Shown here: positions 1 through 64,000 of the stretch, piece by piece
Position numbering within the stretch: position 1 is the first letter of the stretch
Layout of the letters: each line of letters starts with the position of its first letter
Made by a program: the position numbers and the translations under genes
Notes under the pieces: model-generated
The model's database searches: none
Told to the model about the DNA's origin: nothing
The model's input: the letters and a program-made list of their open reading frames with translations, nothing else
Source of the DNA: Candidatus Poribacteria bacterium
GTDB taxonomy: Bacteria; Poribacteria; WGA-4E; PCPOR2b
Reading direction: 5' to 3'
DNA length: 64,000 nt
Assembly: GCA_965208325.1 (NCBI GenBank)
Contig: OZ242326.1
Span: 2,208,001 to 2,272,000 of the forward strand

Positions 1-219
1 GAGAGCGGGGTCTCTCCCGAACAATGGTCGAGCCGACCGAAGGTGCGCCGTACCTTTGAACTTCTGCTGGAAAACTATTCTACATTCGGTTGGTCTACGA
101 AACAGACGAGTTCTTTTGAACCGATCCAAGCAGGCGACCAACTCACCGTACTGGATGATGAACCGATTCGGGTGCGCGGGAAATTCTCTTATTGGTGGAT
201 TGAGAACACGAATATCTTC

Positions 220-747
220 ATGACACACTTAACAACAGTTCGCCGCCTGCGCTATCTGCGTGATACGGCGGGCGGCTGCAACAGTACATCTGACGCTTTT
301 CGCCGCTTAACCATGACATGGCATTGCAACACAGCAACCGCAGATGAGGCTGACGGCATCAATACGGTCAATAGCCATGTTGTCAACATTACTGCTCAGT
401 CCTCGCGGACCCACTACCACCCAGCGATTCCGGTTGGCGGCGGTAAACCACAGCACGAAATCTACATGGCGCTCAACCCGAGCGCGTATTCGTTGAACAC
501 TTACGGGCGCGATAGTTACCTACATGTCTTCCCCGATCTTACAAATCTCGCTGACCACAAACAGATACCGCTAACACCGGGTGCCGTCGTCTACATTCCG
601 CCAGATACCGGACATCGCGCCGCGGATGCCTTTGTGAACGTCGTTACGCTGCCCGGCTTCAAGCCGCATAATGAGGTTGATTTAGATGCGCAAATCAAGG
701 AGTCAACCAACGGGAGTGTTCCTTACAATGAGTATGTTCTTCACTAA
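220..747 (+). CDS. Hypothetical protein, possibly cupin-like metal-binding fold
   Basis: ORF 43..747; ATG at 220 is the more plausible start. THYH...HEIY and GAVVYIPPDTGHRA resemble cupin motifs 1 and 2. Confidence 0.5.
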   Translation: MTHLTTVRRLRYLRDTAGGCNSTSDAFRRLTMTWHCNTATADEADGINTVNSHVVNITAQSSRTHYHPAIPVGGGKPQHEIYMALNPSAYSLNTYGRDSYLHVFPDLTNLADHKQIPLTPGAVVYIPPDTGHRAADAFVNVVTLPGFKPHNEVDLDAQIKESTNGSVPYNEYVLH

Positions 748-951
748 CAAAGAACTAAATTGAAAAGTGGGCGGCAAGGCTACATTTTCGTTTGTGCGTC
801 GAAATCATGGAATTTTTAAGGGCTTCACCCTTTCGATAAAGCTATAAACCGATTGGACAATTATGAGGCTATTCCGTCCACTTCTCCTTTAACCGCTCTA
901 CGCCATTAGCAAAAATCTGTGGAGCATGCTTGAAATTCGGATAAACGGATA

Positions 952-1773
952 ATGGACGAGAAGATTTTTAAGTATTACGAGAAGGGCGAAGAGGCAGCTC
1001 GTCTCAGTGATGGATTCGACCGTGTGGAGTTTGAAAGAACGAAGGAAATCCTACTCAGATACCTGCCGCCGCCGCCCGCGAAGATTCTCGATGTTGGAGG
1101 CGGCGCCGGCGCCTATTCCTTCTGGTTAGCGGAAAAGTCCTACACAGTTCATCTGATTGACATTGTGCCCCTCCATGTGGAGCAGGCGAAAAATGCAGAC
1201 GGTGCGGCGCTTCTTGCCAGCATTGGTGAAGGAGACGCCAGAAAACTCGATTTCAAATCTGACTCTATGGATGTCGTGCTTCTACTCGGGCCGCTCTACC
1301 ATCTTCCACGCCGTTCGGATCGAATCCGGGCATTGAACGAAACTCACCGCGTCTTAAAAACCGGAGGTTTGGTGTTTTGCGCTGCCATTTCACGGTTCGC
1401 ATCTCTTCTTGGCGGCTTGGCTCAAGATTTCTTATCCGATCCAGAGTTTCGCAAAATCGCCCTGAAAGATGTAAAAGATGGAAATCACCTCAATCCGAAA
1501 GAGATTCCGGGTTACTTTACAACCGCATACTTTCACAGACCAGAAGAGTTAGCAGCGGAAATTCAGGAAGCAGGACTTAGCCATGTAAGCACATTGGGCT
1601 TAGAGGGGTCATCATGGCTGTTGGGAGATTTCGACGAGCGGTGGGCAGACCCCGCGCGAAAAGAGATTATTCTTGAAGTGTTACGCCTGATAGAAGACGA
1701 AAAAACACTTCTCGGTGTCAGTGCCCATCTTTTGGCAGTTGCCAAAAATGAAATAAGAACTGAAGCTATCTGA
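952..1773 (+). CDS. Class I SAM-dependent methyltransferase
   Basis: ILDVGGGAG motif I, GDAR, DVVLLLGPLYHL, RVLKTGG. Confidence 0.9.
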   Translation: MDEKIFKYYEKGEEAARLSDGFDRVEFERTKEILLRYLPPPPAKILDVGGGAGAYSFWLAEKSYTVHLIDIVPLHVEQAKNADGAALLASIGEGDARKLDFKSDSMDVVLLLGPLYHLPRRSDRIRALNETHRVLKTGGLVFCAAISRFASLLGGLAQDFLSDPEFRKIALKDVKDGNHLNPKEIPGYFTTAYFHRPEELAAEIQEAGLSHVSTLGLEGSSWLLGDFDERWADPARKEIILEVLRLIEDEKTLLGVSAHLLAVAKNEIRTEAI

Positions 1774-1809
1774 TTCAGTTGTCCTTCAATAGGAATCGAA
1801 GGTGTAACG

Positions 1810-2034
1810 ATGGATAAATGGTATATCAGCGTAACAGTTTTGAACGTACTCGCCCTCATTATGCTCATCGGATTTCTAGTGTACTTTTTTCAACCATCGG
1901 CGCTTGTTAAACGGTTAGGGCTTATCTTTTTCCTAACCGCGGGCACGTTGGTCATGGTTAGAGGTGTCGTAAAAATCACGATGGGCATGCAAAAAAGCGG
2001 GAGATTACGGATCCCATCGAAAAAAAGAGATTGA
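1810..2034 (+). CDS. Small membrane protein with two TM helices
   Basis: Two hydrophobic stretches, basic C-terminus, gaaggt RBS-like sequence upstream, co-oriented with neighbours. Confidence 0.55.
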   Translation: MDKWYISVTVLNVLALIMLIGFLVYFFQPSALVKRLGLIFFLTAGTLVMVRGVVKITMGMQKSGRLRIPSKKRD

Positions 2035-2095
2035 CCATCCCGCGTTGTAAACTATTTCTCAGTCGGGAAGTCATAATCATTATCGGAGGAAAATC

Positions 2096-3049
2096 ATGAA
2101 TGACAATCGAACGAAAGTGGCACTTACCCGAGAAGGAAATCGACGTGAAAATGTCTTCACCGCACTCGATTTGGTCCGCGGCGATGTCGTTCCCAAGTTG
2201 CGGGATCAGGTGATGTTGAAACCGAATTTCCTTTCGGGCGATTACCAGTTGGCGTCAACACACGTTGATGCCATCCGCGGCACAATTGATTTTTTGCTGA
2301 CGACCGCAGCGCCACCGCAGGAAATTATTGTGGCGGAAGGCGGCAACGAAGCGGTACCCGGAGAGGCGTTCGAGAATTTCGGTTATTACGCTTTAATTGA
2401 CGAATACCCCATCCCAATTCGGTTGGTCGATCTCAATCAGGAGGAGAATTGGGAGGAGACGCACATCCTTCTCGCGGATTGCAGTGAAGTCCCCGTGTAC
2501 ATGCCCAAAACCGTGTTGGATTGCCCGTGCACGATCTCCGTCGGTGTCGCAAAAACACACGATGTCTGTGTGGTTACACTTGCCCTTAAAAACATGATTA
2601 TGGGGACATTACGCAAACAGGACCGCGTCAAGATGCACGGCTTCTGCAGCCACGCGGAGCGAAAATTGCCCCGCGAGGCACAGACACTGAACATCAATCT
2701 GATTCGGTTGTCCCGATATCTGTGCCCCGACATCGCCGTTATTGACGGATACCTTGGGTTACAGGGAAACGGTCCTATTGGAACCGACGCCGTTGATTTC
2801 GGGATTGCTGTCGCAAGTGCAGACGTGTTTGCCGCCGACACCGTGATGGCGAAAGCGATGGGCTTTGATCCACTGCATCTTGGATTGATGCATTACGCCA
2901 ATGAGATGGGATATGGTACGGCTAATCTCAATAAAATCGATGTGTTGGGAACCCCGATCGAATCAGTGATCACGCCGTTCAAGCCGCATGAAACGGTGCA
3001 TCTCCAATTGCAATGGCATGAACCCGATGCGATGCGTTATTTGACATAA
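2096..3049 (+). CDS. DUF362 family protein
   Basis: VMLKPNF, IIVAEG, KTH...TLALKNMIMG and VIDG..GLQGNGP motifs; GGAGG RBS. Confidence 0.85.
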   Translation: MNDNRTKVALTREGNRRENVFTALDLVRGDVVPKLRDQVMLKPNFLSGDYQLASTHVDAIRGTIDFLLTTAAPPQEIIVAEGGNEAVPGEAFENFGYYALIDEYPIPIRLVDLNQEENWEETHILLADCSEVPVYMPKTVLDCPCTISVGVAKTHDVCVVTLALKNMIMGTLRKQDRVKMHGFCSHAERKLPREAQTLNINLIRLSRYLCPDIAVIDGYLGLQGNGPIGTDAVDFGIAVASADVFAADTVMAKAMGFDPLHLGLMHYANEMGYGTANLNKIDVLGTPIESVITPFKPHETVHLQLQWHEPDAMRYLT

Positions 3050-3112
3050 AATGTGTGAGTACGTCGATTGGCTTGTTCAGGCGGCATAGGGACGGTCGAG
3101 CAGAACATCAGA

Positions 3113-3140
3113 GTAGGTGCGGAGGAATCACTTCGCACCC
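3113..3140 (+). repeat. GTAG-type REP-like palindrome
   Basis: gtaggtgcggaggaatcacttcgcaccc: GTAG followed by an imperfect hairpin; related to 3500-3524. Confidence 0.45.
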
Positions 3141-3162
3141 ATCGCGTCGAGCTAGAAAAAAC

Positions 3163-3191
3163 TTGACATCTTATCAATCGTTTGTTAACAT
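3163..3191 (+). promoter_or_regulatory. Sigma70-type promoter for the ileS leader
   Basis: TTGACA (3163-3168), 17 nt spacer, TGn-TAACAT (3186-3191). Confidence 0.65.
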
Positions 3192-3234
3192 AGTGTTATA
3201 GTTTGCCGCGACTTCAGATGGAGAGATTTGGACT

Positions 3235-3375
3235 GTGTCACATTCATTATCACGCGCCGCTGTGGACAATACGCATAATAGAGGCATACCCGCTGTACCT
3301 TTCGTGTCTGCCTTGATTCCCATAATCGACGTCATTTGCGCGTCTTACTGTGGTGGGCTGATAAAAACGACCTAA
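3235..3375 (+). CDS. Candidate Ile-rich leader peptide (46 aa) of an ileS attenuator
   Basis: GGAGAG at 3220-3225, GTG start, MSHSLSRAAVDNTHNRGIPAVPFVSALIPIIDVICASYCGGLIKTT, stop 3373-3375; 6 Ile codons, 4 of them within 7 codons. Confidence 0.5.
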   Translation: MSHSLSRAAVDNTHNRGIPAVPFVSALIPIIDVICASYCGGLIKTT

Positions 3376-3406
3376 ATTCGGTTCCGCAATCATAATTATA
3401 CATAAT

Positions 3407-3449
3407 GCCCATCATCGAAACAGGCTTCGATGGTGGGCGTTTTTATTTT
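3407..3449 (+). terminator. Intrinsic terminator in the ileS 5' leader
   Basis: 13-bp stem gcccatcatcgaa / ttcgatggtgggc with one GU pair, 6-nt loop, then gtttttatttt. Confidence 0.8.
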
Positions 3450-3498
3450 CGGTGAATATCTGTCATAGCCATTACCATCCATGTGTGCACACGCCGCG

Positions 3499-3566
3499 TT
3501 AGGTGCGGATTCCAACCGCACCTATGGACTGGATGAATACCGGTTCGGTTAAGAAACCGAACCTGC
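3499..3566. repeat. REP-like doublet of hairpins
   Basis: taggtgcgg-attccaa-ccgcaccta and ggttcggtt-aaga-aaccgaacc hairpins close together. Confidence 0.5.
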
Positions 3567-3652
3567 CGCAGTGTATAAATCTTCATAGGATTCACTATAG
3601 CTTTTGGAAGGTTTTGGACGCTCCAACGGTTTGCGTTAGGGAGGAAGAGCGT

Positions 3653-6600
3653 ATGTTTAAGGAAGTACCCAACACAGTCGATTTTATCGCGCAGGAACAC
3701 CAAGTGCTTGAGTTCTGGCGCGACAGCGACGCGTTTAATAAGCTCAAAGCGTTAAGACAAGACGGACCGCGCTGGAGTTTCATTGATGGTCCAATTACAG
3801 CCAACAATCCGATGGGGGTTCACCACGCTTGGGGACGCACCTATAAAGATCTCTACCACCGTTTCAAGGCGATGCAAGGTTACCAAACGCGCTATCAAAA
3901 CGGGTTTGATTGCCAAGGGCTTTGGGTTGAGGTCAATGTCGAGCGTGAAATTGGATTTAAGAGTAAAAAGGATATTGAATCCTACGGGCTGGCGGAGTTT
4001 GTCAACGCTTGCAAGCAGACGGTGCTTCGATACGCCGCAACGCAGACTGAGCAGTCGATTCGGTTGGGTTACTGGATGGAGTGGGATGACCCGCAGCAGT
4101 TACGGTATCTGGAAGCGAAGATGGCTGAAGACCCATCGGCAATTGTCACGGTAGAAGCACCGAACGGTTCCGTCACCGACACAGCGGAACAGCTCGTCGG
4201 ACGGTTGGGTATGCCGCAGTTGGGCGGATCTTACTTCACTTTTTCAGATGAAAACAATTACACGATTTGGTCGATGCTCAAGAGTTGTTTCGATCGCGGT
4301 TGGATTTACAAGGGTACAGATGTCATGCCTTGGTGCACGCGATGTGATACGGGCATCAGCCAACACGAGATTGTGACTGACGGATACCGGGAGTTGAGCC
4401 ATAAAAGCATTTTCCTGCGCTTTCCGCTGCGCAACCGCCCCGATGAAAGCCTGTTAGTTTGGACGACGACGCCGTGGACACTGACTAGCAACGTAGCGGC
4501 AGCCGTGCATCCCGATCTCAGCTACGTCCTCGTTGAACAAAATGGACAACGCATGTGGCTGGGCAAAGGGGCTTTGGAGAACGCCATTCGAGGACCGTTT
4601 CACGTGCTTGAAGAAAAATTGGGTGCTGCGTTAGAGGGTTGGACCTATGACGGCCCATTTGACGAGTTGCCCGCCCAACAAACCGCAGGCGCAGCCGCCC
4701 AACACCGCATCGTGCTGTGGGACGAAGTGGGAAAAGCCGAGGGAACGGGAATCGTTCATGTAGCGCCGGGGTGCGGAGCAGAGGACTTTGAGCTGAGCAA
4801 AGTCCAGAATCTGGCAGTCATTGCGCCGTTGGAGGCGGGAGGAATCTATGGAGAAGGGTTCGATTGGTTGACGGGCCGGTATGTACATACCGTCACCGAA
4901 GAAATTTTCGAAAATCTGAATCAGAAGGGTATTGTGTATCGCCTGGAGGACTATACGCACCGTTATCCGGTGTGTTGGCGATGCGAAGAGGAACTCGTTT
5001 TCCGATTGGTAGACGAATGGTATATCTCAATGGGTGAGCAATTCGACAAACCCTATGAGGAGATTGCCGAAGCGGAAAAGCGGCAAAATTTACGCTACCA
5101 GATGATGGAGGTTGTCCTAAACCAAACCAACTGGTATCCCGCGTTTGGACGCGCACGCGAACTTGATTGGCTGCGCAATATGCACGACTGGATGATTTCC
5201 AAGAAGCGCTACTGGGGTCTAGCGCTTCCAATCTACGAATGCGGCGAATGCAGCCACTTCCATGTCATCGGGAGTCGCGAGGAATTGAAGGAACGCGCCG
5301 TTGATGGCTGGGAACTGTTTGAGGGGCATACGCCGCACCGCCCCTGGATTGATGCCGTGAAAATCGCATGCCCACAGTGCAGTGCGCCGGTTTCACGGAT
5401 TCAAGATGTAGGCAACCCGTGGTTGGACGCGGGCATCGTCACCTTCAGCACGCTTCAGTACCGCACCGACAGAGACTACTGGCAGAAGTGGTTTCCCGCG
5501 GATTTAATCAGTGAAAGTTTTCCGGGCCAATTTCGCAACTGGTTCTACTCGCTAATCGCCATGAGCACTGTCATGGCAAAACATGCACCCTTCAGGCATA
5601 TCTTCACTTACGCAACACTGTTTGGCGAAGACGGGAAACCGATGCACAAGTCCTCGCCCAATGTAATCTGGTTCGATGAGGCGGCGGAGAAGATGGGAGT
5701 GGACGTGATGCGTTGGATGTATTGCGTCGCGAAACCGGAGCAAAATCTACTTTTTGGTTATAAACGAGCGGACGAGGTTCGGCGCCAGTGCTTGATACCG
5801 TTGTGGAACTTGTATAGCTTCCTCGTCACTTATGCGAATCTTGACGGGTGGCAGCCAGACAGCAAGCTCTGGGCGGCGTATGCGGACAACCTGCACCGTA
5901 ATACTTTGGATCGCTGGATATTATCGCGGCTACAGGTAACGGTCCGCGAAGTAACCGACGGACTAGAGACGTTTGAGCCGGATAAAGCCTGCCGCGCGAT
6001 TGAGCGTTTTCTTGACGATTTATCAAATTGGTATGTGCGGCGAAGCCGCCGCCGCTTCTGGAAGTCGGAGGCGGATGCGGACAAACAGTCCGCATACCGG
6101 ACGCTCTACAGCGTTATGGTAACCTTCACACATCTGCTAGCGCCGTTCGTCCCTTTCGTCACAGAGTCAATCTATCAAAACTTGGTACGCCGAGTTGATC
6201 CGACAGCGCCGGAATCGGTACACCATGTCAATTGGCCGCAACCGCACGAAGCGTTGCTGGATGAATCCCTCATTAAGGCGATGGGAACAACCCGCACGGT
6301 GGTGACATTGGGGCTTGCCGCCCGCGCCTCTGCGAACCTGAAAGTTCGGCAACCGCTGAGCCGCGCCTTAGTTTCCCTACCCGACAGACAGAAGTTAGAC
6401 GATGAGATGATTGTGTTGATTACGGACGAACTCAACGTGAAGTCCGTGGAGTTTGTGGACGATGCCAATCAACTGCTACGATACCGTCTGCTGCCGGATA
6501 ACCGCATACTGGGACCGCGGTTTGGGGCGCGCTTCCCGGCGGTGAGGCGAGCGCTGGATGAGTTAAGCGACCAGGATACAACGGAAGCCGTGCGGCAGTT

Positions 6601-7024
6601 GGAAAGCGGCGGTGCAATTGCACTGGAATTGGATGACGGGATGGTTCCGCTCGCCGCGGAGGAGGTCATCATCCAGCACGAACAACCCGAAGGGCTGGCG
6701 GTCACCACGGAACAGGGGATGACGGTTGCTGTTGATACGCAACTTACTCCGGAACTAGTTTCGGAGGGATTGGCACGCGAGGTGGTGCGCCACATTCAGA
6801 ACTTGCGGAAAGCTGCCGATTTCAAGCTCGATGACCGCATTGTCACCACGTATCAGGCAGACCAAGAACTCATGCAGGTGATTGCCGATTGGTCGGCGTA
6901 CATTGCGAACGAAACGCTAAGCGTGGAATTACGCGCGGGGCAACCTATGGCAGAGGCTGCGCAGGCCGAAGACACCGTGTCCGGACTTCAGTTGAAATTA
7001 GGGGTGAGCCGGGCAGTTGTGTAG
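3653..7024 (+). CDS. ileS: Isoleucine--tRNA ligase, type 2
   Basis: FIDGPITANNPMGVHH, GFDCQGLWVE, WTTTPWTL, GTGIVHVAPG, DWMISKKRYWG, PMHKS, LSNWYVRRSRRRFW, EGLAREVVRHIQNLRK. The ATG at 3653 follows GGAGGA; the ORF track start at 3503 is too long. Confidence 0.97.
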   Translation: MFKEVPNTVDFIAQEHQVLEFWRDSDAFNKLKALRQDGPRWSFIDGPITANNPMGVHHAWGRTYKDLYHRFKAMQGYQTRYQNGFDCQGLWVEVNVEREIGFKSKKDIESYGLAEFVNACKQTVLRYAATQTEQSIRLGYWMEWDDPQQLRYLEAKMAEDPSAIVTVEAPNGSVTDTAEQLVGRLGMPQLGGSYFTFSDENNYTIWSMLKSCFDRGWIYKGTDVMPWCTRCDTGISQHEIVTDGYRELSHKSIFLRFPLRNRPDESLLVWTTTPWTLTSNVAAAVHPDLSYVLVEQNGQRMWLGKGALENAIRGPFHVLEEKLGAALEGWTYDGPFDELPAQQTAGAAAQHRIVLWDEVGKAEGTGIVHVAPGCGAEDFELSKVQNLAVIAPLEAGGIYGEGFDWLTGRYVHTVTEEIFENLNQKGIVYRLEDYTHRYPVCWRCEEELVFRLVDEWYISMGEQFDKPYEEIAEAEKRQNLRYQMMEVVLNQTNWYPAFGRARELDWLRNMHDWMISKKRYWGLALPIYECGECSHFHVIGSREELKERAVDGWELFEGHTPHRPWIDAVKIACPQCSAPVSRIQDVGNPWLDAGIVTFSTLQYRTDRDYWQKWFPADLISESFPGQFRNWFYSLIAMSTVMAKHAPFRHIFTYATLFGEDGKPMHKSSPNVIWFDEAAEKMGVDVMRWMYCVAKPEQNLLFGYKRADEVRRQCLIPLWNLYSFLVTYANLDGWQPDSKLWAAYADNLHRNTLDRWILSRLQVTVREVTDGLETFEPDKACRAIERFLDDLSNWYVRRSRRRFWKSEADADKQSAYRTLYSVMVTFTHLLAPFVPFVTESIYQNLVRRVDPTAPESVHHVNWPQPHEALLDESLIKAMGTTRTVVTLGLAARASANLKVRQPLSRALVSLPDRQKLDDEMIVLITDELNVKSVEFVDDANQLLRYRLLPDNRILGPRFGARFPAVRRALDELSDQDTTEAVRQLESGGAIALELDDGMVPLAAEEVIIQHEQPEGLAVTTEQGMTVAVDTQLTPELVSEGLAREVVRHIQNLRKAADFKLDDRIVTTYQADQELMQVIADWSAYIANETLSVELRAGQPMAEAAQAEDTVSGLQLKLGVSRAVV

Positions 7025-7157
7025 CTCATGTGCCGAGGCAGATTTTTGGGTGGAAGGGCGGCACTTTCCCATCGGGCAAAACACATGCCAACGCTTCGGC
7101 GTCAAGTACGCGGCTATCTCGTCAAAACGACGCAAATTCCGAGTGTGGAGTATACCC

Positions 7158-9428
7158 TCAGCGATTCCAGAGATAAGAAATTTTGATGACGAAAACCCGG
7201 TCGTCCAATCTCAACTTTTCTTCTTCGGTTTGCCAATCTTCATTATACGCTAAAAATAGATGGCTTTTAGGGCTATATTCCCACCCGAACAGTACGCTGA
7301 CCAGATAATTCTTCTCGGTGTGCATCTTGTCATAGGAGATATGTTCGCGCCCAGCTTGGGTGAAAACCCTCAGAAATGCGTCCCGGGTAAATAGATAAGT
7401 GAAGCGCAGCGAACTTACCAAAAACCGTCCGTCAATGATGGATTTTTGATCCAAGCTCTGGGCGTAACTGCCCGAAAACACTGCGGTGATGTTACTCCGC
7501 GGCCGTACGGTGCTAAATATAGAGAACTGACGCTTCTTCCCAGCGGATTGCCTCGCAAAATTGTAAAAATCGCCCAACTCGCCCTCTAATCCCACCGATG
7601 CGGGTCGAGCACTGTTGGTTTCAACAAAAATTCCGTATTCGATTGCCGTGAATATGTCGGTTTGCTCGACCTCCCGCGCACGCCGATAATGCGCACCGAA
7701 GACATCTAAAATCGACTCCGTAAAATTCATACCCGCAGAAAAGTCTCCCTCCCAAGCGATTAAATCCTCTTCAAACTCCGGAGAAAGCGTGCTGTTTGGA
7801 ATGTTCTCTTGCCAATCGTTAAAATACGTTTCGGTGTAAAGCCCACGATGTGCGCCGCCGTGTCCCTCCAAAAATAACCGATGCGAACCCAACTGAGGCG
7901 TATAAGCCGCCTCGAAACTAACACCCTGTTCCCCGCGGTACATCTCCTTTTGTAAGAAACCTGTCTGATTGGTTTCAAATAAAGGCGCTATCCTTTCCAA
8001 TCCGATTGCGGCGTTCCAGAGATGATTTCGCTGCCCAATTTCGATGAGAAAGGCGCTGTTATTCGTGTCATCCCCCGGGTGAAAACTCTCACTGAATTGC
8101 GCCGACAATCGATACGTTTTGTGAAAGAGCAAGTTCGCATCTACGCCTCCCACACGGCTATGCCCACCCTGATTGTCATCAAGGTGTTCTTTGTTGGCGA
8201 TGATAAACCCAATATTTGAACGCTTCAGGATATCCTTTTTAAGCCGCAACGCTGAATACAGTACCGATTCATTGAATTCTGCCGGCCTTCCAAACCCGAA
8301 CACATCGAAACTGCCAGTTTGGCTGGTCAGAAATCCGATTGAGTAATCTCCAACCTTGCCGGTCATCTTTGTACCCCAGAGAATGTCCCCGCGGCTGCCA
8401 ATCCGGCGGCTGAAAAAGAGATCTAATGGGGTTTCAAAGAAGCTGTTCCCTTCGATGAAGAAAGGCCGCTTCTCCGGAAAGCGCGTCGGATAACGGGTCA
8501 GGTTTATTTCCAACTGGTCGGCTTCCACTTGGGCAAAATCGGGGTTAACGGTAAGGTTAGTCTTTAATGACTCTGTCAAGTTAAATTGAATATCTAAACC
8601 GGTACCTAGCTCATGGTCTACCCCTGCCTCCCCTTCAGAGATAGATTCTTTGCCGTTACCCTTAAACATGCCTCCTAAAAAGTAGGGAGAAATCTCTAAC
8701 TGTTTGCCGGCTTCGATATCTTGCACTCCCGTCAAGTGGCCCAAATCAGCCATCCGCGTAACAGCACCGGACTGGGTCATCTGCTTCCAGACGGTGACCT
8801 CATTCTTCCTCCGATTCACGCGCTCAACGTCAAATCCCCACACCGGTTGCCCCTTGGCTGCAAATCGAAAATTTGCAAACGGGATTTTAAACTCTGCAGT
8901 CCATCCAAGGTCATCCCGCTGCGTCTCAACCCACCAGATTCCCTTCCAGCTAGAATCCGACCGGGAATCATTATAACGATAGGCATCGCTTTGCACACCG
9001 CCGGGCGTGGTTGCGAACTTGTAACCGGTGCGGTGGTCATGATGCGGATCAAAGAAAAAGGAAATTACATCCGACTCATACACATTTCCGCGCCGGGTGA
9101 TGCGATTGATAATTTTATCGGGATCGGCATCGAAACAGCGGAATCCGACGTAGATATGATTATCGTCATAGGCGATAGCAAACGCCGTATCATCTGTCGC
9201 AGGCTGGCCGCGATTCGGAGTGAGTTGAATGAATTTGCTTACGAACCTTGTGATTTGCCACGCGGGATCATCCAATCGTCCATCAATTTTGGGCGGCGGA
9301 GTGTTTTCTATTCGGTGAGCTTCTACAATGTGTTTTCCTAATCCATCCTCATGGGCTTGCAACAGATTCGGGCTTAGGAACAACAACGGTAGGAGGAGGG
9401 CGGATAATTGACACCGACCTTTTTTCAC
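7158..9428 (-). CDS. Secreted CBM9-like/DUF5916 protein, likely outer-membrane beta-barrel
   Basis: Signal peptide, PKIDGRLDDPAW, GWTAEFKIPF, LTVNPDFAQVEAD, FPEKRPFF, FFSRRIG; C-terminus KISYLWNR. Confidence 0.8.
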   Translation of the reverse strand: MKKGRCQLSALLLPLLFLSPNLLQAHEDGLGKHIVEAHRIENTPPPKIDGRLDDPAWQITRFVSKFIQLTPNRGQPATDDTAFAIAYDDNHIYVGFRCFDADPDKIINRITRRGNVYESDVISFFFDPHHDHRTGYKFATTPGGVQSDAYRYNDSRSDSSWKGIWWVETQRDDLGWTAEFKIPFANFRFAAKGQPVWGFDVERVNRRKNEVTVWKQMTQSGAVTRMADLGHLTGVQDIEAGKQLEISPYFLGGMFKGNGKESISEGEAGVDHELGTGLDIQFNLTESLKTNLTVNPDFAQVEADQLEINLTRYPTRFPEKRPFFIEGNSFFETPLDLFFSRRIGSRGDILWGTKMTGKVGDYSIGFLTSQTGSFDVFGFGRPAEFNESVLYSALRLKKDILKRSNIGFIIANKEHLDDNQGGHSRVGGVDANLLFHKTYRLSAQFSESFHPGDDTNNSAFLIEIGQRNHLWNAAIGLERIAPLFETNQTGFLQKEMYRGEQGVSFEAAYTPQLGSHRLFLEGHGGAHRGLYTETYFNDWQENIPNSTLSPEFEEDLIAWEGDFSAGMNFTESILDVFGAHYRRAREVEQTDIFTAIEYGIFVETNSARPASVGLEGELGDFYNFARQSAGKKRQFSIFSTVRPRSNITAVFSGSYAQSLDQKSIIDGRFLVSSLRFTYLFTRDAFLRVFTQAGREHISYDKMHTEKNYLVSVLFGWEYSPKSHLFLAYNEDWQTEEEKLRLDDRVFVIKISYLWNR

Positions 9429-9482
9429 TGCGCAACCTCATCGTGATACAAGATCAGTGCAAAAGCATCTGAGAGAGGTGAG

Positions 9483-10706
9483 TTAATCATCCAGCGGGTT
9501 AAGACCTGATTTTGAATACTGCGCCAGCTGCTCTGAACCGATAATCTTGAATTTGCCGTTGTTCTGGTCCGTCAATGAGACCAACAGTTGAGCTCCCATC
9601 GAACGCTGTAGATTTATTTCAAGTCCGACGACATAAATGCTCGCATCGTTGACATTTTTCGCTCTGACGGTCTCAAGGATTTTCCTAGAATCTGTTTCAA
9701 TATGGCCTTGCTTACCGCGTCCCGCTGTTGGAAGTCCGTCAGTGACCAATACGATGATTGATGTGTCGATTTCAAGGGCTTTTTCAACGGCTGCGAGGAG
9801 ATTTGTGCCTTGATAATTCACGATGCGTTCAGGGGTAAATCGATTGAGGTATTTCGACGCTTTTTCAATGTTCTCAATCGTTGCGGGCAGCAGCGAATTG
9901 CTCATCAGCGTCGCATTAGCCGAAAACGTGACAATATTGAAATAGTCATCGCTGCCAAGCGAAAACATCGATTCTTTAATCGATTCGAGCGCTAGCTCAA
10001 GCTTCTTCAATCCTGCCGCTTGCATGCTTGCAGAGACATCTAGGCAATAGACGATGTTTTGCGGGCCTTCAAACTCGTCAAGAAAGTCAATGATTCCCAA
10101 TTTATCGCCGATTCCCGAATTTCCACCCCCGCCAAGCAGCCCGTCAATGGAATCGCCGTAAGAATCAACACCGAACATCCCGTTGCGCTGCCCGGGTACC
10201 CGCACACGACCCGTGACCTTGCCCTGCCCGTCCACCGGTCCAGGGTGGGAAACGAGCCGTTCAAGATTTGATGCTTCAGCGTCACGGAGTTGGGCGTCCG
10301 TCATTATATCGGGAATCTTCTCACTTGGCGCTGCCGTGTTGACTTCGATATTTTTGTACACAATCCGTTCACTGAGACGCATGACTTCTCGAATCTTGTT
10401 AGGTGAGGATTCGGCGAGTTTGTTTTTTGCCGCGCGCGCAAGCAGTTCATCGGGTCTGCGGACTGTCTTTTTTAACGGCGGTTTGGTCTTAGGCTGCCGC
10501 AGTTTCAGTTTAGGTAAGTCCTTGACCCATTCCACGGCTATGCTATCTTCGTCTTTGACAGGTTTCTGCTGAAGGACAAAAAGATATATGATTACAGCGA
10601 TGAGGTGAAAGATTAACGACAGAAGCAGCGCCGAACGCCTCCGAGTTTTGCTGCGCTCAATCTGCTCTTGTCTGGCAGCCAAGGTTGTCAATTGTAACGA
10701 AGTCAT
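9483..10706 (-). CDS. Membrane-anchored VWA domain protein
   Basis: N-terminal TM SLIFHLIA, low-complexity linker, MIDAS motif DVSASM, GTNL, LVTDGLPT. Confidence 0.85.
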   Translation of the reverse strand: MTSLQLTTLAARQEQIERSKTRRRSALLLSLIFHLIAVIIYLFVLQQKPVKDEDSIAVEWVKDLPKLKLRQPKTKPPLKKTVRRPDELLARAAKNKLAESSPNKIREVMRLSERIVYKNIEVNTAAPSEKIPDIMTDAQLRDAEASNLERLVSHPGPVDGQGKVTGRVRVPGQRNGMFGVDSYGDSIDGLLGGGGNSGIGDKLGIIDFLDEFEGPQNIVYCLDVSASMQAAGLKKLELALESIKESMFSLGSDDYFNIVTFSANATLMSNSLLPATIENIEKASKYLNRFTPERIVNYQGTNLLAAVEKALEIDTSIIVLVTDGLPTAGRGKQGHIETDSRKILETVRAKNVNDASIYVVGLEINLQRSMGAQLLVSLTDQNNGKFKIIGSEQLAQYSKSGLNPLDD

Positions 10707-10834
10707 GGTAGCCTCCTGAATTCATCCGGCAAACCGTTAAAACTAGTCATCGATAATTGATTGCTGCGGCTTGGTGAAGAATTTACATAACGGTAAACGG
10801 ATCGTCCATGCGACGCTTAGTTCACCGCATCAAC

Positions 10835-12205
10835 TCAAATCTGCATCCGCTCCCACCGGTTGCCGCGGAAGCGCAAAAAGTAAGTTAATCCAAGGATAAT
10901 AATATAAACCGTAGCCCCTCCCCATGCGCCCACAACGCCGTATCCTAATACGACGCCAATCCCATAAGCGAGCGGAAGGAATAATAACCATGCGTAACCG
11001 ATGCCGACCCACATTGTGAAAAGCGTATCTCCCGCGCCTTCAAGCGCGCCTACCGAACAGATTCCGAATGCATCTGCGATTTGGAAAATTGCGGCAAAAT
11101 ATAGAATAAACTTGCCAATCCGCACGACCTCCGCGTCTAATGTAACCAACGAGAACAGCCATTCCGGCACTGTAAAAAATACAACCGCCGCCACGAGGGT
11201 GTAAGCGATTCCCATCTTTATTGTGGTGTAGCCGCTTTTCCGGGCGTAATGCAGTTGATTGGATCCGATATATTGTCCAACTAATGTTGTCGCGGCTCGA
11301 GAGATTCCGTGGAGCGGCATAAACACTGTGGAAATCAAAGTGATTACCGCGGTATTCGCCGCAAGCGCAACATCGCTCATCTGCCCGATAAAAGCGGTGA
11401 ATACCGTAAAACTCAATAGGTCCAAGAAAGACTGAACCCCCATCGGCGCACCAATTCGGAGAATTCGGCGCAATTCGCTGAAATTAATCTGAAAACTGGA
11501 GCGTGTTTTGAAGGCTTGGTCGGATTTCCGTGATAGGAAAACGGCGAGATAGCCAATTGCCGCCACGATGCCCGCGATTACCGTTGCAATGGCGGCACCC
11601 GCGACTTCAAGCCTAGGGAAACCGAAATGTCCAAATATCAGCACATAGTCGAGGACGATGTTGATAATATTCGCAACAAGCTCAATCCACATCGGGGTTT
11701 GCGTGTCGCCGATGCCGCGCAGAAAGCCGCCCACCCCGAATGAAATGAATAGATTAATCCCACCGTACAACCGAATTTGTGCGTAGATGCCCCCCAACCG
11801 TTGAACTTCGTCAGAAGGGTTCATCACCGCAAACAAAAATCCCGCGACTCGACTCAGCAGCAATACGACAAGGTACGATCCCAACGCCAAGTAAAGCCCC
11901 TGCCAAGTTGCAACGGCGACACCGTGCCGATCTTCGGAACCGTAACGTTGTGCGACGAAGGTATTGATGCTGAAGAGCAAACCGTTAAAAAAAGAAAACA
12001 GCGTCCACGTCAATAATCCCGCAAACCCGACAGCCGCTAGTTCTACAGCGCCGAGCCGTCCCACCATTGCCGTGTCAACAAACATCATCACGGTACGCGA
12101 CATCATCGTGATAACAACGGGATACCCCAACATCCAGACTTCACGATAGCCGCCGGGAGCGATTGCAGGCTTTTTGCTATTCAGTTGGTCTTCGTTTTGG
12201 TGCAC
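10835..12205 (-). CDS. MATE family efflux transporter
   Basis: VDTAMVGRLG, LRGIGDTQTPM, NIVLDYVLIFG, GAAIAT; about 12 TM helices. Confidence 0.93.
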   Translation of the reverse strand: MHQNEDQLNSKKPAIAPGGYREVWMLGYPVVITMMSRTVMMFVDTAMVGRLGAVELAAVGFAGLLTWTLFSFFNGLLFSINTFVAQRYGSEDRHGVAVATWQGLYLALGSYLVVLLLSRVAGFLFAVMNPSDEVQRLGGIYAQIRLYGGINLFISFGVGGFLRGIGDTQTPMWIELVANIINIVLDYVLIFGHFGFPRLEVAGAAIATVIAGIVAAIGYLAVFLSRKSDQAFKTRSSFQINFSELRRILRIGAPMGVQSFLDLLSFTVFTAFIGQMSDVALAANTAVITLISTVFMPLHGISRAATTLVGQYIGSNQLHYARKSGYTTIKMGIAYTLVAAVVFFTVPEWLFSLVTLDAEVVRIGKFILYFAAIFQIADAFGICSVGALEGAGDTLFTMWVGIGYAWLLFLPLAYGIGVVLGYGVVGAWGGATVYIIILGLTYFLRFRGNRWERMQI

Positions 12206-12223
12206 TCATTCCTTCCTATGCAA

Positions 12224-12790
12224 TCAGCCCCTATCGTATAAGTTTCGACGAAATACGCCGCTGTCTCGTTTACATGCATCGTCTGTCAACCCATTTCTTT
12301 CAAACATGTCAATCCATTTTTCTCCTCTGGGAGTCAATTCATAATAGGTGTGATTCCGGTGCTTCATCCATTTTCCTTTGACGATATTCTTGCGGTATTG
12401 AATGATTCGTTTTTCGACGCGTTTCAAACCGCCAATCGCCTTTAATTTCCGATGTTGTTTGTAAGTTTCTTCAAGTGCGATTCCGAGTGCTTCGGAGACA
12501 GCGATTGAGTAGTCTATCCCAAATTTTTGATGATGCTTGAGTATAAGGTAATCTATCTCATCTAGCGTGCCAAACACCGAATCAGCTTCATCTGGTTCCG
12601 AAGTCGATGCGGCAGCCTGAATTTCCTGCCATGTCACACTGAGGAGTCGTTCTTGCCGAAGGTGTTTTAACGATGCACAACCGGATAGGTGGACAGCGAT
12701 GGCACCGTCTTCCTTGAAGTATCCGATAACGCGGCATCCAACTTGCGGCGAGCAACACTTGGCGAGTGCGTAGGTGAGTTCTTCAGTCAT
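12224..12790 (-). CDS. RelA/SpoT zinc-finger-like domain fused to a DUF2250-like winged helix
   Basis: LAKCCSP..G..VIGY......VH..GC...ERLLSVTW; C-terminal GIDYS...KHRNHTYYELTPRG. Confidence 0.7.
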   Translation of the reverse strand: MTEELTYALAKCCSPQVGCRVIGYFKEDGAIAVHLSGCASLKHLRQERLLSVTWQEIQAAASTSEPDEADSVFGTLDEIDYLILKHHQKFGIDYSIAVSEALGIALEETYKQHRKLKAIGGLKRVEKRIIQYRKNIVKGKWMKHRNHTYYELTPRGEKWIDMFERNGLTDDACKRDSGVFRRNLYDRG

Positions 12791-12826
12791 TCATTTTACC
12801 ACTTTAGTCAGATATGCATTCACGTC

Positions 12827-14107
12827 TCACGAATCTCTGCCCAACACCCGATGTCCAATGTCCTTCCGAAAATGGGCAGCGTCAAAGTGGATTTCTGCGA
12901 CGCCGAGATATGCGCGGCTGATTGCTTCGCTGACGTCACTTGCCAGCGCCGTGACGCCTAACACTCGCCCGCCGTTGGTGACGATGCGTCCACTATCCGA
13001 CTGTGTACCAGCGTGAAAGACGGTTACGCCTTCCAATGAGTTCGCAGCCTCCAGTCCGGTGATTGCTTTACCGCTCTCGTATGCATCGGGATAACCGCCG
13101 GATGCCATAACTACGCTCACCGCCGCGCCGGGTTTCCATTCGACTGAAATCTCATCCAATCCTCCGTCCACGCACGCGTTAAGCAGTGGAACCAGATCGC
13201 TCTCCATTCTCGGCAGCAGCACCTGCGCTTCCGGATCGCCCAAACGGCAATTGAACTCCAATACTTTCACTTCTGACCCGTCAATCATTAAGCCGACATA
13301 CAACACACCTCTGAATGGACGCCCCGCTTCACGCATCGCCCTGATAGTCGGATAAACAACCGTGTTCATGACTTGCGAGTGAATTTCAGGGGTGATGGCA
13401 GGCGCCGGTGAATAAGCGCCCATGCCGCCGGTGTTCTTTCCTCGGTCTCCATCCAGCGCCGGCTTGTGATCTTGAGAGCTGACTAATGGGATGCAATGCA
13501 CACCGTCGGTCAACACGGTAAAGGAAGCCTCCTCGCCAACCAGCAACTCTTCGATGACGACCTTATTCCCCGCGCTGCCGAAGGCACGATGAACCATAAT
13601 CTGCTCAACAGCACTGATGGCTTCATCCTGCGTACGGCCGCTAATGGCGCCCTTGCCTGCGGCGAGGCCATCCGCCTTGACAAAGACAGGTGTGTTTATC
13701 CCTTTGAGATACGCGACGGCGGCATCAGGACTGTCGAATGTGCGGTGTGCCGCCGTCGGGATGTTGTTGTCAATCATTAACTGCTTGGCGAAGTCCTTAC
13801 TGGCTTCCAGTATTGCCGCCTTCCGATTGGGTCCGAACGCTCGAAGTCCGCGTTCAAGAAAGACATCGACTAAACCGTTCGCCAAAGGCAGCTCTGGCCC
13901 CACAATAGTCAGATCTATCTTTTCCGTTTCGGCGAAGTCCGCGAGTTCAGCGAAGTTGTTTTCCAAGCGAATCGACCGGCAGTCGGCGATTTGCGCGATA
14001 CCGGGGTTTCCGGGCACGCAATATACTTTTTCAACAACCGCGCTCTGCGCAATCTTCCATGCGATGACGTGCTCTCTTCCGCCGCTGCCAATAACCAGAA
14101 CTCTCAT
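12827..14107 (-). CDS. purD: Phosphoribosylamine--glycine ligase
   Basis: VLVIGSGGREH, VGPELPL, LEASKDFAK, KADGLAAGKG, NTGGMGAYSP, EFNCRLGDPE. Confidence 0.98.
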   Translation of the reverse strand: MRVLVIGSGGREHVIAWKIAQSAVVEKVYCVPGNPGIAQIADCRSIRLENNFAELADFAETEKIDLTIVGPELPLANGLVDVFLERGLRAFGPNRKAAILEASKDFAKQLMIDNNIPTAAHRTFDSPDAAVAYLKGINTPVFVKADGLAAGKGAISGRTQDEAISAVEQIMVHRAFGSAGNKVVIEELLVGEEASFTVLTDGVHCIPLVSSQDHKPALDGDRGKNTGGMGAYSPAPAITPEIHSQVMNTVVYPTIRAMREAGRPFRGVLYVGLMIDGSEVKVLEFNCRLGDPEAQVLLPRMESDLVPLLNACVDGGLDEISVEWKPGAAVSVVMASGGYPDAYESGKAITGLEAANSLEGVTVFHAGTQSDSGRIVTNGGRVLGVTALASDVSEAISRAYLGVAEIHFDAAHFRKDIGHRVLGRDS

Positions 14108-14176
14108 TGCTCACCTTCTAATTTTCTGAGGTTCTTTTCCTCACGCCAATAAACGCCAAATTTTCAAAGTTGTCGG

Positions 14177-15271
14177 TTAGATTGCCTCATGTGCGAAGAG
14201 TGCATCAACAAAATCGCGCGGAACAAAGTCGCGTAAATCGTCCAATTTTTCCCCGATTCCTATCAGTTTGACGGGCGCACCGATTTCTTCCTTCACGGCA
14301 ATGACAATGCCGCCCTTTGCGGTACCGTCCAGCTTTGTCACGGCAACGCCTGTAACGGGCACGGTTTCATTAAAGGTTTTCGCCTGCATAATTGCATTCT
14401 GGCCGGCTGTCCCGTCGATGACGAGCAGGACTTCATGCGGGGCGTCCGGCAGCCCGCGCGACATGACTCTCCCGATCTTCGATAGCTGATCCATCAAGGG
14501 CTTCTTCGTATGAAGCCGTCCTGCGGTATCGACGAGAAGCACATCGACCTGCCGAGCCTTCGCAGCTTGGACGGCATCAAAGACAACCGATGCAGGGTCT
14601 GAACCGTGGCTGCCTCTAATCAGTTCGCTGCCGGTGCGATTGCACCAAATCGCCAATTGATCTTCGGCAGCGGCGCGGAAGGTATCTCCTGCGGCGACGA
14701 GCACACGCTTTTCCTCGGATTTGAATCGATGTGCGAGTTTGCCGATTGTCGTCGTTTTGCCAGAACCGTTAACGCCTAAAATCAGAATGGCATACGGCCG
14801 CCGACCCTCGACATCAATGCCCGCTTCCGATTCTCCGAGTACATTCAGTATTTCCCCTTTGAGAATCTCTTCCAATTCGGACGGATGTTTTAACCCCTTT
14901 CCATTGACTGTCTCACGGACGTTATTCATCAACTTTGCCGTCGTATTTACGCCAACATCGGCTTGAATCAAGATTGCCTCGATTTCATCCAGTAAATCTT
15001 CATCAATACGGTTGCCGCTGCGCAGAAGGCTGCCGATTTGACCGATAAGTTGACTCCGTGTTTTTGACAGTCCCGCCTTAAGTCGGCCGAACCAGTTGCG
15101 TTCCGCATCGACCGATGAATCAGTCTGCCGGAATGATTGCGTGCCGGGTTTCTCAGGAGGAATCTCTACCGTGTCAGGAGAATTTGCCGAATTCACGGAT
15201 TCCTCCGGCACCGTCTGTGTCTGTTCTTGTGCTTCGTTATTCTTTTTTCGTTTGAATGGGTTCTTTATCAT
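14177..15271 (-). CDS. ftsY: Signal recognition particle receptor
   Basis: GVNGSGKTTTIGKLA, DTFRAAA, DTAGRLH, TKLDGTAKGG. Confidence 0.98.
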   Translation of the reverse strand: MIKNPFKRKKNNEAQEQTQTVPEESVNSANSPDTVEIPPEKPGTQSFRQTDSSVDAERNWFGRLKAGLSKTRSQLIGQIGSLLRSGNRIDEDLLDEIEAILIQADVGVNTTAKLMNNVRETVNGKGLKHPSELEEILKGEILNVLGESEAGIDVEGRRPYAILILGVNGSGKTTTIGKLAHRFKSEEKRVLVAAGDTFRAAAEDQLAIWCNRTGSELIRGSHGSDPASVVFDAVQAAKARQVDVLLVDTAGRLHTKKPLMDQLSKIGRVMSRGLPDAPHEVLLVIDGTAGQNAIMQAKTFNETVPVTGVAVTKLDGTAKGGIVIAVKEEIGAPVKLIGIGEKLDDLRDFVPRDFVDALFAHEAI

Positions 15272-15315
15272 TGACGCCTTTCACATGAGCGGAATTAAAT
15301 GGGATGTATTCCTCG

Positions 15316-15741
15316 TTAAGGACGATTGATTATCCCCGACTCCACGGCGACCTTCGCCTTACGTTCCGGTCTTTCATGAAGATGTCCATGTCCGGGCAGC
15401 GCAATTCCCACCCGCACGGATGGTTTGTCGCCTTTGGGGAATATGTGGTGGAAACACCGAGCCGGGACATAGACAAAATCCCCCGCGGATGCCTTTACCG
15501 GCCTATCTTCGCGCCCCTCAATGACCCATTCAATCTCGCCCTCAAGCACGACCCACCACTCGTCGTAATCGTGGCAATGACGGTCGTTTATATGTCCCGG
15601 ATTCTGGTAAATCACCACGCCTACCACGTGCTCTGCCAGGACCACTGGGTGGGACCAAGGCGGAGGACCCATCATCTTCTTAATGTCTTCAAGACTGATG
15701 TTATTTAGCGCATCGCTAAGAATCGGCGTTTTCAACGGCAT
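15316..15741 (-). CDS. Cupin domain protein
   Basis: HCHDYDEWWVVLEG and GDFVYVPARCFHHI cupin motifs. Confidence 0.85.
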   Translation of the reverse strand: MPLKTPILSDALNNISLEDIKKMMGPPPWSHPVVLAEHVVGVVIYQNPGHINDRHCHDYDEWWVVLEGEIEWVIEGREDRPVKASAGDFVYVPARCFHHIFPKGDKPSVRVGIALPGHGHLHERPERKAKVAVESGIINRP

Positions 15742-15794
15742 GGATTTCTACTTTGCAGTTTTTAAACATCGGCAAATTCAACCTTAAAGTAAAG

Positions 15795-15827
15795 AAGGCT
15801 GAAGGGTAGGAAAACCTTCAGCCTTCA
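15795..15827. terminator. Hairpin, probable terminator downstream of the cyclophilin pair
   Basis: gaaggctgaagg-gtaggaaaa-ccttcagccttc inverted repeat. Confidence 0.5.
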
Positions 15828-15878
15828 TGAGCTTATCGCTTCATTCCCGATATAACTTCGTGTCGGGAGCGGCGAACT

Positions 15879-16448
15879 TTAGCCTTTTTCGCGGATACTA
15901 ATCGTCGTGATTTTGTCGCCCGGCTCAATTTTATCTAGCACATCAAGGCCCTTGACGACTTTACCGAACACTGCGTAATCACCAACAGGTTCAAGTTCGG
16001 TGAGACAGATATAGAATTCGGAGGCGTGTGATTCTGCAACTCCATCGCCTGCCATCGCAATTACCCCTTTAACATGACCCCGATCGTTTTTCTCCAATGG
16101 CATCGTGTCAGCTACCAGAGGAGAACCCGCTTGGATGGTTTCGCCGGGATTGTCAGTGTGAAACGACCTACCGTTGTAATATCCCAACCTGGCGTTCTTG
16201 ACGAAGTTTTGTACCGTCTGAGTCGCGTCGTTGGAATAGAGTTCAACTTCCATCATTCCCTTGGCTGTCTCAATCACAGCGATAGCGTTGTGAATGTCAA
16301 TCTGCGGCGCTTTTTTCTGCGCTGGCTGCGCACTTATCGTCGGACGCGCTTTCGGCGCGGGCGGCTCTTTTTTTTCCTCTGGGCAGCTTGCGAGAAACAC
16401 GACGCACATCGTTACGAGAATCGCCGGAGCAAAACGGCTGGTGCACAT
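15879..16448 (-). CDS. Cyclophilin-type PPIase-like lipoprotein, degenerate active site
   Basis: Lipobox LASC; AVIETAKG..EVELY...A..TVQNF, SEFYICL, YAVFGKVVKGLDV; FHT in place of FHR. Confidence 0.8.
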   Translation of the reverse strand: MCTSRFAPAILVTMCVVFLASCPEEKKEPPAPKARPTISAQPAQKKAPQIDIHNAIAVIETAKGMMEVELYSNDATQTVQNFVKNARLGYYNGRSFHTDNPGETIQAGSPLVADTMPLEKNDRGHVKGVIAMAGDGVAESHASEFYICLTELEPVGDYAVFGKVVKGLDVLDKIEPGDKITTISIREKG

Positions 16449-16455
16449 TCGGTTG

Positions 16456-17028
16456 CTACTGAGGCTTAACATACTTTGACTTCACCTCCAATCGAACGGT
16501 TTTCATGCTGTCGCCAATCTCCAACAGATCGACGACATCCATGCCTTGGATGACTCGACCAAACGTTGTATATCGTCCGTCAAGATGAGGCTGCGGTTTC
16601 AGACAGATGTAAACTTGACTCCCAGCTGAGTTTGGAGCGTTTGTACGCGCCATGGCGACGGTGCCTCTCAGATGAGGGCGTTGGTTCGGTAGGGTATACT
16701 CGTCAATGATGGTGTAGCCGGGGCCGCCGGTTCCATCGCCGTTCGGGTCACCTCCCTGCACAATGTTCAAACTCTCGTTGTTTACGATACGGTGAAATGT
16801 AAGCCCATTGTAGAACCGTTTCTTAACCAGTTTTTTGAAGTTGCCAACGGCGACGGGCGCGGAATCCGAATACAACTCAATGACAATCTTCCCCTTCGTG
16901 GTTCTCATCGTGACGACCTGCTCCTCTGAAGTCTCACTTTCGCCCATAATCATGGCGCAACTCGTCCACACGAATGGGGCGAGTAGAATGACGAGAACTT
17001 TAGCGGATAAAAGAAGATTTCTTGGCAT
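16456..17028 (-). CDS. Cyclophilin-type peptidyl-prolyl cis-trans isomerase, probable lipoprotein
   Basis: FYNGLTFHRI, QGGDPNGDGTGGPGY, GTVAMAR, SAGSQ, HLDGRYTTFGRV; WTSC lipobox-like sequence. Confidence 0.93.
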   Translation of the reverse strand: MPRNLLLSAKVLVILLAPFVWTSCAMIMGESETSEEQVVTMRTTKGKIVIELYSDSAPVAVGNFKKLVKKRFYNGLTFHRIVNNESLNIVQGGDPNGDGTGGPGYTIIDEYTLPNQRPHLRGTVAMARTNAPNSAGSQVYICLKPQPHLDGRYTTFGRVIQGMDVVDLLEIGDSMKTVRLEVKSKYVKPQ

Positions 17029-17158
17029 CAAGCCGCCTTTCACGGTTGTGAAACGATACCGGTTATGAAAGCTGGTTTTTTCGATTACGCATTAGCATAG
17101 CAAAAGTCCGAATAAAAGTCAAGAATTTCGTGGCAAATTCCTCGCCCGTCCTTTCCGC

Positions 17159-17187
17159 TTGATCTTTACACACGCTTAATGTATAAT
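17159..17187 (+). promoter_or_regulatory. Sigma70-type promoter for leuCD
   Basis: TTGATC, 17 nt spacer, TATAAT. Confidence 0.55.
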
Positions 17188-17250
17188 CTCGCACGCTAAA
17201 AATACGAATGGGACTTTGGCGTTTGAAAGTCCATGCACTAGGAGAAGCAG

Positions 17251-18654
17251 ATGAAGCCGCGAACAATGTTTGAAAAAATTTGGAACGCCCACATCGTGCG
17301 TGAAGTGCCGGGAGAAGCGACAATTCTTTATATTGACACGCATCTCGTCCACGAAGTGACCTCTCCCCAGGCGTTTGAAGGATTGAGGCTCACCGGACGA
17401 AAGGTGCGGTGTCCGCATCTTACGTTTGCGACGATGGATCATAACGTGCCGACAACGGATAGATCCCTCCCAATCACGGATTTGATTGCCGCCAAACAGA
17501 TAGAGACGTTAGCGAAAAATTGCAGCGAATTTGGGATTACCTTGTACGACCTGCATAGTGCGAAACAGGGTATCGTGCATGTAATTGGCCCTGAACTTGG
17601 GATTACGCAGCCGGGAAAGACGATGGTATGCGGCGACAGCCACACCTCGACGCACGGCGCGTTGGGGGCGCTTGCCATCGGCATTGGTACCAGCGAAATC
17701 GAGCACGTCCTCGCGACACAATGCCTTCTGCAGCAGCGTTCGAAGACCTTTGAAATCAACATCGAAGGACAGCTTTCCCACGGCGTGACAGCGAAGGATA
17801 TCATTCTCTCAATAATTGGGAAAATCGGAATTGGAGGCGGCACGGGAACGGTGATTGAATATTCAGGTTCGACCATCCGATCGTTGAGCATTGAGGAGCG
17901 GATGACGGTGTGTAATATGTCCATCGAAGCCGGTGCGCGAGCCGGGATGGTCGCGCCCGATGATACGACCTATGAATACTTGGCTGACCGCGAATTTTCA
18001 CCGAATGGAGACGCCTTTAATCGCGCCGTCGAGCGGTGGAACAGACTGCGGCCCGATGAGGGTGCAAGTTATGACAAATCCATCAGCATTGATGCAAAAA
18101 CACTTGCGCCCCAAGTTACATGGGGGACCAACCCCGGTATGGTAACCGATGTGACCGGCGTTGTCCCGGATCCGGACGATATGCCGACACTTGATGAGAA
18201 AAATGCCGTCCAACGAGCGCTTGAGTATGTCAATCTGACACCGGGAACACAAATGACAGATGTTCAGGTAGACAGGGTGTTCATCGGCAGTTGCACAAAT
18301 TCGCGCATCACCGATCTTCGCGCAGCGGCTGAAACGGCGAAAGGAAGAAAGGTTGCTCCGACAGTAAATGCGCTTGTCGTCCCGGGATCGCAAGCGGTCA
18401 AACGGCAAGCGGAAGCGGAAGGCTTAGACGGTATCTTCCGCGCCGCCGGTTTTGAATGGCGCGAGGCGGGATGCAGCATGTGTCTCGGCATGAATCCAGA
18501 CATCCTGATGCCAGGGCAGCGATGTGCGAGCACATCGAACCGAAATTTTGAGGGCAGGCAAGGGAAAGGCGGGCGGACGCACCTCGTCAGTCCGCAGATG
18601 GCTGCGGCGGCTGCCATCGCTGGGCATTTCGTCGATGTTCGGACGTGGGAATAA
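17251..18654 (+). CDS. leuC: 3-isopropylmalate dehydratase large subunit
   Basis: [56 protein letters not shown]. Confidence 0.98.
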
Positions 18655-18709
18655 CACCTAACCGCAATGTGCAAGAATTATCATCGGCGAGCCAATAGGA
18701 GACAGGAGT

Positions 18710-19303
18710 ATGGAACCCTTTCGAAAACACACGGGACTGTGTGTCCCGCTGAATCGAATTAATGTTGATACCGACCAAATCATCCCCAAGCAGTTTTTGA
18801 AGCGCATCGAACGTACCGGTTTTGGCGCGTACCTCTTTCACGACTGGCGCATTCTTGACACGGGCGAACTCAATCCGGATTTCATTCTGAACGCGCCGCG
18901 GTATCAGGGAGCAAGCATCCTGGTTGCGGGCACCAACTTTGGCTGCGGCAGCTCTCGTGAACATGCGCCGTGGGCTTTGCAAGATTACGGTTTCGCGGCG
19001 GTAATCGCGCCTTCCTTCGGTGACATTTTCCGGAACAACTCCTACAAAAACGGCCTCCTGCCGGTCGTTTTGTCGGAGGATATTGCTGCGGATCTCATGC
19101 GGCAGATCGAGGCGCAAGAGGGTTACAAGCTGACAATAGATCTCGAAAGCCAGAACGTGATTCAACCGAATGGGTCAGCGCACCCGTTTGAGATTGGAGA
19201 TTTCCAGAAGCAGTGCCTGCTCAACGGCTTGGATGAAATTGGTTGGACACTCCAGTTTGAATCGTCAATTGCGGAGTATGAGAGCCGAATGGAAATTTAT
19301 TGA
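18710..19303 (+). CDS. leuD: 3-isopropylmalate dehydratase small subunit
   Basis: [37 protein letters not shown]. Confidence 0.98.
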
Positions 19304-19325
19304 GGTAGCGCGCAAACAGATCAAC

Positions 19326-19367
19326 ACCGCGCACTTTTTACTTTCGCGCGATTTTCCGTTATTTCAT
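19326..19367 (-). pseudogene. Possible hicA toxin N-terminal remnant
   Basis: ATG overlaps the hicB TGA (ATGA). Reads MK*RKIARK*KVRG, like HicA starts of the MKYREIARKLKxLG type with two nonsense codons, then breaks off near the leuD end. Confidence 0.45.
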
Positions 19368-19636
19368 GTAATGGGATAGGCAGTTTCTAAGGAAATCGGG
19401 TTGTTGGCTTTGGGAATGTGTGCATTGCTAGGAAGGGGTTTACCGAGTTCTTCATAGAGTTCGACAACGGCAAGAAAAGCGTCATTAGCATTTTCTAACG
19501 CTTCATCTATAGAATCGCCTTCTGTTATGAGTTCTGGCAATGTAGGGGAGGTGACGGTATAACCTCCTTCAGGCTGTGGCGTTAAAATTAACTTGATGCT
19601 CTCAAACTCCTTTTCTAATGCATTGGGAGATTGCAT
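19364..19636 (-). CDS. hicB: HicB family antitoxin
   Basis: LILTPQPEGGYTVTSPTLPELITEGDSIDEALENANDAF...ELGKPLP. Start uncertain; overlaps the vsr 3' end. Confidence 0.85.
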   Translation of the reverse strand: MQSPNALEKEFESIKLILTPQPEGGYTVTSPTLPELITEGDSIDEALENANDAFLAVVELYEELGKPLPSNAHIPKANNPISLETAYPIT

Positions 19637-20057
19637 AGTTGTTCGCAGTGCTAAGAAAATTGTGGATTTGTTCAAGGACCTCCACTGGGTTATCTAATTG
19701 ACATTCCCAGATTGTTAAAACCCGCCATCCTTTTTCCATTAAGGAATCTGCGTGCTTTATATCCCTTTTCCGAGTGCGCGACAACTTAGGCTCCCAATAT
19801 TGTGTGTTTGACTTTGGCAAATGCGCCATTGGACAATCAGGGGCAGGATGCCAATGCCAGAAACAGCCGTTTACAAAGATAATTGCCTTGTGACGAGGCA
19901 ACACAATATCTGGCCTTCCCGGCAAGTCGTGACGGTGCAACCGAAATCGGAATCCTAATCGGTGTACCATTGAACGAACTGCTAGTTCGGGTTTCGTACC
20001 CTTTGACTTAACACGGGACATGCACCATGAGCGGTCTTCGACCGATAATTTGTCCAT
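19602..20057 (-). CDS. vsr: Very short patch repair endonuclease
   Basis: RSWCMSRVKSKGTKPE, LPGRPDIVLP, IFVNGCFWH, GWRVLTIWEC. Confidence 0.95.
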   Translation of the reverse strand: MDKLSVEDRSWCMSRVKSKGTKPELAVRSMVHRLGFRFRLHRHDLPGRPDIVLPRHKAIIFVNGCFWHWHPAPDCPMAHLPKSNTQYWEPKLSRTRKRDIKHADSLMEKGWRVLTIWECQLDNPVEVLEQIHNFLSTANNYAISQCIRKGV

Positions 20058-20419
20058 AATTTCTTCACCTGAAGACACGTTGCATCTTTTCGCGTAGGAA
20101 TTATGCGAGCACGTCGTCCGGAAGCGAATCCAACAGCACCTCCCCGCCACGACGATTTAAAATACCTTCCAACCTCAGAAGTCATCGCGCTCAAAAGAAT
20201 TTCCACCGTTCGGCCAGTGGTTCTTCATCACTTCGTAAACCGCACGCAGACGGACAATGCGAGTGAAACCCAACACTTAAAAGTAGGTAGTTGGTTGGAT
20301 TGGGTGCTAGGTTTCACTACAAGTCGACCGTTCTAAAACAGAATTGTTGAAAGCCAGAGGCTTTATTGTTGTTTATGGAGATTTGCTTTTTTCCAATCAA
20401 CACAACCTCTGGCGAATAT

Positions 20420-21667
20420 CTAATCTGTCAGTTGCGAGACTGTAGCCGCCGCAGCGGCGAGTGCTTCTTCGACGCGGCGGTTGGTCTCTGCATCAATGGC
20501 GTTCGGATGGATGGCGGAGATGGGTCCGTCTTGGTGGAGGTCACCGGAGATGACGGTAATCTGATCGACAGGGAATAAATCGAGGGTTTGGGCAAACGGT
20601 TCGATTAAATCCTCAAACTTCTCAATGATGTAGGTTGTCAGACCGGGATCGCCTGCCGAACGGAGGATTTCGATGGTGCGCTTGAGTTGGGTGAGTTCGG
20701 CTTGCGCCTGCCCGCGGATGGTCGCGGCTTGCGCTTCCGCCTCTTGAATCATCTTCTCTTTTGTCGCAGCCGCGGGGACGATGGTATCCGCCTCGCACCG
20801 CGCCCGCACCATCTCGATTCGCTGCGTTTCAGCCTCAATCTGCGCCTGAATGCCCGCGACCTCAGAGTCCGCGTTGCGGGTCTCTTCCTGCGCATCAATG
20901 GCGCCGCGCTGATTCTCTTCCGCAGTCTTGACCTTTGCTTCTGCGTCGATCCGTTGATGCTCGTTTTCAAGCTCGCGGACAGACACTTCAGCCCGGCGTT
21001 CTTCCGACTGCTCCTTTGCGGCGGCGCGCGCGTTGGCTTGCGCTTCGCGGGACTGCGCTTCGGCATCGGCAGTTTGAATGCGTTTGAGCAGCGCGATATA
21101 CAGATCGGGTTCTTCAACGCCTTCGAGCCGATGATCGTCCACGTCGGCGATATTCATAGTGGTGATTTCCAGGCCGATGCCTTCCAGATCGGATTTGCAG
21201 ACCTTAATCATGTTCTGGATAAGCTGGTCTTTTTGGCTCATCACCTCTTCGGGGGTCATTGCCGCAATGGAGTCGCGCAGATGCCCTTCAATGATGGACG
21301 TGGCAATGGCTTGCAGTTCGTCCCAGTTCCGAGTCATGTTCAGGATGCGCTTGACTGCGTTGACAAGCCCCTTCTCGGTTTTTGCGACCGCATAGCTGAC
21401 GGTTGCCTTTACGGTTAGCGGCACAATTCCCTCGGCGATGGCGGATTCCACAACCACCGTCGTGGTTTGAGGGGTTAAGTCCATGGTGCTAAAGCGGTTG
21501 ATGAGCGGAAACACGAAAACGCGCCCGCCCCGGAACGTACTGAAACTGCCGCCTCTACCGTGCACCACGGCAAGTTCGCTCGGGGGAATCAGCTTCATCT
21601 TCATCACCAATTGAAGAATTAACGTAATGAAGATGAGTAGTCCGAGTATAATGAGGAAGAGTATCAT
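20420..21667 (-). CDS. SPFH/flotillin family protein
   Basis: N-terminal TM, GGRVFVFPL, IEGHLRDSIAAMTPEE, EA-rich coiled coil. Confidence 0.9.
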   Translation of the reverse strand: MILFLIILGLLIFITLILQLVMKMKLIPPSELAVVHGRGGSFSTFRGGRVFVFPLINRFSTMDLTPQTTTVVVESAIAEGIVPLTVKATVSYAVAKTEKGLVNAVKRILNMTRNWDELQAIATSIIEGHLRDSIAAMTPEEVMSQKDQLIQNMIKVCKSDLEGIGLEITTMNIADVDDHRLEGVEEPDLYIALLKRIQTADAEAQSREAQANARAAAKEQSEERRAEVSVRELENEHQRIDAEAKVKTAEENQRGAIDAQEETRNADSEVAGIQAQIEAETQRIEMVRARCEADTIVPAAATKEKMIQEAEAQAATIRGQAQAELTQLKRTIEILRSAGDPGLTTYIIEKFEDLIEPFAQTLDLFPVDQITVISGDLHQDGPISAIHPNAIDAETNRRVEEALAAAAATVSQLTD

Positions 21668-23124
21668 GATACACCCCCTTCTTGAATTGCCGCGGATTCA
21701 GCGGCATTTGCTTCGTCTGCGCCTCTCTGCGTGATGAGGTCTTTTACACTAATGCCGAAGCCCTGTTCAAAGCATCTCAGGAAATCGACAAATGCCGCCG
21801 GACCTCGATTGACTGCGCTATTGAAGCCGTCTTCTTCGTTGAGCACCAGCAAATTATCAACCTTCAACGACTTCGCATGTGTGCGGTACGCTTCGAAGAG
21901 GTGCGGCAATTGCGTAATGAACAGCGCGATTTTGCCCGTATCCTGGGTTTCCTTGAGTAAATCCACTTTCTGTTGAAGAAGATCATTCTCCGTCTGCTGA
22001 ACAATCTCAACGGCTCTCGCCTCGCCCTCCGCCAAAATCTCCGCAGCGCGGCGATTGGCTTCAGCCTCCACAATAACCTCGGAACGGTTCTTCAACTTTT
22101 GAAGTTCCGCCGTGACCTCCTCAATGCGCCTCTGGCCGGTACTTCTGGCTTTGACGATGCCGCTGTCCGCCTCGAGTTTTGCGCGGTGGATTGATGCGTC
22201 GCATTGACGGCGAAACAGTTCAACGCCTTGCCGGGCTTGAAGAATTTTCTCCGTGGCGCGGTTTTCAGCCACTAACATTCGGCGTTTTGAATCGGATTCG
22301 GCGCGCTCGGCACGCGCTTGCAGCCGCGCCTCCTCAATTTCTACCTCCTGGCGTTTGCGCGAAAGGGTTTTGTTCGCGAGATTAGCGATGTAGTTAGAGG
22401 TGTCCCAAATCCGTTGGAGCGATACCGAGACCACATTCATACCGAAAGCGCTTAAATCCTCGCGGCAATCCTCAAGCAACAGATGCCGGAAGATTGCCCG
22501 ATCGCCGTCTTTGGATTCCGGCGTTGCGACTGGCGGTGAATCGTCCGCGCCTTGTTCGATATTCGCTGCGTTTCCCTCTGAAGGCTCGCTAGCGGCGGAG
22601 GTTTTGACTGTTTCCGCCGACTCCACACTATCTACGCTCTCATCCATGCCGATTGCCTGCAACGGCGTGGTTTTGTTGAGTGTCGCACGGAAGTTGCCAA
22701 TCATCGTCTGTTGAATCTGTTCTTGTATCTGTGCGCGCGATTTCCCAAGCAGTTGCTGCACGGCGCTGTAGAGCAACACTTTGTCCATGTCGTCGATGCA
22801 AACGCACGCTGTCGCGTCCGATCCGACGGTGATACCGTTCGCCGAATTCACATTATCGACCTGTACGTTTATCGGGATGATTGTGATATCAATGAACCGG
22901 GCGCTCTGAATGAACGGAATGACGAAGGTCCAACCGCCTTTTTGAAGCCGGAAACCGTATTTTTTGCCCTCAACGACGGTTTGTACGCCTCCGGTAACGA
23001 CGAGAATATGATTAGATGGACAGACACGCACCAAAGCGCGCAGGCCCGCAATCAAAATGAGGAAAACAATGACCGCGAGAACGCCGCCGGCAATGCCGCC
23101 GCCTTGAGTAAGGATTTCTTCCAT
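21664..23124 (-). CDS. SPFH/flotillin family protein
   Basis: N-terminal TM, GGWTFVIPFIQ, SANGITV, GNFRATL, EAEA-rich coiled coil; acidic insertion inside the SPFH domain. Confidence 0.9.
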   Translation of the reverse strand: MEEILTQGGGIAGGVLAVIVFLILIAGLRALVRVCPSNHILVVTGGVQTVVEGKKYGFRLQKGGWTFVIPFIQSARFIDITIIPINVQVDNVNSANGITVGSDATACVCIDDMDKVLLYSAVQQLLGKSRAQIQEQIQQTMIGNFRATLNKTTPLQAIGMDESVDSVESAETVKTSAASEPSEGNAANIEQGADDSPPVATPESKDGDRAIFRHLLLEDCREDLSAFGMNVVSVSLQRIWDTSNYIANLANKTLSRKRQEVEIEEARLQARAERAESDSKRRMLVAENRATEKILQARQGVELFRRQCDASIHRAKLEADSGIVKARSTGQRRIEEVTAELQKLKNRSEVIVEAEANRRAAEILAEGEARAVEIVQQTENDLLQQKVDLLKETQDTGKIALFITQLPHLFEAYRTHAKSLKVDNLLVLNEEDGFNSAVNRGPAAFVDFLRCFEQGFGISVKDLITQRGADEANAAESAAIQEGGVS

Positions 23125-23130
23125 GTTTAT

Positions 23131-23799
23131 CTACTCCTTTGCAATTTTTTCGTGCTCGACGTAAACACACTCAGGGGTGACGTTGGTCACCCAAACCGTA
23201 TCCCCTTTTTCAAACTGGGTATTTGGTTCGGCAGCCAGCGCGTATTGTTCGGTCACATTCATACCGACCCGAACACGCACTTTACCCATTGTGTCGTGTG
23301 TTAGTGGAACGATAACCGTTGCTCGCTGGAAGTAAAGTTCTTCTGATTGGAGGGATGAATCCGTGTCGGTGCGCTGGAATCGAAAGAATGCCCGCGCCAA
23401 CACAAAAGCCGCCAGCCCTGCCGGCACCGCCCAGACTAAACTCTTTGCCGCACTGTTTCCCAAAGTAATGGCTACCCAGCCGGTAGGTCCAAAACCGAGA
23501 CAGAAATAGACGAGGCTGCGCAGGTAAGAAAGAACAGACAGCACAGCTACCCTGCCGGTTGGGTGAGTGATATCCGCGGGCGCTGTTTTTCCCGAGTGAA
23601 CTTCATCCGGCGGCAGATCGGTGTCGAAGTTCATGTCGGCGTGCTCACCTTCGCCGCCCTGCGCATCACCCGCATCGGGTGCGTCCGCAGCGTCTCCGCC
23701 ATCGTCTTGACTTCCGCTCAAGAATCCAAGGAAATCAAGGACTGTAATGCTCACAGAAAACAGTGTACAACCGATGTAAACGCCATTGAGCCAGCCCAT
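23131..23799 (-). CDS. NfeD-like (YuaF/YqiJ-type) membrane protein with C-terminal OB fold
   Basis: TM helices, FGPTG, ATVIVPL...GKVRV...YALA..F.KGD.V.V; AAGGAGG RBS; directly upstream of the flotillins. Confidence 0.8.
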   Translation of the reverse strand: MGWLNGVYIGCTLFSVSITVLDFLGFLSGSQDDGGDAADAPDAGDAQGGEGEHADMNFDTDLPPDEVHSGKTAPADITHPTGRVAVLSVLSYLRSLVYFCLGFGPTGWVAITLGNSAAKSLVWAVPAGLAAFVLARAFFRFQRTDTDSSLQSEELYFQRATVIVPLTHDTMGKVRVRVGMNVTEQYALAAEPNTQFEKGDTVWVTNVTPECVYVEHEKIAKE

Positions 23800-24040
23800 C
23801 AGACACCTCCTTGTCATAGGGAAGTTGGAGTGAATGGGGTAGATGATTATGTTGCTCTTGAAACGCCTTAATGGATTGAGGTCATGCTTTTCATCAGCCG
23901 GTATTTTTGGCTACTGAACGCCGCTCATTTTATCCATTAAGGCAAAGATTAACACAAGAAGGTTAAAGTGTCAAGCGTTCTAGCTCGACTTCATTATCCT
24001 ATCCGGATTAGCGGTTCAAAGGTAACGCGGGCAAGGTTTT

Positions 24041-24147
24041 GTAGGATGGATTGAGCGGGTTATATCGAATACTTAGCGAATAAAATATAACGCCATGTAC
24101 ATAATACCACGCAATCGCAAAAATCAATGAAGCTTAACCCAACCTAC
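24041..24147. repeat. Short member of the GTAGGTTGGGTT REPIN-like family
   Basis: Ends gtaggatggattgagc ... gcttaacccaacctac. Confidence 0.7.
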
Positions 24148-24273
24148 GGGGGAATCGCATGTGATTGTAAAGAGGTAGGAGAGAAGGAGAAGGGAGGAGG
24201 TGACTTGGTTTTTACGCCCAATAATAGGGCGAGAGGTGTATGCCGCGAGCCGCAATTTGCGGCTTTCGAACCG

Positions 24274-26910
24274 TCACGCGTCGTCTTTGATGGCGGCTTG
24301 CGCTGCCGCGAGGCGGGCAATCGGAACTCGAAACGGTGAACAGCTTACATAATCCAACCCTAAACGATGGCAGAACTCAACCGAACTCGGTTCACCGCCG
24401 TGTTCGCCGCAGATACCGACCTTGAGATCGGGGCGGGTTTGACGCCCCCGTTCTGTGCCGATTTGCACGAGTTCCCCCACACCATCCTGATCGAGTATTT
24501 GGAACGGATCGCCTTCAAAGATGTCGCTCTCAACGTAATGCTCCAAAAATTTGCCGATATCGTCTCGACTCAGCCCGAACGTGGTTTGCGTCAGGTCGTT
24601 TGTCCCGAAAGAGAAGAATTCCGCCGCTTCAGCGATTTCATTGCCTGTTAATGCGGCTCTGGGGAGCTCTATCATTGTGCCGATGAGGTAATCGACTCTG
24701 ACACCGCTGCCATTGAACACCGTTTCCGCAGTATCAATGACTATCTGGCGTTGTAATACCAGCTCTTTGACATGCCCGACCAAGGGAATCATAATCTCGG
24801 GAATAACTTTAATTCCACGCTTGGACGCATCCACGGCGGCTTCAAAGATGGCGCGCGCTTGCATTTCCGTAATTTCCGGATAGACTATTCCGAGGCGGCA
24901 GCCGCGGTGGCCCAACATCGGGTTTGTCTCGCGCAGCGATTCCACTTGCTTGCGCAGCAATTCGGGAGAACTACCGGTTTTGTCCGCAAGTGCGTAAATC
25001 TCCTCGTCGGTATGCGGCAAGAATTCATGAAGCGGCGGATCTAAAGTTCGGATTGTGACAGGATAACCGTCAATTGCCTCAAAAATGCCGATAAAGTCCT
25101 CTAGTTGGTAAGGCAGTAACTTTGCCAATGCGCGTTTTCGGCCTTTTTCATTTCGCGCGAGGATCATTTCGCGCATCGCATCGATTTGATCTCCCTCAAA
25201 GAACATGTGCTCTGTACGGCAAAGCCCAATACCTTCCGCGCCAAATTCTCGCGCCTTCTTAGTATCCGACGGTGTATCGGCATTGGTACGCACACCAAGT
25301 TTCCTAAATTCGTCCGACCATTCCATCAGCGTTGCAAATTCACGGCTCAATGTGGGTTCAATCAGTTCGACCGCCCCGGCAATAACTTCACCTGTTGACC
25401 CATTAAGCGTAATGTAATCGCCTTCCCCGAATTGCAGCGTATTGATGTGAAATTCCTTGTTCGCCGCATTGACGACGATGGCGCTGCACCCGGCAACACA
25501 GCTTTTTCCCATACCGCGTGCAACGACGGCAGCATGAGATGTCATTCCGCCGCGCGATGTAAGAATTCCCGCAGCCGCATACATCCCGCCAATGTCTTCC
25601 GGCGAAGTCTCCGACCGCACCAATATAACGTCCTCACCTTCGTGCGCTAGTTCCTCGGCACGATCCGCAGTGAAAACCACTTTGCCGACGGCGGCACCGG
25701 GAGAGGCGGGAAGGCCTTTTGCAATCACATCAACAGTTGAATTGGGATCAATCATCGAATGCAACAGTTGGTCAAGGTCGTTCGGCGGTACACGCATCAC
25801 AGCGGTGCGTTTATCAATTAGACCTTCATTGACCATTTCAACAGCGACCCGCACGGCTGCATGACCTGTCCGCTTACCTGCACGGGTTTGAAGCATAAAG
25901 AGGCGCCCATCTTGAATCGTGAATTCCAAATCCTGCATATCGCGATAGTGCGTTTCAAGTCGACCGGCAGTTTCCACTAACTGATTATAAGCGTCCGGCA
26001 AAATGGTACGGAGGTCGTCAATGGGGAGCGGCGTGCGGATTCCCGCGACGACATCTTCGCCTTGTGCATTTACCAAAAACTCACCGTAGAAGCGATTTTC
26101 CCCTGTAGACGGATTTCGCGTAAATGCGACCCCGGTCGCAGAATTGCCGCCCAAGTTTCCAAAGACCATGGCTTGCACGTTTACAGCGGTTTGCCCTTGA
26201 TTGTCGGGGATGTTGTTCAATCGGCGGTAGATAACCGCTCTTTCATTATTCGACGATTCAAACACCGCGTCGCGAGCCATATCCAACTGCCGACGTACGT
26301 CTTCCGGGAAGTCGGCTCCCGTCGCCCGTTTGACAGCCGTTTTGAATTCCAAAATGAGTTCTCCGAGATCGCCCGCGTCCAATTCGGTGTCCAGTTCAAC
26401 GCCTTTTGCCTCCTTCTTCGCTTCCAACAGATGCTCAAAAGTATCATGTTTAACGTTGAGAACAACGTTGCCGAACATCTGTACGAACCGGCGGTAAGCG
26501 TCGTAAGCGAATCGTTCGGATCCCGACTTGGCAATCAGACCCTTGACCGTGTCATCGTTTAAGCCGAGATTGAGAATCGTATCCATCATGCCCGGCATCG
26601 AAATTGCGGCGCCTGATCTCACAGACACGAGCAATGGATTTTCCGGGTCGGCGAACTTTGTCCCCATTGCAGATTCGAGCTTTCCCAAGTTTTCATCAAT
26701 TTGCTGCTCAAGCCCGTCCGGATATGTTTTTTGATTCGCGTAATAAAACTTGCAGACCTCTGTGGATATGGTGTATCCAGGGGGGACTGGTATGCCTAAG
26801 TTTGTCATTTCCGCGAGATTCGCACCCTTGCCGCCGAGCAGCGCACGCATCTCGGCGCTTCCGTCGGCTTTCCCCTCACCGAAAAAATACACATACTTGG
26901 AATGAGACAT
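24274..26910 (-). CDS. ppdK: Pyruvate, phosphate dikinase
   Basis: LLGGKGANLAEM, LLVSVRSGA, SMPGMMDT, GGMTSHAAVVARG, GIGLCRTEHMF, FSFGTNDLTQ, GICGEHGG. Confidence 0.98.
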   Translation of the reverse strand: MSHSKYVYFFGEGKADGSAEMRALLGGKGANLAEMTNLGIPVPPGYTISTEVCKFYYANQKTYPDGLEQQIDENLGKLESAMGTKFADPENPLLVSVRSGAAISMPGMMDTILNLGLNDDTVKGLIAKSGSERFAYDAYRRFVQMFGNVVLNVKHDTFEHLLEAKKEAKGVELDTELDAGDLGELILEFKTAVKRATGADFPEDVRRQLDMARDAVFESSNNERAVIYRRLNNIPDNQGQTAVNVQAMVFGNLGGNSATGVAFTRNPSTGENRFYGEFLVNAQGEDVVAGIRTPLPIDDLRTILPDAYNQLVETAGRLETHYRDMQDLEFTIQDGRLFMLQTRAGKRTGHAAVRVAVEMVNEGLIDKRTAVMRVPPNDLDQLLHSMIDPNSTVDVIAKGLPASPGAAVGKVVFTADRAEELAHEGEDVILVRSETSPEDIGGMYAAAGILTSRGGMTSHAAVVARGMGKSCVAGCSAIVVNAANKEFHINTLQFGEGDYITLNGSTGEVIAGAVELIEPTLSREFATLMEWSDEFRKLGVRTNADTPSDTKKAREFGAEGIGLCRTEHMFFEGDQIDAMREMILARNEKGRKRALAKLLPYQLEDFIGIFEAIDGYPVTIRTLDPPLHEFLPHTDEEIYALADKTGSSPELLRKQVESLRETNPMLGHRGCRLGIVYPEITEMQARAIFEAAVDASKRGIKVIPEIMIPLVGHVKELVLQRQIVIDTAETVFNGSGVRVDYLIGTMIELPRAALTGNEIAEAAEFFSFGTNDLTQTTFGLSRDDIGKFLEHYVESDIFEGDPFQILDQDGVGELVQIGTERGRQTRPDLKVGICGEHGGEPSSVEFCHRLGLDYVSCSPFRVPIARLAAAQAAIKDDA

Positions 26911-26984
26911 CTTAACCCTCTTTTGAATCGCCCCTATGTTTGTTGCGCGTTGAGCAATAGTTACGGATGCAGCATTGAAAATTT

Positions 26985-27016
26985 AACAAAGAAAATCCCT
27001 CCGCGAAGGGAGGGAT
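26985..27016 (-). terminator. Intrinsic terminator after pafA
   Basis: Minus strand reads atccctcc-cttcgc-ggagggat followed by tttctttgtt. Confidence 0.7.
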
Positions 27017-27052
27017 ATATTAACTCAGATTGGAAATTCCGCCGTACTGGAT

Positions 27053-28411
27053 TTAAATTGAATAAATCATACGGCTTGCTTCATCAAAATCCACCTGAAA
27101 GGGGTTGGTTGAAAGGTAGAGCTTTTGGTAGGGTTCGTACAGTTGAATGTAACTCCAATTGACGCCGCAGAGCACCTTCCTTTCGTTTGCCAGTTTTACA
27201 AAACGCCCCCGGAATTTTGCGCGGGTGGTTTCCGGTGGATAGTGCATAGCGTTCTCAATCTCCTTATCGGCAACCATTTTTTGAACAAGGTCTTTTTTTT
27301 CAAGTTTATAATACAATCCGCGGTCCGGCCGGATATTGTGGTACTGTAGATCGAGCATCATGACTTTAGCCGAGTCCCATTTAAGGCGGCGTTGGGTGAC
27401 ATAGGTTTCAATCAATTTTTTCTTGGCGACCCAATCCAGTATTCGATCTAGTTGCATAGGGTCTGTTTCCAAACAGGTCAAAATGTACTCCCAAGCCGCC
27501 ATAATCTTGTTTTCGTCGGCATCCGATTCCTCCTGCTCAAAATACAGTTTAGCGCATTCGAGATACTCTCGTTGAAGTTCGACCGCAGATAGCCGCTTGC
27601 CACTCTCCAATTCAATCTGTTGGGTACAGGTCGTATCTTCCGATATTTGCTGGATTGCTCGCACAGAGTCGCGCAAAGCCAAACGCTTTTTTATGAAATT
27701 GTCCTCAATCATCCGCAAGACAATTGATGTGGTTCCGACCTTTAAAAATGTCGCTAACTCAGACATATTGGAATCGCCGACGATAACGTGCAACCGCCTG
27801 TATTTTTCCCGATCGGCGTGCGGCTCATCGCGTGTATTTATGATCCCTCGAGCTGTTGTCGTAGCAATGGAGATTTCCTCACGGATATGCTGGGCGCGCT
27901 GAGAAATAACGTATTTGCCTCGGTTGGTCGGTTTAACTTTGCCGGCGCCCGCAAAAACTTGGCGAGTGACAAAAAATGGAATCAGTTGTGAAGCGAGTTG
28001 ACGGAAGCTAACGTGCCGCTCCATTAGGTAGTTTTCGTGACAACCGTAGGTGTTTCCGGGCGTATCCGTGTTATTCTTGAAAACTGAAATTCTCCCAAGG
28101 AAGCCGTCCAATCTCATCTTACGTTCCGCAGCAACGGATAGCCGCTCAATAATCCGCTCACCGGCTTTGTCATGGATCACAACGTCGGTTACACTATCGC
28201 ATTCGGGGGTGGCGTACTCCGGATGGCAACCGATATCCTGATAAAAGCGAGCGCCGTTTTCTAGAAATACATCCGGATACATCCGTCCAGAGATGATTTC
28301 GCGAAAGAGATACATCACGGCATTTTGGATGGATAGCGCTTTGCCGCCTCGCCGATCGGAGGTACAAATAATCCCGTATTCATTTTCTAAGCCATAAATT
28401 CTACGATTCAC
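27053..28411 (-). CDS. pafA: Pup--protein ligase
   Basis: RRIYGLENEYG, VFLENGARFYQDIGCHPEYATPEC, KNNTD..GNTYGCHENY, INTRDEPHAD, RRLHVIVGDSN, DLQYHNI, PPETTRAKFRGRF. Confidence 0.93.
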   Translation of the reverse strand: MNRRIYGLENEYGIICTSDRRGGKALSIQNAVMYLFREIISGRMYPDVFLENGARFYQDIGCHPEYATPECDSVTDVVIHDKAGERIIERLSVAAERKMRLDGFLGRISVFKNNTDTPGNTYGCHENYLMERHVSFRQLASQLIPFFVTRQVFAGAGKVKPTNRGKYVISQRAQHIREEISIATTTARGIINTRDEPHADREKYRRLHVIVGDSNMSELATFLKVGTTSIVLRMIEDNFIKKRLALRDSVRAIQQISEDTTCTQQIELESGKRLSAVELQREYLECAKLYFEQEESDADENKIMAAWEYILTCLETDPMQLDRILDWVAKKKLIETYVTQRRLKWDSAKVMMLDLQYHNIRPDRGLYYKLEKKDLVQKMVADKEIENAMHYPPETTRAKFRGRFVKLANERKVLCGVNWSYIQLYEPYQKLYLSTNPFQVDFDEASRMIYSI

Positions 28412-29121
28412 GATGCTAATATCTCTTCGAGTTCATCCGGCAGGAGACGCCTGAATTTACGTCTATTTCTATTTTCATCAAGGACAGCGACTTCTAGCGT
28501 GTCAGCCGAAATGTGATATCTCTGATCTTCGTCCGCCTTCGCCTCAATGGTTTCAAAGCCATTCACAGCCAGCTTTACCGCATCCTTCAACTCTAATCCA
28601 TCTTCGTACGCACCCTCAAGGATTTCTGAAATTTCATCTGATCGCCCGCCAATAATTGCATACTTCTGTTCTTCCCAAAAAGTGCCGTCAAACGAAAGCT
28701 GATAGATTCTATGGCTCGAATCCGGATCTGCCCTAAGTTCGCAAAGAAGCAGTTCGACTTCAAGCGGTTTTGTATCTGTTTGCCAGAAAATTGCGGCAAT
28801 TCGCTGCGAGAAAATATTATTCGTTAGCCATTTCGCAGTAACATCTGCACGGTTGAACGTATAACCCTTGATTTCTGCTTCTCGGATGCCGAGGTATCTT
28901 AGGGCTTCATATTCTGCGATTCGGCCAGTAGCGGCGAGCGCAATTCGATCGTAAATTTCCGAAATCTTGAAGAGTGTCGTCAACGGGTTTTCCGCAACCA
29001 TCACGATGCCGTCTTTGTATTCTAGAACAATAACCTCTTTGGCTCTTTCGATGCCAGTGCGGACAAAATCTGCTTTGTCCTGCATGATTTGTTCCGGCGA
29101 CACATAATACGGTGTGGACAT
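28408..29121 (-). CDS. prcA: 20S proteasome alpha subunit
   Basis: PYYVSPEQIMQDKADF.R.GI, KISEIYDRIA, KPLEVEL, LEVAVLD..R.RRKFRRL. Confidence 0.95.
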   Translation of the reverse strand: MSTPYYVSPEQIMQDKADFVRTGIERAKEVIVLEYKDGIVMVAENPLTTLFKISEIYDRIALAATGRIAEYEALRYLGIREAEIKGYTFNRADVTAKWLTNNIFSQRIAAIFWQTDTKPLEVELLLCELRADPDSSHRIYQLSFDGTFWEEQKYAIIGGRSDEISEILEGAYEDGLELKDAVKLAVNGFETIEAKADEDQRYHISADTLEVAVLDENRNRRKFRRLLPDELEEILAS

Positions 29122-29136
29122 CAACACCTCCTCTCG

Positions 29137-29955
29137 CTACATCTCTCTGAGGTTTTCAATTAACTCAGTGTATAGCCGTTCGACCTCTGAATCCGCAATG
29201 TCTGAAACCCCTCTTCGCTCTATACACTTGATTGTTGGGTAAATTCCACGAATCATATCCGGTCCCGCAGTCCCCAAGTCCTCATCGGCGGCATCCCAAA
29301 GCGCCTCAGCAACAACCCTCAATACCTCATCACGTGCCATATCCTTGCTGTAACGTTTCTTTAAGGTTGTCTGCGCATCCTTGCCGCCGGATCCTATCGC
29401 GTGATAATCTGCTTCTTCATACCGCCCGCCGGTAACATCATATTTATAGATTTTGGCTTGTTTCTCTTTCGGATCATAACCGGCAAAGATTGGAATGACG
29501 TATAATCCCTGCAGCGCCATACCTAGATTCGACTTCACCATGTTTGACAGATGATTTGCCTTGCCTTCCAAACTCAAGGTTGTACCTTCTATTTTTTCGT
29601 AAAACTCAACCTCAACTTGGAACAGTTTTGCCATTTCAATACACGGTCCAGCGACGCCAGCAATTGCAATCGCTGAATGTTCATCTACTTCATATACTTT
29701 TTGGATGCGCCGCTCGCCGACCTGAAACCCTTCTACAGCCTGACGATCGCCGGCAATAATCACGCCATCTTTGTAAACAGCCGCTAACACTGTAGTGCCT
29801 TTGAGCGCATCAAGCGAAGCGGCATGATGCTGCGCGCTTGGCAGCGGCACCTCGGACAACGCCTCCGTGTTGAATGCGGCATACAGTTCAGGACGCCTAC
29901 GCTTGAGGATTTCAAGGAAATCGGAGTTGCCGTAGTCGGCTACATCAAGCAGCAC
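29137..29955 (-). CDS. prcB: 20S proteasome beta subunit with propeptide
   Basis: Propeptide ending G|TTVLA (Thr1 nucleophile), AGDRQA, LSLEGKANHL, YDVTGGRYEE, GSGG, DAADEDLGTAGPD. Confidence 0.95.
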   Translation of the reverse strand: MLLDVADYGNSDFLEILKRRRPELYAAFNTEALSEVPLPSAQHHAASLDALKGTTVLAAVYKDGVIIAGDRQAVEGFQVGERRIQKVYEVDEHSAIAIAGVAGPCIEMAKLFQVEVEFYEKIEGTTLSLEGKANHLSNMVKSNLGMALQGLYVIPIFAGYDPKEKQAKIYKYDVTGGRYEEADYHAIGSGGKDAQTTLKKRYSKDMARDEVLRVVAEALWDAADEDLGTAGPDMIRGIYPTIKCIERRGVSDIADSEVERLYTELIENLREM

Positions 29956-30152
29956 TACTGCCCTCCTCTTTGAATATAATTCTCTACAAATTCTTCTGAA
30001 TCTTCTTCTAAAATTTCGTCAATTTCGTCGAGAAGTTGGTCGAGATCTTCTTTGATTTCCTCGCCCTGTTCCGTAACTTCCGGATCAGGTTGGATTTCCT
30101 CAGCATCTTGAGTCAAGTTATCTTTGTGTTCTTGCTGTTTTTCGGACGGCAT
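29955..30152 (-). CDS. pup: Prokaryotic ubiquitin-like protein Pup
   Basis: 65 aa acidic protein ending DQLLDEIDEILEEDSEEFVENYIQRGGQ; strong AAGGAGG RBS. Confidence 0.95.
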   Translation of the reverse strand: MPSEKQQEHKDNLTQDAEEIQPDPEVTEQGEEIKEDLDQLLDEIDEILEEDSEEFVENYIQRGGQ

Positions 30153-30167
30153 TTATCTCTCCTCCTT

Positions 30168-31667
30168 TTAAAAATTGTTGTTGGAACCGTGAATTGCATG
30201 AACGAGTTCTGATGCCGTACAAGTCCTCAAGAGATTGCCCACAATTTCTTGAGTGCCAAAATGTGGGCGGTCCATTAAGATTTTGTCTAAAGAAGAACCA
30301 TCAAGTGAAAAAATCATCGAATTCCAACTCGCGCTATGAATTTCGTGCGGGTATTTTTGCAAACACACACCCCGAAAATAGGCGCGTGTATCAACCGGTG
30401 GATGGGTTACAGCGTAGACGATTTCCTCTTGATTGAGTATACGTTCGACGTGTCCGTTTTTGAGTAACCTGACATATAGCCCTTTGTTGGGCCGTATGTC
30501 GTGATATTGCAGATCCATCATCCGGACGCGGGGATGCGACCAACTGACACCGCGGCGTTCGATATATGCAGTGATGAGGTTTTTCTTAATCACCCAATCG
30601 AGATGCCGCTCTAGCAGCATTGGATTGACTTCGAGCTGATTGAGAACAAACTCCCATTTGTCCATCACATCCTGCATCACTGGCGTAAAATCCGCCTTAG
30701 GAAGATGTTTATGAGCCAGTTCAAGATAAGCCCGCTGCACTTCGATCGGCGTCCATCGACGTCCATCGTCCAAATCGAGGGGATTTTTACATGATGAATC
30801 TCGCGACACCGTTTTGATTGCAGCAACTGGGTCTGACAGTTTGAATGCATCCCCCACCACACCCATTTCAATTAATTTCAGCACAATCGACGTGATTCCG
30901 ACTTTCAAATAGATGGTGAACTCTGACATATTGGAATCACCGACGATTACATGCAATCGGCGGTATAATTTTTCATCGGCGTGGGGTTCGTCGCGGGTGT
31001 TGATTATCGGACGAGCCACCATAGTGCTCAACCCCACTTCCGTTTCAAAGAAATCTGCACGCTGCGAGATTTGATAGTCCGTTTCCTCCGCGCCGTTTTC
31101 GGCGCCAACTTTTCCGCTGCCGGTGATGATTTGCCGCGTCACTAGAAACGGGGTTAACCCCGCGACAATGTCCTGAAAAGGAATACTCCGATTCATCAGG
31201 TAGTTTTCATGGCTGCCGTAGCTATGACCTTTATAGTCGCTGTTATTCTTATATATGATGATGTCTTGGTTAGCCGGCAGCAACTCTTCCGCAGCCATGC
31301 GGCTCAAATCTAATATCAGCTCTCCCGCCTTTTCATACTTCACAAGATCACGGGCATTTGTACATTCTGGCGTGCAATATTCCGGATGCGCATGGTCAAT
31401 ATAATACCGCCCACCGTTAATAAGAATGTCGTTGATGAGACTGTTGTTTTCTTGGTCGGGAGGATTGCTTTCGCCCTCGGATATAAACCCCCTTGCATCC
31501 ACCAATGGGTTTTCCTGCTCATAATCCCATGTGATGCCCTTCGGCCCCCGATCCTTATAGATATTTACGATGAGTGTCGAAGCGGCGACTGGATCCTGAT
31601 CGCGCGCATTTTTTACCGAAATCCCATACTCGGTTTCGGTTCCCATAATCATCGGTGTTGTTGTCAT
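30168..31667 (-). CDS. dop: Pup deamidase/depupylase
   Basis: IMGTETEYGI, WDYEQENPLVDARG Dop loop, NGGRYYIDHAHPEY, KNNSDYKGHSYGSHENY, SQRADFFE.EVGL.T, TRAYFRG. Confidence 0.94.
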   Translation of the reverse strand: MTTTPMIMGTETEYGISVKNARDQDPVAASTLIVNIYKDRGPKGITWDYEQENPLVDARGFISEGESNPPDQENNSLINDILINGGRYYIDHAHPEYCTPECTNARDLVKYEKAGELILDLSRMAAEELLPANQDIIIYKNNSDYKGHSYGSHENYLMNRSIPFQDIVAGLTPFLVTRQIITGSGKVGAENGAEETDYQISQRADFFETEVGLSTMVARPIINTRDEPHADEKLYRRLHVIVGDSNMSEFTIYLKVGITSIVLKLIEMGVVGDAFKLSDPVAAIKTVSRDSSCKNPLDLDDGRRWTPIEVQRAYLELAHKHLPKADFTPVMQDVMDKWEFVLNQLEVNPMLLERHLDWVIKKNLITAYIERRGVSWSHPRVRMMDLQYHDIRPNKGLYVRLLKNGHVERILNQEEIVYAVTHPPVDTRAYFRGVCLQKYPHEIHSASWNSMIFSLDGSSLDKILMDRPHFGTQEIVGNLLRTCTASELVHAIHGSNNNF

Positions 31668-31692
31668 AAGCTAAAAGAATAGATTGACATCT

Positions 31693-33507
31693 TTAAAGGT
31701 ACGCCCCGCCCTTTACAACTCTTACATCTTTCCTCTTGCGATCGGGTTCGTTCATCAAAGCTCTGATATTGACAATTCGTTCGCCTTTCCGCCCGGAAAT
31801 CTTTGCCCAATCATCTGGATTCGTTGTGTTTGGTAAATCTTCGTTTTCTTTATATTCCTCTCGGATAGCGAGTTGAAGATCTTCAAGCGTAATGCCCCGC
31901 TCTGCTTCTTCAGAATTGATTAAACGCTTGATTGCTATCTTTTTACTTCGAGCAACGATGTTATCAATCATCGCACCGCTCACAAAATCTTTGAAGTAAA
32001 GCGTTTCGCGCTCTCCGCGCGCATAAGTCACTTCAATGAATCTATTGTCTTCCGTTGTGGCGTACATCTCATCGACCGCTTGATTAATCATGTGCTGAAT
32101 TGCATTTTCCGGCTTTTGCTCAAACTTCTCTAATTCAGAAGGCGCAATGGGTAAATCCGGGGTCAAGTATTTTGAGAAAATATCCTTCGCACCTTCTGCC
32201 GTGGGCCGGTCGATTTTGATTTTGATGTCCAGCCTACCGGGGCGCAAAACGGCGGGATCAAGAAGATCTTGTCGATTACTAGCCCCAATCACAATCACGT
32301 CATGCAACCCCTCAACACCGTCAATCTCAGCGAGAAATGTTGGGACAACCGTGGACTCCATGTCGGATGAGATACCCATTCCTCTTGATCTGAATAAAGA
32401 ATCCATTTCATCGAAGAAAATGATGACAGGCACACCTTCTTTCGATTTTTCTTTGGCTTTCGAAAACACTTCCCGAATCTTACGTTCAGTCTCTCCTACA
32501 TACTTATTTAGAAGTTCTGGACCCTTGACATTTATAAAAAACCCTTTGACATCATCTCGACCTGTATGTTGGCGCACCCGTTCTGCCAGATTGTTAGCAA
32601 CAGCTTTGGCAATCAAGGTTTTTCCGCAGCCGGGCGGCCCGTAAAGAAGGATGCCAACCGGTGAAGTTAAACAAAACTCCTTATATTCATCCGGATACAA
32701 GTATGGTGTTTCAATTGCATCACGTATGGCTTCAATCTGTGGATTCAAACCGCCAATGTTTGCATACTTGATGTCCGGCACCTCTTCAAGCAATAAATCT
32801 TGCACCTCGGCGTTTGGAAGTTTCTCCATGACCATTCCGGTTGTATGATTGAGCAATACAAGATCGCCCGATCGAATCGGCTCTGATTTCAGCAGATCGG
32901 AAATCTGAACAACCCGTTCTTCATCAGCACGGAGATTAACGATTATGCGGGTTTCATCAAGCCGCTCCTTTACTTTAACTACCTCGCCATGCTGGTCAAA
33001 ATCTCTAACGGCGACGATGTTCATCACACCGTTGACAATAACTTCTTGGCCCTTTTGAAGTTGCTCAACGTTGATGTCCGGATCGACATTGACTTTCCAT
33101 CTTTTTCCAGAGAGATCGATGTCAACTGTTCCGTCATCGTTGGACTGGAGAAATGCGCCGTAGTTATTTGGGGGAGCGCTTAATTGCTCCACTTTTTCTT
33201 TAAGGTGCTCCAGTTTCTCTTTGGCTTCCTGAAGTGTGCTGGTCAGTTTCCGATTTCGACGATGCGCCTGCATTAATTCGCGCGTCATTTCGTAAAGCCG
33301 GATTTCAACATCGTCAGACGGGACGGCATTTAACCGCCTTCTTAGATTATCGACTTCGCTTTCCAGAGATTCGACAGTGAACTGCAATTCACGAATGCGT
33401 GTTTCATACGAAACCCGTTCCGATGAAGAAGGTGTCAGATCCAATGTTTCCTGAATGTCTTCACGTTTTGTGGAACCTCTTTTTTTGGTAGCCATAGTTT
33501 TACCCAA
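31693..33507 (-). CDS. arc: Proteasome-associated AAA ATPase (ARC/Mpa)
   Basis: N-terminal coiled coil, OB domains, GPPGCGKT, KGPELLNKYVGETER, FFDEMDSLFR, ENEDLPNTTNPDDWAKISG, C-terminal GAYL. Confidence 0.96.
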   Translation of the reverse strand: MGKTMATKKRGSTKREDIQETLDLTPSSSERVSYETRIRELQFTVESLESEVDNLRRRLNAVPSDDVEIRLYEMTRELMQAHRRNRKLTSTLQEAKEKLEHLKEKVEQLSAPPNNYGAFLQSNDDGTVDIDLSGKRWKVNVDPDINVEQLQKGQEVIVNGVMNIVAVRDFDQHGEVVKVKERLDETRIIVNLRADEERVVQISDLLKSEPIRSGDLVLLNHTTGMVMEKLPNAEVQDLLLEEVPDIKYANIGGLNPQIEAIRDAIETPYLYPDEYKEFCLTSPVGILLYGPPGCGKTLIAKAVANNLAERVRQHTGRDDVKGFFINVKGPELLNKYVGETERKIREVFSKAKEKSKEGVPVIIFFDEMDSLFRSRGMGISSDMESTVVPTFLAEIDGVEGLHDVIVIGASNRQDLLDPAVLRPGRLDIKIKIDRPTAEGAKDIFSKYLTPDLPIAPSELEKFEQKPENAIQHMINQAVDEMYATTEDNRFIEVTYARGERETLYFKDFVSGAMIDNIVARSKKIAIKRLINSEEAERGITLEDLQLAIREEYKENEDLPNTTNPDDWAKISGRKGERIVNIRALMNEPDRKRKDVRVVKGGAYL

Positions 33508-34176
33508 CCTAATTTTTTAAATTGCGATTTGACTCATTATCAAAAATCAACTGATAGTACGTAGGAATGCAGCGATCGATTACAACTCTAGCAAGTAAAA
33601 TTGATACTCGTTATCTGAAATCGTGCATTTGACTGTCGAGCTGGAAGGAGGGAAATTAGATTGGAAGGGGTTACATTCCGTCGGCTGGGTGCACCTGTGC
33701 GGGATTGCCCGCTCAATGCAAATTTGTTTTTCAGGTAAGGATATATATCGGCAATGCCTCGTAAAAATTCGACTTGCACCGGATAGCCGCTTTGGCTGCC
33801 GCAACCGTAACCAACGTAAGACTGAGCATTGCCAGTATTAGCGCATTGAAGACACTGATCACCGAATTGCTGAAGTTCGGGTGTTGTCCCACTGCATTCC
33901 GCATCATTTTGAAAATCCGCTGCTTTTGCATAGAACATATCAGCTATTTCCGACTCATCTGCTTATAGGCGCTTTATCAATGCACGTGACGAGAAACGCG
34001 ACTTAAACTCGAAAATCTTAAGTAGCCAGAAACTACCCAATGGCCTTCACAATTCAAATGCATCGTACTATGCGTAACCGCCCAGTTACGCCAGGTTTAG
34101 TATTGAAACCGTGTAGCATTTCCCGATGGAAAAGCAACTAAAAATAGTCGTCATTTTGGACGCTACAAGCGGTTAG

Positions 34177-34205
34177 ATTATAGCATTCGCCTATAATCGT
34201 GTCAA
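34177..34205 (-). promoter_or_regulatory. Consensus sigma70 promoter pointing at the Pup-proteasome operon
   Basis: Minus strand TTGACA (34205-34200), 17 nt spacer, TGn-TATAAT (34182-34177). Confidence 0.75.
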
Positions 34206-34419
34206 GGAAAATATCCGAAACTGGCAGGGCTCGCGCCGTTCAGTTACAAGCACAGAAACCTTTCGGCGAGCGAGCCATGGCGCTGATTTCAAGATTGCCC
34301 ATTCTCGTTGTTATTGCTAATGCGCATTATATTGATTTTCCGCTGGAAATTGGTGCGCCGCCGCGACTGCGACAAATCCCGGCACTGCAGTTTCACTTTA
34401 CTTAGATGCAACCGGACTC

Positions 34420-35478
34420 CTATTCCTCAACGGATTCTCGGGCATCAACATCGTCCCCAACAGAGGCGGTGCCTGGCGGGCTATGAACTCCTAATTTTTC
34501 TCGAATTTTGGTTTCGATTTCAGCGGAAATTTCGGTGTGTTCTTCTAGGTAAAGCTTGGCGTTGTTCCTACCTTGACCAAGCCTATCGCCTCCATAGGCA
34601 AACCATGCGCCGCTCTTTTCAATGATGCCTTCATCTACACCGACATCAAGAATACCGCCTTCTTTCGAGATGCCGTCTCCAAAAGTCAAATCAAACTCAG
34701 CTTGCCGAAATGGCGGCGCCACCTTGTTTTTGGCAATCTTGACGCGTACTCGGTTGCCAATGGCTTCATTTCCTTCTTTCAGGCTCTCGACCCGCCGCAT
34801 TTCAAGTCGCACAGAGGCATGAAATTTGAGCGCTAATCCGCCAGGCGTAGTTTCCGGGTTGCCAAACATAACGCCTATCTTCTGACGAATCTGGTTTGTA
34901 AAAACAACACAGGTCTTTGACCGATTTGTAATACCGCTGAGTTTACGCAGCGCTTTGGACATTAAACGCGGCAATAAGCCCACATGCGCGTCACCCATAT
35001 CCCCCTCAATTTCCGCTTGAGGTGTCAACGCCGCCACCGAATCAATCACAACGATGTCAATTGCCCCGCTGCGAATAAGGGTTTCCACAATTTCCAACGC
35101 TTGTTCGCCGGTGTCCGGCTGAGAAATGAGCAGCTCATCCATATCTACACCGATGCGTTTTGAATAATTGGGGTCTAGTGCGTGTTCAACATCTACAAAT
35201 GCCGCAACCCCTCGTTGTTTTTGTGCTTCAGCCACAACATGCAGCGCAAGCGTTGTTTTTCCGCTCGATTCGTGGCCGAAAATTTCGACGATGCGCCCGC
35301 GGGGCACGCCACCTACACCGAGCGCAATGTCTAGTGCAAGCGAACCTGTAGGAATAGATTCGACCGGAACAATTTCAGTACTGTTAAAGCGCATTATCGC
35401 GCCTTTACCGTGTTGCCGCTCAATTTGTGTTATTGCAAGATCGATGGTATGGTTCTTTTCATCTCTTGTCATCATCAA
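34420..35478 (-). CDS. recA: Recombinase RecA
   Basis: [57 protein letters not shown]. Confidence 0.98.
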
Positions 35479-36062
35479 ACCTCCATATTCAATCTACACG
35501 ATTTTAAGCGGGTGTAGACCGCCCCTGTCAATTGCAGTTGGCTCCGCACAAGTGTAATCTCCTCGACCGTCATTGAGGCGCCGTCAATTTTCTCATATTG
35601 CTGAAACGCATCGGTGAACGGTCGCAAATCCATCCGCTTCTTAATTCTGGCGATTGTCAAATGAGGGCTTGCTGCTCTTTCATCGCGCGGAAATCCACAT
35701 CGATCTAGTTCAAGGTTGATTTCTTTGGCTAACTCACTTATGTCGGCACTCCCATCTTTAACACCGCACCAAACCACCCTTGGGCGTTTTAGATTCGGAA
35801 ATGCGCCAATCCCTCCAACCCGCATCGTAAATGGGAAATGCCCCATCGCTACCTTCTGGATGGCAGCTTCAATCGTACCGAGCTGGGTGTGTTCAACCTC
35901 TCCCAAGAATTTTAATGTAAGGTGAAAATCTTTCGGGATAACCCATGACGCATGGCGAATACGTTTTCTGAGTATATCTTGAATTTGTGCCAACTTGTCT
36001 TGAATTGTGGACGGGATTTCGATTGCTACGAAACAACGAATTCGCTGCGATGTGTTTTGCAT
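35475..36062 (-). CDS. thpR: RNA 2',3'-cyclic phosphodiesterase (2H family)
   Basis: Two HxT motifs ([15 protein letters not shown]), GAFP..RPRVVW; usual position upstream of recA. Confidence 0.92.
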
Positions 36063-36135
36063 ACCCCTAATACTGAATAAATACAATCACCAATGTCACG
36101 GTTTGACGTTGACACTTACGCTTGATACGATCGAT

Positions 36136-36762
36136 TTAGAGATCGTCGCCGGTGTATATATCCGCCGACCGCATCAAGTCGTACATCGCCTTGCGGTTAT
36201 TATACAGAAATTCCAAACCAGACACCACTGTTAAAATGAGCGGAATGTACATCATAAAATAGATTGGCCCGAACGGGTGAACGATAATGTTTGCGGGAAG
36301 CACTCGCAATCCTCCAAATTCATAGATAACAAGCAATGCCAAACTTATGGTAAGGACAACCATTTGTGAAGATGTCTTATATTTCCCCCACTTGGCTGAT
36401 GCGACGACAGTCCCCTGCGTTGCAATGAATGCAATCCGTAACCCCGTAACAACAAATTCACGCCCTATAATGGTAATAACCATCCAGCCTGGAATTAGTC
36501 CTTCTCCGAACCGGGTTAGACAAATTAACGCCGCGCCAACAAGGAGTTTATCCGCGAGTGGATCGATGAATTTTCCAAAACTAGTGGTACCTTGCTTCCG
36601 AGCGATTCGTCCATCGAAGAAATCCGTGAGCGAGGATACCGCAAATATGATTAGCGCTGCAAGCAAACGTTGGTAGCGAAAAGAGAGCATCAAAAGCGGT
36701 ACCATGACGATGCGTGAAATCGTTAGGTAATTCGCCAAGCGCATGAGGTTGTGAATATTCAT
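36136..36762 (-). CDS. pgsA: CDP-diacylglycerol--glycerol-3-phosphate 3-phosphatidyltransferase
   Basis: NYLTISR, TDFFDGRIARK, FGKFIDPLADKLL, REFVVTGLR, GKYKT. Confidence 0.92.
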   Translation of the reverse strand: MNIHNLMRLANYLTISRIVMVPLLMLSFRYQRLLAALIIFAVSSLTDFFDGRIARKQGTTSFGKFIDPLADKLLVGAALICLTRFGEGLIPGWMVITIIGREFVVTGLRIAFIATQGTVVASAKWGKYKTSSQMVVLTISLALLVIYEFGGLRVLPANIIVHPFGPIYFMMYIPLILTVVSGLEFLYNNRKAMYDLMRSADIYTGDDL

Positions 36763-36795
36763 AGTTATACTGTTGTGCTACGTGAGAGGTGCGAT

Positions 36796-37512
36796 TCACT
36801 CGTCGGATGAAAGGTCAATAATTTCGACATCGTCGGGAATAACAAATCTAAAGGCATCGGCCGCAATTTCCTCATCGCGCCGAACTTTTTTCAACGAAAC
36901 TACGACACTAAGGGTACTCCCATCTTCTCTCTCGGATCTATAACCAAACTGCACCGGCAACCAATCACTCGATTGCACCCAAACCTCCAAGATTTCGCGC
37001 GCATGCTGGATTCCATCCGCCGGTTGAGACAACAAATGCGGCTTAGGCGACAATTCAATCTGGTAGACGCCCTTCTTATTGGCGATGGAATCTGGAACTA
37101 GCCGCATATCATAATTCTCTTGAACGTCATCCAATGATGACCCGATTCCCGGCAATAACTCGTTGCGATTCGAGTTGTTCCACCGCATCTTATTGACCTG
37201 ATTCAGCATCGGCGTATAAGACCAAGAATAATCGCCATCTAGGATGATTAACTGTACGGTTTGGCTAGAATCCTCGCGGCTCAAATACTCCTTGCGCAAC
37301 AAGTTAGGCTTACTAAATGCCAGTTTGCCGCCAGCAATGCTTTTATTGCCATCTTGAAGCGTCGTCTCCTCAAACTCAGCGCTAAAGTTCTTGGATGTGT
37401 CATAAGCTGCTTTAAACTTGTGGAAAATCTCATCGACTGTATAAGCAAATCCCCACTGCCCGCCAGCGATCAAAAAGAATGTCAGTAGTTTCCCATACCA
37501 GAGCAGTTTCAT
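36796..37512 (-). CDS. lolA: Outer membrane lipoprotein carrier LolA family protein
   Basis: Signal peptide, FSAEFEE, GKLAFSKPNLLR, DGDYSWSYTP..NQV, F.F.IP.DVEIID. Confidence 0.8.
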   Translation of the reverse strand: MKLLWYGKLLTFFLIAGGQWGFAYTVDEIFHKFKAAYDTSKNFSAEFEETTLQDGNKSIAGGKLAFSKPNLLRKEYLSREDSSQTVQLIILDGDYSWSYTPMLNQVNKMRWNNSNRNELLPGIGSSLDDVQENYDMRLVPDSIANKKGVYQIELSPKPHLLSQPADGIQHAREILEVWVQSSDWLPVQFGYRSEREDGSTLSVVVSLKKVRRDEEIAADAFRFVIPDDVEIIDLSSDE

Positions 37513-37553
37513 TGACCTTTTCCCCCGGATTTCAATTCTGGATTCACGATTGC

Positions 37554-37582
37554 AGTATAGCACCCGCGCCCCTAATTGTCAA
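37554..37582 (-). promoter_or_regulatory. Sigma70 promoter for lolA-pgsA-thpR-recA
   Basis: Minus strand TTGACA, 17 nt spacer, TGn-TATACT. Confidence 0.7.
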
Positions 37583-37603
37583 CGCAGTTTTTGAAGTCTA
37601 TCA

Positions 37604-37836
37604 CTAGGGCGTGTTGACATTTGTGTGAATCCCTCCGTAACCGTAGGGGATCAACCGAGTGAATAGCGAGGGCGATAGTGTTTATCAGGTCACCGCGCCC
37701 ACAGATCGACCGCTGCTAGGAAACTCCCAACCATACAGATATGATTGGGAACAGAGGGTTGGGAAACTACGAATGTTCGTGGGGTTGTGCACTGCCCATG
37801 ATTGTCGAGTTGTGATTGAATGTCAACAGTAACTAG
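37604..37836. mobile_element. MITE-like element bounded by CTAG
   Basis: ctag-ggcg-tgttgacatt ... aatgtcaaca-gtaa-ctag symmetrical ends; no transposase. Confidence 0.5.
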
Positions 37837-38340
37837 CTTAAAATTAGACCTTGAAGTGTATTCGCAGTTTGATAAACATAACAAGCTACTCGGTTGACTT
37901 TCACTGTTCATAACTGCAATTGTTCTTCAATTTGACTTGACGGAATCAATGTGCCGCCGGATTGAAATAACGCGCTCATTTACACCGGGGCTGCAGTTTT
38001 TGTTCCACATTTACGTGACTATTATGGCTGCCTCACTTCGCAGCCAAGGTTTTTAGCTTCACGGCGTGCGGTTCATTTCGATTGGCAACTTGAAAGCGGG
38101 CGGTAAAATGCGAGGTAAGCGGCATTGCTATCCAAGGAATTAACGCTCCGGATTTGGTATGCTTACTGTTAGACATGCTCGATCAGAACCCAACCTAATG
38201 ACAACGTTTGGCAAAAAATTAATCGTTTTACTTTTTGAAACCGTTTCATAAGAGATGCGTTTGGTAAGGATAGAAATAATCCAAAAAAATCTGGGATTCG
38301 TATTAAATCTCTCTAATCCATCACGAGGAAACCATTTCAA

Positions 38341-39357
38341 ATGCCAAAACATTATACTTATCTAGTCTCTTGCGTCCGGGAAACTTCGATCGAATGGGGA
38401 ATTGAACTTCAATCCCTCGGCGATGCAGTGCCGCCAAAGGTCGTAAGATTGCCGCACCTGACTCGAGCGCTAACGGATACGCCATATTTTCAATCAAAAA
38501 GTAACCCGATAGCTTATCTTAAGCAGCTAATAAAAGGCATGACGGATATGCTGCGTGATTACCACACACGTGTTTTCAGAAAGATTCAGATTAGGCTGGA
38601 AGAGTTACAGGTTGGCGAACGATGCTATGTCCAAGTTGCTTACACAGATAATGGTGCGGAAATTAAACCCCACAATTACGAAATCCAGCTTCTTGAGAAC
38701 TCGCCGCTTGAGTCGCCAGACGCAAATCCCGATGGGCCAACTGCATTCTCTCCTACACTGAATGCGGACAATCTTTCTGGTCATCAGGGCGAAGAGGCCG
38801 TCCTGAATTGGCAAAACTCAACTAAACCAAGTGCGGAGAATCAAAGTAAATCTTCCGTTGGTAATTCAACTGAGGTGGTTAAACAGATTACGCGGTTGCA
38901 TGAGAGAGTTAGGAAGCTTCAATCTGAAATGGACCTGATGAAGGAGAGACTGGACGAAGGGCGGCGCTTGTCAGAAAGAATTTTGAGTGACAGAGATTTT
39001 CTTGCATCTAGAAAGGCAGAGGTCGCTGGCCAACCCAATGCACCGCGAATTGGGAGCAAACGGGTTTATATGCGTCCAAACGGTGGAAAAGATTCGCAGA
39101 AAAAGGATAGCATTATGCTCAATCAGGATGAAAGTACCGCTATCCAATACATCATGGACCAGAAGAAAATCACTGAATCTCAGTTGAGGAAGCAATACCA
39201 CATTGGTAATGCTTCTGAAGTTATGGCGAGCTTGATTGACAAGATGGAACAGTACAATTCACCCTGCATTGATGTCCAGACGGATGAGAATGGTAAGTTG
39301 GTTTATCATTGGAATCAGCCGGATGATGGTGCGATGGCGGCGTCAAATCCTTCTTGA
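38341..39357 (+). CDS. Hypothetical protein with coiled coil and possible C-terminal winged helix
   Basis: 338 aa ORF; heptad region VVKQITRLHERVRKLQSEMDLMKERL; C-terminal AIQYIMDQKKITESQLRK. Confidence 0.65.
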   Translation: MPKHYTYLVSCVRETSIEWGIELQSLGDAVPPKVVRLPHLTRALTDTPYFQSKSNPIAYLKQLIKGMTDMLRDYHTRVFRKIQIRLEELQVGERCYVQVAYTDNGAEIKPHNYEIQLLENSPLESPDANPDGPTAFSPTLNADNLSGHQGEEAVLNWQNSTKPSAENQSKSSVGNSTEVVKQITRLHERVRKLQSEMDLMKERLDEGRRLSERILSDRDFLASRKAEVAGQPNAPRIGSKRVYMRPNGGKDSQKKDSIMLNQDESTAIQYIMDQKKITESQLRKQYHIGNASEVMASLIDKMEQYNSPCIDVQTDENGKLVYHWNQPDDGAMAASNPS

Positions 39358-39448
39358 TGGGCAGGTTCGTACCTTGAATGCATCGCAGTCAAGCCTAACC
39401 ACAGTTCATTGCTGATTTTCAATCCGCTGTGCACGCTTCCGGATTTTA

Positions 39449-39781
39449 TCATTCAGGCGGTGCGTCAATCTCCATGTCGAGCAGAATGGCGCTAAACCCT
39501 TTGCCGTGCCCGTCAATCATCAGAGAACGTGACACCCCACCACCAAGCGCATGACGTACAACGAAGTTTAACGCGCCAATTTTCGGTAGTTCGTAGCGCT
39601 CTATTTGCCCGTGCGGTATGCCGCTGAGATAATCATCTACAGCTTCCGCCGTTACGTGTTCCTTCATCCACTCGTAGTTTGTTTGGTCGTAGACTATCAG
39701 CCCGATATTTACGGTATCCGCCTTGTCGCCCGATCGCGAGTGGCAAATCTGCCTAAGCTTGATTCGATTAGCCATTGTCAT
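39449..39781 (-). CDS. AtuA-related small protein (AtuA C-terminal domain)
   Basis: HSRSGDKAD..NIG, RYELP.IGALNFV..ALGGGV..SL.IDGHGK. Confidence 0.88.
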   Translation of the reverse strand: MTMANRIKLRQICHSRSGDKADTVNIGLIVYDQTNYEWMKEHVTAEAVDDYLSGIPHGQIERYELPKIGALNFVVRHALGGGVSRSLMIDGHGKGFSAILLDMEIDAPPE

Positions 39782-39788
39782 TCTCCCT

Positions 39789-41156
39789 TTACTCTACAAC
39801 GTATTCTAGTACGTTAAATTGGACGGTTTCACGGGGTAACAGCGTGGTATAAAGCCCGATGACTTCCTCTGGCCCCGCTTGGTAATCGAGCCGCAGTCCC
39901 TGGCTTACACCCGCCGGCCCATTTAGCGCGAGAGACTCAACATCATGCAACACTTCCCACGCCTGATCTTGAGTGTCGAAATAACCGCTCACTCTCAGTT
40001 CCACTTCTTTCACTGCGGACAAATCTACATCAGACCATGGAAAGAGTGCGTTAACACCAACAAAATCGAACCGCAATGCAGCGCTATCAATGCCGTGGAC
40101 GCGGGTTGCCCGCTTGGCAATCGTATCGGCGGCTAACCGCGCTCTGGCATACGCCCCGGTTCCGCCATAGTACGCCCGGCTAACTGCCACAAAGTTCTCG
40201 CGTACACCGAGCAGCACTTTTACTGTTGATGGTCGAGGATGCCCTTTCGTTCCGGTTACGCTGACTCGATCGGTGCCAACTTGCTTAATCTCCGTGCTGG
40301 TGAAATCGACCACGCCATCGTTATGAATGTAGTTGCTTGGATCATGGAGTTCGTAAAGGAGTTGCTCTTTGACGGTCCGCTCGGATACTACCCCGCCTGT
40401 ATTTGGAACCTTGGTGATAATCGCGTCTCCGTTTGAGTACACCTCAGCGATAGGCATTCCAATGTTGTCCAAACCCGATACATCCTTCATTCCGGGATCT
40501 GCATGATATCCGCCCGAGAGCTGTGCACCGCACTCCATCAGGTGTCCAATGCCTAGCCCGCTCGCCAGCAAATCCCAGTCATCCATCTGCCAGTCCAATT
40601 CAAATATCAAAGGCGCAAGAAATTGAGTGGAATCACCGGCTCTGCTAGTAATCACAATATCCGCGCCGCGCCGCAGCCCTTCAACAATCAGGGGTGCACC
40701 CTGGTAAGCGATAGCGGCTACCAGCCTATCCCCGAAAGTGGAGACCGGCTCGCCCGTCTCGGAGGTTACCGGATCTATTTCATTGATAAGCGCGGCGCTG
40801 CTATCCGGCTGCGTATAGGCGACTTTGATACCTTTAATGTTCAATTCCTCGCAGATTTTGGCTGTTAAATTAACTGCACCTTTTACATCTGCGCTCCCAC
40901 CATTATGGATGATTTTAACACCATTCTTGATGCATGCCGGAAGTACAGTTCGCAAGGTTCTACCAAGCGTGACATCGTATCCGACATCGCCCTTTGCCTT
41001 TCGCAGTGCGGATTCGGAATAGGCTTTTTCCGATTGAGCGTCAAAAATTAGATAATCAATCCCGCCATTCTCCGCGAGATTGAGTGCGGCGTCTATGCGG
41101 TCGCCGCCGGCGCCGGATCCGCTTCCCAGCCGAATTGATGATTTTCGTGTATTTAT
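39789..41156 (-). CDS. Acyclic terpene utilization AtuA family protein (DUF1446)
   Basis: IRLGSGSG..GDR, IDYLIFD, GADIVITSR, GHLMECGAQLSGG, VKEQLLYELHDPSNY. Start uncertain (see finding on ATA). Confidence 0.88.
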   Translation of the reverse strand: MNTRKSSIRLGSGSGAGGDRIDAALNLAENGGIDYLIFDAQSEKAYSESALRKAKGDVGYDVTLGRTLRTVLPACIKNGVKIIHNGGSADVKGAVNLTAKICEELNIKGIKVAYTQPDSSAALINEIDPVTSETGEPVSTFGDRLVAAIAYQGAPLIVEGLRRGADIVITSRAGDSTQFLAPLIFELDWQMDDWDLLASGLGIGHLMECGAQLSGGYHADPGMKDVSGLDNIGMPIAEVYSNGDAIITKVPNTGGVVSERTVKEQLLYELHDPSNYIHNDGVVDFTSTEIKQVGTDRVSVTGTKGHPRPSTVKVLLGVRENFVAVSRAYYGGTGAYARARLAADTIAKRATRVHGIDSAALRFDFVGVNALFPWSDVDLSAVKEVELRVSGYFDTQDQAWEVLHDVESLALNGPAGVSQGLRLDYQAGPEEVIGLYTTLLPRETVQFNVLEYVVE

Positions 41157-41215
41157 TGTCTTACCCTCCTCAGCAGCGTTAATTTTGTAGACCGAAACTA
41201 TTCGGCAAGTTATCT

Positions 41216-43159
41216 CTACTCCCACCACCTGACGGGGTGCCAGCCCATATTATAGGTCATGATTTTGAATGCTGCGTTCATGATGCTCCAAATACCGCCC
41301 ATAGCGTAATCTCCCAATATCAGACCGGCAAAGAACGGGATGGCTTTTCGATACGCCCGCAAGCCGCCGTACCGAAGAATTGTGAATTTTAAGCACCAAC
41401 TAATCAACACCGGCACCCAAATATAAATCATCTCTGCCGGACTCACTCCTAATACAAAACCAACCGGGTGGAACGGCCACCATAGAAAGCGCATCTTCAT
41501 GGCTAATAGAAACCCCGTGATTGCCGCACCGAGTCCCATAAAACCGATTGTCGTGTAATCCGTTGTTTTTTGAAAGGTCAGCCACAGTTGGAGACGTTGT
41601 GTAAAGCTTTCTCTGCCCATGCCCCCGATTTCCGACTGATTCTCAACGCCGAAGTGGTATGAAAGCCCAAAATAAATCACAAAGGTTGCCGGAATACCGA
41701 CGGCAAAGGCAAGAATCATCGCCCATGTCAGCCTTCGGCGATTGATATTCGCGTTTTCACCGATTCGAAAAGCTTCCAGTTGGTTCGGCATCGGATGACC
41801 GGGCTGGTCTCGATTCAATCCAAAAAAGAACGAAAGAACCGTCAGGTTTCGGGCGCCAAAGGCGCGTGTTCCCAGGGAGGTTACCATTGTGCGCCCCGGA
41901 TCCAACCAAAGCAGTTCATGCACCGGCAATCCCAGTCCGCTCCGCATCTTGGTTATCCCTAGCGCGGCGCAGCAGTACAGCGTTAAAAACAGAAGGATAA
42001 CCCACAGAGACAGCCCAGCGTTGTAAGCGAAAACGAGCAGAAAAATCACGCCCGCGAGGATGCCCAGCATTGCGGCACGGTACGACATCGGCTCCGCCGC
42101 CTCATCTATTCCTCCCTTTCCGGTGAATATCTGCGTAAAAACGCGCTTGAGATGTCTCCGTCCAACCCACAGCGCTAGAAGCCCCAAGCCAATCCACGCT
42201 CCCTGAGCCTGCTCGTCGAGATAAAGTTCACGCCATCCCATTGTAGCGCCCAGCGACAATTGCGTCATTTTCTTGAAAAAGTAAAAGAACCATGCCGAAA
42301 AGGCGAGATCCAGCGGCATAAAATAGGAGAGCCCAATGACAAACGGCTGGAAAGAGATGCGGGTGCCGTGCATGTAACTCCACGGCTTTTCCTGAAAATG
42401 ATACTGCGTCCACCCGACCGGTATATAAGGGACGAAAGGATAGAAAGCCTTCAATCCGTTAAAAAGGCTAATCCCTGCCGCGATTCCAAATCCGACCCAC
42501 ATCAAACGATTCTTCAGAAATCCAACCGGATCCCGCCCCATCTCCAGCGGCAACCAGGTAATCGGGTACGTAAGCCGTTCATGTTCGGAGAACTGCCGCT
42601 TGATTATCGCGTTGATACAGATGAGAATGAAGCAGAGGACAAACAGAAAGGCAGACCAGTAAAACAGCGGTCCAATCCAAGCCTTGATGTGGTGTAAGGT
42701 GAAAAACGTGTCTTCACCAAGAAAAAAGCCTCGCAGGTCATCCTCGTTTTCGACGGTGAACCAGCCCGGGATATAATGCCAGAAGAGATTACGCCAGTCG
42801 TTTTCCGCTGTGGCGTACCAGTAGGGGTGAGCAATGGGACCGAGCAGTCGAGTCATACGATGTCCTGATATGGTCGACACCATGACGACCATGACATAGA
42901 TGACCAACAAGTCGGTGTTTTTGAATGCGGCTTTACCAACAATCTTTTTGCACAGGAGGTTCAGCAATATCAGCACAAACAGCGTAAATACCGCATTGCT
43001 GAACAGCGACATGTACGTGTGATTTAGACCTTTAAGGTAGTCATTGGCTGAAATCCAGTAGGAATTGACGACCACCAAAATCACGCCGATTGCCAGTGCG
43101 CTCAGGGATATTCCACTCGGCGGTTGACTTCTGGTTCGCGGCAAATTTTCCAAAAACAA
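41216..43159 (-). CDS. Polytopic membrane protein, DUF6785/DUF6784-like putative transporter
   Basis: Many TM helices; QFSEHERLTYP, LDLAFSAWFF, PMPNQLEAF, FLWWPFHPVG, RYGGLRAYRKAIPFFAGLILGD. Confidence 0.75.
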   Translation of the reverse strand: MFLENLPRTRSQPPSGISLSALAIGVILVVVNSYWISANDYLKGLNHTYMSLFSNAVFTLFVLILLNLLCKKIVGKAAFKNTDLLVIYVMVVMVSTISGHRMTRLLGPIAHPYWYATAENDWRNLFWHYIPGWFTVENEDDLRGFFLGEDTFFTLHHIKAWIGPLFYWSAFLFVLCFILICINAIIKRQFSEHERLTYPITWLPLEMGRDPVGFLKNRLMWVGFGIAAGISLFNGLKAFYPFVPYIPVGWTQYHFQEKPWSYMHGTRISFQPFVIGLSYFMPLDLAFSAWFFYFFKKMTQLSLGATMGWRELYLDEQAQGAWIGLGLLALWVGRRHLKRVFTQIFTGKGGIDEAAEPMSYRAAMLGILAGVIFLLVFAYNAGLSLWVILLFLTLYCCAALGITKMRSGLGLPVHELLWLDPGRTMVTSLGTRAFGARNLTVLSFFFGLNRDQPGHPMPNQLEAFRIGENANINRRRLTWAMILAFAVGIPATFVIYFGLSYHFGVENQSEIGGMGRESFTQRLQLWLTFQKTTDYTTIGFMGLGAAITGFLLAMKMRFLWWPFHPVGFVLGVSPAEMIYIWVPVLISWCLKFTILRYGGLRAYRKAIPFFAGLILGDYAMGGIWSIMNAAFKIMTYNMGWHPVRWWE

Positions 43160-43225
43160 TTCCTCGCTTTAACACGTGCAAACTATCGCTAAATCCGTGT
43201 ATGATTGTTCCGCACTCTAGAATAC

Positions 43226-43255
43226 ATTATAAATCTATCTGATATTGGTTGTCAA
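43226..43255 (-). promoter_or_regulatory. Sigma70 promoter for the transporter-atuA operon
   Basis: Minus strand TTGACA, 18 nt spacer, TATAAT. Confidence 0.7.
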
Positions 43256-43452
43256 CACACTCAACGCACAGCGTTTTCAGTTGAAACCTAGAAATTCTTG
43301 GGACACTTTTTGCGTTGAGACAAGAAACTTACTCCGGTAATCTGAGTTTGTGAATACAGTTTTGAAAACACTAAAGTTCAACTAAACAGCAGGGCAGTAA
43401 TTTGCTAAATTAACGCGTCCCATATCTACGCTTCTATATCTAGTTTTTTCTG

Positions 43453-43481
43453 TTGACATCTCCAATGTTTTTGATTAAGAT
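43453..43481 (+). promoter_or_regulatory. Sigma70 promoter for the molybdoenzyme operon
   Basis: TTGACA, 17 nt spacer, TAAGAT. Confidence 0.65.
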
Positions 43482-43596
43482 AAAGCGAGTGACCAACAAG
43501 TACCGTAAAATGTGCAGCCCCGGTCAATGATCGGGATACAACTGCGCTCACCAAGTTCCATTTGTGAACCATCTATCTTGAAAGGAGATTGATGCC

Positions 43597-44472
43597 TTGC
43601 GAGCGTTTGACTATATACCCGCAAAAACCGTTGATGAGGCAGTGGCTTTGCTCGCGGAAAAGGGAGATCAGGCGAAACCGTTGAGCGGCGGTACCGATCT
43701 CATTGTTATGGTTAGGGAAGGCAGGCGGCAGTTGGATTTGATGGTAGATGTCAAAGACATCCCCGAAACCAATGTGCTTTCGTATTCCCAAGAAACCGGC
43801 TTACATCTCGGCGCGGCTGTGCCCTGCTATCAAATCTACGCGGATGATGAAATTTCCGCTGCTTATCCGGGGCTTGCAGACGCTGCCAAGATTATCGGAG
43901 GCACCGCAATTCAAGGCAGAGCGAGTGTCGGCGGCAATTTGTGCAACGCCTCACCCGCTGCGGATACGATACCACCGCTAATTGTGCTAGAAGCCGTCTG
44001 CGTCATTGCGGGTCCAAACGGGACGCGCGAAGTCCCAGCAGAGCAATTTTGCACAGGACCGGGGCAAACCGTCTTGGAAAATGGAGAATTTCTCGTATCG
44101 TTTAATATTCCCCCACCCAAGCATAATTCAAGCTCTTATTATCTTCGATTTATCCCGCGAAATGAAATGGACATCGCAGTGGTGGGCGCGGGCGCATCAG
44201 TCGTCTTGGACACGGAAAAAACGTCGTTCGTCTCAGCTCGAATCGGACTCGCTGCGGTCGCTCCAACGCCACTGTACGCCGAGGAAGCCAGTGCGTCGCT
44301 TGCCGGCAGGGAAGTGTCCGACGAAGCGGTCAATGCAGCAGCTGAAGCGGCGCGCCACATCGCCCGACCAATCAGCGACATGCGCGGAACGATTGAACAG
44401 CGGGTTCACCTCGTTGAAGTGCTGACACGCCGCGCCTTAAATGGTGCAATTCAAAGAGTGAAGGAGTCGTGA
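43597..44472 (+). CDS. Xanthine dehydrogenase family FAD-binding subunit (CoxM-like)
   Basis: LSGGTDL, ASVGGNLCNASPAAD, PISDMRGT. Confidence 0.93.
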   Translation: MRAFDYIPAKTVDEAVALLAEKGDQAKPLSGGTDLIVMVREGRRQLDLMVDVKDIPETNVLSYSQETGLHLGAAVPCYQIYADDEISAAYPGLADAAKIIGGTAIQGRASVGGNLCNASPAADTIPPLIVLEAVCVIAGPNGTREVPAEQFCTGPGQTVLENGEFLVSFNIPPPKHNSSSYYLRFIPRNEMDIAVVGAGASVVLDTEKTSFVSARIGLAAVAPTPLYAEEASASLAGREVSDEAVNAAAEAARHIARPISDMRGTIEQRVHLVEVLTRRALNGAIQRVKES

Positions 44473-44478
44473 AAATAG

Positions 44479-44967
44479 ATGCCGAAAAAAGTACATGTTC
44501 AAACGACAATTAACGGCGAAACTGTTGAATTTCTGTGTGAGCCTCGCCAGAGCCTGCTTGAAGTCCTTCGAGATGAACTCGGAATGACCGGCGCCAAAGA
44601 AGGTTGCAACAACGGAAACTGCGGCGCATGCAGCGTAATTCTTGACGGACGGCTGGTCAATTCCTGTATTGTGCTTGGCGTTGAAACTGAAGGGAAAACG
44701 GTGGAAACCGTTGAGGGTCTCGCCGAGCCGGGAAAACTCCATCCGATACAGGAGATTTTCTTGGAAGATGCGGCACTTCAGTGCGGTATCTGCACGCCCG
44801 GCTTTATCGTAGCAACAAAGGCACTGCTGGACAAAAATCCCAACCCAACTGAGTACGAAGTCCGTTACTGGCTGGCAGGCAATCTATGCCGTTGTACCGG
44901 CTACGATAAGATTGTCCGCGCCGTGCTCGATTCGGCTCAAATTATGTCTTCGGAGGTAGGTGCATAA
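44479..44967 (+). CDS. Xanthine dehydrogenase family (2Fe-2S) subunit (CoxS-like)
   Basis: GCNNGNCGAC...NSC, QCGICTPG, GNLCRCTGY. Confidence 0.95.
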   Translation: MPKKVHVQTTINGETVEFLCEPRQSLLEVLRDELGMTGAKEGCNNGNCGACSVILDGRLVNSCIVLGVETEGKTVETVEGLAEPGKLHPIQEIFLEDAALQCGICTPGFIVATKALLDKNPNPTEYEVRYWLAGNLCRCTGYDKIVRAVLDSAQIMSSEVGA

Positions 44968-47222
44968 TGTCAGAGAAGAAAGAATATAAAGTCATCGGCA
45001 CCCGTCCTATCCGGCATGATGGTGTCGACAAGGTGACAGGCCGCGCCCTCTACGGCGCAGATTTCCAAACTACCGGGCTGCTGCACGGCAAGGTTTTGCG
45101 CAGTCCCCACGCCCATGCCCGCATTAAATCCATTGACACTAGCCGCGCTGAAGCCCATCCCGATGTGAAAGCGGTCGTGACCGCGGCGGACCTCCCTACA
45201 GCAGCGGACAAAATCGCCGATCTCGGTGAAAGTGCAGTCAATCTGAAATATCTGTGCGACAATATTCTTGCGAGCGACAAAGCCCTATACACAGGGCATG
45301 CAGTCGCTGCACTCGCGGCGAGCGACCCTCATACGGCTGAAGAAGCGCTTGAACTCATTGATGTCGAGTACGAGGTGTTACCGCCGGTGCTTGAAGTGCG
45401 GGAAGCGATGGAAGACGATGCGCCGCTGCTGCATGAAAATCTGAAAACCGACGCGATGGGAGAAAAGTCTGAAGAGTCGAGTAATGTCGCGAGTCATTTC
45501 CAACACAAAAAGGGCGACATTGACACGGGCTTTGCGGAAGCGGACGTTGTCATCGAACACGATTTTGTTACCGGCACCGTGCATCAAGGCTATATCGAAC
45601 CTCACAACGCAACCGCACTGTACAACCCCGACGGGCAACTCACCATCTGGTGCAGCACGCAAGGCGCATTTGCCGTGCGTCAACAAGTATCGGAAATCCT
45701 CCAGATTCCGGTTTCCAAGGTTAAGGTGGTGCCGATGGAGATTGGCGGCGGGTTCGGCGGGAAGATTAGTGTTTATCTTGAGCCGGTTGCCGCGCTGCTT
45801 TCCAAGAAATCGGGCCGTCCAGTCAAAGTCTTGATGAACCGCGCAGAAGTTTTTGAAGCCACGGGACCGACCCCTGCATCTTACATCCGAGTAAAGATGG
45901 GCGTCACTAATGATGGGCGAATCACCGCAGCAGAGGGCTACTTGGCGTTTGAAGCCGGCGCTTACCCGGGTTCACCCGTTGGCGCGGGAGCCATGTGTAT
46001 CTTCTCCCCTTACAATATCCCAAATGGGCTGATTGATGGGTATGATGTAGTCGTCAATAAACCGAAATCTAACGCGTACCGCGCGCCCGGCGCGACAAAT
46101 GCCGAGTTTGCTGCCGAAACCGTCGTCGATGAAATCTGCGAGAAGCTTGGCATGGATCCGCTCGAATTCCGCATCCTCAACGGAGCAGAAGAGGGAGTCA
46201 GCCGCATTGACGGCCCCGTATTCCCGCGAATCGGTTGCATCGAAGCAACTGAAGCCGCAAAGGAACATCCACACTACGAAGCGCCGCTCGAAGGGGAAAA
46301 TAGAGGGCGCGGTGTGGCGTCCGGGTTCTGGTTCAATGTCGGATTGAAGTCGAGCGTCGCAATTAACGTGAACCCCGATGGTACCATTAGCCTTGTTGAG
46401 GGTTCGACCGATATTGGCGGCACACGGGCGTCGATTGCAATGCAAGCCGCGGAGGTACTGGGAATTCCCGCCGAATCGGTCTATCCCACCGTAGTCGATA
46501 CAAATTCGGTCGGGTATACAGATGTAACCGGCGGCAGCCGAACCGCATTTGCGACGGGATACGCCGCCTATGAAGCTGCGCAGGATGTCAAGCAGCAGAT
46601 GACCGAACGCGCCGCAAAATTGTGGGAGGTCGATGCAGCGGAAGTGCAGTTCGCGGATGGCGATTTTGTATGCGTGAACGGCAAAGATGAGCGCATGAGT
46701 TTCAAGGAGTTGGCTGCGAGGCTGGATGAAGTCGGCGGTCCGGTCACCGGGCGTGCTTCCGTCGATCCGACTGGGGTTGGCGGCGCTTTTGCCACGCACA
46801 TCGTTGACGTTGAGGTCGATCCGGACACCGGCAAGGTCGAAATCCTGCGCTACACAGCGACGCAAGACGCTGGAAAAGCCGTCCATCCCAGTTATGTCGA
46901 AGGGCAGATGCAAGGCGGCGTCACGCAAGGGATTGGCTGGGCGTTGAATGAGGAATATATCTACGACAAAGACGGGCGAATGTCCAACGCGAGTTTCCTC
47001 GATTACCGCATGCCAACCTGCCTAGATTTGCCGATGATTGACACGGTCATCGTTGAAGTTCCCAATCCGGGCCACCCGTACGGTGTGCGAGGCGTAGGGG
47101 AGGTTCCAATCGTTCCGCCCCCCGCTGCGATCGCCAACGCTATCTATCGCGCAATTGGTGTTCGGATGAAGGAGCTCCCAATGTCTCCCGGCCGGATACT
47201 CAAAACGATGGGCAAACTCTAA
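44967..47222 (+). CDS. Xanthine dehydrogenase family molybdopterin-binding subunit
   Basis: KVTGRALY, RSPHAHARI, IGGGFGGK, AYRAPG, EGQMQGG..QGIG, RGVGEVP. Confidence 0.95.
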   Translation: MSEKKEYKVIGTRPIRHDGVDKVTGRALYGADFQTTGLLHGKVLRSPHAHARIKSIDTSRAEAHPDVKAVVTAADLPTAADKIADLGESAVNLKYLCDNILASDKALYTGHAVAALAASDPHTAEEALELIDVEYEVLPPVLEVREAMEDDAPLLHENLKTDAMGEKSEESSNVASHFQHKKGDIDTGFAEADVVIEHDFVTGTVHQGYIEPHNATALYNPDGQLTIWCSTQGAFAVRQQVSEILQIPVSKVKVVPMEIGGGFGGKISVYLEPVAALLSKKSGRPVKVLMNRAEVFEATGPTPASYIRVKMGVTNDGRITAAEGYLAFEAGAYPGSPVGAGAMCIFSPYNIPNGLIDGYDVVVNKPKSNAYRAPGATNAEFAAETVVDEICEKLGMDPLEFRILNGAEEGVSRIDGPVFPRIGCIEATEAAKEHPHYEAPLEGENRGRGVASGFWFNVGLKSSVAINVNPDGTISLVEGSTDIGGTRASIAMQAAEVLGIPAESVYPTVVDTNSVGYTDVTGGSRTAFATGYAAYEAAQDVKQQMTERAAKLWEVDAAEVQFADGDFVCVNGKDERMSFKELAARLDEVGGPVTGRASVDPTGVGGAFATHIVDVEVDPDTGKVEILRYTATQDAGKAVHPSYVEGQMQGGVTQGIGWALNEEYIYDKDGRMSNASFLDYRMPTCLDLPMIDTVIVEVPNPGHPYGVRGVGEVPIVPPPAAIANAIYRAIGVRMKELPMSPGRILKTMGKL

Positions 47223-47301
47223 ATATTGGGTTAGTCGAAAAACCAGTGCCTGCCTCTAATTTGAGGCAATGGGGCAGGCACGCTACCAACATCATTCTCT
47301 T

Positions 47302-47421
47302 AGGACTTACGCAATAAGTTCAATAGTCCCCCTGATAAGGGGGATTTAGGGGGTTAGAAACATGGAAATAACGAGTTTTAAGTCCAATTTTTGCTTTTTC
47401 TGCTCAATTTGCGTAAGTCCT
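47302..47421. mobile_element. MITE-like element with 13-bp terminal inverted repeats
   Basis: aggacttacgcaa ... ttgcgtaagtcct (perfect); internal ccccctgataagggggatttaggggg. Confidence 0.65.
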
Positions 47422-47466
47422 TTCTCGGTATTTCCAATCCTCCCCGCATTCATGTAAGGCAATACC

Positions 47467-47772
47467 ATGCCAATCGTATCAGTCCCCTCCCTCATGCAGA
47501 ATCTCACCAACGGCGCAGACAAAGTTACCGTGGACGGCGAAACACTTCGAGAAGTGATTGATAATCTTGAAGAATCCTATCCCGGCTTCAAAGCACGTCT
47601 CTGCGACGGCAACCGGATTCGGAAAAACATCTCGCTGTACATCGACGGCACCATCTCACGGGAAGGCATGCGTCAACCCGTAAAAGCCGACACCGAAATC
47701 CACTTCCTCCCCGCCATAAGTGGTGGTTGTAGCCTAATGCCCGCCAAGGACACTGAAGTTGTTGCTGTCTAG
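47467..47772 (+). CDS. MoaD/ThiS family ubiquitin-like sulfur carrier with C-terminal extension
   Basis: V.VP..M..LT.G...V.VDG.TL.EVI..LE..YPG, IHFLPAISGG followed by 14 extra residues. Confidence 0.85.
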   Translation: MPIVSVPSLMQNLTNGADKVTVDGETLREVIDNLEESYPGFKARLCDGNRIRKNISLYIDGTISREGMRQPVKADTEIHFLPAISGGCSLMPAKDTEVVAV

Positions 47773-47840
47773 GCGCAGCGCGTTGGGGATAGTGTGTCTA
47801 TCTCCTTTTTGGCGTTAAGTTATTCAGGGGGCAATTCCTG

Positions 47841-48605
47841 ATGAAGAGGATGGTTTACTGTTCCATTGCGCTTACCGTGTTCGTGTGTGCGGTCACCATT
47901 GAAACTCCGGCTGACCTTGTTGAGGGGTTAATTGCCGCTTGGTTACTCAATGAGGGAAAAGGTTCTGTAATGAAAGATGCTGTGGGTGACCATGATGGCG
48001 AAATCGATGGCGGTGTGTGGACTGAAAACGCCAAGAACGGTAAGTCTGCCTATCGACTTACACACAAAACGCTCATTACTGTTAAGAATTCGGTGGATAT
48101 CGATAGATTAGATGATGGGTTTACAATCGCACACTGGATAAACCCCAAACAGGGCGGCGCGATTATGGATGAATCGGGGCATGACGGTTCGAGGATCCAG
48201 TGGTACATTCTCAATGACAGACGCCACCATTGGGGCATCGGCCCGGTATGGGGGATATCGGATGGCAATCCCGTTGCTGCCTTTCACACGTGGTATCACT
48301 TCGCATGGTCGCATGAACCAGATGACGCGAGCATAATCTATCGCAACGGCAAAGAAGTTGGCAGGAACCGCCTCGGGGCTGTGCCGGTGACCGGAAGGAA
48401 TATGCTCTTTGGTAACCGGTTGCCTTGGGAGGGGCGGCAAGAGTGGTTCAATGGGATATTGGACGATATCGGTTTTTGGAATCGACCGCTATCCGAAGAG
48501 GAAGTCAACGAACTCATAGAGGTGGGGCTACCTAATGTCCTTGGTGTTGCCCCACAGAGCAAATTAGCAACGACGTGGGCAACACTCAAAACTTATCTAA
48601 ATTAG
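47841..48605 (+). CDS. Secreted LamG-like jellyroll protein
   Basis: Signal peptide, GLIAAWLLNEG, FTIAHWINP, WYHFAW, FNGILDDIGFWNRPLS, tail VAPQSKLATTWATLK. Confidence 0.85.
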   Translation: MKRMVYCSIALTVFVCAVTIETPADLVEGLIAAWLLNEGKGSVMKDAVGDHDGEIDGGVWTENAKNGKSAYRLTHKTLITVKNSVDIDRLDDGFTIAHWINPKQGGAIMDESGHDGSRIQWYILNDRRHHWGIGPVWGISDGNPVAAFHTWYHFAWSHEPDDASIIYRNGKEVGRNRLGAVPVTGRNMLFGNRLPWEGRQEWFNGILDDIGFWNRPLSEEEVNELIEVGLPNVLGVAPQSKLATTWATLKTYLN

Positions 48606-48740
48606 CACATGTACTTCCTTTGCACTTACTCTCATCACCTCACAACTTTGCCGACGCGCGCCGATATATCGTAGCATCTTCTTTCTTCAAATGTGGTTAC
48701 AGTCATCCACCGGCATCAAGCGCAACGATTTGCAGTTCTT

Positions 48741-49003
48741 GTAGGTTGGGTTGAGCGAATAAACCCAAAATCGTAACAATGGCAGATGTTCGGCCGGAAC
48801 ATCCAAACGCCCTTTTACCGAAATTGATGTAGCGTAACCCAACGCTTTTCAATTCACCCAGCTATTTCTGTATGCTCAAATACTTTCGAAATAACCAAAA
48901 GCGTTGGGTTCGCTAAATCCTAACAAACTCTATACAACATCAAATCCCGATATCAATTCGGCATATTGCTTCCGTTTCACTTGCTCCGCTTAACCCAACC
49001 TAC
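48741..49003. repeat. REPIN-like element (GTAG REP doublet)
   Basis: gtaggttgggttgagcg ... aacccaacgctttt ... aaaagcgttgggtt ... cgcttaacccaacctac; alignable over its length to 54509-54772. Confidence 0.85.
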
Positions 49004-49069
49004 AAAAACTTTAATTCCTCATTGGCGTCTAGAACAGGTTAAAGCAACGCTAATTTCTATTTGCCAGAA

Positions 49070-49229
49070 GAAAAACAAAACCAAAAAAGTCATTGAATAC
49101 TTCAACTTAAGAAACCAGTCGAAGCATTTACTGAAATGTGCCAAGCGTGCGGTAGAAATCGCCATTGAGCAGGATGAACAGACCGCTATTGACTATCTGG
49201 AAAATCAAGCACAGGAGGTAATCGGATGA
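49070..49229 (+). pseudogene. 3' remnant of a restriction-modification specificity (HsdS-like) subunit
   Basis: KVIEYFNLRNQSKHLLKCAKRAVEIAIEQDEQTAIDYL resembles the C-terminal helix of S subunits. The 5' part is replaced by the repeat; the stop overlaps the next ATG. Confidence 0.55.
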
Positions 49230-50536
49230 ACATCACCCAATTTTCAATAGAGGAGGTTCGTTGTTTTGCGGAACGTCAGGAATTTGAAATTCGGCCGTTG
49301 ACCTTTTTGGTCGGAGAGAACAGTACCGGCAAGACTACTGCATTGGCATGTTTCCAAGCGTTAGCAGATTATTTGACGGAAGGGAAAGTAGATTTCGATT
49401 CAAATCCCTATTCAATGGGAATCTTTAAGGATATTGTGAGAATCAGCAGGAAAACGGAGAAGACGTTTAGGCTTGGGTTTGCCTTTAGAGACAAGCATGA
49501 AGATATTGAATGTGTCGTTGAATTTGTTAAAAAAAAGGGAGGGGATGAACCTGCTATCGGATCGGCAACAATAACTTTTACGGATGGCACTATCGTTTTG
49601 AACTCTGACGGTGAAGAGAAAGGAGGTTTGCCTTACACCTATTTTAATAAGGAACAAGATCGGTATCTCATAGGCGTTAATTCTGCTACTTTGGATAGCA
49701 ATTCTCCTTCTTTTCTTCTAAGTCGTTTTCGCCATAGAGGCAGCCGGGGCACCGAGGTAGAAAATGCCTTAGCTGACTATTTACATGAAAAGAAGGGAGG
49801 TTTGGGAGATTCATGGGAGATGGGAGGAAGTCCTGTATTTAGTATGTCACCGATTCGTTCTCAACCGAAACGAACGTATGACAAAATGAGGGAATTTGAT
49901 GATCCTGAGGGAAGCGATATTCCAATACGGTTAATGCGTATAAAGGCAACGAATAAAGACAAATGGGAATTTTTGAGAGCAAGGTTAGTCGAATTTGGTA
50001 AGAGTGCGGGACTATTTCACAACGTTGACGTAAGGAATTTTGGTAAGGCTATGGGCAACCCATTCAAACTCACAGTCAAGGTAAGGGGACCAAACTCCAA
50101 TGTCATTGATGTAGGCTATGGGGTCAGTCAAATTTTGCCGATTTTAGTGAACGTCTTCGATCAACCTGTCTCTCGGCAACGTATTTATAAAAGCGGCAGA
50201 ATTCCGTTCTTCCTATTACAACAGCCCGAAGTCCATCTGCACCCGAGAGCACAGGCAGAACTATCGTCCCTTCTAGCGGCATCGGCAAGCGAGGGAAATC
50301 GGACATTTATCATTGAAACACACAGTGACTACATGGTTGACCGGGCGCGCGTAGAAATCCGGAAGGGCACCATCCGCCCTGAAGATGTGTCGCTTATATA
50401 TTTGGAACCAAAGGGCAATGTTGTCAAGGTGCATAACATCTGTTTTGATAACATGGGTAATATGGAAAAGGTACCGCCGCACTACAGAGAGTTTTTCCTG
50501 AAAGAAACCAAGCGGCTCATGGGTTTTGAGGATTAA
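49226..50536 (+). CDS. ABC-type AAA_15/AAA_21 ATPase with DUF3696-like C-terminus
   Basis: PLTFLVGENSTGKT Walker A, DVGYGVSQILP signature, QPEVHLHPRAQ, IETHSDY H-loop. Confidence 0.88.
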   Translation: MNITQFSIEEVRCFAERQEFEIRPLTFLVGENSTGKTTALACFQALADYLTEGKVDFDSNPYSMGIFKDIVRISRKTEKTFRLGFAFRDKHEDIECVVEFVKKKGGDEPAIGSATITFTDGTIVLNSDGEEKGGLPYTYFNKEQDRYLIGVNSATLDSNSPSFLLSRFRHRGSRGTEVENALADYLHEKKGGLGDSWEMGGSPVFSMSPIRSQPKRTYDKMREFDDPEGSDIPIRLMRIKATNKDKWEFLRARLVEFGKSAGLFHNVDVRNFGKAMGNPFKLTVKVRGPNSNVIDVGYGVSQILPILVNVFDQPVSRQRIYKSGRIPFFLLQQPEVHLHPRAQAELSSLLAASASEGNRTFIIETHSDYMVDRARVEIRKGTIRPEDVSLIYLEPKGNVVKVHNICFDNMGNMEKVPPHYREFFLKETKRLMGFED

Positions 50537-50539
50537 GCA

Positions 50540-51085
50540 GTGTGCATAATCTTAGATGTCAATAGTTTCAGTAATTTTAGGAACGCAGATAATGAAGATT
50601 TGGAACCCGTGCGGAATTGGTTGGAGCGCGAAAGCGGAAAAATTGTTTATTCTTCTACTGAGAAATTTCGGTGTGAATGGGAAGCAGGAGGCGGGTACGA
50701 GTTGATGATAAGTCTACTATATCCGGGGTCAAGTCCTTCCTCTTCCATTAGGATGGACTGGGAACAGACAATCATTGAACTGCGAAGGATGGGCAAATTG
50801 AAATTAGTCTCAGCTGACCATGTGCAAGCAAAAGCGGAGGCATTAGAACAATCGGGCGAACTTAGGTCCGACGACCCTCACATCATCGCTGTAGCTATGA
50901 TTGCGAGCGTGAAAGTATTAGTCGTCCAACACCTCCCTAACACGCCAAGAAAAGGAGGACGAAGAGGGGCAAGAGCGGCTGATCCAGCATTGCAGGCAGA
51001 CTTTAAGGACCGCAATCTTGTTGGCGGTAAAGTTTATTCTACAAAAAGCCATTCACACCTGCTTCGTAGAGATACTTGTCCCTAA
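50540..51085 (+). CDS. PIN-like domain protein
   Basis: N-terminal IILDVN and SDDPHIIAVA; starts 3 nt after the ATPase stop. Confidence 0.6.
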   Translation: MCIILDVNSFSNFRNADNEDLEPVRNWLERESGKIVYSSTEKFRCEWEAGGGYELMISLLYPGSSPSSSIRMDWEQTIIELRRMGKLKLVSADHVQAKAEALEQSGELRSDDPHIIAVAMIASVKVLVVQHLPNTPRKGGRRGARAADPALQADFKDRNLVGGKVYSTKSHSHLLRRDTCP

Positions 51086-51314
51086 CCGTATATGACAATC
51101 CTTACCACGAGACTTCCCCTAAACCTATTGAAAACATCATTGACCGCGACTAGATAGCGTTCACGCAGCGATCCAAACAAGTATACTATGGATAGCATTT
51201 CCCAGATATTTTCTATAGTTAGTTACGCTTGTGCATGGGTATTGTGACAGAAGTATTACACAATTTCATAACATCTGTGAATCTTGATCTAATTCAGTTT
51301 CACTACCAAAAAAG

Positions 51315-52574
51315 ATGCCGATAAAGAATATCACAGTTTTCTCAATCATATGCTTGCTGCTTTATGGCAGTGTATCAGTCGCCGCTGCTTCGGATTGGCC
51401 GCAGTGGCGCGGTCCCAATCGCGACGGGATTTCCCAAGAAGTTGGGCTTCTCAAAAAGTGGCCGGACGGAGGTCCCAAAGTCCTTTGGAGAGTTTCACTT
51501 GGCGAGGGATTTTCCGGGATTTCCGTCGCTGACGGTCGTGTCTACACGATGTTCTCGGACGCAGAAGATGAGTTCGTCGTTTGTCTCGATGCCGCAAATG
51601 GCGAAGAGATCTGGCGGTTTCGTACCGACAAAACATTCTATGAGTACGAAGGCGGCAATGGACCTCGTGCAACTCCGACAATCGACGGGGAGTTCCTCTT
51701 CACGGTATCCGCGCAGGGCAAATTCTATGCGTTGCATAGTGTAAATGGAGTAAAGGTCTGGTCTTACGATCTGATTAAAGATTTCAGCGGCTACATGCCC
51801 AGGTGGGGGTTCAGTTCTTCACCGTTGGTGGAAGGCAATCAGCTATTCGTAGAGGTCGGCGGCGTCAATGGAAAATTTATCGTGGCTTTTGATAAGAAGA
51901 ATGGCGACGTCCTCTGGAGTTCCCACACAGACAAACTGGGATACGCCTCGCCGATTGCTGTTACAATTGGCGGGATACGGCAACTCATTGTCTTCGCGGG
52001 GCATCGGTTGCTCTCATTATCAACCGATAACGGAGAGTTGCTTTGGAGTTTCCCGTGGCGGACGGGACGGTATGATGTTCACGCGGCAACTCCCATTTTC
52101 ATTCCACCGGACAAGATCTACATCTCATCGGCGTACGGAAAGGGAGCCGCAGTCGTACAGGTCAAGGTAACGGATTCTACCGAATCTAGTGCTCGGAACA
52201 AAATCGAGGTCGAAGAGGTGTGGAAAAATGAGAGAATGCAGAACCGGTTGGCTACGTCGATTTTGTACGACAATCACCTTTACGGCTTTCACAGGACTAT
52301 TTTGAAATGTATTGATGCCAATACCGGCGTAGAAAAATGGAAAACTCGCGGATTCGGTGAAGGCACGCTCATGCTTGCAGACGGACACTTGATTATTCTC
52401 GGCGACCGCGGCAAGTTGGGTTTGGTAGAGGCGACACCCGCCGTTTATCGTGAGGCAGCGAGCGCAGAGGTGCTGAGCGGACTCTGTTGGACGGTGCCGA
52501 CACTTGCGAACGGCAGGCTCTATGCTCGAAATGAGAAAGAGATGGTCTGTTTAGACATGACAGGCAGAAATTAG
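51315..52574 (+). CDS. Secreted PQQ-binding-like beta-propeller protein
   Basis: Signal peptide, DWPQWRGPNRDG, repeated LDA.NG.E.W blades, GPRATP, WTVPTLANGRLYAR. Confidence 0.9.
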   Translation: MPIKNITVFSIICLLLYGSVSVAAASDWPQWRGPNRDGISQEVGLLKKWPDGGPKVLWRVSLGEGFSGISVADGRVYTMFSDAEDEFVVCLDAANGEEIWRFRTDKTFYEYEGGNGPRATPTIDGEFLFTVSAQGKFYALHSVNGVKVWSYDLIKDFSGYMPRWGFSSSPLVEGNQLFVEVGGVNGKFIVAFDKKNGDVLWSSHTDKLGYASPIAVTIGGIRQLIVFAGHRLLSLSTDNGELLWSFPWRTGRYDVHAATPIFIPPDKIYISSAYGKGAAVVQVKVTDSTESSARNKIEVEEVWKNERMQNRLATSILYDNHLYGFHRTILKCIDANTGVEKWKTRGFGEGTLMLADGHLIILGDRGKLGLVEATPAVYREAASAEVLSGLCWTVPTLANGRLYARNEKEMVCLDMTGRN

Positions 52575-52727
52575 GGAATGACCGATAAAACCAGGCTATT
52601 TTTTTTGGGGGAAAGCAAAAGGGTTATAATGTTCTAAGGAAAAAACTTGGTGATGAAGCCAGTACGCGGGATAAGAACGGCTATAGAAAATTAGGCATAA
52701 TGCGGCAAAAACAGGGGAGAACGACTC

Positions 52728-53945
52728 ATGAAATTAAGAAACAAGCGCCGCTATATCGCGCTTGGCGGTCTATTGATGTTAATCGGAATGGTGGCGGTTA
52801 GCGTTTTTATGCCTAGCGTTGAAGAAGATGTGGTATTCCGAATTCCGGATTGGAAAGTCAAATCGGTTTATGCGAATGATGAAGACACCCGCCTGATAAC
52901 TGGAGATATTCCCATCGGTGTTGTCGTGGCGCTGACCGGGAAACATGCTGAAGCGTACGGTTTCGCTATGCAACGCGGTTTTGAATTGGCTCGCGAGGAG
53001 ATTAACAACGCCGGTGATGTAAATCTCACGTTTATCACTGTGGATGATCGGAGCAGTGTGGACGGGGCAAAGGAGGCTGTACGGCACTTGGCAGACCAAG
53101 GGGTATCTGCCATCGTCGGACTCGCAATCTCGACGCACCTAAAAGAGGCGGCTCCGATCGCGCAGCAGAATAGAATCATCGCCTTTAGCTCGGTCTCCTC
53201 CGCTGCCGGTTTGAGCGCGATCGGGGATTTTATCTTCCGCACTAGTCTCGCCACAAATATCAGCATTCCCAGCGGTTTGGCCGCAACTCAGCAGAAACTC
53301 GGCTATAAAAAAGTAGCATTGATATATGATGAAATCGATGTCTACTCCATAAATAGCAATGAAGTGTTAAGGAGAGCACTTGAAGCAAACGGAGTCGAGA
53401 TTCTAATCACGGAAACCTTCCAAACCGGCGATACCGATTTGACCCGGCAATTGACCAATATAGTAGCGGCAAAACCGGACGCCCTCTTTGTCTCCGCGCT
53501 GTCACAAGAAATAGCACAGACTGTCGCGCAAACTTCCGAGGTAGGTGTTCCCGATAGTATCGACATTATTGTCCCTGATTTAACCATGAATGAAGTGCGA
53601 AAGGCGGGCGATGCCGCTGAAGGCGCCATAGGTTTTATCGGATGGTCTACCATGTCTGACGCCCGAGGAAACCAATCGTTTGTTCAAAATTATCGGGCGA
53701 AATATGGTATCCAGCCCGAACCGTGGGCGGCACAATCGTATGCAACCCTTTATGTGCTCGCTAACGCAATTAAAATTGCGCAATCGTCGGATGCCGCCGC
53801 CATTCGGGACGCACTTGCACAAACGAAGGATTTCCCGACAATTTTGGGCAAATCAGGCGCGTTCTCATTCAATCCTGACGGAGACGCACTGTATGACCAA
53901 ATTATAATGGTCGTCAAGGACGGAGAACTTCAGTTCTTTGAATAA
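52728..53945 (+). CDS. ABC transporter substrate-binding protein, LivJ/LivK-like
   Basis: IGVVVALTG, GFELAREEIN, GDFIFRT, AAQSYA, AIRDALA. Confidence 0.88.
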   Translation: MKLRNKRRYIALGGLLMLIGMVAVSVFMPSVEEDVVFRIPDWKVKSVYANDEDTRLITGDIPIGVVVALTGKHAEAYGFAMQRGFELAREEINNAGDVNLTFITVDDRSSVDGAKEAVRHLADQGVSAIVGLAISTHLKEAAPIAQQNRIIAFSSVSSAAGLSAIGDFIFRTSLATNISIPSGLAATQQKLGYKKVALIYDEIDVYSINSNEVLRRALEANGVEILITETFQTGDTDLTRQLTNIVAAKPDALFVSALSQEIAQTVAQTSEVGVPDSIDIIVPDLTMNEVRKAGDAAEGAIGFIGWSTMSDARGNQSFVQNYRAKYGIQPEPWAAQSYATLYVLANAIKIAQSSDAAAIRDALAQTKDFPTILGKSGAFSFNPDGDALYDQIIMVVKDGELQFFE

Positions 53946-54110
53946 TCGGCAGCAAAGACGTATGTTGAATCCGCATTCAGTATCACTTTGCCGCTATTGT
54001 CAAAGCGGAGCCGGTAGACGCCGTGGCAATTCGAGACGCGTCGGCATTACCCCATTGACACTCCTACCTGGCACAATTCGTTTCGTTTTGAACTTAAGCG
54101 TGTGGTTTTT

Positions 54111-54344
54111 GTAGGTTGGGTAGAGCGGGTAATTACAATACCGTTCTTAAGGAAAAACAAGGTACGGGGAACTCTCGTCGCGCTTGCCGAGATTCATGTA
54201 GCGAAACCCAACGCTTTTCTGTCGGCCAGAGGTTTGAAAAGCGTTGGGTTTCGCTTTAGGCATACAAGTCCTGAACTCAATCGGCAAACTATATTTATGC
54301 TGCATAGTTCACATGTTTCATAAAATCCGCTCTACCCAACCTAC
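54111..54344. repeat. REPIN-like element (GTAG REP doublet), divergent copy
   Basis: gtaggttgggtagagcgg ... aaacccaacgctttt ... aaaagcgttgggttt ... ccgctctacccaacctac. Confidence 0.85.
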
Positions 54345-54508
54345 AAGAGTTGCCGATACAATTCTCAGATGTGACGGTACGCCGGTGATGGTCGTAAAAT
54401 GAATTCGCAAGGTAACCAAAAGGTAACCGAAAAAAAGATCTGTTTCGACAACAAAAATTGGCCGCCGCAAAACAATTTTACCAAGCGATTAATTGAGCGA
54501 TGGTTCTT

Positions 54509-54772
54509 GTAGGTTGGGTTGAGCGGATAAATCAAAAAATGTAAAAATGGCAGGTGTTTGACCGGAACATCAAACGACCCCTTTACCAAAATTGATGTAG
54601 CGTAACCCAACGCTTTTCAAATCACCCAGCGGCTACTGAATGCTCAAAAACATTTGAAATAACCAAAAAGCGTTGGGTTCGCTAAATTCAAACATCCTCT
54701 ATACAACATCAAATCCCGAAATCCATTTGACATATTTCGTCCATTTCACTTGCTCCGCTTAACCCAACCTAC
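54509..54772. repeat. REPIN-like element (GTAG REP doublet)
   Basis: Same ends and internal inverted repeat as 48741-49003. Confidence 0.85.
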
Positions 54773-54998
54773 AAAAACCGGGAATCGGATTAGGTCATCT
54801 ATCGAAAGCGTGAGATTTTTATGAACCGTGTGCAATCAGCCGATTAACTGGCGAGAAACCAGATGGTTAGTTTAGCATTGAACTTAAGCATCTAGCTATG
54901 CTAGAATGCGTAGCAGAGGTTAGGAGAGGAGATAGTCAATCAGGGCATGATGTATCTATCTCGTTTTTGCGCAAGAATTCTAAAGGGGAGGATTCCTA

Positions 54999-55763
54999 AT
55001 GAGGAGGATAGCTTACTGCTTCATTGCGATTACTGTATTTGTCTGCCTGATTTCCGTTAAAGCTCCGGCTGACCTTGTTGACGGACTGGTTGCCGCGTGG
55101 TTGCTCGATGAGGGAAAAGGGGCTGTTATGAAAGATGCTGTCGGTGACCACGACGGCGAAATTGATGGCGGGGAATGGACTGATGACGCCAAGAGCGGAA
55201 AGTCTGCCTATCGGCTTGCGGGTCAAACGCTCATTACGGTTAAAAATTCGAAGGACATTGATATCCTAAAGGACGGGTTTACGATCGCCCACTGGATTAA
55301 CCCCAAACAGGGCGGCGCGATTATGGATAAATCGGGGGATGACGGTTCGAGAATCCAGTGGTACATCCTTGGCGACAAACGCCATCATTGGGGCATCGGC
55401 GGGGCATGGGGGTTCTCGGACGGCAATCCAGTTCCCAATTTTAACGAATGGTATCACTTCGCATGGTCACACGAACCAGATGAAGCGAGCATTGTCTATC
55501 GTGACGGGGAGGAAGTCGGCATGAACCGCCTCGGGGCAGTGCCGGAGACTGGGAGAGACATGCACTTTGGCAACCGGTTGCCTTGGGAGGGCCGGCAAGA
55601 ATGGTTCAATGGGATATTGGACGATATCGGTTTCTGGAATCGACCATTATCCGAGGCTGAGGTCAATGAACTCATAGACAAGGGGCTGCCAAATTTCCTC
55701 GCCGTCTCGCCACAAGGCAAATTAGCAACAACGTGGGCAACACTGAAAACTCGCCTAAATTAG
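54999..55763 (+). CDS. Secreted LamG-like jellyroll protein, close paralog of 47841..48605
   Basis: Same length (254 aa), colinear, long identical blocks; tail VSPQGKLATTWATLK. Confidence 0.85.
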   Translation: MRRIAYCFIAITVFVCLISVKAPADLVDGLVAAWLLDEGKGAVMKDAVGDHDGEIDGGEWTDDAKSGKSAYRLAGQTLITVKNSKDIDILKDGFTIAHWINPKQGGAIMDKSGDDGSRIQWYILGDKRHHWGIGGAWGFSDGNPVPNFNEWYHFAWSHEPDEASIVYRDGEEVGMNRLGAVPETGRDMHFGNRLPWEGRQEWFNGILDDIGFWNRPLSEAEVNELIDKGLPNFLAVSPQGKLATTWATLKTRLN

Positions 55764-55820
55764 CGAATCTGCAGCGTTTTTACATATTTTCGTAACCTGG
55801 CAACTTTGCCGGGATGTTTT

Positions 55821-56072
55821 AGAACCTGTTTGAAAAATAGGTGACATAGCCATTCTTGCGCGTTTGAGTTGCTATAACCGGTGGAACTTCTATTGTGCGG
55901 GATTTGCTATCGCCTTCGCTATTCGCTCAGTTGATTCTATTCGGTCGCTTGATTCCACCAAATACCTTACTCCAGCATTGGGCGGGGCAAGATGCCCCGC
56001 CTACGGAAGGCAGTAGGGTGCTATACACCTGCAGCCCTCGGGGCTGTTTAAAATGAGTTTCAAACAAGTTCT
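55821..56072. mobile_element. MITE-like element containing a REP
   Basis: Terminal inverted repeats agaacctgtttgaaa / tttcaaacaagttct (14 of 15 match); internal ggcggggcaagatgccccgcctac is a reverse GTAG REP. Confidence 0.5.
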
Positions 56073-56386
56073 TAAGGAGGATGTGAAAAAGGACCAAACG
56101 CAACCCAACAGGTGTGTTTCGGAAACTTATACTCCAATCCAAGAAATAGTGTTTGGGGTGCAAACGAGAGAGGGGGTGAGTTGCGCTTTCGCAAAGCGTT
56201 GAGGTGCCGTGGCAGATATAACCTTGCGCTATTCAGATTTGGACATTTGATCACGTATTAACTTATGAATTCCAAACCCGAACATTATTGTGAAGGGATT
56301 TTACAGATTCTAGGTTGTTCGGTGGTTCTGCCGGTTTTTGGTAAGATAATTTGCACGAAAAAATGCTTTGAATAGGGAGGCTTGAC

Positions 56387-57163
56387 ATGTATAGATTTTT
56401 CATTAAACACGCTTTTTATTTGATTGCCCTAATAGCCATGATTGCCAATTCGGCGGCTTTCGCGGCGATAGATGGCAATTTGGTGGCATACTGGGGTTGT
56501 GATGAGGGCTCTGGAAATACCCTCAACGATAGCGCCGGGGGACATACCGGTATGCTGTCTGCGGGCATTGCGTTTGTAGACGACACTGCCTCTAACTCTG
56601 GTACGGCGTTGGATTTTACGGCGGGCGGCGATCCCTTGATTACTGTGGAAGATGCGCCCGACCTCAATAACTGGGATCCTGGGTTCACTGTTGCCATGTG
56701 GATTTGTCCTCGCGGCGGCGGTTCACTGATGGATAAGTCGGAGAGCGATGCTGTTAGAGTCCAATGGTATGTCCTGGGCGACCAACGCATGCATTGGGGT
56801 CATGGCGGCTCGTGGGGTTTCTCTGACGACATGCACTTTCCTGCTTTTGGTGAATGGCATCATGTTGCCTGGACACACGACATGGCGCAGAGCGTTGTGT
56901 ATATCGACGGCAATGTGGCGGGCACCACTGAATTCGAGGGGCCAATACCCGACACCACGGGAGCCGTGTTATACTTCGGCAACCGCCTAGTCCACGAAGG
57001 GCGGTCGGAATGGTACAACGGCAAGATGGATGAAATCGGCTTATGGAACCGCGCACTATCCGCCGATGAAATCGGAGCGCTTGCCGGTGGCGAAATTCCC
57101 ACGGCGGTCTTGCCGCAGGATAAACTCGCGACGACATGGGCGGACCTTAAATCTCACGATTAG
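56387..57163 (+). CDS. Secreted LamG-like jellyroll protein
   Basis: Signal peptide, LVAYWGCDEG, FTVAMW, WHHVAW, YNGKMDEIGLWNRALS, tail VLPQDKLATTWADLK. Confidence 0.85.
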   Translation: MYRFFIKHAFYLIALIAMIANSAAFAAIDGNLVAYWGCDEGSGNTLNDSAGGHTGMLSAGIAFVDDTASNSGTALDFTAGGDPLITVEDAPDLNNWDPGFTVAMWICPRGGGSLMDKSESDAVRVQWYVLGDQRMHWGHGGSWGFSDDMHFPAFGEWHHVAWTHDMAQSVVYIDGNVAGTTEFEGPIPDTTGAVLYFGNRLVHEGRSEWYNGKMDEIGLWNRALSADEIGALAGGEIPTAVLPQDKLATTWADLKSHD

Positions 57164-57336
57164 TCCGTGAGGTGTATTTGCGAAGGTTTGCACGCAGTTT
57201 GAAGTTTAAATAAACTACCGGGGCAAATTTCAGATAAAGGAACTCAATTCAAATCCTATATCTGGGATTTGCTTTTTTTTTTAGCGATGCACGAATTTGG
57301 AGGCAAAAAACGCGGGAGAAATGCTAATCGAAAGGT

Positions 57337-58683
57337 CTATAGTTGCTTTGCTGCTTTAAATTTTTGGGTTGCGAACTGACGCCACTCTTTGAGTTTGGTA
57401 TTGCGGTAATCCGGCTTTTGCCATTCGTTTTGGGCAATTCGCATGGCTTCTTCTTCCGAAAGTGGTATTTCGGCGAGTTTTCTGATTGCCGCCTGCCGTT
57501 TTTCCATATCTTTCGTTTTATTAATCGTTTTCCACGCATTGACCAAATCTTTGTGCGGATCAATTACGAGCGCGCCGATAAGATCGCTCACAATGTCCCA
57601 ACGCTTCCCACCCTTCTCTGCATTATATCGAATTGGCGTCAGATTTAGTTCAAACGGATTCGATACGGCGCAGCGTTCACCGAGTTCATCGTAGAGGGTA
57701 GGAATCACGCTGCAGCGGTTTAATTCAAACTCCTTGGGACCGTCGGGATCGGTAATAGGCAACATCCATAGCTTTTGCCCTTCATCCGAAAGCACAAACT
57801 CGATGAACTGTTGAGCCGCTTCCAAATTCGGCGCACCCTTCAGTATCGCTATGGAATCGGGGCCCACAACGGCTGCATCCGACGGCACGATATATCCGAT
57901 TGCATCCGCTCCAATTACAGCAATCTCCGCATAGGCGTAAAAATCTATTGCCATTCCATAGATAACTTGCCCCGACGTAACATCTCTGGGAATCCTGCTT
58001 GAGGCAGCGGGGAACATTCTGACATTTGCGCCCAATTGCGTAATTAATGCAAACCCTTTTTCCCAACCGTAGCCCTGAAGGATGATTTCGTACATCATGT
58101 GCGCGCTTCCGCTTTCGCGCGGGTCTGCCGCGCCCACACGGCCAATCAATTCGGGGCGCGTCAAATCTTTCCATGTTCTGACTTCGGGCAAGCCGAGACG
58201 TTGACGAAGGTTTTCATTGTACATAATCCCGAAACTTGATAGCGCTGTGCCGTACCATCGAAATTCCGTATCATAGACGGGAATCCCATAGAACTCTTTA
58301 GGGATTCTATGCAATTGTTCGGCAGGAAGTTTGTACGGAAGCAGCAGACCTCTATCGGCAAGCTTGAGGTAATTATCCGTCCCTCCCCCAAAAAAAAGAT
58401 CGATGCCGATGCCTTCAGGAAGGCGCTGAAATTCGGATTCGATAAATCGAAAATTGGACGATGTCCCGCCTGAATCTATCCAATCAAGAGTAATCTGCCT
58501 TCCAATTTTGTTTTCGTACCATGTCCTGAAACTCCTGCTAAATTCCGTTTCGATGCCTTCCCAGTGCGGGGAAATAATCACTAGATTGTCCTGGGCAGTC
58601 GCGGCTTCGGTCCAGCAAAGGATAACGGTGAAACTGAAGAATAGAATTACCGCACAGATTGGGGCGCAGTTTTGCGTTCGCAT
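57337..58683 (-). CDS. ABC transporter substrate-binding protein, Fe(III)/thiamine-like
   Basis: Signal peptide, LVIISPH, IDLFFGGG, ADPRESGSA, IAILKGAPNLEAA..FIEFVLS.EGQ. Confidence 0.88.
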   Translation of the reverse strand: MRTQNCAPICAVILFFSFTVILCWTEAATAQDNLVIISPHWEGIETEFSRSFRTWYENKIGRQITLDWIDSGGTSSNFRFIESEFQRLPEGIGIDLFFGGGTDNYLKLADRGLLLPYKLPAEQLHRIPKEFYGIPVYDTEFRWYGTALSSFGIMYNENLRQRLGLPEVRTWKDLTRPELIGRVGAADPRESGSAHMMYEIILQGYGWEKGFALITQLGANVRMFPAASSRIPRDVTSGQVIYGMAIDFYAYAEIAVIGADAIGYIVPSDAAVVGPDSIAILKGAPNLEAAQQFIEFVLSDEGQKLWMLPITDPDGPKEFELNRCSVIPTLYDELGERCAVSNPFELNLTPIRYNAEKGGKRWDIVSDLIGALVIDPHKDLVNAWKTINKTKDMEKRQAAIRKLAEIPLSEEEAMRIAQNEWQKPDYRNTKLKEWRQFATQKFKAAKQL

Positions 58684-59134
58684 AGGCAAATCCTTATGTT
58701 AAAGACGTTGAAAACAACGGATAGAAAAACCGGTGAGATAATCAGAAGGGTAAATGGCGGGTGATTGTAGGCATTTGCCACATCAACACCAAAATCACGG
58801 AGAGAAGAATCAGATACCATACAACTCGCTTCCATGATCCACGTCTTCTACCTTGGTCAAGGCGGTTTGAAATCTTCATGGTGTCGTGCCTGCTGTGTTT
58901 CGAAAAGTAAAGTTCTTCATAAGATTATGCGCCGCTAATTTAGGTGCAAAATGTCAATCCTTGGCTTTGAACATTTGGGACGCAACCATGCCAAACTCAA
59001 CTTGCGTCACAATAGAACACCGCCGCAACTTGCCGACTACGTTTTTTACGGCTGCGGATCTGATAAAGAACTAATACGCTATCTCACCGGATTGGATGTG
59101 CAAAACCAAATATTTTGACATTGTGTGATAACTG

Positions 59135-60049
59135 CTAATCCCTGCGCTGTTCCGCGGGAATTACCGACTTTATCTGGCGGGCATGGATTACGGAAATACC
59201 GTAACTGAAAACTTCCTCGACAGAAAATTCAAACCCGCTGTGGTGGATTTTCTCCCCCTGTTCCGGCAATCGACCGAATAGACTCAATATAAGCCCACCG
59301 ATTGTATCACATCGATCGGTCTGAATGTTTGTGCCGAATGATGAATTAATCATATCTATTGATGTCCGCGCATCAACAATCCATGAACCGTTGTCGAGGA
59401 GTTCAACCGGCGGGGTATGCCGTTTGTGATTGTAACGTATCTCACCTACGATTTGCTCAATCATGTCCTCCAAAGTGACAAATCCAACGCACCCTGCATG
59501 CTCATCAATGACAACGGCAATGGGGTCTTCCGCGATGCGCAGTTCGTCAAGCAGATCGCTCGTGAGTTTTGTTTCTGGGACATAGTAGGCTGGTCGAATT
59601 AGAGAATTCAGTTCGTTCAATTTCTGGGGTGCATACAGAACATCGGAGATGCTGACAATTCCAGTCAGTCGATCGATTCGTTCTTCATAGACTGGGATGT
59701 ATTGATAGTTAGAGTGGCGCACTATTGCCTTCACTTGCTCGACGGGTGTTGCGACATGAACGGCAATGATTTCTGACAACGGAATCATGACTTCTCGCGC
59801 GGTAGTCGTCGAAAGGGAAAAAATTCCGCGCAACATACGTGATTCGTTAGCTGAAAATGTGTCAATCCATTCAAGGAGAAATTCTAAAACTTGTTCCCTG
59901 GTCGGTCCGACCTTACTTTTGCGCTTCCGTTTGGCAAACACGTTTTTTCTATCGTCAGTATTTGTTATCCTAGACGGAAGGTTCGGTTGTGGATTCGATT
60001 GAGCAACAAGTTGATTTTGTTTATTGATTACTTTGCTTATAAAGCCCAT
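59135..60049 (-). CDS. CBS-pair/CorC-HlyC domain protein
   Basis: AREVMIP, IPVYEERIDRLTG, YVPETK, VIDEHAGCVGFVTLEDMIEQIVGEI, DTIGGLI..FGRLP. Confidence 0.9.
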   Translation of the reverse strand: MGFISKVINKQNQLVAQSNPQPNLPSRITNTDDRKNVFAKRKRKSKVGPTREQVLEFLLEWIDTFSANESRMLRGIFSLSTTTAREVMIPLSEIIAVHVATPVEQVKAIVRHSNYQYIPVYEERIDRLTGIVSISDVLYAPQKLNELNSLIRPAYYVPETKLTSDLLDELRIAEDPIAVVIDEHAGCVGFVTLEDMIEQIVGEIRYNHKRHTPPVELLDNGSWIVDARTSIDMINSSFGTNIQTDRCDTIGGLILSLFGRLPEQGEKIHHSGFEFSVEEVFSYGISVIHARQIKSVIPAEQRRD

Positions 60050-60308
60050 GGGTACGTGTGATAGATTGATTCTAGCCTAGAGATTTGGCCCAATTTGCGA
60101 TTTCGATTTTTTCCTGAAATTGGAAGAATAGCCTTGTTAAAACTACAGTGCAAAGAGACAAAACATGTGCAAGAATTTTCATCTATGCCGTCAACAAAAT
60201 TACCTCATTGCAGATTCAATATTGGGGAAAAGGTGCTCCATATCCAGCAACTTCGTGTGAGATGCGTTTTACTTATTGCATCATCCGGTTTATAAAGTTT
60301 CTCCTAGT

Positions 60309-61007
60309 TTATCGTGCGGATTTGACCCGACCCCACGCGGCTGCGAGTTTTCCATTTAAACCCACCGACCGAGGACGGCCCGGCCCACCCTCCTTAATTT
60401 CTTCGCCCGTAATCTCGACATGATCAAATCGTGCTTGGGCGCCAGAAACCACAAGCCCCGCTTGGCCGGATTTAAGGGGTTGGAGATCCCGCGCGGCAAA
60501 AACTTCATCATCAATCCGAAATTCGAGCAGGTCGCCGTTGACCGATGCCTTAAGTTCGTACCACTTCTCTATATCTCCAACAAAGGGGAAATTTCGAATG
60601 AACCAGATTTGTGGTGTGGCTTTAATAATCCTTGTGGTTCCAAGCGTAAAATTGATGAAAAACAGGTAACGCTCATCCAACTCGCCGCGGTCGTACAAAG
60701 TAAGTCCTACACTTGCTGGGAGGTGTTTTTCTTGCACAAGCTTTACTCTGCATGAGAGGGAATAGTTGTTCCAATCCATATCCCCCGTTAGCCACAAGCT
60801 CATAAAACCGGGCTCGAAGATTTGTCCTACGGCCTCGCCTTCGTCAACCCACCATTTTTCCACGCGGCGATCCAAATTATAGATAGCCCACTCTGGTTCT
60901 CGTCCATCTTCAAAATCGTCGCGCCAAGTGCCAGCAAACCCGAAATTACTGTACGTCAGCATGCCAATTTGAAAGACGAGAACCCATTGAACAAGGACGG
61001 ATTTCAT
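60309..61007 (-). CDS. Secreted beta-sandwich (DUF1080-like) protein
   Basis: Signal peptide, DDFEDG, W.NYSL, WYELK, GQAGL...ARFD.V.I, tail VGLNGKLAAAWGRVK. Confidence 0.7.
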   Translation of the reverse strand: MKSVLVQWVLVFQIGMLTYSNFGFAGTWRDDFEDGREPEWAIYNLDRRVEKWWVDEGEAVGQIFEPGFMSLWLTGDMDWNNYSLSCRVKLVQEKHLPASVGLTLYDRGELDERYLFFINFTLGTTRIIKATPQIWFIRNFPFVGDIEKWYELKASVNGDLLEFRIDDEVFAARDLQPLKSGQAGLVVSGAQARFDHVEITGEEIKEGGPGRPRSVGLNGKLAAAWGRVKSAR

Positions 61008-61333
61008 CTTGCAATTTTCCTCTCATTGAAGGGCTTCCGAAAATAGTAGCAAATAGCCATTCATGTGTCAAGCAAAATTCGGGGATATATTGGTAGTAGT
61101 TAAGGGAAGGTTGGTTTTGTATGGATTTGAGTTACGTATATGATATAGAAGCAGGTTTGAATGTGAATCCTATTCTATAGTATAATATCTGCGCCAGACA
61201 GTGCGGATTCGACAAATCATGGAGTATCTCTTCCGAGCTTCCGCATTTTCCGTTGAAGTTAAAATCCAAGATTGGGATTGCATGGATTGCTACCACACAA
61301 ATTTCGAAGAAATTTCGTAAATTATAACGAACG

Positions 61334-62983
61334 ATGATTCGCCCTCATTTGAATTTTCAACGCAAGCTAATGGCCGTTTTTGTGGGGCTTACCTTGCTCC
61401 CCACACTTGTGCTTGTCCTCGTTTCTTACCATCTGATTGGTCGAAGCATTGAACGGTGGGCAGGTCATCAGATTGCCAATACTTTAGAAAATTCGGCTTT
61501 GATATTGCGTGATGCAAAGGAACTCGCACATAACCTTGAGCTTCACGAAACCGACCTATTGACGCACACTGCCGAGATTTTAGCGGTCGATTTTGATTTG
61601 GTTGCAGGATTAGATTCGCTTAATCTCGAAAATGTTGGCATACGTTCGGCTGAACTTGCCGATGATAACGCAGAATACCTCATCGCTGTGTATGATCGAT
61701 TGGGGAACAGAATATTCACCAGCGTTAGCTCGGACCTGCCGCCGCTCAATCTCGCTGAATTTTTGAATCCCTTGGATGAATTGCCTGATGCCCCTACAGT
61801 TTCCGAGGAATTGGAAAATCAAGGATATTTGATATGTGGGATGCCAATCTTTTCTGAAGACGGCGTCCTACGATTGGGTGCCATTGTCGTCGGAAAATCA
61901 ATGCCGCTGACGCCCGCTCAGACACGTTCTCAGATGGTCTCCATCAAAAACAGCCTTGGGAGCATCAAAAGCCAACTCGGCACTTTGGAGTCCAATATGG
62001 ATGCGGGAGGGACGGTAAACCGTCGAACAGAAAAGCGAACAACTTCTATCGCGCTGGTAATCACGGCAGTTTTGGTAATTGCTCTGTCCTTTTGGGTGAG
62101 TCGTAGCCTCGCTAGGGGAATTAACACGCCAATCCAATCACTCGTTGCCGGCACAAAACAGATTGCCGATGGAAATCTTGACTACAAGGTCGAGGTGCTA
62201 ACTGATGATGAATTTGCCGATTTAGCGAGGGCGTTCAATCGAATGGGGAACGACCTCAAGAAACGCACTGAAGAACTCAGGCGCGCCGAACAAATTGCGG
62301 CATGGCAGGACGTCGCACAAAAACTGGCGCATGAGATAAAGAATCCGCTGACCCCAATCCAGTTGTCGGCGCAACGCCTACAACGCCGTTACCAGAACGG
62401 TGGCGAAGACTTTGGGGAGCTTCTAGATCGCTGTACACAAACCATCATCACTGAAGTTGAGGGGTTAAGGCATCTGCTCGACGAGTTTTCCCTGCTTGCC
62501 CGGATGCCATCCCCCCAGATCGCTTCCGTGAACTTACGCGAGACAATTGACGAAACTTTGGAACTATTCGACAACGTACCGTCGAATATTGTTTGCCAAA
62601 TTGATGCTTCACCTGACCTGCCTCTAGTTACCGCAGACGCGGAATATCTGAAACGCGCCTTTTTCAATTTGATTAAAAACGCGCTGGAAGCCATGTCGGA
62701 AACTAACGAGCCATCGCTGACGATTCGCGCATTCACGTCAGCCGACGCATCAAAAGTGTGTGTGCAGTTTTCCGATACAGGGCCGGGAATACCTGCTGAA
62801 ATGAGACCAAAGTTGTTCATGCCGCACGTGTCTACCAAGAAAGAGGGAATGGGACTAGGTCTGGCGATTGTAAAAAAAATTCTCACGGATCTTGGCGGCG
62901 ACATCCGCGTTGAGGAATCTAAATTCGATTCGGCCGGTGCGACTTTTACACTATGGTTGAAGGCAGTTGAAGCTGAAACGTGA
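61334..62983 (+). CDS. NtrY-like HAMP sensor histidine kinase
   Basis: Two TM helices, HAMP domain, AWQDVAQKLAHEIKNPLTPIQLSA H-box, NLIKNA, DTGPGI, GMGLGLAIV. Confidence 0.93.
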   Translation: MIRPHLNFQRKLMAVFVGLTLLPTLVLVLVSYHLIGRSIERWAGHQIANTLENSALILRDAKELAHNLELHETDLLTHTAEILAVDFDLVAGLDSLNLENVGIRSAELADDNAEYLIAVYDRLGNRIFTSVSSDLPPLNLAEFLNPLDELPDAPTVSEELENQGYLICGMPIFSEDGVLRLGAIVVGKSMPLTPAQTRSQMVSIKNSLGSIKSQLGTLESNMDAGGTVNRRTEKRTTSIALVITAVLVIALSFWVSRSLARGINTPIQSLVAGTKQIADGNLDYKVEVLTDDEFADLARAFNRMGNDLKKRTEELRRAEQIAAWQDVAQKLAHEIKNPLTPIQLSAQRLQRRYQNGGEDFGELLDRCTQTIITEVEGLRHLLDEFSLLARMPSPQIASVNLRETIDETLELFDNVPSNIVCQIDASPDLPLVTADAEYLKRAFFNLIKNALEAMSETNEPSLTIRAFTSADASKVCVQFSDTGPGIPAEMRPKLFMPHVSTKKEGMGLGLAIVKKILTDLGGDIRVEESKFDSAGATFTLWLKAVEAET

Positions 62984-63008
62984 GTTGAGAGCGATCGCGT
63001 GCCTTTAA

Positions 63009-64000
63009 ATGAATACTAGACGGGTTGTCACTGCATTCTTGGCTCATAGTGGAAAAATCCTGCTGCTGAAACGTAGTAGCAAAGTCAGGACATACCCTAG
63101 GCGCTGGGCGGGCATTAGTGGTTCGATAGAACAAGTCGATGCATCCCCCGATGAAAGAGTTTTGAAGGAGATAGAAGAGGAAACCGGTCTTTTCCCGGAA
63201 GATATTCAATTCGTCAGAAAGGGCAAACCGGTAAGAATTGCGGATGAAAACCGGATTTGGATGGTTTACCCCTTTCTCTACAATGTGCCAAACCCGGGCA
63301 AAATCCGCACAAATTGGGAGCATACCGACAAATTATGGATTGAGCCGGGTGAGATTACAGCGCATAATACCGTCCCAAACCTAGCGCAAACACTCGATAG
63401 CGTCTATCTGAGAAAAGGGCTTTCCAATCGCATTGCTGACATTGAAGCAGATCGTACACTCGGTGCGTCAGAACTTGCGCTCGCGGCGTTGTATGTATTG
63501 AAAAGGGAAACTACTGAAGTACGCGCGAAATCTCCGGACGCCCTGCTTGCCCATTTGTCCAACGTCGCATGGCATCTGCGCAGCACTAGGCCAAGCATGG
63601 CCCCATTAACAAACGCGACTGCTTTCGTGCTCTACCACGCCATGAGGGAACCAATTAAACGCAAGCGGGTATCTTATCTGAGAGCGCTCATCGCTGAAAA
63701 AATTGACGAATATGAGACGAATTGCAGGAACGCCTCGAAAATCATCTCGCATCAAACCGAGAGTTTGCTGGCAGATAATACAACCATCCTGACACATAGT
63801 TACAGTGGAACGGTTGTAAATGCAATTGCGAGTTCGAGCAGGGAACACCTACATATCATCGTCACCGAATCTAGGCCATTATATGAAGGCGTCAAGACCG
63901 CCAATCGCCTATCGGAGAACTACGATGTTACTCTCATCACCGATGCACAAGCGGGACATTTCATTGGACAAGCGGACATCGTGCTCATTGGATCGGATTC
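63009..64000 (+). CDS. NUDIX hydrolase fused to an eIF-2B/ribose-1,5-bisphosphate isomerase-like domain (runs off the window)
   Basis: Manual translation from ATG 63009: ILLLKRSSKVRTYPRRWAGISGSIE...EIEEETG, NWEH, then DRTLGASELA, RPSMAP, ILTHSYSGTV, VTESRPLYEG, ITDAQ. Absent from the ORF track because there is no stop in the window. Confidence 0.85.
   Translation, partial: MNTRRVVTAFLAHSGKILLLKRSSKVRTYPRRWAGISGSIEQVDASPDERVLKEIEEETGLFPEDIQFVRKGKPVRIADENRIWMVYPFLYNVPNPGKIRTNWEHTDKLWIEPGEITAHNTVPNLAQTLDSVYLRKGLSNRIADIEADRTLGASELALAALYVLKRETTEVRAKSPDALLAHLSNVAWHLRSTRPSMAPLTNATAFVLYHAMREPIKRKRVSYLRALIAEKIDEYETNCRNASKIISHQTESLLADNTTILTHSYSGTVVNAIASSSREHLHIIVTESRPLYEGVKTANRLSENYDVTLITDAQAGHFIGQADIVLIGSD

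Follow-up and report, generated by a model that had tools for sequence, protein, structure and literature searches.

Leader-peptide attenuation of an aminoacyl-tRNA synthetase gene is, to our knowledge, established essentially for pheST, and we know of little on the control of such genes outside Firmicutes and proteobacteria. The pheST attenuator of E. coli has the pheM leader peptide, of 14 codons. Isoleucine codons are found in the proteobacterial ilv leaders, those of ilvGMEDA and ilvBN. The ileS gene itself is a textbook T-box target and is T-box controlled in many bacteria. Rfam leader families exist for the Thr, Leu, His, Trp, and Phe leaders.

The excerpted part of a comparative study (PMC1262725) gives pheST as a γ-proteobacterial example, describes translational T-box variants in Actinobacteria, assigns T-boxes rather than leader peptides to ileS, and predicts leader-peptide attenuators for trpS and leuS of Streptomyces. 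In Caulobacter, the excerpts of PMC4117421 mention an ilv leader with tandem Ile and Val codons, and name an "ileS leader CDS" of Caulobacter crescentus (CCNA_03934) that was used as an overexpression control; for the latter, these excerpts describe no attenuator structure, Ile run, or regulation.

Here, we analyze the region upstream of ileS in a Poribacteria genome, within a stretch of 64,000 nt (the window). Like pheST, the locus joins a synthetase operon to a short open reading frame (ORF) rich in cognate codons and to an intrinsic terminator with a competing antiterminator, and it would close an autoregulatory loop in which low synthetase leads to less charged tRNA, stalled ribosomes, and more synthetase. 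Unlike pheST, it concerns Ile and not Phe, belongs to another phylum, shows no sequence or Rfam similarity, has a longer leader (37-47 codons across the family, versus 14 for pheM), and carries its regulatory codons in the 1:2 loop. It shares with the ilv leaders the presumed use of Ile codons as leader-peptide sensor, the 1:2 / 2:3 / 3:4 logic, and the intrinsic terminator. The ilv leaders, however, serve biosynthetic operons and are multivalent (Ile, Val, and Leu), whereas the gene is here a synthetase and the run is almost purely Ile in most relatives. CCNA_03934, as characterized in the excerpts, is comparable to the Poribacteria ORF in that it is a small ORF, recorded as translated, on an ileS leader of another phylum. 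As far as the excerpted study goes, the trpS and leuS cases of Streptomyces are similar in that they too are classical attenuators predicted by comparative genomics for synthetase genes outside proteobacteria, but they concern other amino acids and another phylum. Finally, the T-boxes of ileS (RF00230) act on the same gene and on the same signal, tRNA-Ile charging, and the transcriptional type also chooses between terminator and antiterminator. A T-box differs in that uncharged tRNA binds to it directly, translation not being required, and no T-box match is found for the element studied here.

An earlier note, made from the letters of the window, had read the element as an Ile leader-peptide attenuator of ileS. 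This reading is supported by the related genomes and is refined below to four pairing segments. Judging from the sequences, we find it likely that the element controls ileS by ribosome-mediated leader-peptide attenuation of transcription, matching its expression to the supply of charged tRNA-Ile.

The ileS Locus and Its Relatives

The features of the locus are given in Table 1. The promoter that the earlier note had placed at 3163-3191 is present, with the sigma-70-like arrangement TTGACA-17-TAACAT (10 of 12 matches plus the TG extension). It is the sole promoter-like site within 2900-3800, and the leader-ileS transcript is predicted to start near 3198. The motif TTGACA-17-TA(A/C)CAT is kept in the window and in the related loci L001, L002, L003, L004, and L015. 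The same note had listed a ribosome-binding site followed by a 46-codon GTG ORF with its stop at 3375, Ile codons at 3316, 3322, 3325, and 3334, a strong terminator (3407-3449), and an 8-mer shared by 3351-3358 and 3431-3438. All of these are found in the window, the terminator being a 16-pair stem at 3404-3441 followed by a T-tract.

Table 1. Coordinates of the Features of the ileS Leader Region in the Window
Feature	Position	Strand	Description
Promoter	3163-3191	+	-35 TTGACA at 3163-3168, 17-nt spacer, extended -10 TGtTAACAT (-10 = 3186-3191)
Leader-ORF Shine-Dalgarno (SD)	3220-3225	+	GGAGAG, 9 nt ahead of GTG
Leader ORF	3235-3375	+	GTG start, 46 codons, TAA 3373-3375; peptide VSHSLSRAAVDNTHNRGIPAVPFVSALIPIIDVICASYCGGLIKTT
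Region 1	3247-3272	+	5′ strand of 1:2 helix (3247-3260, 3267-3272), in leader codons 5-13; RNAalifold, alignment A4
Ile codon cluster	3316-3336	+	ATT 3316, ATA 3322, ATC 3325, ATT 3334 (four of seven codons Ile); situated in the 1:2 loop
Region 2	3342-3364	+	Pairs with region 1 or region 3; core "A" 3348-3358, CTGTGGTGGGC, antiterminator 5′ strand
Segment "B"	3386-3394	+	GCnnTCATA, between stop and terminator; invariant columns; able to pair with A
Region 3, terminator 5′ arm	3404-3419	+	Core "C" 3407-3417, GCCCATCATCG, also antiterminator 3′ strand
Region 4	3426-3451	+	Terminator 3′ arm 3426-3441, then T-tract TTTATTTT
Insertion, lineage-specific	3480-3600	+	~121 nt, ATAGC flanks; outside conserved attenuator
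ileS SD	3639-3644	+	GGGAGG
ileS	3653-7024	+	Isoleucine--tRNA ligase, 1123 aa, DUF5915 C-terminal domain; TIGR00392 673 bits vs cut-off 621

The ileS loci compared are the best 80 of at least 602 in one scan of genome contigs. An nhmmer profile of the leader matches the window and seven of these 80 loci, with a single match per sequence that invariably lies just upstream of ileS, and the leader is absent by nhmmer from the other 73 of the best 80 of at least 602. The leader comparison set thus consists of eight sequences, the window and seven related loci, two of which are near-identical. The attenuator unit lies directly upstream of ileS in all seven Poribacteria-type loci retrieved among the best 80 of at least 602, and it is intact in six. 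In the remaining locus (L014) it is truncated: promoter, SD, start, region 1, and stop are lost and the terminator is kept. Because L014 has lost the front half, the complete unit is not indispensable. The upstream neighbor, a DUF362 gene, is in the same position in only two of the seven loci and 1.6 kb off in a third. The window copy is the weakest of the family, with 9 of 11 antiterminator pairs and four Ile in the run.

The link to ileS proposed in the earlier note holds insofar as the unit is always found directly upstream of this gene; the gene does not follow immediately, however, since in the window its ATG at 3653 is 204 nt past the terminator. In the relatives, ~40 nt separate the end of the terminator from the ileS ATG, and transcription of ileS must therefore come via read-through; L002, L003, L004, and L015 are such short-spacer genomes. 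The interval between terminator and ileS is devoid of promoter-like sites in the window, L002, L003, and L016. As the next gene sits on the opposite strand, ileS is monocistronic.

The ~121-nt insertion that separates terminator and ileS occurs only in the window and in L001; at 3500-3524 and at 3542-3563 it has perfect hairpins of 9 bp. It was considered as a repeat or mobile element, and this was dropped, there being no second copy in the 64-kb window and no promoter-like site inside. A tRNA/tmRNA scan of the whole window returned none. A comparable leader was sought before leuCD (17044-17250); judged by eye, this region has a hairpin and a promoter-like sequence but lacks a leader ORF with Leu codons in a run.

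Terminator, Antiterminator, and 1:2 Helix

The leader ORF is separated from the structural gene by an intrinsic terminator. Its stem at 3404-3441 has 16 pairs (7 G-C) and a loop of 6, with a hairpin energy of -24.6 kcal/mol, and pairing is kept in 104 of 104 cells across the eight sequences, with one compensatory change from C-G to U-A. The 8-mer TGGTGGGC, present in region 2 and in the terminator 3′ arm, has three occurrences in total in the 64-kb window. The 10-nt core of region 2, TGGTGGGCTG, is invariant in all eight sequences, synonymous sites included; the codons GGT GGG CTG are thus unchanged at fourfold-degenerate sites.

As the earlier note had proposed for 3351-3358, this core can pair with the terminator 5′ arm: the antiterminator 3348-3358:3407-3417 is paired in 98.9% of 88 cells, versus 31-58% when the partner columns are slid, and it is the minimum free energy (MFE) helix in all eight sequences once the terminator 3′ arm is withheld. 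The terminator and the antiterminator are mutually exclusive, and the latter shows no compensatory double change in the alignment. Hence, of the compensatory changes that the earlier note had suggested looking for in both helices, one is found in the terminator, and the antiterminator keeps its pairing with wobble changes only. In the window, the antiterminator has one mismatch (9 of 11 pairs) and an energy of -15.6 kcal/mol, versus -24.6 for the terminator.

Region 2 has a second partner in region 1. The 1:2 helix is paired in 91.3% of cells, with both-sided changes at four pairs (seven cells), whereas slid controls give 28-55%. Its covariation score is 0.302 versus 0.221 in shuffles, and none of 500 shuffles reaches it; with no more than 7-8 sequences, of which two are near-identical, these statistics are modest. 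With this helix, the element completes a classical four-segment attenuator. A 1:2 helix able to sequester region 2 is therefore found in the family, weak in the window itself, where its lower part has 4 of 6 pairs, and not the favored nascent fold in most leaders.

Segment B offers a further partner for core A. The A:B helix is predicted by RNAalifold (alignment A2), without compensatory change. As the main anti-antiterminator it is less favored: it is conserved but does not covary, and RNAalifold on the full-length alignment prefers 1:2. Segment B may possibly serve as a pause hairpin or as a second anti-antiterminator. Whole-leader folding is no better than in shuffles (z = -1.05 and -1.48); a leader RNA structured as a whole is therefore not supported, and support is confined to the specific helices.

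Geometry of the Ribosome on the Leader

In all seven leaders, A ends 15 nt before the stop codon, and this fixed spacing is suggestive of a ribosome at the stop that would block region 2. The modeled footprints are sensitive to their assumed extent. With a footprint of -15/+16 around the P site, a ribosome on the Ile run is predicted to leave 8-11 expected A:C pairs in six of seven leaders, and a ribosome at the stop 3.2 or fewer in seven of seven. In a first masking model (MFE, with a 28-nt footprint centered on the A site, whose 5′ side is 3-4 nt shorter), A:C persists at the stop in six of seven leaders; with the ribosome stalled, A:C is absent in L002 and mixed in L001 and L016. The stalled and stop states are thus not told apart in this first model, which counts against the attenuator. 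The exception under both footprint models is L002, where region 2 is predicted to be paired upstream even when the ribosome is stalled on the Ile run. Because the outcome hinges on 3-4 nt of assumed footprint, the occlusion of 3351-3358 at the stop is something that we infer. In nascent RNA without a ribosome, A:C and not 1:2 forms in five of seven MFE folds, and in six of seven by pair probabilities.

The Leader ORF and Its Isoleucine Run

An ORF with its own ribosome-binding site lies on the same strand upstream of ileS, and it contains a codon cluster for the amino acid cognate to this gene. SD, GTG start, and stop are retained in seven of eight sequences, and GGAGA is aligned and almost invariant in all seven intact leaders. 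Every gap run inside the ORF is a multiple of 3, versus 1, 2, or 3 nt outside it, and conservation by codon position is 0.81/0.81/0.81. Taken together, these two observations indicate that the reading frame is constrained and the amino-acid sequence is not.

In the window, further Ile codons are at 3286 and 3361, making 6 Ile in 46 codons, which is not significant against a background of 6.68% (binomial P = 0.08). At least four Ile in eight codons is reached by 4 of the 525 small ORFs of the window. The window copy alone is thus weak evidence, and the case is made by conservation in relatives. There, the run is stronger, with up to 7 Ile in 8 codons (the L015-type leader) versus 4 in 8 in the window, and it is also present in the relatives P0007 and P0008. 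Among 12 leader peptides, Ile numbers 5-15 (11-27%, versus the 6.68% background), with 4-7 in the best 8-codon window. The conservation of leader ORF and Ile cluster, on which the earlier note had staked its reading, extends to six of the seven related loci and to seven further database peptides.

These data bear on what the element might sense. A translation-coupled attenuator could respond to general translation capacity, or to ribosome-polymerase coupling, in which case the Ile codons would be incidental to the AUC/AUU-rich sequence needed for pairing. Indeed, AUCAU-like sequence complementary to the G/U-rich region 2 is found in B, in C, and in parts of region 1, so that the RNA design itself favors Ile-codon-like sequence, and the thermodynamic model fails to separate the states cleanly under all footprint assumptions. 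However, the Ile run lies in the 1:2 loop and not in a consensus pairing strand, and it changes length by whole codons yet remains Ile. It also uses all three Ile codons, ATA included, which accounts for 15 of 59 Ile codons (25%) in leaders versus 3 of 47 (6%) in ileS. Since, moreover, the regulated gene is the Ile-specific synthetase, we regard a general translation sensor as unlikely.

Alternatively, the ORF could be a gene in its own right, with promoter and terminator, for a small hydrophobic peptide that is functional; ileS downstream would then be served by leaky read-through or by another promoter. The peptide family is conserved, as SIGII...DGGL is found in 14 sequences; gene callers predict the ORF as a protein, one copy being named hypothetical protein; and in the window 204 nt are available between terminator and ileS. 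Selection on a peptide, however, accords poorly with the equal conservation of the three codon positions and with the invariance of the GGT GGG CTG core at its fourfold-degenerate sites. All blocks conserved in the peptide fall together with either the Ile run or a segment that pairs in the RNA, and the leader peptide has no Pfam match. In addition, the element always adjoins ileS, whichever gene is upstream, and in relatives the stretch before ileS measures ~40 nt and has no promoter-like site. A peptide gene of its own is hence quite improbable.

It is very unlikely that the hairpin terminates transcription constitutively and in part, acts as an insulator, or ends an independent small RNA, with an ORF and an alternative helix that have no regulatory role. 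The retention of the terminator in L014 without the front half of the leader would fit such a reading, as would the z of -1.05 for the whole leader, but this reading leaves unexplained the conservation of the frame, the Ile run, the covarying 1:2 helix, the invariant copy of the terminator 3′ arm inside the ORF, and the fixed 15 nt to the stop. The leader-peptide attenuator is the reading retained here.

T-Boxes and Other Known Leaders

The earlier note had seen no T-box consensus and had named an Rfam T-box match among the findings that would count against it. None of 4227 Rfam families matches 3000-3720, even at E ≤ 10. At the gathering score, there is no match in the whole window, and a further scan, of the seven related loci and eight others, gives none for the leader in the seven. 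A regular expression for the T-box core motif is found in none of the seven leader-bearing loci, versus 25 of the 73 others among the best 80 of at least 602. Readings as a T-box, a known leader family, 6S RNA, or another small RNA were dropped for want of an Rfam match, and the element belongs neither to the T-box leaders (RF00230) nor to any existing Rfam leader family. As a positive control, a full-length T-box is matched upstream of ileS in six of six loci tested from Chloroflexota (E from 3e-11 to 6e-18). The IleRS proteins of Chloroflexota are related to those of Poribacteria and are their closest homologs. A T-box-like leader or a new riboswitch, binding a ligand, a tRNA, or a protein, could act on the same terminator/antiterminator switch, with the ORF incidental. 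It has in its favor the T-boxes of ileS in many bacteria and in these Chloroflexota with related IleRS. It is most improbable, however, given that neither the T-box nor any other Rfam family matches, even at E ≤ 10, that the motif is missing from the seven loci, and that there is no conserved aptamer-like domain, the leader upstream of region 2 varying by whole-codon indels.

No Ile leader-peptide attenuator of ileS was found described in the literature, and the survey of Lopatovskaya et al. 2010, which is said to cover attenuation in amino-acid and aminoacyl-tRNA operons, may hold such predictions.

Proposed Mechanism

The attenuator would work as follows, supposing that the leader ORF is translated. 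Transcription would start at the promoter and yield a leader RNA that encodes the 46-codon peptide. In the default state, 1:2 and 3:4 would be paired, and the 3:4 terminator would halt transcription ~200 nt before ileS. When Ile-tRNA is scarce, the leading ribosome would stall on the Ile run, inside the 1:2 loop, where it would cover the 3′ strand of the lower 1:2 helix. The core of region 2 would then be free to pair with the terminator 5′ arm (3348-3358 with 3407-3417), and this 2:3 antiterminator would block the terminator and let RNA polymerase read into ileS. When Ile-tRNA is plentiful, the ribosome would reach the stop at 3373, 15 nt past region 2, and there, during transcription of regions 3 and 4, it would cover or sterically block region 2 and thereby allow the terminator to form. 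The response to Ile predicted in this way depends on stalling and on the footprint geometry modeled above.

A Probable Leader-Peptide Attenuator in Poribacteria

ileS is an unusual target for leader-peptide attenuation. The comparison of sequences somewhat favors the idea that Poribacteria evolved their own Ile-codon attenuator on ileS, convergent with the T-boxes of Chloroflexota on the signal of tRNA-Ile charging. Two unrelated devices on related IleRS genes, a leader peptide in Poribacteria and a T-box in Chloroflexota, would then offer a natural comparison, in which the ribosome-stalling solution arises where T-boxes are not used. A bolder proposal is that, through the enrichment of ATA in the leaders, the sensor would be tuned to the minor tRNA-Ile that depends on lysidine. 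As a compact part of ~250 nt, the element is also a candidate sensor of Ile-tRNA charging for a heterologous host. For annotation, the consequence would be that the small ORFs called "hypothetical proteins" at this place are regulatory leaders. If the proposed mechanism is true, ileS of Poribacteria would join the very small number of synthetase genes controlled by classical attenuation, and no cis-regulatory RNA would have been defined before its leader in this uncultured phylum of sponge symbionts.

Leader Unit Upstream of ileS

The promoter, ribosome-binding site, GTG-initiated ORF, Ile codons, stop, terminator, and 8-mer copy from which the earlier note proposed a ribosome-stalling Ile leader-peptide attenuator are all present between the DUF362 gene and ileS. 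The ileS product matches TIGR00392 at 673 bits (cut-off, 621) and contains the domains tRNA-synt_1, Anticodon_1, and DUF5915. A scan of 2900–3800 gives a single promoter-like site, the one in the table, and the two copies of TGGTGGGC listed there are among three in the 64 kb. The Ile content of the ORF alone (6 Ile in 46 codons) has P = 0.08 against a background of 6.68%, and the whole leader of the window is no more stably folded than shuffles are (z = -1.05); the window's own sequence is not, by itself, convincing for an attenuator.

Features of the ileS leader region (window positions; paired cells refer to the alignment of the window and its relatives)
Feature	Position	Details	Cells paired	Slid controls
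DUF362 gene	2096-3049	5′ neighbour of leader region		
Intergenic space DUF362-ileS	3050-3652			
Promoter	3163-3191	TTGACA-17-TAACAT		
Ribosome-binding site	3220-3225	GGAGAG, 9 nt 5′ of GTG 3235		
Leader ORF	3235-3375	GTG 3235, TAA 3373-3375; 46 codons		
Leader ORF Ile codons	3286, 3316, 3322, 3325, 3334, 3361			
Region 1:region 2	3247-3260 + 3267-3272 with 3342-3347 + 3350-3364		91.3%	28-55%
Antiterminator (2:3)	3348-3358 with 3407-3417		98.9% of 88	31-58%
Terminator (3:4)	3404-3441	16-bp stem, then TTTATTTT; -24.6 kcal/mol; pairs scored within the stem	104/104 (100%)	35-68%
8-mer TGGTGGGC	3351-3358 and 3431-3438			
ileS	3653-7024	ATG at 3653; 1123 aa		

Association with ileS in Poribacteria

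With the first 600 IleRS residues as the query, a scan covering one genome per species provided the best 80 of at least 602 ileS loci. One of these (L001) has an IleRS 98% identical to that of the window, six further Poribacteria-type loci have 82–92% identity, and the remainder are mostly from Chloroflexota. In the alignment of ileS upstream regions, the leader unit lies directly 5′ of ileS in all seven Poribacteria-type loci (the copy of L014 being truncated). An nhmmer profile of the leader matches the window and each of these loci once, and has no match in the other 73 of the best 80 loci. The DUF362 gene adjoins the leader only in the window, L001, and L014; because the upstream neighbour varies, the element travels with ileS. 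The terminator ends ~40 nt 5′ of the ileS ATG in L002, L003, L004, and L015, and the terminator–ileS interval contains no promoter-like site in the window, L002, L003, and L016, where it was scanned. Hence, ileS must depend on terminator read-through. The leader is real, conserved, and, among the best 80 of at least 602 loci, specific to Poribacteria.

RNA Helices

RNAalifold on the full-length alignment adds to the account of the earlier note a helix between regions 1 and 2, in which four pairs (seven cells) are altered on both sides; its covariation score, 0.302 versus 0.221 in shuffles, was reached by none of 500 shuffles. The antiterminator has wobble changes only, with no double change, and comprises 9 pairs in the window and 11 contiguous pairs in the relatives. 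When the sequences are folded without the 3′ arm, it is the helix of minimum energy in all eight. For 2:3, duplex energies range from -15.6 kcal/mol in the window to -22.7 kcal/mol; for 3:4, they range from -23.8 to -31.3 kcal/mol. The terminator has one compensatory change (C-G to U-A), by which it is retained in L014. With the 1:2, 2:3, and 3:4 helices, the element has all four classical attenuator segments, and the Ile run occupies the loop that separates region 1 from region 2. An invariant segment, GCnnTCATA (3386–3394 and homologous columns), follows the leader stop and precedes the terminator; it can pair with region 2 to give a hairpin enclosing the stop codon. Its role may be that of a pause hairpin or of a second anti-antiterminator.

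Leader ORF

Of the seven relatives, six retain the Shine–Dalgarno sequence, GTG, frame, and stop. Within the ORF every gap run is a multiple of three (3, 6, 9, 12), gap runs outside it are of 1, 2, or 3, and conservation is equal at the three codon positions (0.81, 0.81, 0.81), indicating that the frame is constrained and the amino-acid sequence is not. The conserved peptide blocks fall in the same places as the RNA pairing segments, and the GAT GGT GGG CTG core is invariant in 8/8 sequences, fourfold-degenerate sites included. The most constant feature of the leader is the Ile run, far stronger in the relatives (e.g., SIGIISIIIIIPS, SIGIIIMILS) than in the window. Database searches with the peptide alignment yielded seven more members (P0002–P0006, P0007, and P0008); among 1.84 billion proteins only five representatives were found at E ≤ 0.001, and the family is therefore narrow. 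The best 8-codon window of the 12 leader peptides holds 4–7 Ile (overall Ile, 11–27%). ATA accounts for 15 of the 59 Ile codons in seven leaders (window, L001–L004, L015, and L016), versus 3 of 47 in the window's ileS. Judged by its sequence, the ORF is a leader and not a protein gene.

Some lineages show peculiarities. In L014 (92% IleRS identity), regions 2–4 remain, but the promoter, Shine–Dalgarno sequence, start, region 1, and stop are gone; in this truncated leader (3767–4003 of its locus) the DUF362 stop adjoins the remnant, and the frame, lacking the leader stop, reads through in phase to the ATG of ileS. In the window and L001, the ORF has fewer Ile codons and is lengthened by an insertion of 12 nt, and 2:3 has one mismatch. 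These two alone also have, relative to L014, an ATAGC-flanked insertion of ~121 nt between terminator and ileS (3480–3600), with two perfect 9-bp hairpins (3500–3524 and 3542–3563), no promoter-like site, and no second copy elsewhere in the 64-kb window. In L015, the 5′ part of the ORF is partially duplicated, and the extra copy (3659–3700; weak nhmmer match, E = 1.5) lies between promoter and Shine–Dalgarno sequence. In L016, the conserved promoter is not recognisable 5′ of the leader, and the terminator–ileS spacer (~3800–3990) is filled by short tandem repeats, with units that include TTCCATCC and heptamers of the type CGCATTA and CACGTTT.

Elsewhere in the window, 27053–33507 (minus strand) holds a complete Pup-proteasome cluster (Pup ligase PafA, 20S alpha and beta subunits, depupylase Dop, and proteasome ATPase). 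Upstream of leuCD (17044–17250) there are a promoter-like TTGATC-17-TATAAT and a hairpin near 17210–17232; inspection of this region by eye found no leader ORF with a Leu run.

Proposed Switch

The Poribacteria ileS leader is probably a leader-peptide attenuator that works by the same logic as the trp, his, ilv, and pheST leaders. When a ribosome stalls at the Ile run, it would keep 1:2 open, and the freed region 2 would pair with region 3, letting the polymerase read into ileS. When a ribosome reaches the stop, it would block region 2 during the synthesis of regions 3 and 4, and the terminator would form. We infer translation of the ORF, ribosome stalling, and responsiveness to Ile. In 7/7 leaders, the interval between the 3′ end of the region 2 core and the stop is exactly 15 nt. 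In a pair-probability model of the nascent RNA, with a footprint of -15/+16 around the P site and no steric exclusion by the ribosome, a ribosome on the Ile run leaves 8–11 expected 2:3 pairs in six of the seven leaders (L002 is the exception); when it is at the stop, no more than 3.2 are expected in any of the seven. With a footprint 3–4 nt shorter on the 5′ side, also without steric exclusion, the states are not separated and 2:3 forms at the stop in 6/7. Because the outcome differs between footprints and steric exclusion is not modelled, the predicted geometry is suggestive of a switch rather than a demonstration of it.

T-boxes and Known Systems

T-box control would be the familiar arrangement for ileS. 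The leader matches no Rfam family, T-box included, and a crude T-box motif regex finds 0/7 leader-bearing loci versus 25/73 others, bearing out the earlier note, which saw no T-box. In contrast, all six Chloroflexota ileS loci tested have a full-length T-box match immediately 5′ of ileS (E from 3e-11 to 6e-18; 62–89 bits, below the Rfam gathering score of 93). Two Chloroflexota loci also have cspA-thermoregulator-like matches ~3 kb 5′ of ileS (L011 465–911 and L012 21–469; 59–63 bits, short of the 78 needed for gathering). Lopatovskaya et al. 2010 may contain related predictions.

In the literature searched, ileS is described as T-box-controlled, including translational T-boxes in Actinobacteria; leader-peptide attenuators have been predicted for two Streptomyces genes, trpS and leuS, and are known for pheST (PMC1262725). 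A Caulobacter "ileS leader CDS" is named, not analysed, in the available part of another study (PMC4117421). Leader-peptide attenuation is already known and its mechanism is textbook; ileS is an unusual target, and the Poribacteria attenuator would provide a clear evolutionary contrast to T-boxes.

Follow-up and report, generated by a model that had tools for sequence, protein, structure and literature searches.

The segment from 27053 to 33507 of the window (the whole 64,000-nucleotide stretch of DNA analysed) very probably carries a Pup-proteasome operon that is functional and native to its host, a bacterium of the Candidatus Poribacteria. Gene content, motifs, conservation throughout the lineage and the position of the enzymes in trees were directly observed. 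Six intact genes, all on the minus strand and in one orientation, follow each other in the order arc, dop, pup, prcB, prcA, pafA. They are closely packed, with a 1-nt overlap between pup and prcB, a 4-nt overlap between prcA and pafA and remaining gaps of 9, 15 and 25 nt. All six proteins matched solved actinobacterial counterparts and display the catalytic and docking motifs. NCBIfam equivalog cut-offs were exceeded by five of the six, PafA being the exception, 22 bits short. A complete six-gene system with overlapping junctions and a terminator had been claimed from a sequence-only reading of this DNA. Equivalog models, structure matches and motifs agree on the gene set, and both overlaps were found, as was a hairpin at 26995-27016. 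The same reading had guessed a non-actinobacterial diderm host resembling Poribacteria. Indeed, a PafA 98% identical to that of the window is surrounded by the same neighbouring genes on a chromosome named Candidatus Poribacteria; the host is neither an actinobacterium nor a member of the Nitrospirota, two placements that had been named as counter-evidence.

The arc gene (31693-33507, minus strand) encodes a proteasome-associated AAA ATPase (ARC/Mpa) of 604 residues, in which a coiled-coil region at the N-terminus is followed by two OB domains and the AAA module. It scored 704.9 bits with TIGR03689 (cut-off 504.75), contains the Pfam domains Prot_ATP_ID_OB_N, Prot_ATP_ID_OB_C and AAA, and matched M. 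tuberculosis Mpa chains, for example 7px9, over residues 71-586 (590.9 bits). A Walker A motif, GPPGCGKT, was found at residue 290 and a Walker B motif at residue 362. The protein ends in GGAYL, the GxYL docking tail by which we recognise the ARC of a Pup-type system; a YL ending was observed in 42 of the 45 Pup-type ARC tails examined. The 20S beta subunit is encoded by prcB (29137-29955, minus strand, 272 residues), with 281.6 bits for TIGR03690 (cut-off 191.9) and 217.7 bits in the alignment with the Rhodococcus beta subunit 2h6j. Its G|TT site at residues 53/54 delimits a 53-residue propeptide and a mature start at Thr54. When numbering begins at Thr54, the expected Asp17 and Lys33 are present. 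The alpha subunit, encoded by prcA (28408-29127, minus strand, 239 residues), matched PF00227 and reached 258.4 bits with TIGR03691 (cut-off 139.05). Together, prcB and prcA provide the propeptide, Thr1, Asp17, Lys33 and PrcA partner that we sought in a 20S core. The GAYL end of ARC, the GGQ end of Pup and the G|TT site of PrcB, all noted earlier, could be read from the translations.

The tag itself is encoded by pup (29955-30152, minus strand, 65 residues). It was recognised by TIGR03687 (48.7 bits, cut-off 41.45) and PF05639 (65.4 bits), and its residues 27-65 align with M. tuberculosis Pup chains. The protein is strongly acidic (net charge -20, pI 4.05) and its C-terminus is RGGQ; it is thus a Pup-family tag with one of the two ends, Gly-Gly-Gln or Gly-Gly-Glu, that define a Pup-type system here. 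In 30 of 30 Poribacteria loci, the final ~25 residues of Pup hardly vary, which points to selection. Four residues from the end, all 30 loci carry an arginine in place of the lysine found in every Actinomycetota Pup detected in the loci comparison. Of the 30 closest Pup loci, 15 (all within two sister genera) encode a Pup that ends in GGE and needs no deamidation; as read from these tag ends, Pup deamidation is not universal within the Poribacteria lineage. Assignment of the window operon to the UBact type, with its tag ending in R-T-G-E, was considered and rejected, the tag matching Pup models only.

The ligase gene, pafA (27053-28411, minus strand, 452 residues, pI 8.4), belongs to the Pup_ligase family (PF03136, 520 bits). 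TIGR03686 is its best model, the score of 529.5 bits lying just under the cut-off of 551.3, and the Dop model gave 426.2 bits. Residues G7, E9, E11, D59, H63 and E65 are invariant in the alignment, and the GxExE motif as well as the Asp of the D-x-x-x-H-P-E motif are kept by both PafA and Dop. In trees it groups with PafA proteins, in a clade supported at 100/100. It is identified as PafA by tree and best hit, the curated score alone being narrowly missed. The product of dop (30168-31667, minus strand, 499 residues), a predicted Pup deamidase/depupylase, scored 566.8 bits with TIGR03688 (cut-off 492.3). Full-length alignments were obtained with the Dop structures 5lrt (497.8 bits, residues 7-497) and 4b0r, and the protein sits in the Pup-type Dop clade of the tree. 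Residue 47 of PafA corresponds to residue 82 of Dop, showing the extra N-terminal segment that distinguishes a Dop.

In the flanks, the terminator-like hairpin with its T-rich tail (26995-27016, minus strand) lies 37 nt past the pafA stop codon; it comes from a consensus scan that returned 13 terminator-like sites in the region for 8.0 expected. Upstream, a candidate promoter (TTGACA, 17 nt, TATAAT, with a TG) at 34177-34205 on the minus strand agrees with 12 of 12 sigma-70 consensus positions. It lies shortly past recA and precedes arc by ~670 nt; the recA-arc gap is far shorter in other Poribacteria loci. A domain search of the window's 42 larger ORFs detected neither transposase or integrase domains nor a WYL domain of the pafBC type, in line with the earlier statements that mobile-element genes do not flank the operon and that pafBC is absent. 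The genome contains a single WYL-WCX gene, unlinked to the operon. A genome search gave no match for PAC2 and none for BPA, for which the control genomes were equally silent. At least eight sponge metatranscriptome contigs, 90-95% identical, fall on pafA, prcA, prcB, pup, dop, arc and recA, and one of them, of 891 nt, bridges prcB, pup and dop. Transcription of the operon is possible; these contigs derive from a relative at 90-95% identity, and DNA carry-over in the library is conceivable.

A second complete six-part operon, of the UBact type, is present in the same genome (G000:C1, ~66.4-73.4 kb), where the UBact model NF033388 matches a gene at G000:C1:69449-69604. Pup and UBact tags occur together in 113 of 121 sampled Poribacteria genomes. 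Among Nitrospirota, four genes of the Pup-ligase family, spread over two loci, were counted in 18 of 81 sampled genomes, and the six genomes inspected all carry both operon types. The two tags differ strongly in net charge (-20 for Pup versus +5 for UBact) and show no similarity by BLASTP. The ligases display the inverse pattern, with a pI of 8.4 for PafA and 5.0 for the UBact-type enzyme. Components are homologous between the operons, at 25-41% identity, and the four enzyme clades are deeply separated in the tree (support 100/94 to 100/100). The penultimate-Tyr/YL docking tail is missing in nine of nine UBact-type ATPases examined. HslV is also encoded in the genome. When the UBact-type ligase was modelled in complex with UBact, the score was 0.84, the best of three controls giving 0.00; three runs agreed in at least 61% of contacts, with a partner pLDDT of at least 52. 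Among solved complexes, 116 of 157 reach the pass mark, as do 2 of 215 mismatched pairs, counts that hold only roughly here, our own alignments having been used. The pass may reflect likeness to the solved PafA-Pup complex.

By analogy, the operon most likely works like the mycobacterial system, the biochemical steps and all substrates being predicted from homology. Pup would be synthesised with a C-terminal Gln, which Dop would deamidate to Glu. PafA, with ATP, would join the Glu side-chain carboxylate of Pup to lysine residues of substrate proteins. The ARC/Mpa hexamer would catch Pup by its coiled-coil N-terminus, and the ATPase would unfold the tagged protein. The C-terminal GxYL tail would dock ARC onto the PrcA/PrcB 20S core, where the Thr1 sites would degrade the substrate; removal of Pup would again be the work of Dop. 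This pathway would run beside the separately encoded UBact-type one in the same cell, where a second tag-proteasome system could share or take over functions. We tentatively propose that, in Poribacteria and many Nitrospirota, a single cytoplasm hosts two ubiquitin-like degradation codes that are orthogonal to each other and each served by its own 20S core. The first would pair acidic Pup with a basic ligase and an ARC that docks by its YL tail. The second would pair basic UBact with an acidic ligase and an ATPase whose N-terminus is acidic and which lacks the YL tail. The joint occurrence of the two tags in Poribacteria and of the two operon types in Nitrospirota, the support for the four enzyme clades, the reversed charges and, with the reservations given, the complex model speak for this proposal. 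If true, UBact is not "the Gram-negative Pup" but a system of its own that diverged anciently, and more than one pathway of proteasomal tagging is possible per bacterium.

The two operons might instead form one intertwined network sharing tags, ligases, unfoldases or 20S cores, with, for example, the Pup-type ARC as perhaps the sole ATPase docking on either core. The joint retention of both operons, the distribution of the docking tail among the two kinds of ATPase and the homology of the components are all consistent with this view. It would have to accommodate opposite tag charges, inverse ligase pI values, tags without similarity in BLASTP, a full six-part set in each operon and the deep split of the enzyme clades, and we consider such a network unlikely. 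Another view is that tagging is mainly regulatory, as in bacteria whose pupylation does not end in proteasomal degradation, or that the link to the proteasome is weak, bulk degradation passing through the UBact system or HslUV and other proteases. This appears improbable. The presence of a second complete 20S operon and of HslV would fit it, as would the lack of Bpa, PAC2 and PafBC homologues linked to the operon, given with the reservation that Bpa was not seen in control genomes either. However, prcB and prcA lie inside the operon with intact catalytic residues, ARC retains the YL tail that UBact-type ATPases lack, and all six genes are kept together in the five named Poribacteria loci.

As to the origin of the operon, recent horizontal gain from Actinobacteria, or contaminating actinobacterial DNA misjoined in the assembly, is hardly credible and already contradicted by the sequence comparisons. 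In its favour, Acidimicrobiia loci show an identical gene order, sponges also host Acidimicrobiia with the same operon, and the PafA of a sponge-associated member (record Candidatus Poriferisocius) is 50% identical. In addition, the GC content of the operon (0.45-0.49) is slightly lower than that of the preceding stretch (0.51-0.53); however, it is equally low at 36-40 kb and 48-62 kb of the window. The best PafA from outside Poribacteria reaches only 52-57% identity. Trees of PafA and Dop, suggested as a check by the sequence-only reading, place the poribacterial enzymes in clades of their own, each with 100/100 support, outside the Actinomycetota clades (also 100/100). Throughout the class, both the operon and its neighbourhood on the recA side are conserved: the arrangement PgsA-LigT-RecA-arc...pafA was found in 5 of 5 named loci, with PafA identities of 72-98%. 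A PF03136 match was obtained in 41 of 41 relatives. In the phylum, 118 of the 121 genomes sampled gave a match to the window PafA, 114 of them with an E-value below 1e-200, and Pup was found in 116 of the 121. A chimeric contig had been named as a possible source of error. Such a join is unlikely because independent contigs span PPDK-pafA...arc-recA, and thereby both junctions: one matches 26000-35500 with 0 differences and may derive from the source sample, and another, from a different study, covers 26000-34328 and 34416-35104 at ~96% identity. Judged by trees and gene context, the operon is native to Poribacteria and vertically inherited.

Taken alone, the operon is a further example of the known non-actinobacterial Pup systems, a well-conserved and vertically inherited addition from a phylum of sponge symbionts. 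With the UBact-type operon in the same genome, what looked like an odd host for a Pup system becomes a case of two tag-proteasome systems in parallel. Two operons with oppositely charged tags in one genome allow a direct test of two separate degradation codes. The expected trypsin remnants on lysine are GGE for Pup and TGE for UBact, and therefore one metaproteome could read both tags. Review articles continue to present the bacterial proteasome as a feature of Actinobacteria, and the non-actinobacterial enzymes studied here are not nested in the actinobacterial clade. The UBact-system list of Lehmann et al. (2017, Biochem Biophys Res Commun) reportedly includes Poribacteria. Pup and PafA outside Actinobacteria appear in print in passages dating from 2008 (PMC2588565) and were listed again in 2020 for several Gram-negative phyla (PMC7947786), in both cases as sporadic occurrences; the terms Nitrospirota, phyla and UBact do not occur in the searched text of two reviews (PMC6466877, PMC12288473). 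Pupylation in this lineage had been called uncharacterised. We found no discussion of pupylation in Poribacteria in the open literature, in agreement with that statement, but its novelty was overstated: non-actinobacterial Pup was printed in 2008, and NCBI names close homologues "Pup--protein ligase [Candidatus Poribacteria bacterium]".

Compared with the actinobacterial system (Mpa-Dop-Pup-PrcB-PrcA-PafA of M. tuberculosis and M. smegmatis, 20S core of Rhodococcus), the poribacterial operon has the same six parts, in a gene order shared with Acidimicrobiia and other Actinomycetota loci. Common features include the GGQ-ending Pup, the paralogous Dop and PafA, the coiled coil-OB-AAA-GxYL organisation of ARC and the propeptide and Thr1 of PrcB. 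In contrast, the host belongs to a diderm candidate phylum, its PafA is just 48-53% identical and branches outside the actinobacterial clade, pafBC does not follow pafA, PAC2 was not found, and a UBact-type system coexists in the genome. The nearest PafA relatives, at 50-57% identity, come from Nitrospirota, Myxococcota, Rokubacteria/Methylomirabilota and Candidatus Moduliflexus, Gram-negative-type loci that show the same operon architecture and enzymes also outside Actinomycetota. Poribacteria keep pup between dop and prcB, whereas the Nitrospira and Rokubacteria loci examined lack it at this operon slot and have it on another contig. The Pup system is class-wide in Poribacteria and sporadic elsewhere among Gram-negative-type lineages. 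Finally, the operon shares a homologous six-gene architecture with the UBact-proteasome system (NF033388), but differs from it by an acidic tag that matches Pup models, by enzymes that fall in separate clades and by an ATPase that ends in a YL tail.

By its defining features, as far as these can be read from sequence, the operon in the window is a Pup-proteasome system, except that its PafA falls narrowly below the curated score. Its six genes share the minus strand and their open reading frames lie exactly where the sequence-only reading had put them: arc (31693-33507, 604 aa), dop (30168-31667, 499 aa), pup (29955-30152, 65 aa), prcB (29137-29955, 272 aa), prcA (28408-29127, 239 aa) and pafA (27053-28411, 452 aa). 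The pairs pup/prcB and prcA/pafA overlap by 1 nt and 4 nt, respectively, and the other neighbouring genes are spaced 9 to 25 nt apart. All operon proteins but PafA (5/6) passed the curated NCBIfam equivalog cut-offs. PafA reached 529.5 bits on its top model, TIGR03686, for a cut-off of 551.3, as compared to only 426.2 bits on the Dop model. The Pfam families concur for all six proteins. ARC contains both the Walker A and the Walker B motifs; its C-terminus is GGAYL, and that of Pup is RGGQ. In PrcB, a propeptide of 53 residues is followed by Thr54, and Asp17 and Lys33 (mature numbering) are present. When compared to solved actinobacterial structures, ARC scored 590.9 bits (Mpa), Dop 497.8 bits and PafA 344.3 bits; PrcB scored 217.7 bits with the Rhodococcus beta subunit, and the C-terminal half of Pup could be aligned to the solved Pup.

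Consensus scanning placed a terminator-like hairpin 3′ of pafA (27016-26995, minus strand) and a sigma-70 promoter-like site about 670 nt 5′ of arc (34205-34177, minus strand) that agrees with the consensus at 12/12 positions. This site lies in the recA-arc gap, which spans about 900 nt in the window (33508-34419, minus strand); three other Poribacteria loci have a shorter gap, of about 240-350 nt. A 66-codon open reading frame with one hydrophobic stretch is also found in this gap, at 33731-33931. Over the whole window, no RNA family was detected with Rfam at gathering thresholds, and the tRNA scan returned no tRNA gene.

The canonical pathway is most likely how the Poribacteria operon would work, judging from homology. 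Dop would deamidate the C-terminal Gln of Pup and PafA would ligate the resulting Glu to substrate lysines. The coiled coil of ARC would then capture Pup, ARC would unfold the substrate, and its YL tail would dock on PrcAB, where the Thr1 sites would degrade the substrate. Dop would presumably reverse tagging too. A sponge metatranscriptome library provides the only sign of operon activity: at least eight of its contigs match, at 90-95% identity, recA and all six operon genes; they belong to a related strain, and DNA carry-over is possible. One of the RNA-library contigs, 891 nt long, joins prcB, pup and dop. Cover was zero at the leader (32657-33924) and around the terminator, from which we drew no inference.

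The host genome (G000) is a single contig (C1) of 4.71 Mb with an estimated completeness of 95.6%, on which the window occupies 2208001-2272000. The sequence-only reading had guessed a Poribacteria-like host, and this was borne out. PafA homologues at 80-87% identity carry the NCBI name 'Pup--protein ligase [Candidatus Poribacteria bacterium]', and a scan of named genomes found a 98% identical PafA on a Candidatus Poribacteria chromosome of 4.89 Mb (locus L006). The flanks of this locus are those of the window: PgsA, LigT and RecA precede the operon, and PPDK and SPFH genes lie downstream of it. The context PgsA-LigT-RecA-arc...pafA was found in all five named Poribacteria loci, with PafA 72-98% identical to that of the window. 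Matches to PF03136 were present in 41/41 relatives searched, spanning 14 genera and 4 families. In the sample of 121 genomes of the phylum, the window PafA was matched in 118, with E < 1e-200 in 114. One genome has a partial PafA copy at a contig end, and in three further genomes the best match was about 1e-100, which is the level of the paralogue. The three genomes lacking a PafA match come from a different class, in which they represent two families. Pup was detected in 116/121. The Pup operon is therefore native to the Poribacteria lineage.

Two other explanations for the presence of the operon were considered, a chimeric assembly and a recent transfer from Actinobacteria. As to the first, a contig assembled from a public run spans 26000-35500 with 0 differences, though this run is possibly the source sample itself. 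A contig from a different study, at about 96% identity, spans 26000-34328 (361 differences) and 34416-35104 (50 differences). The region being spanned by these two contigs, a chimera across the operon is unlikely. The absence of flanking mobile elements noticed in the initial reading was also confirmed, as none of the 42 larger open reading frames of the window has a transposase or integrase domain.

As to transfer, the Poribacteria operon shares its gene order with the loci of Acidimicrobiia and other Actinomycetota. A first search for PafA homologues returned close relatives of the same phylum only; further searches gave the distant ones. Outside the cluster of the window PafA, the nearest representatives were from Candidatus Moduliflexus (52% identity), Ilumatobacteraceae (49%) and Tectomicrobia (47%). 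Among named genomes, the nearest PafA were those of Methylomirabilota/NC10/Rokubacteria (53-57%) and Acidimicrobiales (51-53%), followed by Myxococcota (50-51%) and Nitrospira (50%). Two maximum-likelihood trees were built, one of 59 rows, including 29 PafA and 19 Dop drawn from 80 named loci, and one of 65 rows, with fewer Actinomycetota rows; rows were hand-picked for phylum spread. In the 59-row tree, the PafA of Poribacteria form one clade and their Dop another (100/100 each), both outside the Actinomycetota clades (100/100), and their placement was the same in the 65-row tree. These separate clades rule out a recent transfer from Actinobacteria to Poribacteria.

Further PafA-like genes were observed in some Poribacteria. 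Tandem pafA copies, 76-82% identical to the window PafA, occur in three genomes (G123:C3:1138659-1141561; G111:C1:1979956-1982854; G032:C1:4517605-4520504). In two genomes there is a third gene resembling pafA, 62-65% identical and with a frame of about 690 aa (G006:C1:5742859-5744172; G022:C5:3727208-3728515). The representative of this gene, P0122 (677 aa), is extended at the N-terminus by about 215 aa.

Four matches to the Pup-ligase family, rather than two, were found in the host genome. The additional ones led to a second operon outside the window, of the UBact type (a related tag type, NCBIfam NF033388), at G000:C1 ~66,364-73,424 (locus L005:8365-15425, minus strand), between valS and a dnaE2-type polymerase gene. 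It has six genes in the same order as the window operon, encoding an ATPase, a Dop-like protein, UBact, PrcB-like and PrcA-like subunits and a PafA-like ligase; the host genome thus encodes two 20S proteasomes. The tag is 66 aa long, ends in RTGE and scored 75.3 bits with the UBact model (cut-off 35). As Arg stands before GGQ in Pup and before TGE in UBact, trypsin would be expected to leave distinct remnants on lysine, GGE (about +243.09 Da) and TGE (about +287.11 Da), as calculated from standard residue masses. UBact was detected in 115/121 sampled genomes of the phylum, and combining the two tag searches gave both Pup and UBact in 113/121. Poribacteria are reportedly among the phyla listed in the 2017 UBact paper of Lehmann et al.

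The proteins of the two systems of the host genome are 25-41% identical, and BLASTP gave no match between the two tags. Their charges are opposite. Pup has a net charge of -20 (pI 4.05) whereas UBact has +5 (pI 10.0); the ligase of the Pup system has a pI of 8.4, that of the UBact system a net charge of -29 and a pI of 5.0. Over the first 115 residues of the ATPase, the net charge is +1 in the Pup system and -12 in the UBact system. The ATPase tails differ as well. YL is the end in 42/45 Pup-type ATPases (window and L006-L085) but in 0/9 of the UBact type (L005, L118-L123, L130 and L131), where it is replaced by II, VI or IE. A model of the UBact-type ligase in complex with UBact scored 0.84, as compared to 0.00 for the best of 3 controls, with a contact agreement of at least 61% between three runs and a partner pLDDT of at least 52. 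The pass mark is met by 116/157 solved complexes and 2/215 mismatched pairs, counts that are only rough here, as the alignments were our own. The modelled tag would occupy, with its residues 39-66, a groove reaching ligase residues 11-15 and 71-74. The pass may come from resemblance to the PafA-Pup complex, for which a structure has been solved.

In the 65-row tree, the UBact-type ligases (100/100), the UBact-type Dops (100/99), PafA (100/100) and Dop (100/94) form four clades, each with distinct Poribacteria and Nitrospirota sub-clades. The deep join separates ligases from Dops in the 59-row tree (93/95) whereas it unites UBact-type ligase and UBact-type Dop in the 65-row tree (81/83). Since the trees conflict at this point, we make no claim as to whether the ligase/Dop duplication predates the Pup/UBact split.

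Accessory genes and other proteases were also searched. As initially noted, pafBC is absent from the window, where a WYL domain was found in 0/42 larger open reading frames. The sole WYL-domain gene of the genome (G000:C1:3322389-3323360; locus L117:890-1861, minus strand) encodes a WYL-WCX protein of 323 aa and adjoins an IS200-like transposase gene. It is a single gene far from both operons, not a pafBC-like pair. The PAC2 search gave no match; neither did the BPA search, but control genomes were equally silent, so that the BPA result is uninformative. The fifth proteasome-family match of the genome is HslV (G000:C1:3904648-3905253; locus L116:1149-1754, minus strand; 254 bits, cut-off 137), so that the cell has HslV beside two 20S cores.

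Within the lineage, Pup tails were compared over the 30 best loci, a set skewed to close relatives. The terminus is GGQ in 15/30, including the genus of the window, and GGE in 15/30, all of two sister genera; the approximately 25 preceding residues are nearly invariant. The same Q/E alternation is seen in Actinomycetota loci. At the fourth position from the C-terminus, Pup has Arg in 30/30 Poribacteria loci and Lys in every Actinomycetota Pup detected. This Lys is reported to be a site of self-pupylation of Pup in mycobacteria; if so, Pup-on-Pup chains via that position would be excluded in Poribacteria.

Operon organization also varies elsewhere. In Nitrospira (L029, L031, L032, L035, L039), in Rokubacteria (L013, L014) and at loci L124 and L125, Pup-type operons have no pup in the slot that separates dop from prcB. 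Pup lies on a contig separate from the operon in one genome of Nitrospira and one of Rokubacteria. When the trees are rooted on the paralogue, Actinomycetota PafA is not basal but nested beside Rokubacteria/Methylomirabilota, to which it is joined with 100/99 support in the 59-row tree; the deep order differs between trees. This nesting does not fit the published suggestion (PMC7947786) of an origin of the pathway in Actinobacteria, followed by its spread to other lineages.

Poribacteria are not alone in pairing Pup with UBact. Both tag genes were found in one Nitrospira genome. The ligase family was present at E <= 1e-60 in 37/81 sampled Nitrospirota genomes; in 18 of these 37 there were four matches, distributed over two loci. 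All six four-match genomes chosen for inspection contained one operon of each type. The Nitrospirota genomes concerned are G129, G142, G143, G161, G185, G192 and G198 (loci L118-L127). Our searches of the openly accessible literature found no paper treating pupylation in Poribacteria. The sequence-only reading of a complete Pup-proteasome system in a non-actinobacterial diderm stands in substance, but it overstated the novelty. Indeed, Pup and PafA were described outside Actinobacteria as early as 2008, in Nitrospirae, Verrucomicrobia, Deltaproteobacteria and Planctomycetes (PMC2588565). Overall, the Poribacteria Pup operon is a further example of an already known type of system, to which the lineage-wide pairing of Pup and UBact operons, with oppositely charged tags and enzymes, adds a modest interest: it allows a direct test of whether the two systems are separate degradation codes.
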